Positions 1 through 64,000 of a DNA stretch of 64,000 nt are shown piece by piece. The notes below the pieces were generated by a model, which searched no databases, was not told the DNA's origin, and was given only the letters and a program-made list of their open reading frames with translations. The position numbers and the translations under genes were made by a program. The stretch comes from a virus: the IMG/VR virus record IMGVR_UViG_3300009151_003928, positions 12,059 to 76,058 of that record; one strand, given 5' to 3'. The first letter of the stretch is position 1. Each line of letters opens with the position of its first letter.

Positions 1-1
1 C

Positions 2-217
2 AACGATGCTAGTAGGTTATATGTACCTTGGTCAATTGACGACGCTATGATTAAACTATGGGGCTTATTGCAAGCACCAAATGCAAATATGGGTAAAATT
101 AGTAACTGGACAGACGGTACTATAGATAGAATTGTAGACATCCTTGAAGGCAAGGGTGAGCAATGGAAGCGTATGGATACGGATTATCGTAAACATACAC
201 ATGAATCAAAATATTAA
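2..217 (+). CDS. 3' end of a gene running in from upstream; probable phage glycosyltransferase C-terminus
   Basis: Open frame 2..217 (NDASRLYVPWSIDDA...HESKY*) not in ORF track; family call is from recollection of similar phage proteins near folE/que genes. Confidence 0.45.
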   Translation, partial: NDASRLYVPWSIDDAMIKLWGLLQAPNANMGKISNWTDGTIDRIVDILEGKGEQWKRMDTDYRKHTHESKY

Positions 218-229
218 AAAGGAATTAAA

Positions 230-418
230 ATGTCAGCACATACGGAAATTAAAACAGCACTAGAAGCATACGAAGCAGAACACGCAAAATTTGAAGGTGG
301 TAATAGTGCCGCAGGAACTCGTGCTCGCAAAGCATTAGCAGAACTAGGTAAAGCAGTTAAGGCTCGCCGTAACGAAATTACTGAAACTAAGAACGCTCGT
401 AAAGAAGCAAAGGCTTAA
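230..418 (+). CDS. Histone H1-like (Hc1-type) small basic DNA-binding protein
   Basis: KFEGGNSAAGTRARKAL motif, Lys/Arg/Ala-rich; SD aagga upstream. Confidence 0.75.
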   Translation: MSAHTEIKTALEAYEAEHAKFEGGNSAAGTRARKALAELGKAVKARRNEITETKNARKEAKA

Positions 419-425
419 TTTATTA

Positions 426-671
426 ATGGAATACATTCTTTTACTGGTTGCTGGAGTATTGTCCTTTATTGCAGGACGTACTTCAGCACCTCTAAGAGAA
501 GTTGAAGTACCAGATTTATCTGAAAAAGAACGGCAACAATGTCAATACATATCAACGCTAAATCAAACATTATTGTCGGAAGTTCAACAATACCGAAACA
601 TGGAAAAGAATCTCAGGGAGGAGATATGGCAACTAAAGCAGAAACTAAAGAAATTACAGCCGAAGATCTAG
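426..671 (+). CDS. Small membrane-anchored coiled-coil protein
   Basis: N-terminal hydrophobic helix, C-terminal heptads. Confidence 0.55.
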   Translation: MEYILLLVAGVLSFIAGRTSAPLREVEVPDLSEKERQQCQYISTLNQTLLSEVQQYRNMEKNLREEIWQLKQKLKKLQPKI

Positions 672-1825
672 TAGCTGTACTTAAATTTACACCACGCACA
701 TACAAGATTAGTATGTGGGGTTATGGTGGCGAAAAGGTTATGGGTACCGTAGACCGTGAAGTATGGGATTACTGTATGGATAACCAAGTTGACCTTTCTG
801 AAATTGCATGGAGCGACGAAGATACTGTTCAAGATGAAATGGATCTTGACATTGATATGTTGCCGTTTCCGCCAGGTAGTTGGTATGAATGTGATGATAT
901 GGCACATACCAGCGGTGTTAGCCGTAGTGCTGGTACACTACAGATTGAAGATGAAAACGGTAAAGTGGTATTTGAAAAGAGATTAGAAGATTGCGATGGT
1001 GGCAGTGAAGATAGTCCAGTGTGGAGTTGCAACGACGAAGCCTGGATCGGTAGCAAGCCAGACGGTACTGTAGTGTTTATCGGTAGCAGTAATGAAAAAG
1101 GTACATTCTTCGAAGGCGAAATAGAACTCCGTGAGCCATTTGACATTGAAAAGTTAGAACTGCATTACGATGAAATTGACGGTGAAGAACTGGTCAATGG
1201 TGTTGTGTATGATGGCGAAGACATTGATAATTTTGGTGGTAGTACAGATGGCAAGAGCAGTGACTTTGGAATGTATCTTGTAAAAGATAGCAATTCGTGG
1301 GACACTTATAGCCCAGAAGAAAAAGACTGGGGTCATCCTGAATATGGTACCAGTCCTAGTACTTGGGAAAAGTCTGAGACATTTAAGTTTAAGAAAGTTA
1401 AACCCACTATTGTTGGCTACTACAGTTGCACGTGGCGACACTTTGGTACAACTTACGGTTCAGCATACTGGGATGGCACACAATTTGGTGAGTGGGAATA
1501 CGGACAGTTTAAACCAATCACCGGAGAGATTGTTACTTGGTCAGGTTATAATTGGGACACCGGTTCGTGGGTTAATCAACCGCCGGAACCAGCGGATGCA
1601 CAATGTGATAAGAAAACTTGTGGCTGGACAGGCATGCGTGATCAAATGCGTGAAGATGATGACTACAATAGCCATTGTCCCGAATGCGATGGTACAGAGT
1701 TTACCTGGATTGATTACGATCCAGACTCTGCAAAGGGTCGTGCTAACCGTAAGAAGTATTGTAAACCGTGGGATCCAGTGGAGTCTTTAGAAAAGATTAT
1801 CAAAGAGTTCCCTGTAACAGAATAA
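626..1825 (+). CDS. Acidic hypothetical protein with C-terminal Cys4 zinc-ribbon-like region
   Basis: Start moved to ATG 626 (SD ggagga); D/E-rich; CDKKTC...CPECDG. Confidence 0.7.
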   Translation: MATKAETKEITAEDLVAVLKFTPRTYKISMWGYGGEKVMGTVDREVWDYCMDNQVDLSEIAWSDEDTVQDEMDLDIDMLPFPPGSWYECDDMAHTSGVSRSAGTLQIEDENGKVVFEKRLEDCDGGSEDSPVWSCNDEAWIGSKPDGTVVFIGSSNEKGTFFEGEIELREPFDIEKLELHYDEIDGEELVNGVVYDGEDIDNFGGSTDGKSSDFGMYLVKDSNSWDTYSPEEKDWGHPEYGTSPSTWEKSETFKFKKVKPTIVGYYSCTWRHFGTTYGSAYWDGTQFGEWEYGQFKPITGEIVTWSGYNWDTGSWVNQPPEPADAQCDKKTCGWTGMRDQMREDDDYNSHCPECDGTEFTWIDYDPDSAKGRANRKKYCKPWDPVESLEKIIKEFPVTE

Positions 1826-1847
1826 ATTTAATTCAAGGAGACATAAA

Positions 1848-2543
1848 ATGTTTGGTTCAAATTATATGAGTAACGGTATTTTAAATTATCGTTCAGCAGA
1901 AGAAATCAATAGTGCCATGGGTCGTGTTTACGGACATATGAGTCTAGCAGTTGTAGTATCAATGATGATTAGTTACTTGGTAGGTACCAGTCCAGAGTTG
2001 TTGCAATTCTTTTTCACTGGTGTACTAAAGTGGATTGTAATCTTTGCACCACTTGCGGCAATATTTGGTGTTGGTTATGTATTGGGCAATAATCCCAGCA
2101 AAGGTGTAGCACAGTTATGCCTACATGGCTTTGCGGCATTGATGGGCCTGAGCTTTGCCACTATCTTTGCTGTGTTTGCCATGGGGTCAATTGTGTCATC
2201 GTTTATGGGTGCGGCTATCTTGTTTGGTGTCATGAGCGGATATGGTTACTTTACCAAACAAAGCCTAGATAGCATGGGCAAGTTTATGATTGTTGGCCTA
2301 ATTGCTATTGTTATTGCCAGCATCGTTAATATCTTTATCGGCTCAACTGTGATGCAAATGGTTATTAGTGCCCTAGCTATCGTTATCTTTTTGGGATTGA
2401 CTGCGTATGACACACAAAAGATTCGTGAAGAACTCAGTGTGGATACTAGCCCTGCCGCAGAAGTTAGCGGTGCATTGACTTTATATATGGATTTTATTAA
2501 TTTGTTTTTGAACTTACTACAACTTTTTGGAGATAGGAAATAA
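1848..2543 (+). CDS. Bax inhibitor-1 / YccA-YbhL family membrane protein
   Basis: About 7 TM helices; LTAYDTQKI and ALTLYMDFINLF signatures. Confidence 0.92.
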   Translation: MFGSNYMSNGILNYRSAEEINSAMGRVYGHMSLAVVVSMMISYLVGTSPELLQFFFTGVLKWIVIFAPLAAIFGVGYVLGNNPSKGVAQLCLHGFAALMGLSFATIFAVFAMGSIVSSFMGAAILFGVMSGYGYFTKQSLDSMGKFMIVGLIAIVIASIVNIFIGSTVMQMVISALAIVIFLGLTAYDTQKIREELSVDTSPAAEVSGALTLYMDFINLFLNLLQLFGDRK

Positions 2544-2545
2544 TT

Positions 2546-3079
2546 ATGACTTGGAATGTACCCAACGTGAATTTTGCCTTTAGACAAGGCGATCTAGCAC
2601 CAGCAGAGGGAGGTTGCCCGATTGGTGGCGAGTTTGTATTTAAAACCACAGCAGACTTGTTTGCCAACAAGCGTGTGATCTTATTCAGCTTGCCAGGAGC
2701 ATTTACTCCTACCTGCTCAACGTATCAATTACCTGGCTTTGAAGAACAGTTTGCTGATTTTCAAGCACAAGGCATTGATGAAATTTATTGCGTTAGCGTC
2801 AATGATGCCTTTGTCATGAACGAATGGGCTCGCCATCTTAACATTAAGAATGTTCGAGTTATCCCGGACGGCACAGGACACTTTACTCGATTGATGGGTA
2901 TGTTGGTCAACAAAGACGCAATTGGCTTCGGCTATCGTAGTCATCGTTATGCGGCCATTGTCAACGACTGTGTAATAGAAAAACTGTTTGAAGAACCCGG
3001 TCGTGAAGATAACTTTGCCAGTGATCCGTACGGAGAATCAAGTCCTGAAAATGTAATGAGATACCTGAATAAAATCTAA
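2546..3079 (+). CDS. Peroxiredoxin (Prx5/AHP1 type)
   Basis: PGAFTPTCS active site; SVNDAFVM. Confidence 0.93.
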   Translation: MTWNVPNVNFAFRQGDLAPAEGGCPIGGEFVFKTTADLFANKRVILFSLPGAFTPTCSTYQLPGFEEQFADFQAQGIDEIYCVSVNDAFVMNEWARHLNIKNVRVIPDGTGHFTRLMGMLVNKDAIGFGYRSHRYAAIVNDCVIEKLFEEPGREDNFASDPYGESSPENVMRYLNKI

Positions 3080-3292
3080 ATGACAACATTTACTACCGAA
3101 GATAGAGTGAACTCAATACCGCAATGCGGTTGTGGTAAGACACTACATCCTCCATACTGTGATGGTAGTCATGGGCGCAATGAACAACAGTACCAAGAAT
3201 GGCGAGATAAAATAGAATTAGAAAATTATCGCAAAGAAGCCATGGGTTTATGGTTTGATGGGGGTAGCTGTACAGGCGGCAAACCAGAGTGA
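3080..3292 (+). CDS. CDGSH iron-sulfur domain protein
   Basis: CGCGKT..PPYCDGSH. Confidence 0.85.
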   Translation: MTTFTTEDRVNSIPQCGCGKTLHPPYCDGSHGRNEQQYQEWRDKIELENYRKEAMGLWFDGGSCTGGKPE

Positions 3293-3311
3293 GTTTAAAT
3301 CTAAAAATTGC

Positions 3312-3341
3312 TTGCTTAATAGGTGGATTCTATGCTATACT
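3312..3341 (+). promoter_or_regulatory. Sigma70-like promoter for galE block
   Basis: TTGCTT-18-TATACT with extended TG. Confidence 0.55.
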
Positions 3342-3385
3342 GTTATTAATATCGTGGATAGTGCATGAAGCAACTAAAAAATATA

Positions 3386-4369
3386 ATGAATAAAGTTATT
3401 GTAACAGGTGGATGCGGCTACATTGGTAGCCATGTCGCACGAGCTTTCAAACAAAACGGTGACGAAGTTCTTGTCATTGATCGTGTATTGCGATTACATA
3501 CTCTAAAGGATGTTGATGGATATCACATTGGCGACTTTGCAGACGATGCTAGTCTTGCGGCAATTTATAACTATAATCCTGATATTATTGTGCATTGTGC
3601 TGGCACTAGTCTTGTTGGTCCTAGCATGGAAGATCCTGGCGAATATTACGACAACAATATTAGCAAGACTATAAAGATGCTAAACTTTGTAAAAGGTTTT
3701 GGTAAGAAACCTGTTATCATGTTTAGTTCAAGTGCTAGTGTATATGGCGAACCGGACTGCTTGCCTATCAAAGAATATGATGATATCAAGCCTATTAGTC
3801 CCTACGGCAATACCAAGGCAATGACAGAAACTATACTACAAGATTTCTGGGGTGCGTATGCGTTGCCTAGTATGACATTTAGATATTTTAATGCGGCAGG
3901 TGCTGAACCCAATGATTTTGATCTTGGGCAAGAACCAGAAGCTACTCATATTGTTGCTCGTGTATTAGAGGCCGCTATAGCAGGTCGTGCTGTTACTATC
4001 AATGGTTGCGATTTTGACACTGAAGATGGTACGTGTATTCGTGACTACATTCATGTATGGGATATTGCAAGAGCACACGTTATGGGTGCAGAGTACATGC
4101 TAGGCAAGGATGCTATACACCACATAGGGCGCCATGTTTTTAATCTAGGAACTAACAAGGGTGTAAGCAATAAGGAAATAGTAGATTACGTGGTTAAAAA
4201 ATACGGTATTCCGTTTGTTAATTATGGACCAAAACGGCTAGGTGATCCTGCAGAGCTTATAGCAGATGCAGGAGAGGCAAATGAAAAATTAAAATGGACA
4301 CCCGAGTATAGCACGATAAATACTATTATAGATTCTGCATACAAATGGTATTGCAGTCAAAGAAAATGA
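3386..4369 (+). CDS. galE: UDP-glucose 4-epimerase
   Basis: TGGCGYIGSH, FSSSASVYG, YGNTK, RYFNAAGA, DGTCIRDYIHV; start placed at ATG 3386. Confidence 0.92.
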   Translation: MNKVIVTGGCGYIGSHVARAFKQNGDEVLVIDRVLRLHTLKDVDGYHIGDFADDASLAAIYNYNPDIIVHCAGTSLVGPSMEDPGEYYDNNISKTIKMLNFVKGFGKKPVIMFSSSASVYGEPDCLPIKEYDDIKPISPYGNTKAMTETILQDFWGAYALPSMTFRYFNAAGAEPNDFDLGQEPEATHIVARVLEAAIAGRAVTINGCDFDTEDGTCIRDYIHVWDIARAHVMGAEYMLGKDAIHHIGRHVFNLGTNKGVSNKEIVDYVVKKYGIPFVNYGPKRLGDPAELIADAGEANEKLKWTPEYSTINTIIDSAYKWYCSQRK

Positions 4370-4695
4370 TAATCGATATTCTACCACCGGATACACATCT
4401 GGTTACTCTTGAAGAAACCCTTAATAAGGTGGGTTGGCCAGATCCGGTTAAACTCACCACGCTTAAAAAGAACAAACTTACAATCGTAGATCTGACACAA
4501 GAACCACACGATGCCGAGTATGTAGAATGGCTTCACGAATGTCTATTAGAATGTCATTTAAAATTTATATTACTAAGTCCAAATCCAGAAGATCATTTAG
4601 TCAACGACCGTACTGTGTTTTATGCACCAGATCAATCAGACTATAATGAAAAGTATCTCCCAGATCTTAAACGATGTATAGATACGCTGAGCTAG
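4345..4695 (+). CDS. Hypothetical protein
   Basis: ORF overlapping both neighbours; DLTQEP resembles YDQEP in the 37499 protein. Confidence 0.6.
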   Translation: MVLQSKKMIIDILPPDTHLVTLEETLNKVGWPDPVKLTTLKKNKLTIVDLTQEPHDAEYVEWLHECLLECHLKFILLSPNPEDHLVNDRTVFYAPDQSDYNEKYLPDLKRCIDTLS

Positions 4696-5702
4696 TACAC
4701 TGGATGAGCAATCAGGACAATATGAAAATATTGCCTGCACAAGTAGATATTGATTTAACCAACGTTTGTAATCAAGACTGCTATTACTGCAACTCAGCAG
4801 ACTTCAGAGCAGAAAAACCCGTACAAAAGAAATACACCGAGTATATTGCCTTACTAGATAAATTATCTAGTTGGAGAGCGCATACTCCAAACAGCTACGG
4901 CACAACACATACTATTACGTACCCCGGTGGAGGAGAACCTACTGTGTTAGTAAACTACGAACAAGTAATTGAACATACAATAGACTTAGGATTCCTGACC
5001 AGCATTACTACAAATGGTAGTAATTTAGATAGACTACTAGACACCGTACACGTAGACAAACTACGTAAAATTGCCTGGATTGGTATTGACATTGATGCTG
5101 GCACAGAAACATTGTACGAAGAAATACGTCGTAGTTTAACTGCTAAAAGTTTGTTTACTAAAGTCAAAGACAATGCACGTGGATTAATTGAGGCAGGAGT
5201 TAATGTAGATTTTAAAGCATTAATTAATCCTTTAAACGATACTCCCGAAGCAATGAATGATTTATTTAAGTTAGTTGCGGAACTAGGTGGACGTATGCTT
5301 TACTTCCGCCCTGTTATACTCGACAATCAAGCATACCCCATCACCGAACAGACTATTGCTCGGCTAGAAAAGTGTAGCCAAGAGTACAAGTTACCGTATT
5401 GGGCCAATCAAAACAAAACATTGCCACGTAACTATAAGAAATGCCACCAGATGTTTCACTTTCCTGTGTTCTGCGCCGATGGAAAGATCTATATTTGTTG
5501 CGAAGGCAAAGGCAATCCGCAATTTGAATTAACCAATTGGGATCAAGGTGATTTCCGAGATCAGTGGCTTAACGAACGCCACTATGATATATACAATAAA
5601 ACTCGTGTAGAATTTTGTGCTCCATGTCGTCCTAATATTAGTAATATTAATATACAAAATATATTAAATAACCCTAAACAAATAGAAACATTATACCTAT
5701 GA
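4674..5702 (+). CDS. Radical SAM enzyme with C-terminal SPASM/twitch-like Cys region
   Basis: CNQDCYYC, GGGEPT, ITTNG; C-terminal C...ADGKIYICC...CAPC. Confidence 0.9.
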   Translation: MYRYAELVHWMSNQDNMKILPAQVDIDLTNVCNQDCYYCNSADFRAEKPVQKKYTEYIALLDKLSSWRAHTPNSYGTTHTITYPGGGEPTVLVNYEQVIEHTIDLGFLTSITTNGSNLDRLLDTVHVDKLRKIAWIGIDIDAGTETLYEEIRRSLTAKSLFTKVKDNARGLIEAGVNVDFKALINPLNDTPEAMNDLFKLVAELGGRMLYFRPVILDNQAYPITEQTIARLEKCSQEYKLPYWANQNKTLPRNYKKCHQMFHFPVFCADGKIYICCEGKGNPQFELTNWDQGDFRDQWLNERHYDIYNKTRVEFCAPCRPNISNINIQNILNNPKQIETLYL

Positions 5703-6061
5703 ACATTACATTTCCTATTATTGAATTAATTGATCGCTTGGCCATTGCTGATGTTAAATTTAAACGTACCAAAGGTGCAAATGACGAAGAACTCACTTGG
5801 TATATGAATCAAGCACTACCTTACGATTTAACAGAAGTAGAAGATTTATATACAAATCTTGTTGCTATACATAATCAGATATGGGATTTAGAATCGGAAT
5901 TAAAAACAGGACGTGAAGCCGAACTGCCTCTAGAAGAAATTGGACGTAGGGCTATTTCTATACGTGATTGGAACAACCAACGCATTCGTGTTAAGAACGC
6001 TATTGCCGAACGGTTAGAATGTCCTGTGAGAGAAATTAAACAAGATCATTTGAGTGCTTAA
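5699..6061 (+). CDS. Small helical protein (DUF6165-like)
   Basis: ELIDRLAI...HNQIWDLE...NNQRIRVKNAI pattern; family assigned from memory. Confidence 0.55.
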   Translation: MNITFPIIELIDRLAIADVKFKRTKGANDEELTWYMNQALPYDLTEVEDLYTNLVAIHNQIWDLESELKTGREAELPLEEIGRRAISIRDWNNQRIRVKNAIAERLECPVREIKQDHLSA

Positions 6062-7137
6062 AATTTAGAATCTAACCAAGTACGAGATACTTTGCCACTT
6101 GGACTAACTGGAATTGAATCAACACACTCTAATACCATCGGTTTACATTGCGGACCTAGGCCGATTAAGTAACGTCGTATTTCTTCAGGGTCACAGGTAC
6201 CCACGTACAAACATTTAACAGCATCATTTCCAAATATTACGCAATCTGCTAACCCGGGAATATGATTTAGCAACTGTGTTTCCAAACTGATAGGGTTTAG
6301 TTTTTTACCTTTAACATTAATTTGATCACGATGTCGTCCAAGTAATTTATAGTATCCAGCTTCGTCTTGTTCTGCTAAATCTCCAGTATTATACCAATCA
6401 TCAGTGAACACAGTTGATCCTTTAATATACAACTGCCCGTCTACTATATCAGCTTCTATACCATCAGGTAACCCAATGGTTCCCATTCTACGTTGTCCAT
6501 TCAATGGATTAGTAAAACAGTGGCTAAGTGCTTCTGTCATTCCAAACGCTTCAATGATCGGAACATTAAATTTATGTTTCAGTTCTGTAAATAGCGTATC
6601 AGGTAAGGCCGCACTGGCACCACGTATAAAACGTAAATGATCAAATTTAAGTTGGCTGACCACTCTGAGTACATCGGGTACAGCAGTAATAAACGTAGGA
6701 GAATGCTTAGCCATTGTGCGAATATCTTTTACAGGAACATAGGTAGTTTCGCAACCAGCAAATTGGGTGGCCCAGTAAAAGCCTTGGCCATGGGCATGCC
6801 ATAAACTCATTATGCTTACATAACGATCGTTAGCAGTTATGTTATATGTGCTACAAATCTTTTGAGCCAGTATATCTATTTGTGATTGGCTAAAACTACA
6901 AAATTTACTATCGCCTGTAGTTCCAGAAGTGTACCAAAGCACACGTTCATTTGGATAGTCTCCGCCATTGCGTAGTTGGTCGCCGTCTTTGGTTATTAGT
7001 AAACTATAATCTGATTTGGCCAATAGGTATTCGTTTCGGCTAACAGCCGCATCGGGGTTAATAACCATAATGCTGTAGTTGGTCAGTTGAGGAATATAAT
7101 CTTGTGGGTTAGTTACACACAGCACAGCACGTTTCAT
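6058..7137 (-). CDS. Compact AMP-forming acyl-CoA synthetase / ANL-family ligase
   Basis: YTSGTTG.SK, AFGMTE, YNTGD, GR..DQI, SGKV core motifs; only ~360 aa. Confidence 0.88.
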   Translation of the reverse strand: MKRAVLCVTNPQDYIPQLTNYSIMVINPDAAVSRNEYLLAKSDYSLLITKDGDQLRNGGDYPNERVLWYTSGTTGDSKFCSFSQSQIDILAQKICSTYNITANDRYVSIMSLWHAHGQGFYWATQFAGCETTYVPVKDIRTMAKHSPTFITAVPDVLRVVSQLKFDHLRFIRGASAALPDTLFTELKHKFNVPIIEAFGMTEALSHCFTNPLNGQRRMGTIGLPDGIEADIVDGQLYIKGSTVFTDDWYNTGDLAEQDEAGYYKLLGRHRDQINVKGKKLNPISLETQLLNHIPGLADCVIFGNDAVKCLYVGTCDPEEIRRYLIGLGPQCKPMVLECVDSIPVSPSGKVSRTWLDSKF

Positions 7138-7153
7138 TTTGAGTACCAAGTAG

Positions 7154-7182
7154 TTGATTTTATTCTGTATTTATAGTATAAT
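7154..7182 (+). promoter_or_regulatory. Sigma70 promoter (probable leaderless mRNA) overlapping a - strand TATAAATA late promoter at 7168-7175
   Basis: TTGATT-17-TATAAT, ATG 5 nt downstream; reverse complement of tatttata is TATAAATA. Confidence 0.7.
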
Positions 7183-7187
7183 ATTAC

Positions 7188-7814
7188 ATGACAGACGATT
7201 TTGCCTTATATAAACAAAGCCTCAACAACTGGATGGACTATGGTGTAATGTACCATGGTCGAGTTGATCCAATCTGGAGTAAACTCGACTTTGATTGGAT
7301 TAAAACTTACTCAATTGAAGAGTTTGATCACAATGATGTGTGGGACAGTCCAGCAAGTCAATTTAAATTATGGCAAGAAGACCTGTATCGGTCTTGGGGA
7401 CACAAGAAAGAAAATACAGAGCATTACATGGCATTCGACCCTGTAATTGATTTTGATGCCAGACTAATATTTAAAGAAATTGGGTGCCATAAGACTTTTC
7501 ACAATTTTAATTTTATGCGGATTCCTGCAGGAATGATTATTCCCTGGCATTGTGATACGTATGCGTACTTTGTAAATAAATTTAATATAGCACCAGAACA
7601 AGTCACCCACGTTAAACGTGCCATTGTATTCATGGAAGACTGGTCGTTTGGGCAAACAGCACAATTTGGTCGTAGTGCGTTAAGTCACTGGCAAGCCGGT
7701 GACGTGTATTCTTGGGAACATGCGGCATGGCACGGTGTAGCAAACTTTGGCAACAAACCTATAACAGTAATGCAGGTAACTTATTATGACACAACCAACA
7801 CTGACAAATCTTAA
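7188..7814 (+). CDS. Cupin / 2OG-Fe(II) oxygenase-like protein
   Basis: PWHCD (HxD) and distal WHG..N, DSBH-like pattern. Confidence 0.7.
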   Translation: MTDDFALYKQSLNNWMDYGVMYHGRVDPIWSKLDFDWIKTYSIEEFDHNDVWDSPASQFKLWQEDLYRSWGHKKENTEHYMAFDPVIDFDARLIFKEIGCHKTFHNFNFMRIPAGMIIPWHCDTYAYFVNKFNIAPEQVTHVKRAIVFMEDWSFGQTAQFGRSALSHWQAGDVYSWEHAAWHGVANFGNKPITVMQVTYYDTTNTDKS

Positions 7815-8691
7815 AACACTACCATATGGTGGCGCACAATATGTAATCAATGCAGATCGTGAAAAGTTTATACACGATAGTATTATTAAAGCCGCAAATG
7901 ATCGTTGTTTATGGGACACTGACCTACAGCGTACATTCTTGGATGAATATTATTCTTGGATACAAAACACAACTCTAAATACTATTACAGGTATTGACAA
8001 TTTTAAAGTTAAGGCATTTACGCAAGGTGCTACAGAAGCATTTGATAAATTTTATTTGAAAAATTCCAATGGTAGACTGCGCTATTTTAAAGGTGAGTAT
8101 ATGTATCATCAAGTTGCAGGACGTCAATATTTTAATGAAAAATCTAAATTCATCGAAGATGAAGAATTAACCGCCAATGATGTAGTAGTTATTAGTTTGC
8201 CCTTTAGTGACACAGGCAACGAACATCCTAGAATGAAAGAAGTATTAGAGGAATGTACTCGATTAAACATACCTGTGCTAGTTGACTATGCGTACTTAGG
8301 TATCTGCAGGGATATTACATTTGATTTAACATATCCGTGCATTACCGATGTTACCTTTAGTTTGAGTAAAACATTCCCTGTGCCACATTTGCGTATTGGT
8401 ATGCGCTTAACTCGTCAAGACGATGATGATGCATTAATGGTTATGAACAAAACTGGTTACACAAATCGATTAGCAATACAAGTTGGATTAGATTTAATTC
8501 GAACATGGTCTGTAGACTTTATACCAACACACTATAAGCTAGCACAGGAACAGCTATGTCAAGAATTAGAAGTGGAAGCAAGTAATACAGTTATATTTGG
8601 TATAGACTCTAATAACAAATTCCCAGAATACAATAGAGGTGGACAAACTAATCGGTTATGTTTTGCTAAAATCCTTGACACTAAGATCTAA
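7786..8691 (+). CDS. PLP-dependent transferase-like protein
   Basis: GATEAF, VLVDYAY, FSLSKTF (Lys), LRIG typical of fold-type I. Confidence 0.75.
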   Translation: MTQPTLTNLKTLPYGGAQYVINADREKFIHDSIIKAANDRCLWDTDLQRTFLDEYYSWIQNTTLNTITGIDNFKVKAFTQGATEAFDKFYLKNSNGRLRYFKGEYMYHQVAGRQYFNEKSKFIEDEELTANDVVVISLPFSDTGNEHPRMKEVLEECTRLNIPVLVDYAYLGICRDITFDLTYPCITDVTFSLSKTFPVPHLRIGMRLTRQDDDDALMVMNKTGYTNRLAIQVGLDLIRTWSVDFIPTHYKLAQEQLCQELEVEASNTVIFGIDSNNKFPEYNRGGQTNRLCFAKILDTKI

Positions 8692-8703
8692 ATACTATAC
8701 AAT
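8675..8703 (+). promoter_or_regulatory. Sigma70 promoter for folE with an embedded late-like CTAAATA
   Basis: TTGACA-17-TACAAT; CTAAATA at 8688-8694. Confidence 0.75.
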
Positions 8704-8724
8704 AACACAATACTCGGAGAAGAA

Positions 8725-9501
8725 ATGTCTGATAATAAACTAGTAGAAGAAGCACCGTATCATCCCGGATACGAAGATGCCGCAATGGCAATGAGCGACA
8801 AAGGTTACGAAGAAGGTTACCTAGGTGATGCTATTCGCTTCAACATGAAGCGTGATAAGAAACGTTTCTGGGCCGGTGACAACATTAGCGATTACTTACA
8901 CGAAGGTGATAAGGAAATTTTAATCAACGAAGCCACAGAAGCTTTTGAAACAGTTTTAGATCGTCTGCTTATCGATCGAGAAAATGATCCTAACTCAAAA
9001 GGCACAGCTAAACGATTGGCTAAGATGTATTTTAACGAAATTATGGGAGGTCGATATGATCCGGCACCTAGCGCAACAGCTTTTCCAAATGATTCAGCGG
9101 ATAGATACGAAGGTATGTTGGTTGTTCGTAGCGAACTGCGTTCTATGTGTAGTCATCATCACCAGCCTGTGTCTGGTGTTGCTTACATCGGAATCATCGC
9201 CGCAAATAAACTTATTGGCTTGTCTAAATATACTAGGATCGCTCAGTGGTGTGCTCGTCGTGGCACACTTCAAGAAGAATTATGTAACGACATCGCAAGA
9301 GAAATAATGCGGGCTACTGAGTCAGAGAACGTGGGTGTGTATATACAGGCCACTCACGGATGCTGTGAGAATCGAGGCATTATGGCACACTCGAGTTTAA
9401 CACAAACAACAGTATTAAAAGGTGCTTTTAACACAGACCCAGGAACTAAAAAAGAGTTCATGGACAATATCAAACTACAACAGGACTTTGCCCCAAGATG
9501 A
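8725..9501 (+). CDS. folE: GTP cyclohydrolase I
   Basis: SMCSHHHQP, IGLSKYTRI, LQEE, HGCCENRG. Confidence 0.95.
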   Translation: MSDNKLVEEAPYHPGYEDAAMAMSDKGYEEGYLGDAIRFNMKRDKKRFWAGDNISDYLHEGDKEILINEATEAFETVLDRLLIDRENDPNSKGTAKRLAKMYFNEIMGGRYDPAPSATAFPNDSADRYEGMLVVRSELRSMCSHHHQPVSGVAYIGIIAANKLIGLSKYTRIAQWCARRGTLQEELCNDIAREIMRATESENVGVYIQATHGCCENRGIMAHSSLTQTTVLKGAFNTDPGTKKEFMDNIKLQQDFAPR

Positions 9502-9773
9502 ACTGGCTTAAAAGAAAACTAAGACGCTGGATACAAGAAGAAGATTGCTATGCTATAGCATCTCCAGTATCAAATACAATTGGTTCTAATTCTATTGACA
9601 TGGAAGGTTTAGCTTTCCATGTTATGCCTGCACGAGGTGGTACAGTAGTACAAATTCGACAATACGATCGTAAATCAGATCGTAGCAACAATGTAACACA
9701 TGTTATCCCCGACGGTGAGGATATTGCCGAACGCATTGGACATATTGTTAGTATGGAACTATTACGAGCATGA
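9498..9773 (+). CDS. Hypothetical protein
   Basis: ATGA-coupled ORF. Confidence 0.65.
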   Translation: MNWLKRKLRRWIQEEDCYAIASPVSNTIGSNSIDMEGLAFHVMPARGGTVVQIRQYDRKSDRSNNVTHVIPDGEDIAERIGHIVSMELLRA

Positions 9774-10126
9774 TTAAAGGTATTAACTCATCAGGGCCGT
9801 ACATAAATGTCAGTAACGGAATGCCAGGTAGCCCTTACATTAGTCCAAGAGATAACAATCCTGCTATTGGTATGGTTCGTATGAACGGGCAAAGCCTCGA
9901 AGCATTTGATGGTAGCGGCTGGATATCAATTGCAAACACTTATGCTGACGTTAGTCTAAATGGTGCGGCAATTACAGCTCTAGAATGGTGCCAAAAGAAA
10001 ATGGCCGAAGAATCACGTATCAAAGAACTTGCCGCAAAGAACGTCACAGTAGCAGATGCCCTTGCTCGATTTGAGCAAGCACAAGAGCAACTCCGAATAG
10101 TGTTGACCCTTACAGACCAAGTATAA
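9770..10126 (+). CDS. Hypothetical protein
   Basis: ATGA-coupled ORF. Confidence 0.65.
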   Translation: MIKGINSSGPYINVSNGMPGSPYISPRDNNPAIGMVRMNGQSLEAFDGSGWISIANTYADVSLNGAAITALEWCQKKMAEESRIKELAAKNVTVADALARFEQAQEQLRIVLTLTDQV

Positions 10127-10129
10127 AAC

Positions 10130-10174
10130 TGTTGCTTTTCTGCAACAGACCATAAAATCCCATTAATGTATAAT
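10130..10174 (+). promoter_or_regulatory. Early promoter with TGT-N12-ACA dyad, copy 1
   Basis: TGTTGC-TTTTCT-GCAACA overlapping CAGACC-17-TATAAT. Confidence 0.75.
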
Positions 10175-10206
10175 ACTAGTATCTTTAATGATTCTAGGTA
10201 TTCAAC

Positions 10207-12594
10207 ATGAAACGTAAACTGCTATACACACTGATGTTTGGCACCGTAATTGTGCTAACTGCCTGCGGAGGCGGAGGCGGAGGCGGAGGCGGAAGTCCAT
10301 CGTACGTTCAGCCTAGCACAAATGCTTCAATACAAACTGTTGCGAAATCAGTTAATCCTTTATCTGGCGCCGCCGGTTTTATATATTCCACTGTGAATAT
10401 GTACAATGCCGATTTAACCGGAAATGGCACTGATAATATTGTTGTAGCCGGATCAAGCACAACTAATACCAGTAGCGTCATGAAAGTGTTTGGTTGGTCT
10501 GGTACCAACTTAGTTGATCAAACTGCACAATGGTTTATCCCAGGCGATAATATTATTAGTCCTGGTGCGGCTAAACTGTCTTTTGGTAACTTTAACGGCA
10601 ACGGACGGCAAAGTATGTTTGTTGATCCAGGCACTGACAGTAATGGTGCTCCGGCAACTTCGGTATCTGTTTTTGTCAACAACGGCAGTCGGTTTACCAA
10701 ATATAGTATTGCACTATCACACTCACTGGATAGTATGGACAGTACTACCTTTACCTATAACGGCGTTGACAATGTCTTGGCCCTAGGCTATCCATACTCA
10801 CAGGCCATTATGGGAAGTACCACTAATGACTTTAGAGCTTACGCTGTCAGTAACTTGTCAGGTAGTGCTATTGCTAGTGGTAATTTCTTAGGCACAGGTG
10901 ATCCAAGTTTTGTAGTAGGACAATTTGGATCATCAATTACCTTGGGTGCGACTCCTAATGCATTAGTTGGATTCAGTCAAGACGCCGGAACCGGTGCAGT
11001 TACTACACCGTTTATTCGCAACTTGCCGGTTCCGCTATTTAATACAGCACCGTACTTTGCACAAACTGGCGGCAGTAATACCATCCGTGTTGTTAAATAC
11101 GACTTTGACGGCTCAGGCGCAGACAGCGTGTTTATTACTGCTATGCCAAACAACTGGCAACTAAGCCCATATCAATCTAGTATACAATTCCTCAAAAACA
11201 ACGGAGCTGGTATATTTACAGACGTAACACCGGCCACAGTATCCGGATATGATATGACCAAGGCCGCAAGTACAAATCCAATTATTGCCGACATTTATAA
11301 TACCGGTTTACCTGCAATTATATTACCAGCAACAAATGGTACACAGGTACTTGCACAAGTCAGTCGTGGACAGTATGTAGCAAGTATGGCCAATACTATT
11401 ACCACTTTCCAAAACAATGTTAATAGTTTGGTGGGTAGTAGCCTAGATACCCAAGGCGGAACTACTACTTTTGTTAAAGGGCCAAACAATGCCTTTTATT
11501 TATTAGATATGGTTCCACTAAATATGCCAGATGGTTCTAGTCAGAAGGGTTTTTATTTAACACCACTTAGCACCAGTACGGTTGCTACTAATGCTCAAAG
11601 CGCCATTAATCTTGCTCGTACCGTATGGCCTTGGTTAAATGACGTTCAGCTTAATGCAATGATTCGAGCAACAGGCACAAATTTTGCCGGCATAACTGTC
11701 ATTGACGAACAAGCATTATTTTCTCCCACTGGACCATTGGGTATATTTAATCGTCCTATCTCGGGTTATATTGCTGGTCTACAAACAGATGGTGCAGATT
11801 CACAATTAATTACCACTGATAGATTAGGTCGTACCTTTACCGCTAGCCTTGCTCCATTACATGCAAATGGGTGGACTAATTCATTTAACATGAACGGTGA
11901 GCACATTGACCAACATGAATTGTCTGGCCACACTGAATATTTAATTGCTGGTAATGTTAACAATGTTGGACCATTGCGTGTTGGTAGTGAAACTCGCAAC
12001 ATGTACAATACTGTTGGCAACGATCCCGGTGTTGGGCCTACACTAAATCAAATTAAAAATTATACAATCGGTATTCCTCGAATATGGGAAAAAGGAAATT
12101 GGTCAGCGGGCGCACAGTACACTACACTTAGTTATAATCCTTGGTTGGCATTCGGCGGCAGTTGGGGTATGGTCACCCAGACTGGCAACTTAGACCATAC
12201 TATCAGATATAACAATAAAGGCTTTACTGCTGTAGCCGGCGGCACGTATACTACTACAAATATCACACCAGGGTTGATTACCAAGGTAAATGATATCTAT
12301 GGTGTGTGGGGCGAAACTGGATATAAATGGGCAAACGACCTAGGTATCTATGCTGGTGTTAAACCTATTGCAATACGAGGAAATGTTGAAGCAAAGTTAC
12401 CAACTAGTGTTGACACCGGGGGTAATTTAGTGTATACTGGTAAAACATTAGCACTTCAGAATCAGACTACAGGATATTTAAGAGCACTTTGGACTACTAA
12501 CATTGATAAGAAAACTATGTATCGTATCAGTGGAACTGTAATGAGCAACGGGCAATCACGTATAATGAACGAATTGAGGTATTTCTTTGATTAA
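10207..12594 (+). CDS. Lipoprotein with FG-GAP/VCBS-like repeats and predicted C-terminal beta-barrel-like domain
   Basis: Lipobox LTAC then Gly9; repeats DLTGNGTD, NFNGNGRQ, NFLGTGDP, DFDGSGAD; amphipathic strands ending RYFFD. Confidence 0.7.
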   Translation: MKRKLLYTLMFGTVIVLTACGGGGGGGGGSPSYVQPSTNASIQTVAKSVNPLSGAAGFIYSTVNMYNADLTGNGTDNIVVAGSSTTNTSSVMKVFGWSGTNLVDQTAQWFIPGDNIISPGAAKLSFGNFNGNGRQSMFVDPGTDSNGAPATSVSVFVNNGSRFTKYSIALSHSLDSMDSTTFTYNGVDNVLALGYPYSQAIMGSTTNDFRAYAVSNLSGSAIASGNFLGTGDPSFVVGQFGSSITLGATPNALVGFSQDAGTGAVTTPFIRNLPVPLFNTAPYFAQTGGSNTIRVVKYDFDGSGADSVFITAMPNNWQLSPYQSSIQFLKNNGAGIFTDVTPATVSGYDMTKAASTNPIIADIYNTGLPAIILPATNGTQVLAQVSRGQYVASMANTITTFQNNVNSLVGSSLDTQGGTTTFVKGPNNAFYLLDMVPLNMPDGSSQKGFYLTPLSTSTVATNAQSAINLARTVWPWLNDVQLNAMIRATGTNFAGITVIDEQALFSPTGPLGIFNRPISGYIAGLQTDGADSQLITTDRLGRTFTASLAPLHANGWTNSFNMNGEHIDQHELSGHTEYLIAGNVNNVGPLRVGSETRNMYNTVGNDPGVGPTLNQIKNYTIGIPRIWEKGNWSAGAQYTTLSYNPWLAFGGSWGMVTQTGNLDHTIRYNNKGFTAVAGGTYTTTNITPGLITKVNDIYGVWGETGYKWANDLGIYAGVKPIAIRGNVEAKLPTSVDTGGNLVYTGKTLALQNQTTGYLRALWTTNIDKKTMYRISGTVMSNGQSRIMNELRYFFD
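10267..10293 (+). repeat. (GGAGGC)4 hexamer repeat encoding the poly-Gly linker
   Basis: ggaggc x4 plus gga read directly. Confidence 0.9.
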
Positions 12595-13048
12595 TAAACT
12601 ACTTAACTGGCTAGACAAGATTGGACGTAAACGTATTATTATGGATCGTATAAACGACGAACCATACCTAGAACGTTACTATGTATTCCTTAAGGATCGC
12701 GAACGTTTTCCCTTTAATGTGTTCTTACACAAGTTTCTCAAAAGCGATCCAGATGATGTGCATGATCATCCCTGGAACTATGCCACACTTATTCTCAAGG
12801 GCGGCTATTGGGAATGGATTCCGCAATTCAATCACGAAGGTAAAATGACCTGTGAAGTGGCAAAATGGCGTGGGATGGGACACTTTCGTATTTGTGATGC
12901 AACCAGTTATCATCGTATAGAAATAGATCCGGGGGTTGATACATGGACGCTGTTTATGCCCATGTGGAAAAGAAAAGATTGGGGTTTTTGGACTCGCAAG
13001 GGTTGGGTACAACACGAAGCATATTTACAATCAAGGGCAACAAAATGA
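12587..13048 (+). CDS. Cupin-like conserved phage protein
   Basis: HKF..SD....HDHPW...YWE...YHRI. Confidence 0.65.
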   Translation: MINKLLNWLDKIGRKRIIMDRINDEPYLERYYVFLKDRERFPFNVFLHKFLKSDPDDVHDHPWNYATLILKGGYWEWIPQFNHEGKMTCEVAKWRGMGHFRICDATSYHRIEIDPGVDTWTLFMPMWKRKDWGFWTRKGWVQHEAYLQSRATK

Positions 13049-13134
13049 AATTAAGCGAAATTATTACTATGGGTATTTTTGCAATTATCTTGGTTGCATT
13101 TATTATATATCAACATGGGCATTTTATAAAATGA
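13045..13134 (+). CDS. 29-aa membrane peptide
   Basis: MKLSEIITMGIFAIILVAFIIYQHGHFIK, ATGA-coupled at both ends. Confidence 0.5.
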   Translation: MKLSEIITMGIFAIILVAFIIYQHGHFIK

Positions 13135-13457
13135 TACAACTTCCGCCCGGTTGTTGTGTGGCATATGAAATTCGTTTTACTGTGGGAGAACTTACAGATG
13201 AAATTGGTGAATGGTTTAATATGATTGGTGGGACTGCTACTAAGAAACAGTATTGGGATCATCGAGGTCGCGAACAATTTACAGTTCATGTACAATACGG
13301 TAAAGCAAAACCTAGTCACAGATTAGCAAATGGCGAAGTTCATAATATTATAAGATTCGATGGCACAGATGCTAGTACTGCAAGCATGTTCTTGCTCAAG
13401 TTCATGGATCAAATCGTTTCACACAATTTAAAGGAAGCAGAACATTATGTCTATTAG
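13131..13457 (+). CDS. Hypothetical protein
   Basis: Start moved to ATG 13131 (MIQLPPGC). Confidence 0.65.
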   Translation: MIQLPPGCCVAYEIRFTVGELTDEIGEWFNMIGGTATKKQYWDHRGREQFTVHVQYGKAKPSHRLANGEVHNIIRFDGTDASTASMFLLKFMDQIVSHNLKEAEHYVY

Positions 13458-14010
13458 AAAAATATACTACAAAGAATCAACCGTCAGGGGTTGGGTACAC
13501 GAAATTGTTCGTGGCATGTCTGCAGACCAATGGCGACCAGACTACATTGTGGGACTCACCCGCGGCGGCCTAGTTCCTGCTACCATGCTAAGTCATTATT
13601 TAGATGTGCGTATGGAAACTCTTAAAGTAAGTTTGCGTGATGATAGCGAAATGGGCCCAGAAAGTAACTTGTGGATGGCCGAGGATGCGTTTGGATATGT
13701 AAGCACCGATGTTGTTCCTAGGCCGGCCAATTCCATTGCATCAGATCCTGCTACACGCAAGAACATTCTTATCGTTGATGATATTAACGATTCAGGTGCC
13801 ACGCTCAACTGGATCAAGCAGGATTGGCAAAGCGGGTGTTTGCCCAACGATTCTGGATGGGACAACATCTGGGGTTATAACGTTCGTGTTGCTGTGTTAA
13901 TTAATAACGAAGCAAGCGATTTTAAAGACGTAGACTATGTGGGGTTAACCATTAACAAAATGGAAGAACCTGTTTGGTGCGTATTTCCTTGGGAGGAGTG
14001 GTGGCATTAA
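13447..14010 (+). CDS. Purine phosphoribosyltransferase-like protein
   Basis: IVGLTRGGLVPA, LIVDDINDSGAT PRPP loop, VFPWE. Confidence 0.9.
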   Translation: MSIRKIYYKESTVRGWVHEIVRGMSADQWRPDYIVGLTRGGLVPATMLSHYLDVRMETLKVSLRDDSEMGPESNLWMAEDAFGYVSTDVVPRPANSIASDPATRKNILIVDDINDSGATLNWIKQDWQSGCLPNDSGWDNIWGYNVRVAVLINNEASDFKDVDYVGLTINKMEEPVWCVFPWEEWWH

Positions 14011-14363
14011 AAGATTTTTACCTAGACGAAACACTAGAATGGCATATAACCACACACCGAGAGTGGAATAGTTACTTGTCTAAAGAAACGGTCACCGACG
14101 AAGACCTGGTTGAAGTAATCAAAGGGCACGGTGGTTGTAGTATAACCGGCAGTGACGACGGTCCGGAGTTCAAAGCCCTACGTAACCAATTGGAAGAAAT
14201 GGGTTACATCAAATGTGAACGCAATTGGTGGAATGGTGATCGTGTGATAAGGACATTTCGATTAAATGGATTACGTTTTAAAAAAGACACACAATTTTCA
14301 TCTGGGGCGGCGTTAAAGTTTCATATGGATTTTTTAAGAAAACATCCGGAGTACGCAGAATGA
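13974..14363 (+). CDS. Hypothetical protein
   Basis: ORF track; exact start uncertain. Confidence 0.6.
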   Translation: MVRISLGGVVALKDFYLDETLEWHITTHREWNSYLSKETVTDEDLVEVIKGHGGCSITGSDDGPEFKALRNQLEEMGYIKCERNWWNGDRVIRTFRLNGLRFKKDTQFSSGAALKFHMDFLRKHPEYAE

Positions 14364-14515
14364 TACTTGTTGGAACATGGGTTGTTGTAGGATTCTTTAG
14401 TGCCATCGGGTGGTACGGTGCTAACTATTATGTTATTACTCCATATTTGCCTGAACCGGTGTTTAAAGAAAAACGAGTAGAAGAAACAAAACCAAAACAG
14501 GATGATGCTAAATAG
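14360..14515 (+). CDS. 51-aa membrane protein (not in ORF track)
   Basis: MILVGTWVVVGFFSAIGWYGANYY...; ATGA-coupled. Confidence 0.6.
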   Translation: MILVGTWVVVGFFSAIGWYGANYYVITPYLPEPVFKEKRVEETKPKQDDAK

Positions 14516-14530
14516 TATTATCCCACAAAC

Positions 14531-14594
14531 AGCGGCCTTCGGCGTTCATCCCGCTTTACAAACTCTGCCGCCTATGCTATAATTAACATAGGAG
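14531..14594 (+). ncRNA. Structured queD leader: preQ1-I-like H-type pseudoknot followed by an SD-occluding hairpin
   Basis: AGCGG/CCGCU stem; loop CGGC pairs with downstream GCCG; CCUAUG/CAUAGG covers part of AGGAG. Confidence 0.5.
14555..14583 (+). promoter_or_regulatory. Sigma70 promoter inside the queD leader
   Basis: TTTACA-17-TATAAT with extended TG. Confidence 0.7.
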
Positions 14595-14601
14595 ATCAAG
14601 C

Positions 14602-15102
14602 ATGAATCAAGCAATACAATACAAGTACACAAGTACAAAAGAATACCATAACGCATTTCCCTGCGCTTATCGTCAATGGCGTGCCGATAGTCATTGTAAC
14701 CTAAATCACGGGTATGCATTTAGTATGAAGTTCTATTTTGGAACTGATACACTAGATGTGCGTAACTGGGCGGCCGATTACGGTGGGCTTAAAGAACTTA
14801 AGGCCATCTTGGAAAGTCAATTTGACCACACTACCTTGGTAGCACAAGATGATCCAGAACTTGAATTCTACAAAGAAATGGAACGTCGTAAGTTGGCCAA
14901 ACTAACTATACTGCCAGCATTGGGTTGTGAAGCACTTGCTGATCAACTGTACAAATTTATCAATGGTGTTTACATTCCAGATAACTGGGGACCGGGCGAA
15001 GCTAGTCGACTTTGGTGTTATCGTGTGGAAGTTCGTGAAACACAAAGCAACATGGCTTTCCGTGAAGGCCATCGTGAATGGAATGAAGATCTATTTGCTT
15101 AA
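14602..15102 (+). CDS. queD: 6-carboxy-5,6,7,8-tetrahydropterin synthase
   Basis: SHCNLNHGY, DYGGLK, FDHTTL, GCEAL, VRET. Confidence 0.9.
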   Translation: MNQAIQYKYTSTKEYHNAFPCAYRQWRADSHCNLNHGYAFSMKFYFGTDTLDVRNWAADYGGLKELKAILESQFDHTTLVAQDDPELEFYKEMERRKLAKLTILPALGCEALADQLYKFINGVYIPDNWGPGEASRLWCYRVEVRETQSNMAFREGHREWNEDLFA

Positions 15103-15259
15103 AGTATGGAGACTTTGGGCAAAAGCCCTAGGTGAAAAAACAGGTAATACGGATGCAGAAGCAGACCGTATTGCTTGCATTCGTAGTGTAATTGTGTTAA
15201 TATACATTGTTACAAACTTTTTTATAATTGCGGGCGTATTACGACATTGGAATGACTGA
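15083..15259 (+). CDS. Small conserved phage membrane protein
   Basis: WRLWAKALGEK...NFFIIAGVLRHW. Confidence 0.65.
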   Translation: MKIYLLKVWRLWAKALGEKTGNTDAEADRIACIRSVIVLIYIVTNFFIIAGVLRHWND

Positions 15260-15521
15260 TAAAATAAATGAAATTCTAGATATCCTCCAGGAGGAGTGTG
15301 CCGAAGTAATTGTTGCCATTAGCAAGATTCGCCGATTTGGAATTGACAACACATATAAAGATGGCGGAACACAACGTGAGCACTTGGTTCAAGAGCTTGG
15401 TGATGTTACACTACTAATTGAATTGCTTCAAGCACACGGTGTTTACACCGAACAAGAACTAATCAACGCACAACGCCGAAAGGCAGTAAAATTAACTAAA
15501 TGGTCAAAGATATATGAGTAA
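15252..15521 (+). CDS. MazG-like NTP pyrophosphohydrolase
   Basis: LQEECAEV...QELGDV. Confidence 0.8.
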   Translation: MTDKINEILDILQEECAEVIVAISKIRRFGIDNTYKDGGTQREHLVQELGDVTLLIELLQAHGVYTEQELINAQRRKAVKLTKWSKIYE

Positions 15522-16395
15522 AATCAAAATAGCAGAATTATTTTATAGCATACAAGGCGAAGGCCGTTACATGGGTGTACCAAGTGTTTTCTTGCGTACA
15601 TTTGGATGTAATTTTAAATGTGCTGGCTTTGGTATGCCACGTGGCGAATCTAGCCACGAGGCTACTGATATTGCGGCCACACACAAAATGATTGAGTCTT
15701 TTCAAAAGTATGAAGACTTGCCCTTAGTTAGTACAGGCTGTGACAGCTATGCTAGTTGGCATCCAGACTTTAAAGACCTGAGTCCAATGCTTGAAAGCAA
15801 CGCTATTGTTAATCGAATTATGGAAATACTTCCACATAAACGTTGGGAAGAAGAACATTTGGTTATTACAGGTGGTGAACCATTACTAGGGTGGCAACGT
15901 GCTTATGAAGATTTGTTAGAACATCCAAGTATGTGGCGGTTGCGTGAAATTACATTTGAAACAAACGGAACTCAACGATTGTCCGATGACTTTAAAAAGT
16001 ATTTGTTTAAATGGTTAAAAGATGAACACAAAGAGTCCGTTGGTGCTACTAGTCCGCGAGTGATTACATTTAGTGTAAGTGCTAAACTACCATGTTCAGG
16101 CGAATCGTGGGATGAAGCAATTCTACCCAAGGTTGTTTGCGAATACGAATGGTATGGTACAGCATATCTTAAATTTGTTATTGCTAACGAAGCAGATTTT
16201 AAAGATGCTGAGTGTGCCATTGCGGCTTATCGCAAAGAAGGATTTAAAGGACATGTTTACTTAATGCCAGTAGGTGGTGTGGAAAGTGTGTACGCAATGA
16301 ACAATAAGAATGTAGCATTGTTGGCTATGAAAAACGGACTACGCTATAGCGATCGATTACAAGTTCCATTATTTAAAAATGAGTGGGGTACTTAA
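15514..16395 (+). CDS. queE: 7-carboxy-7-deazaguanine synthase (radical SAM)
   Basis: ELFYSIQGEG, FLRTFGCNFKC, CDS, ITGGEP, ETNGT, LKFV, RLQ. Confidence 0.9.
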   Translation: MSKIKIAELFYSIQGEGRYMGVPSVFLRTFGCNFKCAGFGMPRGESSHEATDIAATHKMIESFQKYEDLPLVSTGCDSYASWHPDFKDLSPMLESNAIVNRIMEILPHKRWEEEHLVITGGEPLLGWQRAYEDLLEHPSMWRLREITFETNGTQRLSDDFKKYLFKWLKDEHKESVGATSPRVITFSVSAKLPCSGESWDEAILPKVVCEYEWYGTAYLKFVIANEADFKDAECAIAAYRKEGFKGHVYLMPVGGVESVYAMNNKNVALLAMKNGLRYSDRLQVPLFKNEWGT

Positions 16396-16623
16396 TTGCC
16401 AATACCTGGCATGGACTGGAAATCTGAAGCATTCCGAGCTCGATCTATTTGGCGGCTGAGATTTGTATGGAAGCCACGACGTAGTGCTATAACTGGTCGC
16501 TGGTTATGGCTACGCTATGCGTATGAAGGGACAGCAATGTACACTGGACCGGGTGAAGCTGTATTTGAGTTCAGGTACCACGAGCCTGCGGAACATATTA
16601 TTTGGCAATTAAAAGGAAATTAA
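16396..16623 (+). CDS. Hypothetical protein
   Basis: ORF track; W/R-rich. Confidence 0.55.
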   Translation: MPIPGMDWKSEAFRARSIWRLRFVWKPRRSAITGRWLWLRYAYEGTAMYTGPGEAVFEFRYHEPAEHIIWQLKGN

Positions 16624-16709
16624 AATGACACAAGATCAAGTATTATTAGCAGTAGGTGTATGGTTGAGCTTGATGGTACTAGCACAACATTGGATTTAAG
16701 GAAAATATT

Positions 16710-17117
16710 ATGGGAATGTTTGATCGATTAAAAGGCATTATAAAGAAACCCGAAGTAAAGGAAGAAGCTCCCAAGGCCGAACCAAAGACTAAGAAAAAGT
16801 CTGCTAAGGATATTGCTACAGAAAACGGGGAGCCGTGGGTTAGTGTATTAAGCGTAGAGCTTGATCCAGAGAATATTGGCAATGGTGCGTTTGAATTAGA
16901 CTGGAATGATAAGTTTATTGCTAATCTAGTACGTGCCGGGTATCAGCAAAAGAAGGACGACACAGATGCAGACATGGTAGACCGTTGGTTTGCCGATGTA
17001 TGCAAAAATGTTATTGCAGAAAATTACGAACAGTGGGAAGCCAATCAACCAATTGATGCTAGACCAAGAGAAATCAATCGCAGAGACATTGGCGATGGTA
17101 GAACGGAAGTAAGTTAA
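16710..17117 (+). CDS. Conserved hypothetical phage protein
   Basis: FELDWNDKF...VDRWF; SD aagga. Confidence 0.7.
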   Translation: MGMFDRLKGIIKKPEVKEEAPKAEPKTKKKSAKDIATENGEPWVSVLSVELDPENIGNGAFELDWNDKFIANLVRAGYQQKKDDTDADMVDRWFADVCKNVIAENYEQWEANQPIDARPREINRRDIGDGRTEVS

Positions 17118-17320
17118 TGACTGCATTAAAAACAAAACAAAAAGAACAAGCAGAATCAGATGCCGCAATAGCTGAATTTCTTGCCAAAGGCGGAGTAATA
17201 CAAAAACTTGATTATAACGCAACAGGTTGGGTAGAAGGTCAGACCCAAATCTATGGTATGCCGCGTAGAGGAGCAGGAAGACCCAAAACACCAGAGGTCC
17301 CGGTAGATTCAACAGAATGA
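17117..17320 (+). CDS. Small protein (IAEFLAKGGVIQK motif)
   Basis: Coupled ORF; motif common in small phage/bacterial proteins. Confidence 0.6.
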   Translation: MTALKTKQKEQAESDAAIAEFLAKGGVIQKLDYNATGWVEGQTQIYGMPRRGAGRPKTPEVPVDSTE

Positions 17321-18063
17321 TAGTATATGTAAATGGCGACAGTCACAGCGCCGGCGCAGAAGCGTTAAATCTACACGCATTTGCCGAAGACGATGGTCTA
17401 TACTACGGACTAGGTCGTAAACCCCACCCCGAAAATCTTAAAGTTAGCTATGGATGTAATATAGCAAACGAGTTACACGCTATTCTTGAGTGTGATGCTG
17501 AAAGTGCTAGTAGCAACGACCGCATACTTAGAACTACATGGGATAGGATACAAGGTGTACAAGGGCTACCAACCAATCCTCCAAATTTAGTTATAATTGG
17601 TTGGAGTACATGGGAACGTGAAGAATGGACACACAACGGAGTAACCTATCAAGTTACTGCTAGTGGTACAGATGATGTTCCAGATGAACTTAAAACTCGT
17701 TATAAGGAATGGGTCATTGATCAACACAATTCATCGGTTGTTAACAAAAAATTAGTCAATATCCACGAGCGCATAGCCAACTTACATATTTCATTACTAG
17801 ATAAAAAGATACCACATATATTTTTTAATACGTTTACATCGTTTAGTAATATTCGAAATCTTAGACATTTGGGTGCCGAAGAAATAGATTGGGACGGATG
17901 CTACATAGGACCGTACGATGAAGATCTTACTTATTATAATTGGTTAAAAGCCCAAGGATTCCAAACTGCAACTCCTACTAGCTACCATTTTCGGGCAGAT
18001 GCCCATCTTGCTTGGTCTGAATACTTGCTCCAAAATTATGTCCAAAAGATATTGACAAGTTAA
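17317..18063 (+). CDS. SGNH/GDSL-like protein
   Basis: NGDSHS, SSNDRI, IIGWS...REE, terminal H...AH. Confidence 0.7.
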   Translation: MIVYVNGDSHSAGAEALNLHAFAEDDGLYYGLGRKPHPENLKVSYGCNIANELHAILECDAESASSNDRILRTTWDRIQGVQGLPTNPPNLVIIGWSTWEREEWTHNGVTYQVTASGTDDVPDELKTRYKEWVIDQHNSSVVNKKLVNIHERIANLHISLLDKKIPHIFFNTFTSFSNIRNLRHLGAEEIDWDGCYIGPYDEDLTYYNWLKAQGFQTATPTSYHFRADAHLAWSEYLLQNYVQKILTS

Positions 18064-18080
18064 TCATTAAATGCTATTAT
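18052..18080 (+). promoter_or_regulatory. Sigma70 promoter giving a probable leaderless mRNA
   Basis: TTGACA-17-TATTAT (extended TG), ATG 6 nt downstream, no SD. Confidence 0.75.
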
Positions 18081-18086
18081 AACTAC

Positions 18087-19079
18087 ATGAGATATCTACT
18101 TGTTGACACCGCAAATACCTTTTTTCGTGCTAGACACGCCGCCCACCGCCAAGCCGATACCTGGGATAGGTTAGGATTTTCCATTCATGTAACGCTAAAT
18201 AGTGTTAGTAAGGCCTTTAGAGACCAAAAAGCTGACCACGTTATTTTCTGTTTGGAAGGTCGCTCGTGGCGCAAAGACTTTTACGCACCATATAAAGCCA
18301 ATCGTGCTGTAGCTCGTGCGGCACTCACAGAAAAAGAACAAGAAGAAGATCAATTATTTTGGGAATCGTTCGATAACCTAAAAGACTTTCTTGCAAATAA
18401 AACCAATTGTACAGTTTTGCAACACGGCAATTTAGAAGCAGATGATTTAATTGCTGGATGGATACAGAGCCACCCAGACGATCATCACACTATTGTATCT
18501 AGCGATACTGATTTTTATCAGTTACTTGCAGACAATGTAAATCAATATAACGGGATCGCAGATGAGCTCCATACTATTACGGGTATTTTCGACAAAAAAG
18601 GTAAAGCAGTCATCGATAAAAAAACTAAGGCGGCAAAAGTTATTCCGGACCCTAAGTGGATTTTATTTGAAAAATGTATGCGGGGAGACCCCACAGACAA
18701 TGTCTTTTCAGCTTACCCGGGAGTTCGGAAAAAAGGAACTAAAAGTAAAGTTGGTCTTGAAGAGGCCTTCGCGGACAGAGAGGCGAAAGGCTTTGCGTGG
18801 AACAATCTCATGCTCCAACGTTGGACAGACCATAACGAGTCTGAGCACAGAGTATTAGACGATTATAATCGTAATGTAACACTAGTGGATTTGTCTGCAC
18901 AACCAGATGATATTAAGCAACAAATAGCAGAAACTATTGCGGAAGGCGCAAAGCCACTTAGTCGCCCAATGGTAGGCGCACAGTTCTTAAAGTTTTGTGG
19001 CAAGTATGATTTAATTAAAATGTCAGAGCAGTCTGACAGTTATGTGCGTTTTCTAGAAAAACCTTACCCGGAGAAATAA
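18087..19079 (+). CDS. rnh: 5'-3' exonuclease / flap endonuclease (T4 RNase H-like)
   Basis: LLVD, WRK...YKANR, EADD, SSDTDF.QL, GD.TDN. Confidence 0.9.
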   Translation: MRYLLVDTANTFFRARHAAHRQADTWDRLGFSIHVTLNSVSKAFRDQKADHVIFCLEGRSWRKDFYAPYKANRAVARAALTEKEQEEDQLFWESFDNLKDFLANKTNCTVLQHGNLEADDLIAGWIQSHPDDHHTIVSSDTDFYQLLADNVNQYNGIADELHTITGIFDKKGKAVIDKKTKAAKVIPDPKWILFEKCMRGDPTDNVFSAYPGVRKKGTKSKVGLEEAFADREAKGFAWNNLMLQRWTDHNESEHRVLDDYNRNVTLVDLSAQPDDIKQQIAETIAEGAKPLSRPMVGAQFLKFCGKYDLIKMSEQSDSYVRFLEKPYPEK

Positions 19080-19080
19080 T

Positions 19081-19248
19081 ATGGATAGTATTGTACGTTG
19101 GTATCAACAAAATTACACAGAAATCACTTGGTTCATTATCGGTTGGCTATCATTGGATATGATACACGAATTTAGTCGTGGCAACTACGAAGGCATGGCC
19201 ATTGACGCAATTCTTATTATTCTTAACTATTTTCTAAATAAAAAATGA
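19081..19248 (+). CDS. 55-aa membrane protein (not in ORF track)
   Basis: MDSIVRWYQQNYTEITWFIIGWL...; SD ggaga. Confidence 0.6.
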   Translation: MDSIVRWYQQNYTEITWFIIGWLSLDMIHEFSRGNYEGMAIDAILIILNYFLNKK

Positions 19249-19436
19249 CATTTAAAGAAATACTCGTTGGTATTATTTTTCTCATCGCAGTGATATTTGC
19301 AATGACTGGGTCATGGGACGATAAAAATTTACGTAAGGTTGCTTACGATTGTAGCCTATCGGAAATTAGTCCTGACTATCCCATTCAAGTAAAAGAAGCA
19401 TGTCGCAAAATGAGAGCCGAGAGGAGTACTAGATGA
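19245..19436 (+). CDS. Small membrane protein
   Basis: TM helix then YDCSLSEISPDYP..VKEACRK. Confidence 0.65.
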   Translation: MTFKEILVGIIFLIAVIFAMTGSWDDKNLRKVAYDCSLSEISPDYPIQVKEACRKMRAERSTR

Positions 19437-19792
19437 ATACTGTAATTATTTTACTTGCACTATTTGGTATAAAACATTTTATAGCCGACTTTGTGCTACA
19501 GTTTGATTATATGCTTGGACAAAAAGGCACGTATGGTGCTGAGGGCGGTAGAGATCATGCTGGCATACATGGAGCATTAACTGCCTTGCTTCTATTGCCG
19601 TTTGTAAATCCAATGTCAGCACTAATGTTTGGTCTGCTTGATATGATTTTACATTATCACATCGACTGGGCTAAAACAAATTTAAGTCGTGGGTTGTCCA
19701 CGTCAGACCGTAGGTTCTGGATATGGCTAGGAGCAGATCAATGTTTGCACCACCTTACCTACATTTTAATTATAGGAATAATTGTATTATGA
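19433..19792 (+). CDS. DUF3307-like membrane protein
   Basis: KHFIADFVLQ, H..IH, HYHID, ADQ.LH. Confidence 0.8.
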   Translation: MNTVIILLALFGIKHFIADFVLQFDYMLGQKGTYGAEGGRDHAGIHGALTALLLLPFVNPMSALMFGLLDMILHYHIDWAKTNLSRGLSTSDRRFWIWLGADQCLHHLTYILIIGIIVL

Positions 19793-20271
19793 CTGAAGAA
19801 CTAATTGCGAAACCAATTGTAAAGAACAAGATGTGGATTGTTGAGCTGTACGGCAACAAGGTAGGAAACATCATGGCCATTGAAGAAGGCGGATTTGTTT
19901 ATGTACACGATAATAAACGTGAACAATTTCCTTCCATTAAGATGATCAGTGCCAAATATAATATCTCGTTTGTTAAGGCAGAAAAGCCCGTTAAAGAAAA
20001 ACTTGATGTTTATGATGTATATGGCTTTCCTGCCGCAAGTAGACCGCATAATGAAGTATTAGACGTTCAACGTTATTTGCCTATCTATACTAAAGGTGCC
20101 AAATCCAAAAGTTTCTTTTGTGCAGGTCACTATATAATTAAATTTAGTAGCACATGGGTTCGTGCCCACTGTCCTAAACTGATTACACTAAATCGTTATG
20201 AATATCAAGGTCCGTTTAAAACACAAGAACGTATGCAAGAAGCCATGAAGGAAGCAAATGGACAGCACTAG
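19789..20271 (+). CDS. Hypothetical protein
   Basis: Start moved to ATG 19789. Confidence 0.65.
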   Translation: MTEELIAKPIVKNKMWIVELYGNKVGNIMAIEEGGFVYVHDNKREQFPSIKMISAKYNISFVKAEKPVKEKLDVYDVYGFPAASRPHNEVLDVQRYLPIYTKGAKSKSFFCAGHYIIKFSSTWVRAHCPKLITLNRYEYQGPFKTQERMQEAMKEANGQH

Positions 20272-20479
20272 TCTACCCTTACACGTTAAAAAGTTTAACG
20301 AAAAGGTTAGAGCCATGAATCAAAGTAATGGCAAATTGCTTACACTAAATGCCGAAGAAGCTCGCAGTTTACACGCCGAAATTTATGATTTGATGGCCAC
20401 AATAGCCGAATTATCAAAGGTCAGTGTTACTGCCCCAGGAATTACAAGTGTTAGTATGGATGGTGGAGGTTTTAAATAA
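20258..20479 (+). CDS. Hypothetical protein
   Basis: ORF ending MDGGGFK. Confidence 0.65.
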   Translation: MDSTSLPLHVKKFNEKVRAMNQSNGKLLTLNAEEARSLHAEIYDLMATIAELSKVSVTAPGITSVSMDGGGFK

Positions 20480-20495
20480 TGTGCGTATATATTGA

Positions 20496-20503
20496 GATAA
20501 ATA
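20496..20503 (+). promoter_or_regulatory. T4-like late promoter
   Basis: GATAAATA in intergenic gap, 27 nt before ATG 20531. Confidence 0.55.
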
Positions 20504-20530
20504 ATTAGTACATCAAGGATAGCTAAAAAA

Positions 20531-20818
20531 ATGTCAAGACCTAAACCAACCGTATTGTTGGACCATGTTAATAAAAGTACCTATAAGAGTGAGCAAGTTT
20601 TAGCCTCTGAGGGCATCTGGGCGGTCTTCTATGATAACCATCCTATTAACCTTAAGACCGCAAACGTACTCATTGCATACCCCGGTCCAAAATATAAAAA
20701 AGTAAGTTTTTCTAATAGCGGTCATGCTATCAACCTCTGCAAGAAACTAAACGTCTTGTTCAAGACTGACAAGTTCTCTGTTGTCTTGCTTAAAGCCGGT
20801 GACAAAATCTTCCCCTGA
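20531..20818 (+). CDS. Conserved hypothetical phage protein
   Basis: MSRPKP...GPKYKKVSFSN; SD aagga. Confidence 0.7.
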   Translation: MSRPKPTVLLDHVNKSTYKSEQVLASEGIWAVFYDNHPINLKTANVLIAYPGPKYKKVSFSNSGHAINLCKKLNVLFKTDKFSVVLLKAGDKIFP

Positions 20819-21185
20819 TAAACGGTATACACAAAATCAGCTTACTAAAGTATTTGTAAAGCTGGGCGATATACCTAGCGCCACTACAAGTGAAATGCAG
20901 ATGCGTTGGTGGAAGAATCCAACTGATCCACATAGCCTTAGGCTTAGCCTTCAAGGCTTACAGCTTGTTAAGGCTGTACTTAAAATGCAAAGTTACGAAT
21001 TTGAACTTGCAGAAGAACTTACAAATCTCAACTTACTGCAATTAGAACGGTATCTTAAAGGTCCGTACTACTTGCTTAAACGTCAAAAAATAATTGTATT
21101 CGAAGAGGAGGAGGCATTGATGCTCACACTTCACGGAAACAACTTAAAAAGTTATTTAGAAAATTTAGAAAGCAATCATGATTAA
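20781..21185 (+). CDS. Hypothetical protein
   Basis: ORF track; start uncertain. Confidence 0.6.
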   Translation: MSCLKPVTKSSPDKRYTQNQLTKVFVKLGDIPSATTSEMQMRWWKNPTDPHSLRLSLQGLQLVKAVLKMQSYEFELAEELTNLNLLQLERYLKGPYYLLKRQKIIVFEEEEALMLTLHGNNLKSYLENLESNHD

Positions 21186-21346
21186 TGTATGTGTAGTCGG
21201 CGGAGGATTTGGACTTGGCAGACACGTTCTTTAAGACTAAAAATCAAGTTGGACAGGCTCGTGCTAAACTAATGCCTAACCAAGTTGAATGGCTCAAGCA
21301 AATTGGCGCCGACTTAACCAAAATCATTGACAGTTCTGTGATATGA
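21178..21346 (+). pseudogene. Possible internally deleted flavin-dependent oxidoreductase remnant
   Basis: MINVCVVGGGFG Rossmann-like start stops after 18 aa; a second frame runs 21215-21346. Confidence 0.4.
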
Positions 21347-21355
21347 TGTTACATT
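21327..21355 (+). promoter_or_regulatory. Sigma70 promoter for the ParB-like/HNH cassette
   Basis: TTGACA-17-TACATT with extended TG. Confidence 0.6.
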
Positions 21356-21414
21356 ATTAACTGTAGCAAGTTTAACCAATCCCGTATTGTTCGGGTAATG
21401 AAGGAGAAAGTAAA

Positions 21415-22470
21415 ATGGCCCAAAAACGCCTTGTCCGTAAATTCACGGAAGTTGTAGCAGAAGTAGAATCACAGCTCAAAGCACACTACGAAGTCACAGA
21501 TAAAGATCTAGCGACTTGGAGAGCTAGAGCAAAAGCTCTAGTACACACATTCCCACATAGTACCATGATTACCATAGAAGATCTTTGGATCGACTATGAA
21601 GTTCAGCGTGACGTTATTCACAAGCACGTGATCAATATTATGAAGAAATGGGATCCACGCATTTGCAGTCCAGGATCGGCCTGCCGTATCAAGGGCAGTA
21701 ACATCTATCTTTATGATGCACAACATCGTACACTTGCCGCGGCCATCCTTGGCTACACAGAAATTCCCTGCGCCGTAGTAGAAACAGACGATCCAAACTT
21801 TGCGTCGTATGCATTTGAAATGCTAAACGATACCGGTGTTAAAAGATTAAACCCAGGCGACTTGCATCGCAATGCCTTGGTTCGCTACAAGAACGGTAGC
21901 CGTGATATCAAGAACGTTCGTGCCAGAATAATGCAGGATCAGTTCGATACGTTAGAAATTGACTTGCAAGACAAAGGTTCACGTGCCAGTGATAACTTAC
22001 GTGGTGATCACGATTACTTCTTTAGTCACTTCAAGTATGCACAAAAGGGCATTGAACTAGATGAGTCTGGCAAAATTCTGAATCAGATTCTCAGTGCTGT
22101 TAAAACAGTATTCCCGATGCAGGAAGAAATTGATCAAGGTTGTTATATCGGCCTAGTAGAACTACAACGCCTAGTGGGTACCAATCCCACACAATACAAT
22201 CTGTCCAACGACTGGATGATCCAAGTATTGACCACTGCTAGAAAGTCATTCAAAAGCTCGGGACTGGTACATTCTAAATCTAAAACACAATGGGAATACA
22301 GTCACCCAGGTGCAGGATGGAATGCTCCGCTTGCAATGAGTAACTTCCTGCGTGAGTTGCATATACGCAATGGCGGTAGCCTGAATTTACCATTCCACGG
22401 TGATGCCAGCAAGACCGGAATTGAGGATGGTAATGTTGCACCAGGACTATTTCCACAGGAGACAGTCTAA
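21415..22470 (+). CDS. ParB/sulfiredoxin-like N-terminal domain protein
   Basis: IDYEVQRD...WDPR...YDAQHRTLAA; SD aaggag. Confidence 0.7.
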   Translation: MAQKRLVRKFTEVVAEVESQLKAHYEVTDKDLATWRARAKALVHTFPHSTMITIEDLWIDYEVQRDVIHKHVINIMKKWDPRICSPGSACRIKGSNIYLYDAQHRTLAAAILGYTEIPCAVVETDDPNFASYAFEMLNDTGVKRLNPGDLHRNALVRYKNGSRDIKNVRARIMQDQFDTLEIDLQDKGSRASDNLRGDHDYFFSHFKYAQKGIELDESGKILNQILSAVKTVFPMQEEIDQGCYIGLVELQRLVGTNPTQYNLSNDWMIQVLTTARKSFKSSGLVHSKSKTQWEYSHPGAGWNAPLAMSNFLRELHIRNGGSLNLPFHGDASKTGIEDGNVAPGLFPQETV

Positions 22471-22886
22471 TGGCTAATATTACATTAGTAACAAAACTAG
22501 CACCCAAGTGTTCATTGCCTGGGTGCAATAACCAAGTATCGTATCATAAACAATATCCTAAACTCGATGGTACTGTGGGATTTAAATGGAAAACCATGTG
22601 TGAAGAACATCGTGGTTCTAAAAAATACGAAGTAGATAACTTCAAGTTGAGCAACGGTTGTGCTAACCGCAATGGATCGGAGTATGAATTTCCTTGTGGT
22701 TCAACTATAACTTATGCAGGACAGATTGACATCAATCACAAGGATGGTAATCGTCAAAATACTGATCCAGCAAATGTTGAATGTCTTTGCCGTAATTGCC
22801 ATTCTCGTGTCACACACGAAAAGAAACATCATTTAAATCGTTACAACACAGAAATACCTTTGCCAGATGGGTTTGATTATGCTTAA
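22470..22886 (+). CDS. HNH endonuclease
   Basis: INHKDGNRQNT...NVECLCRNCH. Confidence 0.8.
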   Translation: MANITLVTKLAPKCSLPGCNNQVSYHKQYPKLDGTVGFKWKTMCEEHRGSKKYEVDNFKLSNGCANRNGSEYEFPCGSTITYAGQIDINHKDGNRQNTDPANVECLCRNCHSRVTHEKKHHLNRYNTEIPLPDGFDYA

Positions 22887-23436
22887 AGAATCATTGGAAA
22901 AATTTATAGTACCCAATTACGGCAAGACACGTCGTACACCTGAAACTTATCAGACCGTGGCCTCTTACTGTACTCGACGTATTGGTCAACTAGTTCAAGA
23001 TTATCATGCTGTGGAAAATGATCAACAGCTATTGCGAGAAATACGCAATGATATTGATTACTATCTACGCAGATATCACGAGTACTGTATTGAACAACGT
23101 GATGGCATGGAAGCACACTATCACGAAGTAGATGCTGATGAAGAATGGGATTTTGAGCATTTGATCCCGGCCAAGATTTTGCGAGATTTATTGCTGGGCA
23201 ATGTTATCTCAATTTCCCAAGCTCTAAACCCACCTACAGTAAAATTAAGCCGTGCAAAACACATGGCTTTAAAAGATGCAGGTTGGGCAAGCAAAACACC
23301 CAGCATCTGGTTGCCGTTTACGCGATATTCAAACGTGTTTACTGCCATGTATCAAACTCACGATGGTACTGTGATTGATCCGGCCACATGGACCTTGGAA
23401 AATCACTTCGAGTACTTTAAGCATTTGGTGTTGTAA
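22879..23436 (+). CDS. Hypothetical protein with EHxxP (His-Me finger-like) motif
   Basis: WDFEHLIP; start placed at MLKES. Confidence 0.6.
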   Translation: MLKESLEKFIVPNYGKTRRTPETYQTVASYCTRRIGQLVQDYHAVENDQQLLREIRNDIDYYLRRYHEYCIEQRDGMEAHYHEVDADEEWDFEHLIPAKILRDLLLGNVISISQALNPPTVKLSRAKHMALKDAGWASKTPSIWLPFTRYSNVFTAMYQTHDGTVIDPATWTLENHFEYFKHLVL

Positions 23437-23446
23437 AAACGCCACA
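23429..23446 (+). promoter_or_regulatory. TGT-N12-ACA dyad, copy 2
   Basis: TGTTGT-AAAAAC-GCCACA. Confidence 0.6.
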
Positions 23447-23460
23447 CTCAAACCCCCGCT

Positions 23461-23487
23461 AAAACCCCGCTAAAAACGGGGTTTTTT
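23461..23487 (+). terminator. Intrinsic terminator (possibly bidirectional)
   Basis: AAAACCCCG-CTAAAAA-CGGGGTTTT plus T tract. Confidence 0.8.
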
Positions 23488-23503
23488 GCTGGCAAAATTT
23501 TGG

Positions 23504-23532
23504 TTGTGCCATAAATCCATTAAATGTATAAT
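23504..23532 (+). promoter_or_regulatory. Early sigma70 promoter
   Basis: TTGTGC-17-TATAAT; spacer nearly identical to the 10151-10168 spacer. Confidence 0.7.
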
Positions 23533-23564
23533 AGTTGTATTGAAGTTAATAAACAGGAGCTAAA

Positions 23565-23828
23565 ATGTTGAAATTTGCAAATATCGCTAAAGTTGGTGAC
23601 ACTATCCGTGCATATGATTTCAAACCCATGACAGGTCGCGAAGACTGTTATGTTGAAGGTGTTGTTAAGAAAGTTGACAACCGTGGTTATGACTGTTTTG
23701 TAATTGACGTTACTTACGATTCTTGGAGTGACGCAGAAGATAAAGGCCGTGTTGGCAAAGAAGTTCTTGTTCCGTTTGAAGTTAGCTTCATGGAATATGA
23801 CGCTCGTGTTATGAATTTGAGCCGTTAA
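23565..23828 (+). CDS. Hypothetical early protein (SH3-like beta)
   Basis: KVGDTIRAYDF...YVEGVV; SD aggag. Confidence 0.7.
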   Translation: MLKFANIAKVGDTIRAYDFKPMTGREDCYVEGVVKKVDNRGYDCFVIDVTYDSWSDAEDKGRVGKEVLVPFEVSFMEYDARVMNLSR

Positions 23829-24166
23829 TGAATCAAGGTAATACTTTTTTATTGAGCTGGGATCAGCTGGGTCTTGAGGCTGTGGTCAACGTCACAGCAA
23901 TGGACGCAGAGCGTACCTGGGCCACACTACAAGACAAACCAGGTCCAAATCTCAACAGTATTGTCAACGGCATTATGCTCAGAGCTCGTTATAACAGTCA
24001 GCGCCATTACGAGATTTATACAGTAAATATGGATGACAGTATTTCCGAGCAAGATGTGCGTGACATGTTTGAAACCAGCCCTCAAGCAATGGCCGACCTA
24101 ATTCGTGAGCGCGGCCACAAGATGTACAGTGATCGTGTCGACCATTCACAAGTAAAGATTGTTTAA
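23828..24166 (+). CDS. Hypothetical protein
   Basis: LRARYNSQRHYEIY. Confidence 0.7.
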   Translation: MNQGNTFLLSWDQLGLEAVVNVTAMDAERTWATLQDKPGPNLNSIVNGIMLRARYNSQRHYEIYTVNMDDSISEQDVRDMFETSPQAMADLIRERGHKMYSDRVDHSQVKIV

Positions 24167-24211
24167 TGTTGCATAAAAGCGACAGACAGTTAAATTGTTT
24201 TAATATACAAT
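24167..24211 (+). promoter_or_regulatory. Early promoter with TGT-N12-ACA dyad, copy 3
   Basis: TGTTGC-ATAAAA-GCGACA overlapping CAGACA-17-TACAAT. Confidence 0.75.
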
Positions 24212-24246
24212 GTAGTTTCAGTAGTTAATTTTTTAAGGAGCCTGTG

Positions 24247-25353
24247 ATGAGTACTAGTATTAGTGAGAATAGAACCGTAACGCCAAATGAATGCCGTAGC
24301 CGTTTGCTTCGTGCATTTAAAGTCAAACGCCCAGTGTTTATTTGGGGGCCTCCCGGAGTGGGTAAGTCAGAGCTAGTTGCTAGCCTTGCTACCGAACTTG
24401 GTGGTATTTGTATTGACTTGCGGTTGGGACAAATGGAGCCCACCGATTTGCGTGGTATCCCGTTTTACAACAAAGAAAATGGCAAGATGGACTGGGCAGA
24501 ACCAGTGGAGATGCCTAGTGAAGAAATGGCCAAGGAGCATCCAATCGTTGTCTTGTTCCTGGACGAGATGAACGTGGCGGCACCTGCTGTACAAGCGGCG
24601 GCTTATCAGCTAATTTTGAATCGTAGACTTGGTACCTATCATCTACCAAAGAACGTAGTACTAGTTGCCGCAGGTAACCGCGAAAGCGACAAGGGTGTAA
24701 GTTTCCGTATGCCAATGCCGTTGGCAAACCGGTTTGTTCACTTGGAAGTACGTGCAGATTATGATTCATGGAACGAGTGGGCTGTTAAGAATCGTGTACA
24801 CAAAGACGTAGTAGGTTACATCGGTTTTGCTAAACAAGACTTGATGGACTTTAACCCACGTTCAAGTTCACGTGCCTTTGCTACACCACGTTCGTGGAGC
24901 TTTGTATCAGAGTTCTTGTACGACGAAGATGCAACAGACGGCGAATTGAGCGACTTGATCTCGGGTACCATTGGAGACGGATTGGGCGTTAAGTTTATGG
25001 CACACCGCAAGGTTGCAAGCCGTATGCCTAACCCAAGTGATATCTTGGCAGGTAAGGTTAAAACCTTGGAAGTTAAAGAAGTGAGTGCTATGTATTCTTT
25101 GACTGTATCCATGTGCTATGAACTTCAGGATAACTATGCCAAACTTGGCAAAGAAAAGATTGCAATATGGCACGGACAAGCTGATAACTTCTTCCGCTTT
25201 ATGATGGATAATTTCAGTACTGAGTTGGTTGTTATGGGTGCTCGTGTTGCGTTGACTACTTATAACTTGCCACTGGTCCCAGGCAAGCTCAAGAACTTTG
25301 ATGAGTTCCATAAGCGTTATGGCAAGTACATTATCGCGGCAGGCGGTAAGTAA
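24247..25353 (+). CDS. MoxR-like AAA+ ATPase
   Basis: WGPPGVGKS, LFLDE, AAGNR, LANRF, ATPRSW. Confidence 0.9.
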   Translation: MSTSISENRTVTPNECRSRLLRAFKVKRPVFIWGPPGVGKSELVASLATELGGICIDLRLGQMEPTDLRGIPFYNKENGKMDWAEPVEMPSEEMAKEHPIVVLFLDEMNVAAPAVQAAAYQLILNRRLGTYHLPKNVVLVAAGNRESDKGVSFRMPMPLANRFVHLEVRADYDSWNEWAVKNRVHKDVVGYIGFAKQDLMDFNPRSSSRAFATPRSWSFVSEFLYDEDATDGELSDLISGTIGDGLGVKFMAHRKVASRMPNPSDILAGKVKTLEVKEVSAMYSLTVSMCYELQDNYAKLGKEKIAIWHGQADNFFRFMMDNFSTELVVMGARVALTTYNLPLVPGKLKNFDEFHKRYGKYIIAAGGK

Positions 25354-25372
25354 AAGGTTGCTGTCACAGGCA

Positions 25373-25399
25373 GGGGGCAGGCGCAAGCCATAAGTCCTC
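25373..25399 (+). other. GNRA-capped stem-loop with asymmetric internal loop
   Basis: GGGGGC-A-GGC(GCAA)GCC-AUAA-GUCCUC. Confidence 0.5.
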
Positions 25400-25408
25400 C
25401 TTATTCTT

Positions 25409-25600
25409 ATGAACTATGACTTTTGCCCAGAACTAGATAGCCCAGGAATTTGCGTAATCTTAGACCGTAAATGGTGGATAGATCACAAGGACGCAATTGG
25501 TGCTTGGCTAGGTGAAGAAAGAATAGCATTAGGACAAATGATGTTATACATTCCCAATCCAGAGGATCGAACTTACTTTATGCTTAGGTGGCCACAATGA
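25409..25600 (+). CDS. Hypothetical protein
   Basis: ORF ending FMLRWPQ. Confidence 0.6.
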   Translation: MNYDFCPELDSPGICVILDRKWWIDHKDAIGAWLGEERIALGQMMLYIPNPEDRTYFMLRWPQ

Positions 25601-25872
25601 TCATTGAAGCAGTCTTATTAGTAGTTGGTGTAGCAAGTGTGGCAAGTACCGAGATTACTGGTAAAGGCCTAGCCGACCATGCAATTAGCAAGATGGCCGA
25701 CCAGGATTGTAAGATTGCCAATGTAATACACGGAGAACGTGTATGTGATCCCAAAGGCACGGTTACAGTATCTGCTCCGTTAAGTGAGCCACAAATACCT
25801 CCAAGGAAAGGTGTAAATACATCTGTAAGCAACATGGAAGATATCTTTGCCCAGCGAAAAGCACTAAAATAA
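25588..25872 (+). CDS. Small exported/membrane protein
   Basis: Hydrophobic N-terminus; TGK..ADHAIS...QDC. Confidence 0.6.
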   Translation: MATMIIEAVLLVVGVASVASTEITGKGLADHAISKMADQDCKIANVIHGERVCDPKGTVTVSAPLSEPQIPPRKGVNTSVSNMEDIFAQRKALK

Positions 25873-25873
25873 C

Positions 25874-25918
25874 CGTTGTAAAAAAGCCACAGACCTATTA
25901 TTCAATTAAATGTATAAT
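25874..25918 (+). promoter_or_regulatory. Early promoter with dyad, copy 4
   Basis: CGTTGT-AAAAAA-GCCACA overlapping CAGACC-17-TATAAT. Confidence 0.75.
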
Positions 25919-25947
25919 ATTAGTATATTAGAAATTTAGGAGCCCAA

Positions 25948-27207
25948 ATGTCAGATAATACACTAGCAGAAAAAAGCAAATCTGTTACAGCAACAGATCC
26001 CAAAGTTGATGCCGCGGCACGTGAAAAGTTGATCACTGCTCGTGTTGGACTTTTACTCCGTGCTCCGTTCTTTGGCAACTTGGCAACCCGCATGAATCTG
26101 ATCAATGCAGATGAGTGGTGCCCCACTGCCGCCACAGACGGACGTAGGTTTTATTACAATAGTGTATTCGTCAATTCATTGCCACTCAAACAATTAGAGT
26201 TCCTGGTTGGACACGAAGTGCTTCATGCAGTTTATGACCACATGGGACGTCGTGGCAATCGCGATCCTAAACTGTGGAACATTGCCGATGACTATTGTGT
26301 AAACTGGGACTTGGTAGAACAACGGGTTGGTGATAAGATTCCAATCGCCCTGTATGATTCTAAGTACAAAGGCATGAGTGCTGAAGAAGTGTATGATGAC
26401 TTGTACGAAAATGCAGACAAGATCAACATTGACGAGCTAATGAAACGTCTATTGGACGAGCACTTGGATGGCAACAGCGAAGATGGCGAAGGTGACGGAG
26501 ATGGCGACAAGCCCGGAAATGGTCGCCCACGTTTGAGCGAAGCTGAAAAGAAAGAGATCCGTGACGAAATTAAAGAGGCTGTGCTAGCGGCCGCTCAAGC
26601 ATCGGGCGCAGGTAACTTGCCAGGTGGTGTCAAGCGCATGATTAAAGACTTGACCGAGCCAGTTATGGATTGGAGAGAGTTGCTACAGCAACAAATTGAA
26701 TCTACTATTAAGAGTGACTTTACTTGGGCCCGTCCTAGCCGTCGTAGCTGGCATATGGATGCTGTCATGCCCGGTATGAAGCCCGGCGAGCAGATTGATG
26801 TTGTTATTGGTATTGATACTTCGGGTAGTATTACTGACCAAGATCTCAAAGTGTTCTTGAGTGAGATCCAAGGTATTATGGAAGCATACGAAGAGTATCG
26901 TATTACTGTTATGGGTTGGGATACCGAAGTCCATAACATTGCTACATTTACTAGCGATAACTTGGAAGATATTAGTACATTTGAACCAGGTGGTGGTGGT
27001 GGTACAGATCCACATTGTGTGTGGAATTACTTGCAAGCCAACGATATTGAACCTAAGAAATTGATCATGTTTACAGACTTCTGTTTCTTTGGTTGGAGCC
27101 CAGCGGAAGTTGAGCAGTATTGTGATACTGTTTGGATTATTAAAGGCAACAAATCAGCAGAGCCAGAGTTTGGTGTGTATGCTCACTACGAGGATGCAGG
27201 AAAATGA
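25948..27207 (+). CDS. HEXXH metallopeptidase-like + vWA domain protein (DUF2201-like)
   Basis: TAATDG, HEVLH, IDTSGS MIDAS, GGGGTD. Confidence 0.88.
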   Translation: MSDNTLAEKSKSVTATDPKVDAAAREKLITARVGLLLRAPFFGNLATRMNLINADEWCPTAATDGRRFYYNSVFVNSLPLKQLEFLVGHEVLHAVYDHMGRRGNRDPKLWNIADDYCVNWDLVEQRVGDKIPIALYDSKYKGMSAEEVYDDLYENADKINIDELMKRLLDEHLDGNSEDGEGDGDGDKPGNGRPRLSEAEKKEIRDEIKEAVLAAAQASGAGNLPGGVKRMIKDLTEPVMDWRELLQQQIESTIKSDFTWARPSRRSWHMDAVMPGMKPGEQIDVVIGIDTSGSITDQDLKVFLSEIQGIMEAYEEYRITVMGWDTEVHNIATFTSDNLEDISTFEPGGGGGTDPHCVWNYLQANDIEPKKLIMFTDFCFFGWSPAEVEQYCDTVWIIKGNKSAEPEFGVYAHYEDAGK

Positions 27208-27440
27208 CTTTTACTGTAGCAGAAAGCCCTTGGGTTACCTTAAGTCAAGGTGATCCAAGTTTTCAACTACAAGGACCGTTTACAGTAGCCAATCGTGCTG
27301 GTATAGAAATTACTAGCAAATGTCCTAGAGAGTATGCTACAATAATTGCACAGGCTTATGAACGTGGGTGGATTAGCTGTATAGCTACAGTACCACGCAC
27401 CGATCCAACCTTAATGTGGGAGACTTTGAAAAATGATTAA
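27204..27440 (+). CDS. Hypothetical protein
   Basis: ATGA-coupled ORF. Confidence 0.6.
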   Translation: MTFTVAESPWVTLSQGDPSFQLQGPFTVANRAGIEITSKCPREYATIIAQAYERGWISCIATVPRTDPTLMWETLKND

Positions 27441-27540
27441 ATTAATTAACATTCTTGAAAATGCTTTTTGGTACCCAGTTGCATTGATGTATCTTTGCTT
27501 AATGGGATTTTCCGTGGGACTTATTTTTGGTTTATTGTAG
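27433..27540 (+). CDS. 35-aa hydrophobic peptide (not in ORF track)
   Basis: MIKLINILENAFWYPVALMYLCLMGFSVGLIFGLL. Confidence 0.4.
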   Translation: MIKLINILENAFWYPVALMYLCLMGFSVGLIFGLL

Positions 27541-27621
27541 TATGATTGATTATATTTTTTGTATAATTATATCAGTATCTTTGTATATTCATTTAGTGCA
27601 TAGCACTCCACAGGTAATATT

Positions 27622-27852
27622 ATGAACGAACGTTTAAAAGAATTAATGCTTGAAGCAGGCTATGCGGCTCCTGAGATTGCAGGTCGTGCCAAGAGATTAG
27701 CAGACTTGATTATTAAGGATTGCATCGATATTGTTGGGCCAACTCAACATCATGAAGTGTGGGCGCAGAGTTATCTTGGCGGTGTTAATGGGTTAGAATT
27801 GCTAGAAGGCAAGATTAAAAATATTAAACAACGTTTTGGAATTGAAGAATGA
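27622..27852 (+). CDS. Small paralog family protein
   Basis: MNERLKEL...ADLIIKDC...RFGIEE. Confidence 0.7.
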   Translation: MNERLKELMLEAGYAAPEIAGRAKRLADLIIKDCIDIVGPTQHHEVWAQSYLGGVNGLELLEGKIKNIKQRFGIEE

Positions 27853-28085
27853 CCGAACAGATTAGTAAACTTGCTTTACAATGTGGTGCCTGGCATCAGG
27901 TATACGGCAATAGAAATTTTATGATCGACGAGCACTTTGATATTGCCAAGTTCGCCGAGTTGATTGTTCGGGAATGTTTAGGCATTGTAGACGATGCTGA
28001 ACGAGGTGGTAGTAATGATATTTGGGACAATGCTGTGAAGTTCATTAGACGAGATTTACAAGAACATTTCGGAGTTGAAGAATGA
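27849..28085 (+). CDS. Small paralog family protein
   Basis: KFAELIVREC...HFGVEE; paralog of the preceding gene. Confidence 0.7.
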   Translation: MTEQISKLALQCGAWHQVYGNRNFMIDEHFDIAKFAELIVRECLGIVDDAERGGSNDIWDNAVKFIRRDLQEHFGVEE

Positions 28086-28155
28086 AGCCAGGATATAAAG
28101 AACCGTGGTACGCCAAACGTAGACGTGAAGACCAAGAACGTAAAGAGAAATCAAA

Positions 28156-28440
28156 ATGAGACAACAAATTTATCTTTCTAAAAGAAACCTACTTACCTTG
28201 TTGTCCAAGTTGGAACGTCTTGAGCACGGAGACGAAACAGCCTGTGCAATAGTCAAGTATGCCAATCCAGCTGATCCTTACTGCAATACTATAAAAGAAG
28301 TAATGGTTATTGCAGTCCCTGATGAAAAATTTTATACTAATAGAGCTCCGGGTGCAATGCATCCATTGGATGAAACAAATATGCAATATCATATTAGTAA
28401 TACTGATAATCCCATTGACTTTCCTCGGAGTAAACTATGA
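28156..28440 (+). CDS. Hypothetical protein
   Basis: ORF track. Confidence 0.6.
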   Translation: MRQQIYLSKRNLLTLLSKLERLEHGDETACAIVKYANPADPYCNTIKEVMVIAVPDEKFYTNRAPGAMHPLDETNMQYHISNTDNPIDFPRSKL

Positions 28441-28652
28441 AACTATCAGCCAACGGAGTAGAAGGTCATTTAATTTGGTGTGCTGATGGCCAGTATCGTT
28501 TTAGGGTGTATACTGATACCTTTGAATTTACTGATTACGACTTGCTTCATTATGATTTATGTGTTACAATAACAGATAAGGATGCTACGTTTTATTCAGA
28601 CGAGCATGGCAATAGATTAGATCACAGTCCCGCAACCCTAGGAAAAGAATAA
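28437..28652 (+). CDS. Hypothetical protein
   Basis: FRVY...FTDYDL.H.DL...LDHSPATLG. Confidence 0.65.
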   Translation: MKLSANGVEGHLIWCADGQYRFRVYTDTFEFTDYDLLHYDLCVTITDKDATFYSDEHGNRLDHSPATLGKE

Positions 28653-29014
28653 TGCAATTTAAAAACCCCAAAGACTTAAAGCCAAAAGAAGCACGTGAAT
28701 TAGCATTAACCTTGCAACAACGTATTCATAGTTTGGAAAATTGCCTCGATGATCTTATGCGTAGTGTAGAGATTGCACAATATACCAAACAGTACCAAGC
28801 AACCGAAGTGTTTGTTCGTGACGCCGAAGAGCTACTTAAAGATCGTTTGATATTGCCCGAAATTAAACAGGGTAGTGCTAAAATTACTTTGGTAGAATCA
28901 TCTGAAGAAAATCTTAACAAAGCATTGGACATTTATAAAAAAGATCCCAAGATTGCCAAACGCAAACATGGTAAAATTGACGGCATTATAAAAACCGATG
29001 CTAAGGTACAATGA
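28652..29014 (+). CDS. Hypothetical protein
   Basis: ORF track. Confidence 0.6.
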   Translation: MQFKNPKDLKPKEARELALTLQQRIHSLENCLDDLMRSVEIAQYTKQYQATEVFVRDAEELLKDRLILPEIKQGSAKITLVESSEENLNKALDIYKKDPKIAKRKHGKIDGIIKTDAKVQ

Positions 29015-29288
29015 AGTAAATCCCCTGGCGGTGTTCGGGCTCCGTGAGCTTGAACATTGTCCTCCACATTTTGTCAAAGTGGAGTTCAATCTGCGGGCTG
29101 GCGAAAAGGTAATTTCGGATTGGATTTGGACTAATTTAGATGGTCGCTTTTGGTATAACGATTACTACTACAAAGACGAAAATAACAACGTAGTATTTCA
29201 AAAATGTGCGGCTTTTGAAGTACCCGGCGAAGCCAGTATGTTTGCCCTAATGCTGGATCAAATCAATAAACATAACTTTGATTTTTGA
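28998..29288 (+). CDS. Hypothetical protein
   Basis: VNPL.VFGLR...CPPHF...WIW.NL.GRF. Confidence 0.65.
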   Translation: MLRYNEVNPLAVFGLRELEHCPPHFVKVEFNLRAGEKVISDWIWTNLDGRFWYNDYYYKDENNNVVFQKCAAFEVPGEASMFALMLDQINKHNFDF

Positions 29289-29352
29289 GCTAAGAAAATA
29301 TTTTCCGGTTTGAGATCTCATGTAAATATATGCATAGTTTACGGAGATTACT

Positions 29353-29592
29353 ATGTCAGACCAGACAACAACAGAAGCACAAGAACCGCAACAGGTTCAA
29401 TTACAATTATCGGATATTTTAGCGGCGGCTCAGTGCATTCAGCTTGCTAGTACACGAGGCGCATTCCGTGCCGAAGAATTCACACAAGTAGGTGGTACAT
29501 ACGAGCGTTTAGTTAGCTTCTTGCAAGCTAGCGGTGCTTTAAATCCTCCTGCGGGTGAACAGCCAGCTGATGCTACAGCACCAGCGGCATAA
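29353..29592 (+). CDS. Small conserved protein
   Basis: ASTRGAFRAEE...VG..YERL; SD ggag. Confidence 0.7.
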   Translation: MSDQTTTEAQEPQQVQLQLSDILAAAQCIQLASTRGAFRAEEFTQVGGTYERLVSFLQASGALNPPAGEQPADATAPAA

Positions 29593-29605
29593 CAAGGAAA
29601 ATAAA

Positions 29606-30322
29606 ATGATTAAACATGTCGGTAAACACAACAACAAAAAGATAGTATTGCTTTGGCGTCGTGTACCAAACGAAGCTCATATGGCTCTAGTAGCCTACAG
29701 TGATACACTACCACGCATGATCCACGACGATCTAATGAAGTGCTTAGAAAGTGCAGTTGGACAAAATTCCAAGGAATTGTCGGATGTGTTATTCCGTACA
29801 ACCATGGGCGATGGCCGTAACTTGTTAGAAGTTATGCACAAAGAAGGATTCATCAAGAAGGTTCCAACAAGCCAAGTATTGATTACTCCAACTGCTAAAA
29901 GCTCAGTTCGTTTAGATGAATTAAATGACATCCTGGACGAAATGGACAAAGGCGAAGAAGCAGTAAAGCGTATGCAAGCAATTGATTCCGGTGCTGGTAT
30001 GAGTGGCAAGAAACGTGGTCGCGAAGGCCGTGAAGTTGGCATGCCACCAAACAATACTAGTATGAGTCGTACCAATATTGATGTGGATGCTACTGATTCT
30101 GCTGCCGCATACCTCAAAGGTGCGCTAAGTGAAGGTGTGTTAGGCGATCAAGATATTGCCGCACAACGTTTGGCTCAAGCTGAGCAAATGAAAAATCAAG
30201 CCACTCAATTGTTAGCTGAAGCCAAACGATTGACCGAAGAAGCAAACTCACTAACGCCTGCAAACAATGTCAAAACAACAAGAGCCAAAAAAGCCACGCC
30301 AAGTAAAAAGCAAGCGGCTTAA
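29606..30322 (+). CDS. Conserved hypothetical protein with basic C-terminal tail
   Basis: Start moved to ATG 29606 (MIKHVGK), SD aagga. Confidence 0.7.
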   Translation: MIKHVGKHNNKKIVLLWRRVPNEAHMALVAYSDTLPRMIHDDLMKCLESAVGQNSKELSDVLFRTTMGDGRNLLEVMHKEGFIKKVPTSQVLITPTAKSSVRLDELNDILDEMDKGEEAVKRMQAIDSGAGMSGKKRGREGREVGMPPNNTSMSRTNIDVDATDSAAAYLKGALSEGVLGDQDIAAQRLAQAEQMKNQATQLLAEAKRLTEEANSLTPANNVKTTRAKKATPSKKQAA

Positions 30323-30614
30323 CTTAAATAGTAAAGCCAAATGGGAAAAGTTGCTCAAGGAAGTAAACAAAGAGCAAGTTCCCATTGCTGTCATACGTTC
30401 AATCACTGTCAATCTTAAAGATGGTACAGCCGTTGACGTCAACGTCGCTGAGATGTTAGAAGAAGGTGGCGACCCTGCTGTAATAGAACGTATAATTAAC
30501 GAAAAGTTACACGCACTCGATGACATCATCAGAGACGTGGACTTTCATATCAGTGTAGACAGCGTAGCAAAAGTTGTACAACCCTTTACCGATAAACTCC
30601 TGAAAGATTTATGA
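30267..30614 (+). CDS. Hypothetical protein
   Basis: ORF track. Confidence 0.65.
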   Translation: MSKQQEPKKPRQVKSKRLNLNSKAKWEKLLKEVNKEQVPIAVIRSITVNLKDGTAVDVNVAEMLEEGGDPAVIERIINEKLHALDDIIRDVDFHISVDSVAKVVQPFTDKLLKDL

Positions 30615-31111
30615 TTAATGCCATATTTGCCGTTGACTTTAACGGTGGTATGGGTTTCAATGGCACATTGCCTTGGCCCCATAACGCCGAAGACTTGTCA
30701 TACTTCCAAAAACTTACAACAGGTAATGTAGTTGTAATGGGACGTAATACTTGGGAAGATCCCAAGATGCCCAAGCCACTTCCTAATCGCACAGTATATG
30801 TTGCCACTAATAAACCGGTAAAATATGCCATGCCGTTTGCGGGCAATTTCAACGACAAGTTAATCAGCATTGAAAAAGAACACCCAGACAAAAAAGTATT
30901 TGTAATTGGTGGTCCAAAATTAATAGAAGAAGCAAAAGATCTCTATGATAGAGTATATATAACTCATATCAAAGGAGCATATCGCAACGATACCAGAATG
31001 TATATAAAAGAATTCCTTACTGGTTACCGACCGGTGTATGCCACAGTGAGCCGAGATTTCCAATCAACTTTTATAGTATACGAATCTATTTTTAAACGAG
31101 TTAAACCATAA
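30611..31111 (+). CDS. folA: Dihydrofolate reductase
   Basis: GTLPW....EDL.YF, VVMGRNTW, PLPNR, VIGG. Confidence 0.93.
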   Translation: MINAIFAVDFNGGMGFNGTLPWPHNAEDLSYFQKLTTGNVVVMGRNTWEDPKMPKPLPNRTVYVATNKPVKYAMPFAGNFNDKLISIEKEHPDKKVFVIGGPKLIEEAKDLYDRVYITHIKGAYRNDTRMYIKEFLTGYRPVYATVSRDFQSTFIVYESIFKRVKP

Positions 31112-31120
31112 TATGATTGT

Positions 31121-31149
31121 TTGACAATGTTCTAGTTAGTGCGTATAAT
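31121..31149 (+). promoter_or_regulatory. Consensus sigma70 promoter for thyA block
   Basis: TTGACA-17-TATAAT, perfect match. Confidence 0.85.
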
Positions 31150-31175
31150 AAACTTATATTAAAAGAACTAAATTT

Positions 31176-32087
31176 ATGAAACAATATCTAGAAGCACTAC
31201 AATATGTATTAGACCACGGACAAGAAGTTGGAGACCGGACTGGAACAGGTACACTTAGTTGTTTTGGTATGCAACAACGCTACGATCTTACAGAATCATT
31301 TCCCGCAGTAACTACTAAAAAACTAGCATGGCGAGCCTGCGTAGGCGAATTACTCTGGATGCTTGAAGGTTCAGGCGATGAACGTAGGCTAGCAGAGATC
31401 ACCTACGGTGACCGTACGGGTGCCGTGACTATCTGGACTCCTAATGCGCTTGCTCCGTATTGGAAACCACATGCACAGTACGAAGGTGACCTAGGTCGTG
31501 TATATGGTGTACAATGGCGCCATTGGCGGACCGCCCAACATGTCAAGTCTGGCAGTATTAAAAATGAATGTGGAAGTTATTTTAGTGTACAAGGCGGAAT
31601 ACAAGAAGTAGAAACAGATCAAATTAAAAAATTAATCGACGGAATACAACGAGACCCACACGGAAGACGACATATAGTATCTGCATGGAATGCTGGCGAA
31701 TTAGAACAAATGGCCCTGCCCCCGTGTCATGTCTTGGCTCAGTTTTATGTAAGTAAAGACCGTCGATTAAGTTGTCAGATGTATCAGAGAAGTTGTGACA
31801 TGTTTTTAGGAGTTCCCTTTAATATCGCTAGCTACAGCCTGTTAACGGCCATGATAGCTCAAGTGTGCGGCCTCCAGGTCGGTGAGTTCGTTCATGTACT
31901 CGGCGATGCACACATCTACCTAAATCATGTTGAACAGGTAAAAGAACAATTATCACGTGAACCATTGCCTGCACCAACTCTTTGGCTTAATCCCGATGTA
32001 AAAGATATCACTAAGTTTACCATGGCAGATATTCGCTTAGACGGATATCAATCACACAACAGTATCAAAGCAGAAATGGCAGTATAA
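31176..32087 (+). CDS. thyA: Thymidylate synthase
   Basis: DRTGTGT, LGRVYG.QWR, MALPPCH, YQRSCD.FLGVPFN, GDAHIY. Confidence 0.97.
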   Translation: MKQYLEALQYVLDHGQEVGDRTGTGTLSCFGMQQRYDLTESFPAVTTKKLAWRACVGELLWMLEGSGDERRLAEITYGDRTGAVTIWTPNALAPYWKPHAQYEGDLGRVYGVQWRHWRTAQHVKSGSIKNECGSYFSVQGGIQEVETDQIKKLIDGIQRDPHGRRHIVSAWNAGELEQMALPPCHVLAQFYVSKDRRLSCQMYQRSCDMFLGVPFNIASYSLLTAMIAQVCGLQVGEFVHVLGDAHIYLNHVEQVKEQLSREPLPAPTLWLNPDVKDITKFTMADIRLDGYQSHNSIKAEMAV

Positions 32088-33058
32088 TGAGATTTTTAGT
32101 AACTGGCGGTGCAGGTTTCATTGGGCATAATGTGGTGCGTCAGCTAGAACAACTGGGACACGAATGCTATACATTAGATTGCGTAACCGATTACGGATTT
32201 ATACCCAAAGAAGAATTAAGTTATTTACACAAACATCGTAGTAGTCGTATGCGTAGCAATACACATCATGTAGACTTGCGTAACCATGAAAGAGTTGCCA
32301 ATTGGTTTGGTAACTTTGCATTTAAAGCCGAAGCTGTTATACATTTAGCAAGTTTTCCAAGACAAAAAGTAGTTAGTGCAAATCCTGTATGGGGCTCCGA
32401 AGTAATGGCAACTGGGTTAGTTAATTTACTAGAAATAACCAAGGCGTATAAAATTCCAAAGTTTGTTTATATCAGTAGTAGCATGGTATACGGAGACTTT
32501 GACAATGATGTTACCGAAGATGCGATATGTGTGCCACAAGGGCAGTATGGTATTATGAAATTAATGGGTGAGAACCTTGTTCGAGATTACACACGTCGTG
32601 GCTGTTTTGATCATGTTATTATTCGTCCTAGTGCTGTATACGGTGAGTACGATGTTGAAGATCGTGTGGTTAGTAAGTTTATGTTATCTGCTATGCGAGG
32701 AGAAACTCTTAGGGTAAATGGCGCAAACGAAACGCTGGATTTTACCTACGTGGAAGATGCCGCACGTGGCATTGTGCAAGCCACTTTAAGTAAAGTGGCT
32801 GTTAACGGTACTTACAATATTACCAAGAGTCATAGCACTAGTTTGTTGCAGGCCGCAAGTTTAGCTATCAAGATTGCCGGGAATGGTCGAGTTGAAGTAC
32901 GTGACAAAGACGCAGATTTTCCATCACGTGGTGCTTTAGATATTACTGCCGCACGTAGAGACTTTGGATTCGATCCACAAGTAGATGTAGAAGAAGGATT
33001 TGTAAAATACCATCGCTGGTTTACTGAATCTAAATATTGGCAAGACAAATTAAAATGA
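32087..33058 (+). CDS. NAD-dependent nucleotide-sugar epimerase/dehydratase
   Basis: TGGAGFIG, SSSMVYG, YGIMK. Confidence 0.9.
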   Translation: MRFLVTGGAGFIGHNVVRQLEQLGHECYTLDCVTDYGFIPKEELSYLHKHRSSRMRSNTHHVDLRNHERVANWFGNFAFKAEAVIHLASFPRQKVVSANPVWGSEVMATGLVNLLEITKAYKIPKFVYISSSMVYGDFDNDVTEDAICVPQGQYGIMKLMGENLVRDYTRRGCFDHVIIRPSAVYGEYDVEDRVVSKFMLSAMRGETLRVNGANETLDFTYVEDAARGIVQATLSKVAVNGTYNITKSHSTSLLQAASLAIKIAGNGRVEVRDKDADFPSRGALDITAARRDFGFDPQVDVEEGFVKYHRWFTESKYWQDKLK

Positions 33059-33675
33059 AAATAGTAGCCATAACCCCACACCCAGACGATTTAGAAATTG
33101 CCTGTGCCGGAACATTAAAAAAGTTTCAGGACCAAGGTGCGGAAATTATTTCTATTGTTACAGTTAAACCCAGTGCAGAAGTTAATAGCGAACGCGATGA
33201 AGATATTGTACTAGAAGAATTAAAAAATAGTTATACACTATCACAATTTGAGCTCAGAGTTTTAGATACTGATCTACACGCCAATGGTCGTCCTAATTTA
33301 GTATGCAATAATAACACCATGACTGAATTAAGCGAATTAATTGATTCGTGTGATCTTGCTATTATTCCAAATCCACAGGACTTCCACCAGGATCATAGAA
33401 CAACATACGAACTAGCTTGGCCGTTACTACAACGTCGTGCTCGAGAAGTTTGGACAATGGACTCTTGGCCTTATTGTTATCAATATAAAACAAACACGGC
33501 TAATATGTATGTAGGCATTGATTGGGAATTTAAAGAAAGCCTGTTACAATGTTATAGCAGTTATATTACCGAAAATAAACTAAGACAGATTCGAAACTTG
33601 TCCAAAGTACATGGCGACAAATCTGGCAACCCGGATGCAGAAGCATTTACACTACTATACAAATATGTTAGATAA
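33055..33675 (+). CDS. PIG-L/LmbE family N-deacetylase
   Basis: PHPDD, D.HQDH, AEAF. Confidence 0.85.
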   Translation: MKIVAITPHPDDLEIACAGTLKKFQDQGAEIISIVTVKPSAEVNSERDEDIVLEELKNSYTLSQFELRVLDTDLHANGRPNLVCNNNTMTELSELIDSCDLAIIPNPQDFHQDHRTTYELAWPLLQRRAREVWTMDSWPYCYQYKTNTANMYVGIDWEFKESLLQCYSSYITENKLRQIRNLSKVHGDKSGNPDAEAFTLLYKYVR

Positions 33676-34711
33676 GATTAACCTCTTCCAAACTGAACGG
33701 GCATGGACCCAGATTCGGGATGAGGTGTTTGCGTTAACAGATCAATACCATCGATTGGGCATTGCCCAAAATGGCGAACCTGCATTATTATTAGAAGCCG
33801 AATTGTGCCGCCGGTTTAATAGAAAATACTGTGTAGTGACGGGTAGCTGTACTGACGCATTAGACCTGGCTCTGCAGGCATTGAAATTGCCTCGAAACTC
33901 CAGGATTGCTGTAGGCAATTACACGTTTACTGCCACTGCACACGCCATTGCTCGTGCTGGCTACCGTGTAGTTCCTGTTGATGTAACTGATAACTACACC
34001 ATTGATGTTACCAAACTTGGTGATGTGGATGCTGTTATACCCATTGACTTATTTGGTAACATGAGCAACTGGCAAAATCTGGATCGATTGCGTATGCCAG
34101 TTATCAACGATGCCGCCCAAAGTTTGGAAAGTAGCGACTGGGAAAATTGGAGTGTTAGTAAGGGTCTAGTTAGTTGCGTTAGTTTTAGCCCTAGTAAAAC
34201 TATTTCTAGTTGGGGATCAGGCGGAGCATTATTGACCGACAACGAAGATATAGCCACTATGTGTAGGCAATTACGTATTCATGGTAAGGTCCGTAATGAC
34301 GATCTTGCCATTGGGCCCGGTTTAAATAGTATAATGTCAACTATGGAAGTTGCCGCAGTCTTGGTAGGATTTAAATATTCCGAAAAATGGCAGGACCGGA
34401 GAACCCGAATCAGTGACCACATTAGAAGTAACTGTAAACTAAAATCAGCAAACGATTTTAGTTTAAGAAAAAATACTTATCATAAGTTAGTATTCCAGAG
34501 CGACAATAGAGACGAGCTAGTATCAAAACTAAATGAACAGGGCATTGGTGCTACTGTACATTATCGTGTAACAGTCAATGATGAGGCTTTGTATCATACA
34601 AAAAAGTCTTTTCCAGTAAGTGATAGATTAAAAGCTGTTAGTTTTACAGTACCAAACCAACATACATTAACTGATGCTGAAGTAGAACGCATCGTAGAGG
34701 CATTAAAATGA
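33665..34711 (+). CDS. DegT/DnrJ/EryC1/StrS sugar aminotransferase
   Basis: SCTDAL.LAL, TFTATA, NDAAQS, SFSPSKT, GSGG. Confidence 0.9.
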   Translation: MLDKINLFQTERAWTQIRDEVFALTDQYHRLGIAQNGEPALLLEAELCRRFNRKYCVVTGSCTDALDLALQALKLPRNSRIAVGNYTFTATAHAIARAGYRVVPVDVTDNYTIDVTKLGDVDAVIPIDLFGNMSNWQNLDRLRMPVINDAAQSLESSDWENWSVSKGLVSCVSFSPSKTISSWGSGGALLTDNEDIATMCRQLRIHGKVRNDDLAIGPGLNSIMSTMEVAAVLVGFKYSEKWQDRRTRISDHIRSNCKLKSANDFSLRKNTYHKLVFQSDNRDELVSKLNEQGIGATVHYRVTVNDEALYHTKKSFPVSDRLKAVSFTVPNQHTLTDAEVERIVEALK

Positions 34712-35676
34712 ATATATTAATTTTAGGTGGACACGGATTCATTGGGCACCATGTGGCACGACAAATGTCCGACTTAGGGCACAACGTATCAACCGTCGAC
34801 ATACATCATCAATACGGCGAATATCAGGATTGGGAATATTTTCCAGTATTGTTACAACGCCTGCACTACATGGGCGCACACAACGGTCTTCAAGGCAATG
34901 TTTGTGATCCGGTATTTATGGATAATGCGTTTGCAACTACTAAACCCGATGTAGTAATTGATCTTGCTACATACCCTAATGCTAAGATGGTTAAAAAGAA
35001 TGTAGTAGATGCCACAACCAATATGATTGCGGCCACTGCTATTGCTCTAGATCTTTGTGTCAAGTACAATGTCAAACGTTTTGTACTAGCAAGTAGTTCG
35101 ATGGTATATGGCGACTTTGATGCGTTCACAGGTGCACCAAACGAAACTGCCGTATGTGATCCGCTGACTTTATATGGTAGTTATAAATTACAATGCGAAC
35201 GTATGTGTAAAATTTGGAACCACGAACATGGTTTAGAATATGCATTGTTACGCCCTAGTGCTTTGTATGGCACACGCGATATGGTAGTACGTGTTATTAG
35301 TAAAATGACAGTGGCTGCATTAAAGACCGGCAAGATGATTGTTAACGGTCCGGACAATAAACTAGACTTTAGTTATGTAACAGATGTAGCTAGTGCATTT
35401 ACTACCGTGGCACTTGATCCAAATTGTGTTAATAGTACGTTTAATTGTACACGTGGCAATGGTAGAAGAATTATAGAAGCTGCCGAAATGATACAATCAA
35501 GAATACCCAGTGAGATTGTAATTCAGCCGCACGATGTGTTTTATCCTAATAGAGATACACTCAACAGTAGATTTTTACAAGAGTGTACTAACTGGCGTCC
35601 TACTGTAGATATTGAAGAAGGTATTCCCAAGTACTTAGATTGGTTCTTAGCACAAGACTTCTTAGACCAATTCTAA
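34708..35676 (+). CDS. NAD-dependent nucleotide-sugar epimerase/dehydratase, paralog of 32087
   Basis: GGHGFIG, SSSMVYGDF, YGSYK, RPSALYG, LDF.YV. Confidence 0.9.
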   Translation: MNILILGGHGFIGHHVARQMSDLGHNVSTVDIHHQYGEYQDWEYFPVLLQRLHYMGAHNGLQGNVCDPVFMDNAFATTKPDVVIDLATYPNAKMVKKNVVDATTNMIAATAIALDLCVKYNVKRFVLASSSMVYGDFDAFTGAPNETAVCDPLTLYGSYKLQCERMCKIWNHEHGLEYALLRPSALYGTRDMVVRVISKMTVAALKTGKMIVNGPDNKLDFSYVTDVASAFTTVALDPNCVNSTFNCTRGNGRRIIEAAEMIQSRIPSEIVIQPHDVFYPNRDTLNSRFLQECTNWRPTVDIEEGIPKYLDWFLAQDFLDQF

Positions 35677-37500
35677 CCAAATTTTTCTGTTGTACTTTTT
35701 ATAATAGTATTCCTGGCACCAAGCCCAGTCAAAGCTCAACTTGAGTGCCTCATAATCCCCATCGACACTATCGTGATATTCAACGCCATCTAATGCGCCT
35801 TGAATACAATACTCAGCATTTTCACCCTCAGCAACTGTACACCAAGTTGTAAGTCTATGTTGAATTTCTAATCCAGCACCTAATACAACTTCACGTTGTA
35901 GTTTCATTGTTTCACGGAAAGCACTACGCCAAGTAATCCATGGATCTGTATTAAAGCGACTTATGCTTGCACAAATAGGAACTACTTCGTGTTCTTTACT
36001 TAAGGTAAAGTCTAAACCAGGATCTGTTTCCAGTACTAACTTTTTATTATATAAGTTAATGTTCATAGCACCGTACTCTAATCCGTTTACAGGATTACGA
36101 CTGTGGAAGATATAATGTTTGGGCTCTTGAAAATAGTCTGGATGGAAATCAAACTTAAAGTCAGGTAATACTTCGGTCTTAGCAAACACCGCATAGAACC
36201 AAGGCGTTGTACTTAAACTGGCAGCGGCTTTATAAGCGGCTTCACGACCAGTAACACCATCACTGCGTTTAGCCCAGGGACAAATACGAGCAAGTGCTAA
36301 CCAGTTATCTTCTGCCATTGGCTCACCGTTGCTGATAAAAACTACATCTGAGTATCGATATCGCGGGCTTATTATACGATGTCCTTTTGTGTCAAGGTAC
36401 GGATAGTCGTATACTTGTGTAACTAAATCTTCTTTTATATCTCTTGGTATTAATGCAGATGATCCGTCTTCAGTAACACGATGGACGATGCGATCTTTCT
36501 TGGTCCATAAGCAAGGAAAGTCTGCAAACATCAAATCCTTTTGGTTTGTAAACATTGCATAGGGAGTTTTAAATTCGTAGTTTTTAATTTCGGTTACTAA
36601 ATCATCAGTATCATAAACATGCACAGGTGTATCAAAACGGGTAAGCACTTGATCTTCACAATAATTAATAACATTAAACCAATCTAGCAACTCTAAGTCA
36701 ACCATTTGCTGTGTAAAACTAGGAACATGTATATAGAATGTATCGCCACGTTTTTGATTGCCGCTTGGAAAGCAATGTATCATTTCACGTTGTGCATCAC
36801 TGGGGTGCCAAGTAAAGTCAAATCGTGTGTAGTCGCAGATACTACTAATAATCCAGACATATTCTGTTGTGGCCAATTTCATGATACGTTTGAATACGTT
36901 AAGATGGCTGTCTACGTAGCGTGTACTTTTAATATCAGGATAGTCACACTTTAATACATCGTATTGATGACGATTAATTGTAGTATTCATAAAGTCCATG
37001 TAGAATATTTGTGTAGCACCTGCCCGGATGCGTTGATCTGTCATGTACTTGACACCGGCACTACCAGGATAAACAGGTCCGCCTTCACGTTGCCATTGTG
37101 TAGGGAAATGATATTCATAGTCGGGCTCTGTACGATCTGGATGCCAACTATAATCAAACTCACTATCGTCTATGTTATCAGGTACAGTCCATAAACTCTT
37201 GTTAGGCTTGCGCCAGACTTGTTGGCCTGTATGAAAGTGCCATTCCTCAAGATGCTGTGTGCGTTTATTAGCTAGATATACTTCGCCGTTACGTTGATGT
37301 TGACTTGGCCAAACATGTAAATGATTTATTTCCCAAGGAACAGGTGTATAATCAAAATCAAATCCGGTGTAGTCATTACCCCCATAAATATACCAGTAGT
37401 GACTAGTCTTACTTTTAGTAGCGGCATCTTCCAATGAAGTCGCAGGTTGTTCAAAAGCAAACAAGCCCGGTTTATCGCCAAAGTAAAAAACATCAAACAT
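35662..37500 (-). CDS. Multi-repeat glycosyltransferase-like protein
   Basis: C-terminal DVVFIS..EP.A..NW...DGV.G..AA.KAAA and WRSAFRE shared with 56034; probable start MFDVFY at 37500. Confidence 0.65.
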   Translation of the reverse strand: MFDVFYFGDKPGLFAFEQPATSLEDAATKSKTSHYWYIYGGNDYTGFDFDYTPVPWEINHLHVWPSQHQRNGEVYLANKRTQHLEEWHFHTGQQVWRKPNKSLWTVPDNIDDSEFDYSWHPDRTEPDYEYHFPTQWQREGGPVYPGSAGVKYMTDQRIRAGATQIFYMDFMNTTINRHQYDVLKCDYPDIKSTRYVDSHLNVFKRIMKLATTEYVWIISSICDYTRFDFTWHPSDAQREMIHCFPSGNQKRGDTFYIHVPSFTQQMVDLELLDWFNVINYCEDQVLTRFDTPVHVYDTDDLVTEIKNYEFKTPYAMFTNQKDLMFADFPCLWTKKDRIVHRVTEDGSSALIPRDIKEDLVTQVYDYPYLDTKGHRIISPRYRYSDVVFISNGEPMAEDNWLALARICPWAKRSDGVTGREAAYKAAASLSTTPWFYAVFAKTEVLPDFKFDFHPDYFQEPKHYIFHSRNPVNGLEYGAMNINLYNKKLVLETDPGLDFTLSKEHEVVPICASISRFNTDPWITWRSAFRETMKLQREVVLGAGLEIQHRLTTWCTVAEGENAEYCIQGALDGVEYHDSVDGDYEALKLSFDWAWCQEYYYKKYNRKIWLELV

Positions 37501-38764
37501 GTATAACCTATCCAATCATTATGAAAATATCTATCAGTACCTACGTACTATTATAGCAGATGTGAGGGTCGCTTATCTACATCCTTTTGGATCAACTTCA
37601 CCAGAAAACATAGAAATGATACGTAATGTTGACAATGAAGTAGATGATATTGACACCGACGTTGCTAATATGAAATTTGATGATTTCTTGCCTACCGACA
37701 AAGACATGTACGATAGGTTTATTAACCATAAATTATTATCTCGTGTGCCACTGTTCTTATTCTATGATCAAGAACCCTTAGACCTACATTATAATTATCC
37801 ATTACTCAAATGGCTGACAGAAAATACTCATGCTCCGTGGGTATTAGTTAACACCGAAAGAAACAGCTACGACCGAGATCGAATATGTAATGAATTGCCG
37901 TTTGCTGAAGTAAACTATTTCTTTCATATTTTTGCGGCAGCAGATTGGTTCCGAGGACATGAATATTTGCCAGGCATTGTTGCTCCTGCCGATCGTAAAT
38001 TAAAGAAAACTTACATATCATTTAATCGTATTACAAGCAACAAACGATTGTATCGTAGTCTATTAGTTAACGAATTATACAAAAACAATTTACTTGAACA
38101 CGGCTATGTTAGTTACAGTAAAGTATGTCCTGATACCAATGATTCATTTGATGTAAGTATTAGGGCAGGCATTCCTGAGTATCCACTCAGTCATGTACTT
38201 AAAGAAGAAGTAATTGCTAACATAGAACAATTACCCGAGTTACGTATAGACTTTGCCAAGGAAGATTTTATTCCCAATCAAAGTATGCTATTAAGTCCCT
38301 TACGTCAACTAATGGAAAGTTTTTTATTCCTAGTAACAGAAACTTGCTACTTTCAAAACAAAACGCATTTGACTGAAAAGATATTTAAACCCATTGTACT
38401 ACGTATGCCATTTATACTTGTGGGCTGTGCCAACAACTTAGAATATTTACGTAGCTATGGGTTTAAAACCTTTGGTGATTTCTGGGACGAAAGTTACGAT
38501 ACTATTTTTGATCCAATACAACGACTTGATGCTATTGTAAAGATTTTAAAAGATATTAGTAGCATGAGTATTGCGGAACAACAAGACATGTTAGTCAAGA
38601 TGCAACCTGTATTAGATCATAACTATAACTTGTTCAATGATCCCAACTTTGTACGTCAAGAATGGGATCATTTAAAAGAACAGCTCAGACTTATGTGTTT
38701 GAACTATGAATTTAAACCGCCGTATAAACCAAATCCTAGACTAGGGCAAGCGATTCCATGCTAA
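37499..38764 (+). CDS. TEK-motif glycosyltransferase-like protein (GT10-like motif)
   Basis: VTET...HLTEKIFKP....PF...G....L..LR.YGFKTF..FWDESYD. Confidence 0.65.
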   Translation: MYNLSNHYENIYQYLRTIIADVRVAYLHPFGSTSPENIEMIRNVDNEVDDIDTDVANMKFDDFLPTDKDMYDRFINHKLLSRVPLFLFYDQEPLDLHYNYPLLKWLTENTHAPWVLVNTERNSYDRDRICNELPFAEVNYFFHIFAAADWFRGHEYLPGIVAPADRKLKKTYISFNRITSNKRLYRSLLVNELYKNNLLEHGYVSYSKVCPDTNDSFDVSIRAGIPEYPLSHVLKEEVIANIEQLPELRIDFAKEDFIPNQSMLLSPLRQLMESFLFLVTETCYFQNKTHLTEKIFKPIVLRMPFILVGCANNLEYLRSYGFKTFGDFWDESYDTIFDPIQRLDAIVKILKDISSMSIAEQQDMLVKMQPVLDHNYNLFNDPNFVRQEWDHLKEQLRLMCLNYEFKPPYKPNPRLGQAIPC

Positions 38765-38926
38765 TTCATGTATATAGTACAAGATAGTATTGGCAATCAT
38801 CTGTGCAATAGCAATACTGGTAGCAAGAAAAAATTGCCCAGTAACCAAGTAACTTATTAAGAATGTACTAGTTGACCCGACCAAGCGCCAGGTCAACGTT
38901 TTCCATAATGTGCGATACTTATTCAA
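38741..38926 (-). CDS. DUF2061-like small membrane protein
   Basis: RTLWKTLTWR...YYIHE..W. Confidence 0.75.
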   Translation of the reverse strand: MNKYRTLWKTLTWRLVGSTSTFLISYLVTGQFFLATSIAIAQMIANTILYYIHELAWNRLP

Positions 38927-39710
38927 TTCCTAAACTCTTACGTATCTTAGTAGCACTAATATCCGTTATCTTTTCATCAAACGTTTCTTCGCCGCTGGTA
39001 TAACCAACTCCACGACCCCATCCAATATGTACAATGTTAGGTACAACTTGTATGTCATACAATCCTTGATATAGCGGATCTAGATCCTGTTTAATAAAGC
39101 TCTTGACTTTTTCTACTTCAAACGGATTGCTACCTTGCCAACCTTGTACGTCACGCACTTGTATAATAACTTGTCCAGTCCGGGCTAACAGTCTTTCAAA
39201 TAGCGCACGGTGTCCGTCGTGCCATGGTTGCCAGCGACCTAACATCTGTACTGTTTCTTTACGCCAATCAAATACAGGGCGTCTGCGGTTTTCTACAATA
39301 TGTTCAGCAATAAAGTCTGCCCATTTAACAGCGTTTTGCTCGTTAACACGGAAGTCGTATACTTCAGGTTCCACAAACATTTTGTTTGTATCAGCATATC
39401 GACCTTCGCGGATAGTATCCATCCAAACAGTCCAGTCTGCTTTGAAGTTATTACGCATTTCTACCAAAGGTGCAACAAAGTCGCAAAGTGCGTAGTCGGT
39501 TCCACAAGTGTCTGCTAGGTCGTACATGCGTTTGCTTTGACGAATACGGCCTGCTTCACTAAAATCCCAATCGTCAAATTGTTTACGAACTTCGTCGGCA
39601 TTAAACCATGTTACGGTTTTGCCACAGTCTTCTAATAGCTTTTTTAGTTCTGTTGCTAGATAAGTTTTTCCTGAGCCAGGAAGGCCCATAATTAAAATAC
39701 GTTGTGTCAT
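38919..39710 (-). CDS. cysC: Adenylylsulfate kinase fused to an HxGH nucleotidyltransferase domain
   Basis: GLPGSGKT, NADEVR, DFS..GR; C-terminal GRWQPWHDGH and ISATKIR. Confidence 0.8.
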   Translation of the reverse strand: MTQRILIMGLPGSGKTYLATELKKLLEDCGKTVTWFNADEVRKQFDDWDFSEAGRIRQSKRMYDLADTCGTDYALCDFVAPLVEMRNNFKADWTVWMDTIREGRYADTNKMFVEPEVYDFRVNEQNAVKWADFIAEHIVENRRRPVFDWRKETVQMLGRWQPWHDGHRALFERLLARTGQVIIQVRDVQGWQGSNPFEVEKVKSFIKQDLDPLYQGLYDIQVVPNIVHIGWGRGVGYTSGEETFDEKITDISATKIRKSLGIE

Positions 39711-41182
39711 GAATATACCTTTACGTTATAGAGTTTTTCAAAGCGATCTGCATCAGCGCGGTCATTGACCATTGGTTCACCTTTAATGTTAAGACTTGTG
39801 TTTAATAACATTGGACAACCAGTTAAGACATACCATTTTTCTAGGAGTTCTCTAATTCCTGAACTATTAGCTGGTACTGTTTGTATACGACTAGTGCCAT
39901 CATAGTGGACAATAGCAGGAAATAACTTAGGGTGGCGACAGCGACCCACCACTTGCATATAACTGCTATCAACAAACCCACTAGGCATGTCAAAGTAATC
40001 GTTAACGTGCTCTGCCAAAATAATCGGCGCAAATGGTCTAAATTCTTGTCTACGTTTAATTTGGTTGACACGGTCTTTTATGTCCGGACCCCGCGGGTCG
40101 GCGAGTAGACTTCTGTTTCCAAGGGCCCTTGGTCCAAATTCTGCTCTTCCAGAGGCCACCCCCACGATCTTATCTCTAAGGAGTCCGTCGAGCGCGGTGT
40201 TAACTGGATAAGGACCGGGAATACTGTGTCCGAGAAATGCATGGTCAAACTGTATTCTGCCGCCGTGGACAAGAGCGGCCGCACCAAGGCTACTACCAGC
40301 ATCACCAGGGTTAGGCATGATCCATACTTTTTCAAAATAATCACCAAGATTTCTATTAGCTAAACAGTTAAGGGCAACACCGCCCATATATACCAAGTTT
40401 GTACTCCACCCAAAGTCTTTTGCGCGGCGCATAACATTATATATCAAATTTTCACAAAAAGCCTGTGCAGAACTGGCAATATCTTCAACATCAAATTTTG
40501 AGTTCCACTCGTAGCTGGTACCAGTGTGTAAATTTTCTTTAAACTTGATGTTCCACTCGTCTGCTAGTAGTTGCATACTCATTGACGTACTGGCTTTATC
40601 AGTCCCATATGCGGCCATACCCATTAAGATGTATTCATCTTCCATGGGCTTTAGTCCAGCTTGTTGTGTCATTGCTGTATAAAACAATCCTATGCTGTGT
40701 GGATACTTCTGCCCCCATAGCCGATGATACTGTGCCCGTCCATTGACATAATGAGCACCCCAAATACTAATTGTGTCCCACTCACCAATTGCATCAATAA
40801 CAACTACAGTAGCTCGATCAAAGGTACTAGTTTGGAATCCAGCCGCGGCATGACTTAAATGATGATTGTGCGAACTATATTCTGGAAATTTAAAACCGCA
40901 AAGTTGTTTTTTTAATATTTGCTGTACAGTAAATTTGTTCCATTCTATTCCTTCTCCACTATACCATCTACGTAACTGTTTTGCCCACGGACGTTCATAA
41001 TATGCAACATGGTATATGGGACTATGTTGCATGACGTCGGTAAACAATTCACTGGCAAATTCAGCATCGTTTTTAATTTTGCTGTAACGTTCACTATGGC
41101 CTGCAAATAGTATCTCTCCGTGAGGGTTTAATACTGTTGCGGCCGCATCATGAAAGCCAGCCGAGATTCCTAATATATTCAT
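39707..41182 (-). CDS. Carbamoyltransferase (NodU/CmcH/SxtI family)
   Basis: HDAAA, ERYS, HHLSHAA, DAIGE, GGVALN, EFGPRALGNRS, RPFAP, LNTSLN..GEP. Confidence 0.95.
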   Translation of the reverse strand: MNILGISAGFHDAAATVLNPHGEILFAGHSERYSKIKNDAEFASELFTDVMQHSPIYHVAYYERPWAKQLRRWYSGEGIEWNKFTVQQILKKQLCGFKFPEYSSHNHHLSHAAAGFQTSTFDRATVVVIDAIGEWDTISIWGAHYVNGRAQYHRLWGQKYPHSIGLFYTAMTQQAGLKPMEDEYILMGMAAYGTDKASTSMSMQLLADEWNIKFKENLHTGTSYEWNSKFDVEDIASSAQAFCENLIYNVMRRAKDFGWSTNLVYMGGVALNCLANRNLGDYFEKVWIMPNPGDAGSSLGAAALVHGGRIQFDHAFLGHSIPGPYPVNTALDGLLRDKIVGVASGRAEFGPRALGNRSLLADPRGPDIKDRVNQIKRRQEFRPFAPIILAEHVNDYFDMPSGFVDSSYMQVVGRCRHPKLFPAIVHYDGTSRIQTVPANSSGIRELLEKWYVLTGCPMLLNTSLNIKGEPMVNDRADADRFEKLYNVKVYS

Positions 41183-41786
41183 AATATTTGTCTGCTACTT
41201 TTACGTGACCTTCGTTTAAGAAATGATTGCTTTTGCCCCTAGGAGATTCAAATGTCCATTCTGCCATGCCATTCATTGGCCACTCTATAAATTGTGTATA
41301 ATCTATCTTGTCTAATAGATCTTGACTGGTGTCTTTAAGTGTACTGTAATAATATTCTGTTTCGCCTTGTGTAGTTGACATTAGATACTTGATGTTTTGT
41401 GTTTTTAGATAATTCTGAGTCAGTATTATATCAGTCAGGTACCGTCGAAACAAATATTTAGGTTCGTGACTTGCTGTTATCAATCTAGCAAACTCGGGCT
41501 GAAACATGTCAATCGGTCGTCCTTGCCAACCGGGCCATACATCAAATGTATTGGTTATGGTTCCAAACTCTACTCGCCCTGGACTTGTCCACCCTACTAC
41601 CACCAAGTCATAATCGGTTGCATGTTCCACAATGTTACGAACTATTTGTGTATTGCCGCCGCCAGGCTTGCCCAAGTTAGTTACAGTGGTATCAAGTTTG
41701 CCGGCCAACACACAAGGCCATGACTGTGTGCGATCTGCTAGATCAGATCCATAGGTAAAGCTGTCGCCTACTGCCAGTATTTTCAT
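41148..41786 (-). CDS. SGNH/GDSL-like protein
   Basis: VGDSFTYG, NLG.PG.GN, GWT...R.E, HF...GH. Confidence 0.75.
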   Translation of the reverse strand: MKILAVGDSFTYGSDLADRTQSWPCVLAGKLDTTVTNLGKPGGGNTQIVRNIVEHATDYDLVVVGWTSPGRVEFGTITNTFDVWPGWQGRPIDMFQPEFARLITASHEPKYLFRRYLTDIILTQNYLKTQNIKYLMSTTQGETEYYYSTLKDTSQDLLDKIDYTQFIEWPMNGMAEWTFESPRGKSNHFLNEGHVKVADKYYEYIRNLGWLS

Positions 41787-41884
41787 TTGTAAATAAATGG
41801 ATCACGTTTACGCAATTCTTTTAATTTCTTGCGATAACGTATTTCTAATGTAATTCTATTGTATATGTTTCTTAACCAATTCAT
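41783..41884 (-). CDS. 33-aa basic micro-protein ending DPFIYK (SxtK-like; not in ORF track)
   Basis: MNWLRNIYNRITLEIRYRKKLKELRKRDPFIYK; fills the gap and is ATGA-coupled to the next gene. Confidence 0.7.
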   Translation of the reverse strand: MNWLRNIYNRITLEIRYRKKLKELRKRDPFIYK

Positions 41885-42632
41885 TGAATTTATCTTTCAT
41901 TATTTTGGAAGCATCCAGATGTGCTTGCTCAAGTGGATGTGTTGTGCCTACTGGGTATTTATTCTCTAACGCCCACTGGTAAAAACCTCTTTGGGTTTTG
42001 GTTTGGTTTGAGCCTTTACCTTCAGGAAACCAAAACCATTTTAAATAGTCAATTTGGTTTAGCAAACTTGATAGTACCGAATCGGCGTTGTCCACTGTAT
42101 GGTTATTAAATAGGCAATTATCTGCACAAGTAAACATAAATGGTATGCCCTTAACTGTTAGATAATTTTGTAGATAAACAATTTCTTTAAGACTACTGTA
42201 TATTTCCCAGTACTCAGTTGACCCTACGTGTTTATAAAAGGAATCTGCAAAATCAGCAACTCCAGTTTGCTTTGCACGTTCAATAGTTTGTTTTTGTGCA
42301 GTAAGTATTTCTGCATTATCTGTAACAAATTCTTCTTTAATAGAATCAATATCAGATTTAATAGTCCAAACATTAATACTGTACCACGGGCTTTTCTTTT
42401 GTTGAGTATTGTAGGCAAATCTAAACTCGTATCGTCCCGGGAATGTCCAACTAACAATTACACCAGTTACACCGCCTTGTTCACAACGTTCTATAGTAGT
42501 ACGAGCAATAGCGTCATTTCCGTAACCTGGCCATGCGACACATTCATCTGCACCCAATAAGGCTGTAAATGTGTTAGCAGGACTTTTTAGTTCACTTCCA
42601 AATACAAAACTATCTCCGGCTGCTATAATCAT
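41856..42632 (-). CDS. SGNH/GDSL-like protein
   Basis: AGDSFVFG, PGYGN, SWT...RYE, HPLEQAH. Confidence 0.75.
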   Translation of the reverse strand: MIIAAGDSFVFGSELKSPANTFTALLGADECVAWPGYGNDAIARTTIERCEQGGVTGVIVSWTFPGRYEFRFAYNTQQKKSPWYSINVWTIKSDIDSIKEEFVTDNAEILTAQKQTIERAKQTGVADFADSFYKHVGSTEYWEIYSSLKEIVYLQNYLTVKGIPFMFTCADNCLFNNHTVDNADSVLSSLLNQIDYLKWFWFPEGKGSNQTKTQRGFYQWALENKYPVGTTHPLEQAHLDASKIMKDKFNELVKKHIQ

Positions 42633-43740
42633 ATCCAGGTTTCATCATGTTAATTTGTAATTGTTTATAATCAGAGTCTGACCAACAAAAATCATAAGTT
42701 TGACTTATGTCTCCCACTTCAATTTTATATATGTCTAAATGGTTTTTAAGTATTTGCCAAACTACTTCAGGGCTATTATTACCAAATGAACCGTCTAAGT
42801 CAATTTGTCCCATTGGCAAGTACCCAAGACTTAATGTAGGATCCGTGCAATCTTTATTATTTTTTTCTAGCCAAGCATAAAAGCCATCTAGTTCGTCGGT
42901 GTGCCACTGACACTCTTTGCCACCATATACTGTATCTCTGCCCCATTCTACATCAAACTCGCCACTATAGTATTTTAACTCATTGATAGCTTCGCATACT
43001 GTGTCAGTTAAGTTTGGTGCGTGTTCATCTCTATATACTTCAAATAGTGTTTTTCCTATTTGTGTCCAGTGCATATATACCCCGCCAAACACACGATCAT
43101 ATCCATTGGTAACAAACCCTTGACGATGTTCAAGTGTCAAGTTATGTCGTTGTGCTTGTAGAAAAGTAGTAATTTGACTAGGACGTATATACTGTGGTGT
43201 TGTTGCTTGTTTGCGCTGACTCAAACATAAGTTCTCCATCTCGTGACAGATGTTGTTTAGTTGACGTATAGCATACTTTGTTTCGTAGTCAGCCAGTTTG
43301 TAGTATTCGCTTAATCCCCACACCGTTCCCTGTAAGCGTTCAAAGTGATTATGCAACGTGTTCATTACACCGTGCTTAATGCCGAGGCCAAGGTTACTTT
43401 CATCCCAGCCTATAGGATATTCGTCTCCAAAGCGTACAGTATCAGGAGTAAAGTATTCTTCGATTACGTATGGCGTGGGCCAAATACCTTTACGATTAAA
43501 TAAATTAATTTTATAAACAGCATCATTAAGTTCTTTACATAGATAGCCTAAATTACGTGCTGTATACGGAAATCCCATAAAGCAGAAATTCTTTTCTACA
43601 AGATTGCCACGCACAAGTAATGCCTTCAATGCGTTAACCCAATCTGTGGCCAGCTGAGTATCATTGGGAACTATTGTATAGTCTACTAAGTCATTTTTAT
43701 CTAACGGATTACGTAATACTACTTTAATTGATTGAGTCAT
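42610..43740 (-). CDS. Conserved hypothetical protein of the tailoring locus
   Basis: LHNHFE, LNNICHEME, W.QIGKT..EV..DE; possible metal-binding helical protein. Confidence 0.65.
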   Translation of the reverse strand: MTQSIKVVLRNPLDKNDLVDYTIVPNDTQLATDWVNALKALLVRGNLVEKNFCFMGFPYTARNLGYLCKELNDAVYKINLFNRKGIWPTPYVIEEYFTPDTVRFGDEYPIGWDESNLGLGIKHGVMNTLHNHFERLQGTVWGLSEYYKLADYETKYAIRQLNNICHEMENLCLSQRKQATTPQYIRPSQITTFLQAQRHNLTLEHRQGFVTNGYDRVFGGVYMHWTQIGKTLFEVYRDEHAPNLTDTVCEAINELKYYSGEFDVEWGRDTVYGGKECQWHTDELDGFYAWLEKNNKDCTDPTLSLGYLPMGQIDLDGSFGNNSPEVVWQILKNHLDIYKIEVGDISQTYDFCWSDSDYKQLQINMMKPGYDYSSRR

Positions 43741-45016
43741 ACCATTCCAGTGCGTCCGGTCTTAAAGACATTATGTCTCTAAAAGTATACACGTCTTTTC
43801 GAATTTTTTCAAGTTCTTGTATGCGAGCTTTGCCCTTACGTAACCCAGCTTGATATTCTGTGGGCCATTGTTCAGCAAAGGTGGGGCGGGTTTTAAGTTG
43901 GACCATTATGTCCCGAAGGGCACCGGGTTCTAAGCCGGCTACTATTTCGTCTACCCAAGGATGCAATACATCTTTAGGTAGTGCCAACGGAGACATAATT
44001 ATGTCCGGACTAAAACTAAAAACTACTTTGGCTAGTACGTCTACTCCAAGTTCTTTTGCGAGCGTTTGTATCGCTTGTACTTCAAAGAGTCCTGGTGTAG
44101 TAAGAGTGAAATCCATACGGATTTGGCGGCGGTGTTGGCTATGCGTAATTCCTTCAATGAAGTTCTTAAGCCACTCATCAAAATTAAGACCTGATCGAAT
44201 ATACTCTCCAATTCGGCCCGTGCCGTCGATGCTTGCACAGATTTGCCAGTCACGTAGCCCAGATAGTATGTCCCTATACAGATTAATACCACGATAATTA
44301 ACACGACTAAGATTTGTATTATACCTAGCGTAAACATTTTTTCCATCTCCAAGTTCTATAATCCGCTTCATGTATCGCCAATGCTGTTCATACATTAACG
44401 GCTCGCCTCCCACCCAATACACCTCTTCCACTCGGTGCTCTTCAACAGCAGTAGCAAACTCTTGCTCTACCTGGGTGTCTTGAAACTTTTCAATTTCTAT
44501 TTTGACTTCAGGTTTCATCCAATTATTCTTTGGATTGTTCCAATCAATCATATTGTTTTGCCGTTGCTCGCTTTCCCAAGCACTGGACAACATATCCCCA
44601 CACATTCGACATTTGAAGTTACACAGATTACTAAAACGGTAATCCCAGCTTACAGGTTTCATCGTGGTATAACCTGTAATGTCTGTACTCGCCATTGCGT
44701 CTAAGTACTTATTGCCAAATAGCTGATTAAAATAACTACGGTAAACATCTGTGTTTAATAGCTTGTCATTACATACTTCGCACTCGGGCAGGGTCTCTCC
44801 AGCCATCATGCGTTGACGTACTGACTTCATGTGTTTGCTATTCCAATGCTCATCTAGAGTAATTGGTATGTACTTGCCCGTGCCTGCTTGGGTGTCTATA
44901 TATTGCTCAAAGTTTTGTGCATCTTCGCGGCTAGCACAGCACATACGACGTTCAGTCTGCGGACTTAGATACGTGTGTACCCAAGGTGCCATACATAGTG
45001 TTGCTGGCTTATTCAT
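43724..45016 (-). CDS. N-terminal twitch-domain radical SAM protein
   Basis: CMAPWVH...CC, CEVC, CNFKCRMC, GGEP, YNTN. Confidence 0.9.
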   Translation of the reverse strand: MNKPATLCMAPWVHTYLSPQTERRMCCASREDAQNFEQYIDTQAGTGKYIPITLDEHWNSKHMKSVRQRMMAGETLPECEVCNDKLLNTDVYRSYFNQLFGNKYLDAMASTDITGYTTMKPVSWDYRFSNLCNFKCRMCGDMLSSAWESEQRQNNMIDWNNPKNNWMKPEVKIEIEKFQDTQVEQEFATAVEEHRVEEVYWVGGEPLMYEQHWRYMKRIIELGDGKNVYARYNTNLSRVNYRGINLYRDILSGLRDWQICASIDGTGRIGEYIRSGLNFDEWLKNFIEGITHSQHRRQIRMDFTLTTPGLFEVQAIQTLAKELGVDVLAKVVFSFSPDIIMSPLALPKDVLHPWVDEIVAGLEPGALRDIMVQLKTRPTFAEQWPTEYQAGLRKGKARIQELEKIRKDVYTFRDIMSLRPDALEWYDSIN

Positions 45017-46223
45017 AACCCATTGCCCTGGCTATTTCAAGATGAGTATCCATGAAGTTTTGTTTACGGTAAGCATCTGTGCGTTGCATTTCAAATAAGA
45101 AACGTTTACCGTCACTGCCTTGACCAAGTTCAATAAACTTGATTACATTATCTATTTCTTGTTGATAATGACGACTAGTCCAAAAGGTTGTTTTTAATTT
45201 GTTAAGCACTAGTTCTTTAGCAGTAGGGGTCATATGTTGTATGTTCATATACTCCGGGCTGTGCATCATGTTAAAGTAAATGCTAGTCCACGGTTTAGTA
45301 TCTGCCCAGGCGAGCAGTTCATCTAAGTAATAGACATTTTGTATATTAATAGTAAAACATAGTTGTGTAGTAATATTAGAAGCAAAATCAGTTCTTGCAA
45401 AATGAGTTTTGTCTATGTTTTCATTTACTTCTTCCCACTTTGCACCAAATCGTTCGTATTCAAATCGCTTGCCTACGTTATCTATACTAAATGCAATATC
45501 TACACGACCAAACTGTGCCCATAGTTTTGTGTAAGGCAACGGGTTTTGTGTACCATTGGTATTGTAATGTATATCAATGTTACGACTATATCCTTTGTCT
45601 GCCGCATATTGTAGCAAGTCAAAGTGTTCCTGAATCATCCAGGGTTCGCCGCCTGTAAATTCAAAGTACTTAATATTTGGTAACAATGATCGCATGTTAT
45701 CCCAAAATGTAGTTGTTTTACGTGGCCAGGCGCCTTGCTTTAACCAAGTATATGCTAAATGCTTTTTCTTATCTTCGCCCGCTGGCAAGTAATTCATTTC
45801 TTCTGTGGCCCAACTGCTACTGGACCAAGAGCCGCATATACGACATTTAAGATTACAAATATTACCTAATTTTAAATCTACAAACCATAGCTGGTCAGGA
45901 TTGTTGTTAGACCAATCAACTTCCTTGTATATTTCTTTTAATCTTATTTGACTGTTGATACGCTTACTGTCACGGCCAGCATCTTCTTCGTCCCAACAAC
46001 GTTTACATGTCTTGGGCTTTTTACCAGCACGAAACTGCTCTCGTAAGTCTTGCATATATTTGCTATGGTACACAACTTCTAAATTTGTTTTGTTCAGGTC
46101 GTACTTGGCACCATTCTCATCGACAATTTCTTCGTCAGCAAGACAACAAGGGCGTGTAGTGCCCAATGGACTAGTCTCAACACTAATCCAAGGTAACATA
46201 CAAATTGTATTAGGTAGCGTCAT
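45009..46223 (-). CDS. N-terminal twitch-domain radical SAM protein
   Basis: CMLPW...PCC, CKRC, CNLKCRIC, TGGEP, YNTNG. Confidence 0.9.
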   Translation of the reverse strand: MTLPNTICMLPWISVETSPLGTTRPCCLADEEIVDENGAKYDLNKTNLEVVYHSKYMQDLREQFRAGKKPKTCKRCWDEEDAGRDSKRINSQIRLKEIYKEVDWSNNNPDQLWFVDLKLGNICNLKCRICGSWSSSSWATEEMNYLPAGEDKKKHLAYTWLKQGAWPRKTTTFWDNMRSLLPNIKYFEFTGGEPWMIQEHFDLLQYAADKGYSRNIDIHYNTNGTQNPLPYTKLWAQFGRVDIAFSIDNVGKRFEYERFGAKWEEVNENIDKTHFARTDFASNITTQLCFTINIQNVYYLDELLAWADTKPWTSIYFNMMHSPEYMNIQHMTPTAKELVLNKLKTTFWTSRHYQQEIDNVIKFIELGQGSDGKRFLFEMQRTDAYRKQNFMDTHLEIARAMGYE

Positions 46224-47445
46224 AATTCATTGCTCGTGCTATTTCTGGATGTGTTTCTGCAAAATTTTCATTGCGTAATTTGTCTAGTTGTTTCATCTTA
46301 ATACGGAACGAAGAACCATCTGTACTCATTGCTCTGTTAATAAAATCAATTATTTTGTTAATCTCTGGTTTATAAATATTGTTAAATTTTCCATTTTTTA
46401 ATTTTTCTATTACTAGCTGTTTGGCAGTATCGGTCATTTCACCAATGCTCATGTAACCAGGGAAATGTACTAGGCCAAAATGTACGTAATCAAATTTGTG
46501 CTGATCAAACCAATTGCATAATTCTTCAAGATAGTAGACATTTTGTATGTTTACTGTTGCGCTTATCTGAAGTTCTATGTGCGGCAAATGTTTTTTTAAT
46601 GCTTGAAATTTTATTATGTTTGCATTGACCTTGTCCCAATCTGCTCCGGATCGTTCTAGATTAAATTGTTTGCCAATTGCATCGATACTAAATGCTATTT
46701 CAACACGTTTAAAATTTTTCCATAAGTCTTCTGCACCCTCTGGGAATATGGTACCATTGGTATTATAAAACAAGTGTTGATATTTACTATAGCCATTATC
46801 CACGCTATATTGTAATAGATCAAAGTGCTCTTGTATCATAAAAGGTTCGCCACCAGTAAAATCTAAGAATTTAATCTTGGGTATTATTGTATAAAGTTCT
46901 TCCCAGAATCCTTTACTTGTGCGAGGCCACTCGCCTTCAACCAACCATGTTTTCTGAATGCTATTTTTACGTTGTTCATATGGTATCTGCATTAAACTTT
47001 CTTGGGCCCACTTGCTACTGATCATTGGGCCGCAGATACGACATTTAAGATTGCAAATGTTACCCAGTTTTAAATCCAAATATAAAAAATGTACCGGATC
47101 TAGCGTAGTAAAATTTAACATTGGCAATATCATATTCATTTTATGTAAATGATTAAGACGTTTGCTAGTTTTTCCTACGGCTTCTTCGTTCCAACAGCGC
47201 CGACATCCTGCAGGTTTTTTTCCGTCAATGAACTCTTGTCTTAGATTTTTCATCCAGTCACTGTGATATATTTCCATGATACTATCTGTAGCAAGGTTAT
47301 ACGGAGTACCGTTGGGACGTTTGATAATATCTTCGCTTATACAACATGGTCTGGTTGTTCCGGTAGTATTTGCCGCAATACTAGACCAAGGCAACATACA
47401 AGTTGTTGGATGTTTATTTAATGCCACAGGTTTGATTGCACTCAT
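46210..47445 (-). CDS. N-terminal twitch-domain radical SAM protein
   Basis: CMLPW...PCC, CRRC, CNLKCRIC, TGGEP; start placed at 47445. Confidence 0.9.
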   Translation of the reverse strand: MSAIKPVALNKHPTTCMLPWSSIAANTTGTTRPCCISEDIIKRPNGTPYNLATDSIMEIYHSDWMKNLRQEFIDGKKPAGCRRCWNEEAVGKTSKRLNHLHKMNMILPMLNFTTLDPVHFLYLDLKLGNICNLKCRICGPMISSKWAQESLMQIPYEQRKNSIQKTWLVEGEWPRTSKGFWEELYTIIPKIKFLDFTGGEPFMIQEHFDLLQYSVDNGYSKYQHLFYNTNGTIFPEGAEDLWKNFKRVEIAFSIDAIGKQFNLERSGADWDKVNANIIKFQALKKHLPHIELQISATVNIQNVYYLEELCNWFDQHKFDYVHFGLVHFPGYMSIGEMTDTAKQLVIEKLKNGKFNNIYKPEINKIIDFINRAMSTDGSSFRIKMKQLDKLRNENFAETHPEIARAMNYDAT

Positions 47446-48403
47446 ATATTTTTCCAGTTGGAACAGTTTTGTCCCAGGATTCTTCAATTTTATTAAACCA
47501 TGCTATTGCATGTTCTAGTCCGTACTCTATTGCGTTATTTTCCATTATTAAAGGTTTTAACTGTGCGTTACTTGGACGACTATTACTATGTAAAGGATAG
47601 TAGCCCAGCCAGCAACAAGGGTACACTTCGCCGTTGCTTGCTACATATACTTCTTGCATTTTTTTAGCATAGCAACTAATTTCTCTATTTTCAGTCTCTG
47701 ACATAACTGCTATAGTAGGATCAGTTTCGTAATATTTGTAATTATTGTATAACTCATCAAAATTAGTTGATCCACGATAGTCGCCAATGGTATGACTTAA
47801 TCTTTTATCTGATGTAAACACTGGCATAGTATTGCGTCCTGCATCAACTAAATCAAATCTACTAAATCCTAAGTCTCTACTTAAACGTTCACACTCATTG
47901 ATTTGATGTTGATTATGATCAAATTTAATCATTGCCCATACTGCTTCTCCTCCAGCACGAATAAATTTTTGAGCATTGTCTAGTATAAACTCAAAGTCAG
48001 TATTTTGTCTATATAGTTGATGTGTATCACCCAATCCATCTAAACGAAAATATACGATTGGTTTAGACTTTGCCAGTCGTTCCCATATCTTTGGCTTAGC
48101 ACTAGCATTGGTACTAATTTCCAAACTTAATTTAGGATTAGAATGTACAATGTATTCAACAATTTCTACGCCATCTCTAGCTGTAACAAAATCGCCATAG
48201 TTGCCATTGATTTTAAAATTATCTAATTGTTGCAGGAACTCCGCACTGAATACTTCTTTAAATTCCTCTAGTGACATATCTCGCACAGGATACGTGTCAA
48301 TGATATCTACACCACGGTAATTGCGTAAGCAATCGGGACAAGCCGCATTACATCTGGAACTAATTTCTAAATGTATGCTACGTAAATCTTTATAGTTAAG
48401 CAT
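47414..48403 (-). CDS. Radical SAM protein with C-terminal SPASM/twitch domain
   Basis: CNAACPDC; C-terminal C...GEVYPCCW...C..TC. Confidence 0.9.
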   Translation of the reverse strand: MLNYKDLRSIHLEISSRCNAACPDCLRNYRGVDIIDTYPVRDMSLEEFKEVFSAEFLQQLDNFKINGNYGDFVTARDGVEIVEYIVHSNPKLSLEISTNASAKPKIWERLAKSKPIVYFRLDGLGDTHQLYRQNTDFEFILDNAQKFIRAGGEAVWAMIKFDHNQHQINECERLSRDLGFSRFDLVDAGRNTMPVFTSDKRLSHTIGDYRGSTNFDELYNNYKYYETDPTIAVMSETENREISCYAKKMQEVYVASNGEVYPCCWLGYYPLHSNSRPSNAQLKPLIMENNAIEYGLEHAIAWFNKIEESWDKTVPTGKIYECNQTCGIK

Positions 48404-49733
48404 TTAACGCTGAGAACTCCGGGAAGGTAGACCAAAAATTTTCACTACGTAAATCATCTAATGTTTTAATTTCTTGTACAAAACGTGGCCATAAGTCACT
48501 GCGGTCATTTGCAGTTAGGAAGTTTAAAATACTTTGGAATCCTACTGTAGCACGACGTAGTTTATCCTGTGGGTCTAACCACTTGATATGTTTTTGATAT
48601 GCTGGAATAATAACGTCTTGCTTGAACCATTCAGGGAAAATATCAATGCGATACCACTCAGGACTTTGGCAAATATTAATATTAAAATCCTTAGGTTCAA
48701 TTAACCCTAGCTCTACCCACTCTCGATGAAAGTCTAGTATATGTAGAATATTCATAGCACTAACTGTAGCACTAATGTAAAAGTCTACGTGTGGTACTTC
48801 TGTCATCATACGTCGACGATTGTCCACTGCCTGTGCCCAGTCTGTGCCTTTACGTATTAGTTCGCCACGAGCATAGCTACCGTCGAGGCTGGCTCCTACA
48901 TTTACTGTTTCAAACTTTTTCCAGTAATCAAATACGTGTTTGTCTTTGTAGCGCATTTCACTGAAGTTTGTATTGTAGATTAATCTACAATCTGTTTTAT
49001 CTTGTTCTAGTAACCGGTCTAATAGGAAATAATGTTCCTTCATGATCAATGGTTCGCCGCCAGCAAAGTATACTTGTTCCAAGTTAGGAATGTGCGGTTC
49101 CATTTGTTTTTGTATAGTTTCTTCGTCGCCGGCCGCATACTCTACACGTAACATTTCTCGACCTAGTACATCTGGCTTGCGGTTGTATAGTTTGACATGA
49201 TCGTTATACCAATTGCTACTAAAAATAGGACCGCAGGTGCGACAACTAAAATTACATAGGTTACTAAATCTAATATCCCAGTAACGGATTTTAAACTCGG
49301 GGTGTGTGCCATCTTCATGTGTTAGATCAACGTCCTTAATAAAATGTCCTTGGTTTCTGTTTGCTTCGTTACGCATACTAAAGAAACCGTTTTCTTCTTG
49401 CTCATAGCACTTGGTACATTCTGTACAAGGCCGGTCTTCAAGCATGTTCTTACGCATGGTTTTGTAACCATCTTGGTTCCAAACTTCTTCCATTGTGTTT
49501 TTGCGTAAGTCGCCAATTGGATGCCAGTAGTCTGCTAAACAGCAAGGGTATGTGCGCCCGTCGGGAAAGGCATGCATATGAGTCCATGGCAAGATACAAA
49601 ATGTCTTGCTTTCTGTTAGTCGTTCTACTTGTTTTTCTGTTAGGTCTTCTGCATCTATGTAGTAAGGCATCTTACTCATATAATCGTAACCTTTTTTATA
49701 AAATGCTTTTTGACGTTCTGCTTTATCTGTCAT
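48396..49733 (-). CDS. N-terminal twitch-domain radical SAM protein
   Basis: CILPWTH...PCC, CTKC, CNFSCRTC, AGGEP, YNTN. Confidence 0.9.
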   Translation of the reverse strand: MTDKAERQKAFYKKGYDYMSKMPYYIDAEDLTEKQVERLTESKTFCILPWTHMHAFPDGRTYPCCLADYWHPIGDLRKNTMEEVWNQDGYKTMRKNMLEDRPCTECTKCYEQEENGFFSMRNEANRNQGHFIKDVDLTHEDGTHPEFKIRYWDIRFSNLCNFSCRTCGPIFSSNWYNDHVKLYNRKPDVLGREMLRVEYAAGDEETIQKQMEPHIPNLEQVYFAGGEPLIMKEHYFLLDRLLEQDKTDCRLIYNTNFSEMRYKDKHVFDYWKKFETVNVGASLDGSYARGELIRKGTDWAQAVDNRRRMMTEVPHVDFYISATVSAMNILHILDFHREWVELGLIEPKDFNINICQSPEWYRIDIFPEWFKQDVIIPAYQKHIKWLDPQDKLRRATVGFQSILNFLTANDRSDLWPRFVQEIKTLDDLRSENFWSTFPEFSALNA

Positions 49734-51106
49734 ATTGAATTATACCATTCGGTTAATGAGGGAAACGCTTGTGTAAAGTTTTTGTTCCGTCGTTGGTCGT
49801 ATTGTGTATAGAACTGTTTAAAGTCTCGTTGTAAGACTGATTGTTCTGCGGCACCCATGTGTGGAGTTTTAACTACATCTAAATAATCTATCAGACGTTG
49901 TAGTTGATTAAGTTCAAACTGATGTAGTAACGGATTCTTGCTGTTATTATCAAACCATGCTTGTAGGCGTAGTTTGTATTGGTGGCGTATTTCGTCTGGG
50001 AGTACTAACGGACTTTGAAAACTTGGAAAGCGTAATATATTTAGCGAAAATGTAGGATAGTCTTTTCCGCACAAGTCTTTCCACTCTAAACATTGATCCA
50101 GGAACTCAGGTAAACTATCTAAGCATAGTGCATTAACGGTACACATCATATGGAAGCCTTCTATATTACCGCGTTCCAATACTTTATCTACATTACCGGT
50201 CCATTTATCCCACACTAGGCCATCGCGAATATATTCACTTTGAATACCCACTGCTTCATTGCTTGTGTACAAGTGAAAGTGTTTAAGGCTATGTGATGCA
50301 TCAATTAAACGATCTATTAAGTCATCCTTTGCACCAAGGTTACTATTCATAGCAAACCGCATGTCTGGATTAACTCGATTATCGTTGTTCTTGAACCATT
50401 CTAATAGCTTCCACGTGTCTCCCGACATAAGTGGCTCACCGCCGGTTAATCTTAGCTCCAGTAACGATCTATGAAGGTCAGATTCCCACCACTTAAAGAA
50501 CGCCTCAACATAAGGATTATACTCACCAAACTTGTAAAGCTGACTACTACCATGGCTATGAGTAAAATGATTCCTGCCGTCTGAAGTGAGGCCGGTAAAA
50601 GGTCCATTGGTGTCAATATCTTTAACCCAAGTGCTACTGAAAGCAGGGTTACAGTAACTACACCCAAAATTGCATGTGCGATCAAAAGCAATTTCAAGCG
50701 TTCGTAAATCCACATCACTGCTGGCTGGCTGAGCATACGCTGTCTCCAATTCTTTGTCTGTATATATAACTGTCTTATAAACGCGATCACTAATGTTATC
50801 ACGTCCTATATCTTCTATCTTCCAGCAGTACTCGCATCCGCTGGGTCTTTCTCCCTTTTGCATCTGCTCACGTTCCATTTTCTTTTTTTGCGTATTATGT
50901 AACGCCTTTGGATTATGTGCAAGATCTTCAACATCAATGGCATGTGGCAACGGGTGATGACAACTTGTAGTTTGTCCACTACCTAACCATATCGTGGCAT
51001 TGTACCATTTGGCTCCGCAGAATGACTCCGACTTAATGTCGATTACCCTGCGTTTATATTCTATATCTGTTTCGTTTTTAATTCTGGGCATAGTATCGGC
51101 ATTCAT
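49730..51106 (-). CDS. N-terminal twitch-like radical SAM protein
   Basis: CGAKW...SCHHP, CEYCW, CNFGCSYC, TGGEP. Confidence 0.9.
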   Translation of the reverse strand: MNADTMPRIKNETDIEYKRRVIDIKSESFCGAKWYNATIWLGSGQTTSCHHPLPHAIDVEDLAHNPKALHNTQKKKMEREQMQKGERPSGCEYCWKIEDIGRDNISDRVYKTVIYTDKELETAYAQPASSDVDLRTLEIAFDRTCNFGCSYCNPAFSSTWVKDIDTNGPFTGLTSDGRNHFTHSHGSSQLYKFGEYNPYVEAFFKWWESDLHRSLLELRLTGGEPLMSGDTWKLLEWFKNNDNRVNPDMRFAMNSNLGAKDDLIDRLIDASHSLKHFHLYTSNEAVGIQSEYIRDGLVWDKWTGNVDKVLERGNIEGFHMMCTVNALCLDSLPEFLDQCLEWKDLCGKDYPTFSLNILRFPSFQSPLVLPDEIRHQYKLRLQAWFDNNSKNPLLHQFELNQLQRLIDYLDVVKTPHMGAAEQSVLQRDFKQFYTQYDQRRNKNFTQAFPSLTEWYNSI

Positions 51107-52463
51107 CCCAAAACTCTTTCATCTGCGGAAAGGTTTCTAGGAAATTAGTATTGCGACGTTTATCATGTTCATTGAAGAATCTGTAAAAGTCTGCACGTTG
51201 CAGTTTAACATAGTCTGGATCTAAATTGCAACCTTCTTTCATCCAATCTATGTCTCGACGCATACGCTGTACTTCGTAATCTTTAAATCCATGAAACGGA
51301 TCATCTGCTGTTTCTAAATTAAGTTCCATCCAGTCAGCTACACGTTCTAAATGTTTAGAATATACTGGCGGCAGTATTTGTAAACTTTGCCATTTAGGCT
51401 GACGTAACAAGGGAGTATCAAACCAAACACGTTGATAGGTTGTGCTGTGTTGGCGACGCAAATCTAATATCCACTCGAGTTGTTGTTGTAGGCCTAGTAC
51501 ACTTAAATTATTCATTGTGATAATAAATGTAAGACTATTACGATAAGGTATCTCAGTTAAGAAACGCTGTACATTGTGTGCTACTCTTTTGTAATTTAGT
51601 CCATTGCGAATATATTCTGCATGGTCTGGTTTCCCGCTATCTAAACTTACATACTGCATGAAGTGTTCAATTTGTGTATTACATAGATTCTTTACATAGC
51701 CCATGTATTTTTCAAATAATGAATCTTCTACACTAAAGTTACTAGTAACATCTAAATGCAGTTCAGGATTAGGTAATGCCAACACGTAGTCAAATACTCG
51801 ATATGTATTTTTATCCATAAGTGGCTCGCCACCAGTCATGCGGAAATGTTTTAGTTTTGGATAAAGGGTTGGAAACCATTCCCAAAATGCATCGACGTAA
51901 GGATTAGGTTGGGAATGTGGTATAGGCCTATTGCGCCCAGTAAAATGACTAGGATCATTATGTATTGTGCTTGTCGGGAAACCGCCAAACTTGTCCATTT
52001 CCGCTTGCCAACTTGAACTAAATTGGGGACTGCAATAACTACATTTAAGATTACACGCATGATTAAAGTTAACTTCGACGTACGACGGAACAACGTCCGT
52101 TTCATTACCGGTGCTTGATCGAATAAGTTCATAATCTTCTGCCGCCCACGGCTCTCCTGATCTATAATGTCTATCGCTTAGATTTCCTAAGTCTTCTTGG
52201 GTCCAACAATAACTGCATTCGCTAGGACGTTCGTCTTTTAACATAATAACACGTTGAGCTTTTTTATGCTCTGTGTTATGTAGTGCGCCCGGGTCATCTT
52301 TTAATACACTAGCATCAATTTGATGTAGTGGCGGATGATAACAACTATTATTTAACCCTGTAGGTAAATGTAGGCTGACTTGCTTCCATTTGGCTAAACA
52401 TAGCCCGTGCCCTAATTTTTCTTTCATCTGCTCTGCGGCAGACATAAAATCTGATTTACTCAA
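51078..52463 (-). CDS. N-terminal twitch-like radical SAM protein
   Basis: CLAKW...SCYHP, CSYCW, CNLKCSYC, TGGEP. Confidence 0.9.
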   Translation of the reverse strand: MSKSDFMSAAEQMKEKLGHGLCLAKWKQVSLHLPTGLNNSCYHPPLHQIDASVLKDDPGALHNTEHKKAQRVIMLKDERPSECSYCWTQEDLGNLSDRHYRSGEPWAAEDYELIRSSTGNETDVVPSYVEVNFNHACNLKCSYCSPQFSSSWQAEMDKFGGFPTSTIHNDPSHFTGRNRPIPHSQPNPYVDAFWEWFPTLYPKLKHFRMTGGEPLMDKNTYRVFDYVLALPNPELHLDVTSNFSVEDSLFEKYMGYVKNLCNTQIEHFMQYVSLDSGKPDHAEYIRNGLNYKRVAHNVQRFLTEIPYRNSLTFIITMNNLSVLGLQQQLEWILDLRRQHSTTYQRVWFDTPLLRQPKWQSLQILPPVYSKHLERVADWMELNLETADDPFHGFKDYEVQRMRRDIDWMKEGCNLDPDYVKLQRADFYRFFNEHDKRRNTNFLETFPQMKEFWDECRYYAQN

Positions 52464-53344
52464 AATCTGTTAACCTTACCTGTTGGTTTCCATAGTCGTT
52501 TAAAATCCGTACCCGATAGTATCGCTGTGTTTACATCGTTAACCCATGCTCTAGTTTCCTCAGGTATATAAATGTCTGTTACACGATCTAGATATTCTAA
52601 ATGCTCTGCTGGTAGTAGATGTGTATTAGTGCGCGATAATAACTGTTTAGATAATAAATGGTCTTCGTCTATTTCTAAACGCACACGCTTTTCTACACCT
52701 GTCCAATCTTGTTGTTCAAATGTTTTCCAAGTTGGCCACGCATCACCTTTGACTGTATTATAATACTGTTCTAGCATTACTAAGTCCTTAACACCAGGAC
52801 GACTATACCAATCAAATGCAAATACAACTTCAAACACACTAGGTGCTATATTTTGTATGTCCTCTGAATAAAGACTAACAATCTTGGTGTCCATGCTAAA
52901 CACCCTAAAGATATTGTCATCCGGGACATTAAGTGGAACAGTACTAAAAAACTTATATGTGCATCCTATAGATTCTAGTATAGATCTGACTGCTGATACA
53001 TGTGCCATGTCTCTAATCAAATATCCAGTTGGATCAGCATACTCGCGAACAAAGTCTTGGCTGTATATAGTTTGATTATATATGCTACCTGGGGTAATCC
53101 AACCTTGTCCTTTAACATAACGATCTTCTCTACCAATGTTGGTCCACATAATCATTACTGTGTCGTCTTTGGTAATAGTGTTACGTTTAATTGCTTCCAT
53201 AACACTATAAAATATAAAACTATTTCCGGCTCCCGGTAATGCCCAATTTTGATATTGATCATATTCTCGTGCTAGTATATCTGCCCAGGTCGGCCAGTTA
53301 CAGCTAGTAGCACTACATCCAAAAGCGAAGAATCTTGTTGTCAT
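52460..53344 (-). CDS. SGNH-like protein
   Basis: FGCS.T...WPTWAD, GAGN, MWT...RED, H..P.EH. Confidence 0.65.
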   Translation of the reverse strand: MTTRFFAFGCSATSCNWPTWADILAREYDQYQNWALPGAGNSFIFYSVMEAIKRNTITKDDTVMIMWTNIGREDRYVKGQGWITPGSIYNQTIYSQDFVREYADPTGYLIRDMAHVSAVRSILESIGCTYKFFSTVPLNVPDDNIFRVFSMDTKIVSLYSEDIQNIAPSVFEVVFAFDWYSRPGVKDLVMLEQYYNTVKGDAWPTWKTFEQQDWTGVEKRVRLEIDEDHLLSKQLLSRTNTHLLPAEHLEYLDRVTDIYIPEETRAWVNDVNTAILSGTDFKRLWKPTGKVNRF

Positions 53345-54402
53345 TTTATATCTTTAAAAGTTTCCACAATTTGTTGCGGTTTTAATCGAAGGAATGTGGT
53401 ATAGTTATGATCCAGTACAGGTTTCATTTCCTCTAATTTACTTATTAATTCGCCTGGGCTCCAAGAACTTATTGTTGATACCAGCCCTATAATAGACTTT
53501 ATTCTATCAGTGCCATATAGGTCGTCATAACTTTCGTCCCAAAAATCATTAAAAGTTTTAAATCCCAGGCGTCGCATATTGGCAAGATGTCCTCGGCCAG
53601 CGGCTGTGATAAAAGGTCGACGTGCCAGCATGGGGCGCCATGTTTTTTCTGTGCAAAAGAATACTTCACCTGTTAAATAACTTTCATGTACTATATCTAC
53701 AAAAATGTCATTGTAGTATTGTAATATGTTTAAATTGGCTGGCAACTGTATAGGATAATGATCGGGCTGTTTAATATGTGTGGCACATTCGGAGATAAAT
53801 TCTTTGTCTTCAGGAATAACTCTGGGACATGTTTGCAAGAACTCAATCACTTCCGGTAACACATCACATCGACGTTTAACTAAATCTTCAAGTCCAATGT
53901 AATCTACCTTGGTAGTATCTTTGGTTAGGTAATTGGTACCTAGGCCACCATGGAATGTCTGGAATGATTTGTTGGCATATTGATTATGTAATACTGCGGC
54001 TACCCATAGTCGGTTCCAGTTTGCTTTACCAATAAAATGCCCAAAATGTTTTGTAGGTGTATATGTATAAGTTATTGTATTGTCCCACAACCATTTGTGA
54101 ATTATGGGCAATTCAAACCACGATTCTATGATTCGTTCTATTTTGTATTCGGGGTGGCGTTCAATTATATTTCCAGTGCGTATTGTGATATTGGATTTAG
54201 GATAATCATTACGTTCGCAAAAATTATCTAAGTACCAATACAAGCCGTTTCCTTGAAGACTGCTGGCCTCGGGTGCTACTGTGATCAGTGGGAGTGTATT
54301 GCTACGAACACATTCGTACAAATACATTATTAATAGATCTTTTCTCCAGAATTTGTTATCGTTAATTCCTACTTGATGCCATTTATATGCCGAATCATTC
54401 AA
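53341..54402 (-). CDS. TEK-motif glycosyltransferase-like protein
   Basis: DIVHES...CTEKTWRP....PF...GFKTF..FWDESYD. Confidence 0.65.
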   Translation of the reverse strand: MNDSAYKWHQVGINDNKFWRKDLLIMYLYECVRSNTLPLITVAPEASSLQGNGLYWYLDNFCERNDYPKSNITIRTGNIIERHPEYKIERIIESWFELPIIHKWLWDNTITYTYTPTKHFGHFIGKANWNRLWVAAVLHNQYANKSFQTFHGGLGTNYLTKDTTKVDYIGLEDLVKRRCDVLPEVIEFLQTCPRVIPEDKEFISECATHIKQPDHYPIQLPANLNILQYYNDIFVDIVHESYLTGEVFFCTEKTWRPMLARRPFITAAGRGHLANMRRLGFKTFNDFWDESYDDLYGTDRIKSIIGLVSTISSWSPGELISKLEEMKPVLDHNYTTFLRLKPQQIVETFKDIK

Positions 54403-55351
54403 TGTATGTTACCTCTGTTGTATATTTACGTTCCAATAATAAACTATGATTATGTTCTAGTATGGGTTGCATGCCAGCGTACATGTCTTCTAATTCTATT
54501 GTAGATTTACATGCTATAGTATCAATTAAGTCAAGTATCTTTATATATCTATGTAGTCCACTGTGCCCGTCGTATCCCTCGTCCCAAAAATCATGAAATG
54601 TACGAAATCCTAGTTGGCGTAAATGTATTAAAAATGATGTAGGTCCCATCACAATGAATGGTTTCTTTAACAGCATGGGTCGTATAGTTTTTTCTGTTGG
54701 GAAAAATGTTCTGCCAGTTATAAATGTTTCTGCCACAATATCGATTAAGAAATTAGAATAAAATTTAGCAAGTTGATCTGTATGTACTTGCGTTGTTACT
54801 CCGCATGTGTATCCATCTGCATCTTCTAATTGCTTGGGCAATTGATTGTATATTGACATAAAATTTTTAACAGATTCTGGATGTGCTAAAAATAGTTTAT
54901 CCAGTTCAAAGTGTCTGCGTTGATTTTCACTGCCAGGATCATATCTAACATTTACTGTAGACTGTGCTGGATAGCAAGCAAGCAAGTGGCTAGCTAATCC
55001 AATTCTTGACCAAGTTGGTCTATTATAAAATGCACCGTATACAGTATTTCTGTTCCAGTGCTGATATTGGCTGTAGTCAGTATCTAGCGGTACTTGCAAG
55101 AATCTAAAACGCTGTTTAATTAATGCGATATTATATTTAGAATGTATTTCTACAACATTATCTGTTACAATAGTAACTGACAAAAAGTTAAACATGTCTA
55201 ATATATCGTAAACCCCTAAACTAGATAAACAAACACCTTCAGCATGTGTTTCTATTGTGATATGTTGGCCCTGGCGATTTACTAAAAAGCTAAGGAACTC
55301 TTTATAATTCCAAATTAGTGTGTCATTGAGGTCTAATGTAAATCTATTCAT
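54395..55351 (-). CDS. TEK-motif glycosyltransferase-like protein
   Basis: DIVAET...PTEKTIRP....PF...GFRTF..FWDEGYD. Confidence 0.65.
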   Translation of the reverse strand: MNRFTLDLNDTLIWNYKEFLSFLVNRQGQHITIETHAEGVCLSSLGVYDILDMFNFLSVTIVTDNVVEIHSKYNIALIKQRFRFLQVPLDTDYSQYQHWNRNTVYGAFYNRPTWSRIGLASHLLACYPAQSTVNVRYDPGSENQRRHFELDKLFLAHPESVKNFMSIYNQLPKQLEDADGYTCGVTTQVHTDQLAKFYSNFLIDIVAETFITGRTFFPTEKTIRPMLLKKPFIVMGPTSFLIHLRQLGFRTFHDFWDEGYDGHSGLHRYIKILDLIDTIACKSTIELEDMYAGMQPILEHNHSLLLERKYTTEVTYIE

Positions 55352-56037
55352 AATAACTTAATTATTTCTTGTGCATAGTACTCGTGCGCTTGTGGCCCAG
55401 GGTGTACACCGTCGGGGTCAAACCAATTATTTTCTCGTACAATGGCCTGCAAATCAATTTCATATATGTTGTCCCAATCTAATAGATTATATAAATGGTC
55501 GTATCTATCAAACTGTCTAAATTGTCGTGCAAACGTAAACAAGTACGGTTGGTTAATACTTTTTAAAAATCCTTGCAAGCTAATTACACGCATTAGGTTA
55601 GAATATATTTGTTGCCATCTATCTGTGTATTTGTAATAACCATGAAATGCTTCTTGTAATGCTGTGTCCTTATCCTGGTTAACAAACCCACAGCCAAATA
55701 TCCAGTCTTTTTCTACATAGTCTTGATCATTGACTGGATGTAGTACTTTACTGGGCCAGTCGTTTTGTTCTGATTGATATTTAGAATTGTAAATAGTTCC
55801 TGAAAATAAATTTACGTTAGTTATTTTATAGTCAACTCGATCAAACGGAGACCACATGATAATTACGCGATTGTATGTTCTCTGAGCTAGTTCACTAATG
55901 GTAGTTTCTTGTATGTAACTGTTGCCACACCCAGCTACGCTTAGGTTAACTAAATCACATCCAAGTTGTTTTTGTAGTAGTGTAGGCCAACCGTGCTCAC
56001 CTCTACTAAAACTACTACCATTTACCAGTATATTCAT
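55348..56037 (-). CDS. SGNH/GDSL-like protein
   Basis: NGSSFS, GCGN, MWS...R.D, DGVHP...AH. Confidence 0.7.
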   Translation of the reverse strand: MNILVNGSSFSRGEHGWPTLLQKQLGCDLVNLSVAGCGNSYIQETTISELAQRTYNRVIIMWSPFDRVDYKITNVNLFSGTIYNSKYQSEQNDWPSKVLHPVNDQDYVEKDWIFGCGFVNQDKDTALQEAFHGYYKYTDRWQQIYSNLMRVISLQGFLKSINQPYLFTFARQFRQFDRYDHLYNLLDWDNIYEIDLQAIVRENNWFDPDGVHPGPQAHEYYAQEIIKLL

Positions 56038-56939
56038 TCTCGTACCATTGGTCCTACATTTTTAAATTGACTTTTGTAATGATGCTTAAAGAACTTACTT
56101 TCAGCCGGATCCATATCTACAATAGGTAAACCTAAACGTGTGCGTAACATGTTCCCGATCTCTGTGCAGTTCTCAGGGCGATCATCATTGCAATAGTATT
56201 CATCCCATAATCCTTTTAGAACATCGAAGTCTTGTACTTGTCGATAGTCCCAGTCTTTTAACATAGTCAGATATGTACCAATTCTTGCGCCATATATGGC
56301 ATAAAATCCGTTGTCTGTATCTGCACCAACTGACTGCCAAATACACAAATTATCGTAATTGCGATTATGTACACGTTGTTCAAAGTCTGCCATATTAGGC
56401 TTGGCACCACGATCTAGGCACATCTTAACACCTTCACGGAATCCGGCACGCCATGCTTGAAATGGTGTAGCGTTAGGGTAGGTAGTTGAGTAACAATCAT
56501 TCATTGACCAGTAGTTGGGATAAAAACAAAACTCTACATCGTTTGCCGCTGACCCATCTGTATTTTCATGGGTACGCATATTGTAGATAAACTCTTTAGT
56601 CCAACAGCTCATTCCACCATTGCCGTACATAAGTCCATTTATAGAGTTCCTAGCTTTCCAGCGAAAGACACAGCTTCTATTAGAGTCGGTGAGTTCGAGT
56701 TGTAAATTAAAGAAATCAGGATCAGGGATATTATCTCCGTCAATAAGTACAAAGCGATCAGTATCGCTTGCATCGGCAGCGGCCTTGTGTGCCGCATCAG
56801 ATCCTTTAACACCATCCACACGTCGTGCCCAAGGCACCATGTTTTGAATTTTAATCCAATTGGTTTCTTTATTAGGTTCGTCATAAGTTAAAAAGATGCA
56901 GTCTAGGTCTGCAACGTCAATTATTTGTTTTTCGCTCAT
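56034..56939 (-). CDS. GT-A-like glycosyltransferase
   Basis: DCIFLTYDEP, DGVKG.DAAHKAAA, IDGDN (DxD), WRAGFRE. Confidence 0.7.
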   Translation of the reverse strand: MSEKQIIDVADLDCIFLTYDEPNKETNWIKIQNMVPWARRVDGVKGSDAAHKAAADASDTDRFVLIDGDNIPDPDFFNLQLELTDSNRSCVFRWKARNSINGLMYGNGGMSCWTKEFIYNMRTHENTDGSAANDVEFCFYPNYWSMNDCYSTTYPNATPFQAWRAGFREGVKMCLDRGAKPNMADFEQRVHNRNYDNLCIWQSVGADTDNGFYAIYGARIGTYLTMLKDWDYRQVQDFDVLKGLWDEYYCNDDRPENCTEIGNMLRTRLGLPIVDMDPAESKFFKHHYKSQFKNVGPMVRE

Positions 56940-57267
56940 AGTATTCTATTTCTGTATATGTTTCTGTGGGTAACAATGCCAATGCGGCAATACCTTTTAC
57001 TACCGGTTGTCCTTGTGTGCCGCGTCTTAATCCGGTTTTAAATTGTATTCTTGTATCTATTTTAATTAACTTGTTATCACGTACTCTAAGTAAATGCGTA
57101 TTTGCTTTATAAAATAAATCAGGGTCATCTAAGACAATATAGTTAGTTCCTTCTGGATGTGCATGTTCGGCAAACATAGTAACCATACCTTGTTCATTGT
57201 AGTACAATCGGTATTCTTTAACAGGTGCAGGCTTGTTAATTAAAATATTAAGTTCTTCTGGACTCAT
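56917..57267 (-). CDS. Hypothetical protein
   Basis: EYRLYY motif; overlaps neighbours. Confidence 0.6.
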   Translation of the reverse strand: MSPEELNILINKPAPVKEYRLYYNEQGMVTMFAEHAHPEGTNYIVLDDPDLFYKANTHLLRVRDNKLIKIDTRIQFKTGLRRGTQGQPVVKGIAALALLPTETYTEIEYYERKTNN

Positions 57268-58102
57268 ACCAATCTTTCATTTCTGTAGTCGCAAAATCTT
57301 TTTCGTAATAGTGTAAAGGACTTAATTGATTAATGTTTCCGATTCGGATCATGCCTTGATCAAACTCTTTAAGGTATATGTCAGTTACACGTTCTGTTTC
57401 TTCAAGCCCGTTAATAGCCGGTTTTAAATGTACAAAATTTATAAAGTCCATGCTAGGCATAGTACATACATCTTCGCCAATGAGTCTGGCAGTTATGGCA
57501 TACAATACATCTGTACTTGGTGCATCTTCCCTACAGTTTTTAAGTACATTATCACGTAAATATTCCCAATTGGATGCAATAGTTCTAGCCGTGTCAAAGA
57601 ATTGTTTAGCTTCTCTGCTGAATCTAAAATACATTAGGCCATTATATACATCAGGTAACTTATTATCATCAAACAGTTTGCGATATGTACGTACATGAGA
57701 TCGATGTCCTCGGTAGTCTCGACATCCAGTAGACAATACAATATTTCGTAATCTAAATGCAGTCCACCAGTGCTCAATCGATCGTGTAAACAATAAATCG
57801 CTTTCTAATTTAATTGTTTCTTTAAAAGGTGTAAGATAAAAGACTTGCCATTCATTAGCCAATTTCCAATTACTGGTAGGCTCATTATAATCCATGGGCA
57901 AATCAATGATATAATCAAAAACGCTACGATGAATTTCATTTACCTTTTCCTTTGTTTGTGCATCTACAATTACAGCATACTTGGCTGTCTTCTGTGTAGC
58001 TTTGATGTTTAGTGCTTGTACGTATGCAAGCTCTAAGTAGTCTACTGTGTCGGTATTTTGTGCAAAGGTAACATACCCTTGTTGTTCTTTATGCTGTGAC
58101 AT
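57248..58102 (-). CDS. GT8-like glycosyltransferase
   Basis: DY..LA...A, TPFKETI.LESD, YNG.MYF, STD, FVH.K. Confidence 0.7.
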   Translation of the reverse strand: MSQHKEQQGYVTFAQNTDTVDYLELAYVQALNIKATQKTAKYAVIVDAQTKEKVNEIHRSVFDYIIDLPMDYNEPTSNWKLANEWQVFYLTPFKETIKLESDLLFTRSIEHWWTAFRLRNIVLSTGCRDYRGHRSHVRTYRKLFDDNKLPDVYNGLMYFRFSREAKQFFDTARTIASNWEYLRDNVLKNCREDAPSTDVLYAITARLIGEDVCTMPSMDFINFVHLKPAINGLEETERVTDIYLKEFDQGMIRIGNINQLSPLHYYEKDFATTEMKDWYESRRT

Positions 58103-58880
58103 TGGCTATAAATTTATCGAAGTTTTCACTTTGTAAGTATTTCTTGCTCATTACATGCAAATTCATTTTTGGTATTACGTAAGCGGCATCTCTATCTTTA
58201 ATGATTAGCTTATTATCTCGGGCTTCTATGCTGTCAATGGTTTGTGTTACATTTACCATCCAGCCGGGTATACCAAAATCATTGCGTACCCTGAATCCAT
58301 TTAATATAATATCAGCTATAGCAAAAGCATAATCATTTCTATAGGTTCTATTTGGTATGTTAAACAATTCTCTATAATAACTGTAATTTTCTTGTATACG
58401 TTCTATTAGATTAAAAAACATTTCAGCTTTGGGAGTGCGCCTGAATGCAAATACAGTGGCCCATACATACGGCAAGCTGTGTTTACCCATTAATGGCGGC
58501 ATGTGTTCGTCATTTAATGAACGTGAATGTCTTTGTAACAAATAGTCCCAGGATATATCAAATATGTCTAGCAAACTATCGTCCTGCACTAGATAGTCAA
58601 CATCAATTACTAATGTTTCATCATATGGGCTTAACTTGTACGCACTATTGCGACCAACGTTTTTCCACTCAACAGTTAGACCAGTGTCAACATCGGTGCG
58701 AGTACTAAATCTTGCATACTCGGCAATACTTTCTTCCGTGATAATAGTATACGGTAATCCTAATACCTGTGAGGCAAGCGGAACTGTTTTGTTAGCAATA
58801 GCAACATAATCGGTTGTGCCGGTATTAACAGCAAACGCAACAATGCCTCTAGATTTTTCTGAGTTTTTTAATTTCTGCAT
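58089..58880 (-). CDS. GT8-like glycosyltransferase, paralog of 57248
   Basis: SPYDETLVIDVD (DxD), WATV..F, RND, HVM.K. Confidence 0.7.
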   Translation of the reverse strand: MQKLKNSEKSRGIVAFAVNTGTTDYVAIANKTVPLASQVLGLPYTIITEESIAEYARFSTRTDVDTGLTVEWKNVGRNSAYKLSPYDETLVIDVDYLVQDDSLLDIFDISWDYLLQRHSRSLNDEHMPPLMGKHSLPYVWATVFAFRRTPKAEMFFNLIERIQENYSYYRELFNIPNRTYRNDYAFAIADIILNGFRVRNDFGIPGWMVNVTQTIDSIEARDNKLIIKDRDAAYVIPKMNLHVMSKKYLQSENFDKFIANVTA

Positions 58881-59163
58881 GTTCTTGATGCCACCGGTTC
58901 ATTACTTTATGATAGTGTTGTTGTGCCATTACTAAAAATACTTGCTTGTCTACTTCAATTGGATTATGGTACGTGTCTTCCAGGTACAATTCATCAATTG
59001 GCCAACTTTGTACAAAGGCCAATAGTTCTGGCGTGACCCGGAACAAGCCACCGTTGTGTGCCAAATGTAGATCAGTCAAGATCTTTTCACGTAGTATTTC
59101 TTTATTTGTTTGGTAGTCAGTGGCAAGCCGTACTTGCTCAACAAGTTGATTGATATCGGTCAT
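58849..59163 (-). CDS. Hypothetical protein
   Basis: NGGLF..TPEL..F...D...NPI. Confidence 0.65.
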   Translation of the reverse strand: MTDINQLVEQVRLATDYQTNKEILREKILTDLHLAHNGGLFRVTPELLAFVQSWPIDELYLEDTYHNPIEVDKQVFLVMAQQHYHKVMNRWHQEHAEIKKLRKI

Positions 59164-59175
59164 AGTGTTATATAG

Positions 59176-59211
59176 AAAAAGGGCGTAGTATAGTTTACAC
59201 TACCTACGCCC
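59176..59211 (-). terminator. Intrinsic terminator after the structural genes
   Basis: On - strand GGGCGTAG...CTACGCCC then TTTTT. Confidence 0.85.
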
Positions 59212-59220
59212 GATTGTCAA
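59192..59220 (-). promoter_or_regulatory. Sigma70 promoter embedded in the terminator, facing the tailoring locus
   Basis: TTGACA-17-TAAACT on - strand. Confidence 0.65.
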
Positions 59221-59238
59221 CTAATTTGAATAATTAGA

Positions 59239-60246
59239 TTATACTGTAGCGGCAGCGATAGTAACTGTGCCCCACGAATTAGTTAAGTTGGTTGTTTCTG
59301 GAGGAATAACGTTGATACTTTGGGTAATTGTTACACCAAACGAATCGTCGAAACCAAATGCACCGTTATAGTCAGTACCCGAATTGGATGTAACTGTGGT
59401 CCAGAATGTTACAGATGTTCCGTTGTCAAGTTGTCCACCTTGGAATCCGTTAGTTTTGTATTGGATGTAACCAGTGTCAGCTGTGTAGTTGGTTACAGTA
59501 CTTGTCATGGTCACTAAAGTAACGTTACTAGTAGGCATTGTTGGGTTTGCTGTCCAATAACCTTTGGCAGTATCGTTAGTTCCTAATGTACCACCAGAAC
59601 CAGTGCGTCCGCCGTTTGTGTTAGCACCAAAGGTAGCAACACCAGCCATGAAGCCTAACATACTAACAATTTCATTGGTACGAGCAGTTGTACTTGAAAG
59701 TTGTGCGCCGCTTACGTTGTAAGTTAACTGACCGCCTGCATTAAAGAAATAACGTGCTTGGTCTGCGCTGGCAAAAGTTGCAGTTAATCCAACGCTACGT
59801 GTAAGTGATGTACGTGCAGTAGCAGAGCTTGGAGGATTTGATCCAGGGTTACTAATACTTGCCGACCAAGTTGCAGTAATAGCCGAACCATTAATTGTAG
59901 TTCCGCGAGTAGCTGTAGTTAATGCATTACTGTATGCTGTTGTAATTGCGCCAGTTAGTGTACCTAAATATGAAATTGTGTTACCAGTAGTTGGTAATGT
60001 GATACCAGTGCCGCTACCGCTTTGATGAACAAGCATACTGTTTACAGTACCAATCAAGGTCGACCATTGTGTAGCTGTAACTGTTGCCGCGGCACTGACT
60101 GTACTTAATGCAGTTTGACCGTATCCACGTGGACCGTTACCTACTGCCCATGTGGTGTTAATAGTGTTAATAGTACTACTAGGACTAGAACCAATTAAAG
60201 TATTGTAGTCAGAAGCCTGTACAAGGCCGTATTGTGCATAACTCAT
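59239..60246 (-). CDS. Virion structural protein (Thr/Ser/Gly-rich)
   Basis: GYGQ, ARYFFNAGG; late promoter upstream; next to fibre genes. Confidence 0.7.
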   Translation of the reverse strand: MSYAQYGLVQASDYNTLIGSSPSSTINTINTTWAVGNGPRGYGQTALSTVSAAATVTATQWSTLIGTVNSMLVHQSGSGTGITLPTTGNTISYLGTLTGAITTAYSNALTTATRGTTINGSAITATWSASISNPGSNPPSSATARTSLTRSVGLTATFASADQARYFFNAGGQLTYNVSGAQLSSTTARTNEIVSMLGFMAGVATFGANTNGGRTGSGGTLGTNDTAKGYWTANPTMPTSNVTLVTMTSTVTNYTADTGYIQYKTNGFQGGQLDNGTSVTFWTTVTSNSGTDYNGAFGFDDSFGVTITQSINVIPPETTNLTNSWGTVTIAAATV

Positions 60247-60275
60247 AAATTTACAATCCTATTTTTTATATAAAG

Positions 60276-60283
60276 TATTTATC
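60276..60283 (-). promoter_or_regulatory. T4-like late promoter
   Basis: GATAAATA on - strand in intergenic gap. Confidence 0.65.
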
Positions 60284-60296
60284 GCTAAACCACTTT

Positions 60297-62312
60297 TTAT
60301 GATATTTTATTCTTCAAATCATTAACTTCTGCACGTAACTCTTTGATAGCTTCAATAATTAACGGAGCAAAACGCTCGTATTGTACAGTTAGGTACTTGT
60401 CATCGATTGGTGCAGGCTTAACAATCTCGGGTGCTACTAGTTGTGTTTTTTGGGCACTAATACCCATTTCACGCTGAACTGTATAACCTAAATCTTGTGC
60501 AGTTTGATTGGCTTCATAATAGAACCCTTCTAAGCTACATAATTTGTCTAGAGCATTTTCAATTTTTCCTAGACGAGTTTTTAATCTATCATCAGAATAG
60601 TAAGCAACAATGTTGTCTGTGGCACGAATTATACCGGCACGTAATTCGCCTGTGGTTGCTGTTGCCGCAACACCAATTCCTAGACTGTTTACTTGGAAGT
60701 TGGCGCCGGTATGTATATTCTGTGGTGTGGCCAATGTTGGTGCGTTTTGTGCGCCAGTAACAAGAATTTGATTTGCCGTGCCGTTGACACCAACGACCGG
60801 GCTACCAGTAAATCCAATTGTAACTGTTCCACCCGGTACCATTGTGCCAGTTACTGAAATTCCTGTGCCGCCTACCATGTTGATATTGCCGCCGGAAACC
60901 AATGCGGTATTTGGAATATTAGTAAAGTTTGCGCCACGTAATGTTGGGCTAGAGTTTGCGGCAACGTTCTGATTTAACAAGATATTTGTTGTTGCAACAA
61001 TGGTATTAGCACCGTTATTGACACCGGTTCCGCCATAATATGGTTGAACGATTGTACCGCTCCATGCACCGGAAGTAATATTTCCAATTGAAACTAGGCC
61101 CGTTGCAGAAGTAATGCCAGGTTGTGCGGATGTATTCAGTGTACCAGTTAGTACCGTTGCTGTATTACCAATTTGTGCGGCTAATACTGTTGGTGTAATA
61201 ACATAGTTACTAGCAGATAAATTACCAGTAATTATTACGCTACCGTTGGCAGTAGTAGTACCAGCAGTAGATAGCGTTGTAAACGCACCTGTATTGGGTG
61301 TAGCATTACCAATTGGGGTACTGTTAATACTTGAGAATGCAACTGCTCCGCCCTGTGTGGCAATTTCAGCATTGTTATAATATGCACGACCAGTAATAAC
61401 GGTATTTCCTGTTGCATTTAAATTTTGCACTACACCAAGTGTGGTAATATTTGGTTGATACGCTGTAACTATTGTACCTTGGTAACTGGTAGCAAGGAAC
61501 GCTGGTGCAGAAACAGAACTGGTTGCTGAAACCGTTGTTGCCAATACGTTACCGTACAGGTTACCAGTAAAGGAACCATTTAAGTTTGTTGCATTTACTG
61601 TACTTGCGGCTACAGTTGTGGCATTTAATGTTACTGCATTGACTCCGCCAGTGGCATCACGTTGAACTAATGTATTGTTTGTTGGGTTTACATCTTGTGT
61701 ATTTAAACCCCATACCGGACTTGCCTGGGTACTAAAATTAATACCAGCGCGGATAATTGGGAAGCCGTACAATGAACTTGCAAAAGCGTCTTTGGATATA
61801 ATAGCGTAGATTGTTTTGTTAAAAACAATTTGAATTACAACGTGGCTGGCGCCGGAGGTGTCTGTCATTATTTCTGGGAGAGCACCAGTAATGCCGGTAG
61901 CTGGAGTTGATACTGGGCCAACTGTGATCCAGTTTGAACCAGACCATACGTTTAACTGACTGTTGGTGGTGTCAAACCATAAGTCACCACCCAATGAACT
62001 GGTGTCTGCCGGTGGGTTGTTGTGTGTGGCACTGGTAGCACCTGTAGAAATCTTCCAAGATACACCAGTATAAACTCGTAAAATTTTATTATTTGAATCC
62101 CACCATAGTTGTCCTTGTATAGGATTTGGCGGACTTGCTTGGTTAGAGAAATTCTCTAACATGTGAACCAAGTTATCGTTTAAAAAGGTTCCGTAGTTGG
62201 CATAGTTTTTTCCAATTAATATAATACTACTGTGCGAATTGTCAACTGTGCCGTCGGACAGCCCGCCTGGGACCAGACTTGAGCCATTAGTTAGATTAAT
62301 TGTATACGGCAT
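60297..62312 (-). CDS. Tail fibre protein with C-terminal intramolecular chaperone (peptidase S74-like)
   Basis: N-terminal GKNY..YG...LENF...GQLWWD; YSDDRLK cleavage motif, G.SAQ, LIIEAIKEL coiled coil. Confidence 0.88.
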   Translation of the reverse strand: MPYTINLTNGSSLVPGGLSDGTVDNSHSSIILIGKNYANYGTFLNDNLVHMLENFSNQASPPNPIQGQLWWDSNNKILRVYTGVSWKISTGATSATHNNPPADTSSLGGDLWFDTTNSQLNVWSGSNWITVGPVSTPATGITGALPEIMTDTSGASHVVIQIVFNKTIYAIISKDAFASSLYGFPIIRAGINFSTQASPVWGLNTQDVNPTNNTLVQRDATGGVNAVTLNATTVAASTVNATNLNGSFTGNLYGNVLATTVSATSSVSAPAFLATSYQGTIVTAYQPNITTLGVVQNLNATGNTVITGRAYYNNAEIATQGGAVAFSSINSTPIGNATPNTGAFTTLSTAGTTTANGSVIITGNLSASNYVITPTVLAAQIGNTATVLTGTLNTSAQPGITSATGLVSIGNITSGAWSGTIVQPYYGGTGVNNGANTIVATTNILLNQNVAANSSPTLRGANFTNIPNTALVSGGNINMVGGTGISVTGTMVPGGTVTIGFTGSPVVGVNGTANQILVTGAQNAPTLATPQNIHTGANFQVNSLGIGVAATATTGELRAGIIRATDNIVAYYSDDRLKTRLGKIENALDKLCSLEGFYYEANQTAQDLGYTVQREMGISAQKTQLVAPEIVKPAPIDDKYLTVQYERFAPLIIEAIKELRAEVNDLKNKIS

Positions 62313-62336
62313 TTAAAGAACCTTGATTAGTTGTTA

Positions 62337-62344
62337 TATTTATC
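62337..62344 (-). promoter_or_regulatory. T4-like late promoter
   Basis: GATAAATA on - strand in intergenic gap. Confidence 0.65.
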
Positions 62345-62350
62345 ACGTTT

Positions 62351-64000
62351 TTAGAACATCTTTTGTATGTAACACAATGCGTAGTATGGTGGCAATATAC
62401 CAAAACTTTGTCCTGATCCTGTTGCACCTATATTACCTGTAACAGTCAATGAGTGATTGTGTGTTGCGGCCTGTGCTAGACTGATATTTGTTACTGCACT
62501 CTGCGTTGTTGTAATCAAAGCACTTTGACTACCGTCGTTTCTACCAGTTTGTCCTGAATTTGTTGCAGTTTGATACCCCGGAGACATTGCGTGAGCATGT
62601 CCTGGATCAATAACTGTATGATTATGTGCGCCGCCTTGGTCGGTTGCACCAGTTAATGTTGCCAAGTGCGTATGGGAAGGTAAATTTCCAGTTGTTAATG
62701 TCACTGATGTTGTACCACCAACGTTGCCCGGTGTGTTCCATGTGCCCAATGTGGCTGTTGCGCCAACTATAAATTGACCTTGTAAATTTGGAGTTCCATT
62801 GCTTCCATCGCATAACTGCCACCCTGTTGGGATAGTTGCATAAGAACTGTTCCACATCACAATCATTCCGCGTGGGAATACACCCTGTACAAAGGCTGTG
62901 GTTGCAGTAGCAGTACTACTGTCAAAATACACTTTGGTAGTTGCTGTAGAATTTATTAAGTTAGCATTGGTAAATGTATTGTTTAATCCACTTACGTTAG
63001 ATACGTTTCCACCGCTTACTGTTACGTTAGACGATGCAAAATTTGTTATGTTGCCGTTGGTCGATGTTAAGTTTGTTAAACTAGTTGCGCTACCACCAGC
63101 AATTAATACATTACCAGTTGCAAGATTTGTAGTTTGCACAGAAACTGCAGAAAATCCGCCAATATTGTTTATGCTACCGCCGGATATTAATACGTTACCG
63201 GCACTGAAATTTGTAAATGTACCGCTTGTTGCTGACAATGCGGTTGCGTTAGTGTGACTACCATTAATTAATTGAGCATTGCCACTAATAAAATTAGTTG
63301 CTGTTAAATTAGTTACGCTTAGACTTGCTAGTCCAGCAATGGTTCCGCCTGCTACTACAAGATTTGATACACTTAAATTAGTAGCGGCTAATGTTGTTGT
63401 AGCAAGATTTGTTAATGTTGCATTGTTAGATGTTAAACTAGATAATCCAGTTACATTTCCGCCAGTTACTGAAGCATTACTAGAAGTTAAATTAGTAATA
63501 CGTCCGTTTGTAGAAATAACATCGCCATTTAATGTACCAGTTACCGTTGTAGCTGTCACGTTACCAGTTAAATTGCCTGCAACATTGCCAATTACATTGC
63601 CTGTAACATTGCCAATTACATTGCCTGTAACATTACCTATAACACTACCAGTTAATGAACCAACTACATTTGAATTAAATGTCGGCCCTGTTATAGAACT
63701 ATTAAGTGTAATACCAGGATTAATATATGTAAACCCAGACATTGTGGGACTTGGCAAAAATGGTAAATCGGTGCTAAATGTAGCAACAATAGTATTGCCA
63801 AACTGTAATTGTAGTATATTGTGTGTTACGCCACTGATACTACCATCAGCTACTGTGGCAGGGATTGCTCCACTAACGCCTTGTAATTTTGTATATGCTG
63901 GGCCAACTAAATCAAATATACCAGCTGAAGAAATATACAACTGATTGGTGCTGTTATTAAAGAAAACATCGCCATCTTTTTGTGTAACCGGAAAGCTACT
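62351..64000 (-). CDS. Tail fibre / baseplate fibre with collar domain (5' end outside window)
   Basis: Frame open to 64000; IPTGWQLCDGSNGTPNL.G.FIVGA collar, HxH motifs, PPYYALCYI.K end. Confidence 0.88.
   Translation of the reverse strand, partial: SSFPVTQKDGDVFFNNSTNQLYISSAGIFDLVGPAYTKLQGVSGAIPATVADGSISGVTHNILQLQFGNTIVATFSTDLPFLPSPTMSGFTYINPGITLNSSITGPTFNSNVVGSLTGSVIGNVTGNVIGNVTGNVIGNVAGNLTGNVTATTVTGTLNGDVISTNGRITNLTSSNASVTGGNVTGLSSLTSNNATLTNLATTTLAATNLSVSNLVVAGGTIAGLASLSVTNLTATNFISGNAQLINGSHTNATALSATSGTFTNFSAGNVLISGGSINNIGGFSAVSVQTTNLATGNVLIAGGSATSLTNLTSTNGNITNFASSNVTVSGGNVSNVSGLNNTFTNANLINSTATTKVYFDSSTATATTAFVQGVFPRGMIVMWNSSYATIPTGWQLCDGSNGTPNLQGQFIVGATATLGTWNTPGNVGGTTSVTLTTGNLPSHTHLATLTGATDQGGAHNHTVIDPGHAHAMSPGYQTATNSGQTGRNDGSQSALITTTQSAVTNISLAQAATHNHSLTVTGNIGATGSGQSFGILPPYYALCYIQKMF
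63581..63628. repeat. Perfect 24-bp tandem duplication within GNV[T/I] tetrapeptide repeats
   Basis: aacattgccaattacattgcctgt x2. Confidence 0.9.

Follow-up and report, generated by a model that had tools for sequence, protein, structure and literature searches.

Translational ON riboswitches for purines, such as the adenine riboswitch of Vibrio vulnificus add, rely on a ligand-stabilised aptamer that withdraws a strand sequestering the Shine–Dalgarno (SD) sequence or the start codon. Three classes of preQ1 riboswitches are known, all of them cellular, and every one characterised so far is an OFF switch (PMC11625349). The defining features of preQ1-I have been reviewed for its types I to III, with B. 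subtilis queC, T. tengcongensis, C. antarcticum and E. coli as examples; the specificity cytosine is found directly 5′ of the P1 3′ strand, where it follows a U in type I and an A in types II and III (PMC11625349). Phages carry riboswitches as well: glutamine (glnA-motif) riboswitches regulate phage genes in marine myophages and were called rare (PMC9004378). The phage riboswitches reported so far are members of cellular families.

Here we describe a small RNA pseudoknot in the 70-base queD leader of an uncultured jumbo phage, a structure which about 150 different phage sequences keep by means of compensating base changes. The window, i.e. the whole 64 kb stretch of DNA that was analysed, is part of a 76 kb fragment (~22% complete) of this uncultured virus. 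The regulated gene (14602–15102, 166 aa) encodes a QueD-like 6-pyruvoyl-tetrahydropterin synthase according to both Pfam (PTPS, 1.6e-12) and PHROG (2389, QueD-like, 5e-35), and its ribosome-binding site (RBS, 14590–14604) comprises an SD sequence AGGAG at 14590–94 and the start codon ATG at 14602–04. The leader elements discussed below lie, like queD, on the plus strand. In our model the queD 5′ leader would contain a cis-acting riboswitch-type aptamer, a compact H-type pseudoknot made of P1 (14531–35/14551–55) and P2 (14541–44/14569–72), the junction of which would be lined by near-invariant unpaired bases: NCU in L1, UCAYC up to C14550 in L2, and the A-rich tract and UCUGC in L3. That this element is a genuine conserved cis-regulatory RNA structure seems to us practically certain, and it is likely that it senses a ligand; to the full explanation, a translational ON riboswitch, we assign a probability of about 0.6. 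The candidate keeps the preQ1-I scaffold with a different pocket consensus, and its wiring would be reversed. No publication on this element, or on a phage queD or preQ1-like riboswitch, was found in the literature.

Helices, loops and distribution of the queD leader element

Judged from a single sequence the leader is unremarkable. The minimum free energy (MFE) of 14516–14604, calculated for nested, pseudoknot-free folds, is −13.6 kcal/mol compared to −13.5 ± 2.8 kcal/mol for shuffled sequences (z = −0.03), no better than chance, and the reality of the element therefore had to be judged by comparing homologs. A QueD-anchored scan of IMG/VR yielded 80 loci with 84–94% amino-acid identity, some of them on contigs of 200–353 kb. 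In most of these loci the 130 nt upstream of queD contain the element, with compensatory changes visible.

The initial annotation had proposed a preQ1-I-like pseudoknot with a P1 helix formed by AGCGG (14531–14535) and CCGCU (14551–14555), a 15-nt loop ending in a C just before the P1 3′ strand, and the linker TTACAAACTCT. Each of these parts is present, the loop ending at C14550, and the covariation analysis of homologous queD leaders which the same annotation had suggested as a check revealed that both P1 and P2 covary. The H-type fold, the 5-bp P1, the invariant C and the A-rich L3 have thus stood up to comparison; the P2 register originally put forward has not. P1 was assessed on the covariance-model alignment, in which it is 99.6% paired among 49 distinct homologous sequences. 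Three of the five pairs show changes on both sides (AU/UA; GC/CG/UA; CG/AU/UA). The same evidence applies to both strands: the P1 covariation score was equalled in none of 500 shuffles, and slid controls were paired to 40–60%.

P2 is formed by GGCG (14541–14544) and CGCC (14569–14572); its strands correspond in the homologs to those directly 5′ of L2 and directly 3′ of the UCUGC sequence. This register was set by covariation on a gapless alignment of 39 columns and 91 distinct sequences, which was anchored on the invariant core rather than on structure. P2 is 81.8% paired in this set, compared to 53.8 ± 1.7% for shuffles and 27–49% for slid strands, and the covariation of 0.677 (versus 0.256) was matched by none of 500 shuffles. 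All five pairs show both-side changes (128 cells), and the duplex energy of the native partner was better than that of permuted partners in 2000 out of 2000 trials. Variants include GGCA/UGCC, GGCU/AGCC, GGUG/CACC, GACA/UGUC, GACG/CGUC, GGCAU/AUGCC and ACGAC/GUCGU. The helix is short, just 4 bp in the window, and has a bulge or a mismatch in several homologs. The P2 initially read from the single sequence, CGGC (14540–43) with GCCG (14567–70), amounts to a slide of −3; the two strings exist, but at this register pairing drops to 48.8% and covariation to 0.162, i.e. it is not conserved. Similarly, an alternative helix GCGGC (14532–36)/GCCGC (14567–71) that was thought to exclude P1 can form in the window but finds no support as a conserved feature. 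In its general form, pairing of the P1 5′ strand with CUGC, this helix was rejected: it is 83.7% paired versus 83.6% in shuffles, and changes in P1 are not compensated in it.

About 20 near-invariant unpaired bases are clustered at the P1/P2 junction. L1 (CCUUC, 14536–14540) measures 4–7 nt across homologs, and its first three positions represent the conserved N-C-U; in the seed alignment of 15 sequences, C10 never varies and T11 is shared by 90% or more. L2 (UUCAUC, 14545–14550; consensus UCAYC) ends at C14550, the place occupied by the specificity cytosine in preQ1-I. In the QueD-anchored alignments the C directly before the P1 3′ strand is invariant, while the base preceding it is mostly U, often C and rarely A. 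L3 (14556–14568) consists of the A-rich tract UUACAAAC (14556–63) followed by a near-invariant UCUGC (14564–68), with the consensus W-W-A-Y-A-A-A-Y, then UCUGC. Across 50 QueD-anchored sequences the L3 columns A31, A33, A35, T37 and C38 show no variation, and T39, G40 and C41 are each shared by 90% or more. Conserved unpaired bases of this kind, including an invariant C, would be typical of a ligand pocket.

The element occurs in one copy per genome and is tied to queD. A covariance model of 49 positions (R1), built from 15 gapless sequences with P1 alone annotated, gave exactly one strong match (27–73 bits) in 69 of the 81 QueD-anchored sources, and each of these matches lies immediately 5′ of queD. 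In the 64 kb window the single match covers 14528–14576 with 67.4 bits. Five large relatives (200–353 kb, three of them at least 95% complete) have one convincing R1 match each (E ≤ 1e-8), the remaining matches in these genomes staying below 15 bits with E ≥ 0.017. Scanning IMG/VR with a motif pattern uncovered at least 120 further loci, and a QueD homolog is found downstream of the motif in 117 of the 120 listed, some of these proteins being only 36–60% identical to the QueD of the window. Clearly more than a hundred genomes of uncultured phages, mostly from fresh water, carry the candidate switch.

The same pattern produced at least 120 matches in 185,579 cellular genomes, of which, among those listed, one combines P1 with the platform; the others listed look like chance matches, mostly inside genes. 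The exception (L267; CAIJZG010000025.1) is a 5.9 kb contig in a metagenome-assembled genome labelled Bacteroidetes, and among the matches listed it is the only record of the cellular collection with a complete leader, of the design called type C below. It probably represents a phage contig binned into the assembly and would be a weak hint to the host at most. With this one exception among the matches listed, the element was found on phage contigs only.

Among cultured-phage records no real nucleotide match was obtained with 1.3 kb around the element or with leaders of 77 and 85 nt. The best one, an unverified 'Listeria phage' contig, was discarded: it lacks P1, and R1 gave it 14 bits. Five cultured phages among the closest QueD matches (ACP17, R5C, X1, PhiXhv-15 and Bhz51) have no leader: queD overlaps the gene before it or begins no more than 30 nt after it, which leaves no room for a leader. 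Nine close QueD homologs from our scan (L005, L022, L057, L060, L062, L064, L065, L074 and L079) are leaderless as well, queD directly following another gene, and no copy turns up with the model within some 3 kb of them. The existence of close QueD homologs without a leader indicates that the switch is dispensable in some lineages.

Comparison with preQ1-I aptamers

The queD leader element resembles preQ1-I in several respects. Both are small H-type pseudoknots with a 5-bp P1 topped by a G-C pair and a short P2, and both helices covary in the queD leaders. A cytosine directly precedes the P1 3′ strand, mostly after a U, which in part fits the type I dinucleotide. An A-rich L3 follows P1, and the downstream gene, always queD, is one of the 7-deazaguanine pathway.

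There are also clear differences. The A-rich 8-nt tract is not joined directly to P2, the near-invariant UCUGC being interposed, and the latter is without counterpart in the published description of preQ1-I (PMC11625349). L1, with 4–7 nt starting N-C-U, and L2 with its UCAYC consensus are likewise unlike preQ1-I. Moreover, P2 does not contain the SD sequence, which lies 18 nt downstream of it; instead, the P2 3′ strand is the anti-RBS strand, and the switch is expected to be ON rather than OFF.

The initial annotation had noted that loop and linker depart from the canonical types, and this agrees with the outcome of the Rfam comparison it had advised. An Infernal search with RF00522 (gathering score 39 bits, a cut-off which the positive control exceeded in one of 14 control genomes) did not match the element at E ≤ 10, whether window positions 14300–14700 or the complete 76 kb record were searched. 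Elsewhere in that record the model matched unrelated sites only, with about 11 bits. In a scan of window positions 14300–14700 by E-value against Rfam, the sole match was a chance match of 10.7 bits to a lncRNA model. None of 20 homologous loci matched an Rfam family at the gathering threshold. By these tests the queD leader element resembles a preQ1-I-type aptamer in its architecture and is not a member of the family.

This bears on one alternative, a canonical preQ1-I riboswitch (RF00522) that senses preQ1 and represses queD. Such an assignment would account for the H-type pseudoknot, the 5-bp P1 closed by G-C, the C before the P1 3′ strand, the A-rich L3 and the queuosine-pathway gene downstream. 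We nevertheless consider it very improbable, given the failure to match RF00522 or, at the 20 loci, any Rfam family, the additional UCUGC in L3, the non-consensus L1 and L2, a P2 devoid of SD sequence and the predicted opposite polarity. The gene content is a further argument against it, QueC and TGT having escaped detection in two of the three relatives that are at least 95% complete. The glnA-motif riboswitches of phages provide a second contrast. They belong to a known cellular family and are seen by standard scanners, whereas no cellular counterpart of the queD leader motif was found among the matches listed.

Pairing of the ribosome-binding site and promoters

The P2 3′ strand shares nucleotides with a helix that covers the RBS, and this is realised in three leader designs, which we call types A, B and C. 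In type A, to which the window belongs, the P2 3′ strand YGCC leads into CCUAUG, followed by a loop and CAUAGG-AG, and the resulting hairpin covers the AGG of the SD sequence. In the window this hairpin (14571–14592) pairs CCUAUG (14571–76) with CAUAGG (14587–92); C14571 and C14572 are at the same time the last two bases of P2 and the first two of the hairpin. The MFE fold of the window contains the inner five pairs (14572–76 with 14587–91), and all six are formed in most other type A leaders, where the variants CCUAUA/UAUAGG, CUCUAUU/AAUAGAG and CCUGUG/CAUAGG also occur. In type B the P2 3′ strand is AUGUCGU; it overlaps UGUCGUC, the pairing partner of GAUGGCA, i.e. of the start codon and the bases following it. 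In type C the P2 3′ strand AUGCC overlaps GCCAUUG, and the pairing of the latter with CAAUGGC places a helix over the start codon. When 149 distinct leaders are folded to their pseudoknot-free MFE, 141 of them have two or more nucleotides of the P2 3′ strand paired with the region from the SD sequence to AUG+4.

Since the P2 3′ strand serves as the anti-RBS strand in all three designs, the pseudoknot and sequestration of the RBS are mutually exclusive. The leader thus joins a conserved aptamer to a platform with mutually exclusive pairings, which is one of the general criteria for a riboswitch. Formation of the pseudoknot should free the ribosome site, which is the logic of an ON switch. We propose that without the pseudoknot the RBS would be sequestered, by CCUAUG/CAUAGG over the SD sequence in the window and by the start-codon helix in types B and C, and that stabilising the pseudoknot would let P2 withdraw the anti-RBS strand and so turn on queD translation. 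Withdrawal of the P2 3′ strand in silico raised the mean predicted unpaired probability of the SD sequence from 0.40 to 0.70. The effect on the SD sequence was from 0.37 to 0.72 in type A and from 0.34 to 0.68 in type B. The start codon opened from 0.04 to 0.30 in type B and from 0.05 to 0.47 in type C; in type A it is predicted not to open (0.51 to 0.28). From this modelled wiring we infer a translational ON switch in vivo, a logic which is unusual for a biosynthetic gene.

The proposed ON logic is the same as that of the add riboswitch, which differs from the queD leader in being built on a three-way junction rather than an H-type pseudoknot and in having an unrelated ligand and gene class. 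The same aptamer could on the other hand be wired as an OFF switch. A bound pseudoknot 20–35 nt upstream of the start codon might block standby binding of the 30S subunit, or the pyrimidine-rich L1 and L3 (YCUU, YUCU) might capture the SD sequence as in the class III and type III preQ1 switches. Repression is what every characterised preQ1 riboswitch does (PMC11625349), YCUU in L1 and CUCU or UUCU in L3 are by direct reading complementary to AGGAG, and the start codon of type A stays closed when the P2 strand is withdrawn. We still regard an OFF switch as decidedly improbable, because the P2 3′ strand shares nucleotides with the RBS-sequestering helix in those 141 leaders, in three unrelated designs, and because the predicted accessibility of the SD sequence goes up when P2 forms.

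The ON switch we favour requires a transcript that contains the aptamer. The initial annotation had attributed such a transcript to a late-like CTAAATA at 14508–14. This sequence is present, and the TAAATA motif within it (14509–14514) is a candidate T4-late-like phage promoter, TAA(A/G)TA being found at most 30 nt upstream of P1 in 84 of 97 distinct type A leaders. However, the hexamer is under-represented in the window (63 found, 95 ± 10 expected), so that it is its conserved position alone that argues for a promoter. The scarcity of TAAATA would be in keeping with selection against a hexamer that resembles a promoter. A sigma-70-like −10 sequence, often with TTGACA 17 nt upstream, ends 4–10 nt 5′ of P1 in 18 of the 39 type B and 14 of the 20 type C leaders, which would put the aptamer at the 5′ end of the transcript.

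The observation that TTTACA (14555–60) might also serve as a −35 sequence proved right, and the case is stronger than first put. Together with a spacer of 17 nt and an extended −10 sequence, TGnTATAAT, it forms a putative sigma-70-type promoter (14555–14583) with 11 of 12 consensus matches in addition to the TG. The pattern T(T/A)TACA, N17–18, TAnAAT recurs in 84 of the 97 type A leaders, and all 59 leaders of type B or C lack it. A transcript from this embedded promoter would start near 14590 and would contain neither the aptamer nor the sequestering strand. Phages of the window type, in which the promoter lies within L3 and the hairpin, would hence probably make two queD mRNAs, a long regulated one and an additional short one that is unregulated. 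Contigs from RNA libraries of four studies span the leaders of relatives into queD, although transcript starts and strand cannot be read from such contigs, which may include DNA; the contigs covering the region have no common place where reads begin or end. A second sigma-70-like site (TATACA, 16 nt, TATAAT) is located at 15201–15228, between queD and the MazG-like gene, and the genes downstream of queD may have their own promoter there.

Because of the embedded promoter, part of the conservation of L3 and of the hairpin loop in type A could reflect selection at the DNA level. Carried to its extreme, this would reduce the whole element to DNA, namely a sigma-70 promoter whose −10 sequence is enclosed by a palindromic operator, CCTATG...CATAGG, and a weak terminator for the upstream gene. 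A near-consensus promoter maintained in 84 of 97 type A leaders and hairpin arms that flank the −10 sequence in operator fashion speak for such a view. We find it hardly credible as the sole explanation: the compensatory changes in P1 and P2 can be explained only by RNA pairing, types B and C retain the aptamer without an internal promoter or palindrome, and a scan of the embedded promoter region found no terminator-like site.

Candidate ligands and pathway genes

The covariation in P1 and P2 proves a structure and not the binding of a ligand, and a structured leader without a ligand has to be considered. Such a leader could affect translation, either constitutively or depending on temperature, or mRNA stability, or could serve as the operator of a phage or host RNA-binding protein, for instance a QueD protein that autoregulates its synthesis. 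The lack of a match to any known RNA family and a phage context rich in uncharacterised proteins speak for such a leader. We consider it unlikely, since some 20 near-invariant unpaired bases at the P1/P2 junction give the layout of a small-molecule aptamer, the exclusive link to a metabolic gene persists across QueD homologs that are 36–60% identical, and a platform with alternative pairings is a hallmark of riboswitches.

If the leader is indeed a ligand-dependent ON switch, the invariant C suggests that this ligand pairs through a guanine-like face. The pseudoknot would then most likely be stabilised by a small molecule of this kind: a 7-deazaguanine intermediate, guanine, or a pterin such as the substrate of QueD. 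ON logic would suit a precursor, i.e. dihydroneopterin triphosphate or a guanine or GTP signal; CDG, preQ0 or preQ1 of the host may also be the ligand.

The genes of the phage fragment give this some context. They include FolE (8938–9471), a purine-PRTase-like gene (13447–14010), QueD (14602–15102), a MazG-like pyrophosphohydrolase (15228–15521) and a QueE-like radical-SAM protein (15514–16395). Neither TGT nor DpdA was found in the fragment or in the five large relatives. QueC was not found in the fragment or in three of the five, including those that are 100% and 95% complete, and the matches to QueC in the remaining two are weak and partial. With no TGT found, and no QueC in two of the three relatives of at least 95% completeness, it is not obvious that the phage would produce preQ1. 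The gene set suggests a DpdA-independent route to a 7-deazaguanine, possibly operating at the level of the nucleotide pool, which may stop at CDG.

Tentatively, and at somewhat less than even odds, we would go one step further and propose a phage-restricted riboswitch class, preQ1-I-like with a pocket enlarged by UCUGC, that activates queD translation on a guanine-faced metabolite other than preQ1. Candidates would be the pathway precursor, either as 7,8-dihydroneopterin triphosphate or as a GTP- or guanine-derived signal, both amounting to feed-forward control, or CDG. The switch would gate a 7-deazaguanine pathway of freshwater jumbo phages that lacks DpdA and, in the majority of the complete relatives, QueC too.

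If true, this would be the first ON-type riboswitch of a deazaguanine or pterin pathway. The candidate switch, if confirmed, would add a ligand-gated control point to phage 7-deazaguanine metabolism. It would also provide a natural case of a minimal pseudoknot aptamer re-tuned in both specificity and polarity, and RNA engineers would gain a compact ON-switch part of ~45 nt. FolE, QueD, QueE, the purine PRTase and the MazG-like protein occur here without DpdA, and two of the three near-complete relatives yielded no QueC; such a gene set suggests a way of making modified guanine nucleotides that has yet to be described, and the queD leader switch may pace it. Just upstream of the PRTase–queD cluster there is a further, unusual auxiliary gene, the ORF 12587–13048, which matches PHROG 4786 'cysteine dioxygenase' (4.8e-33).
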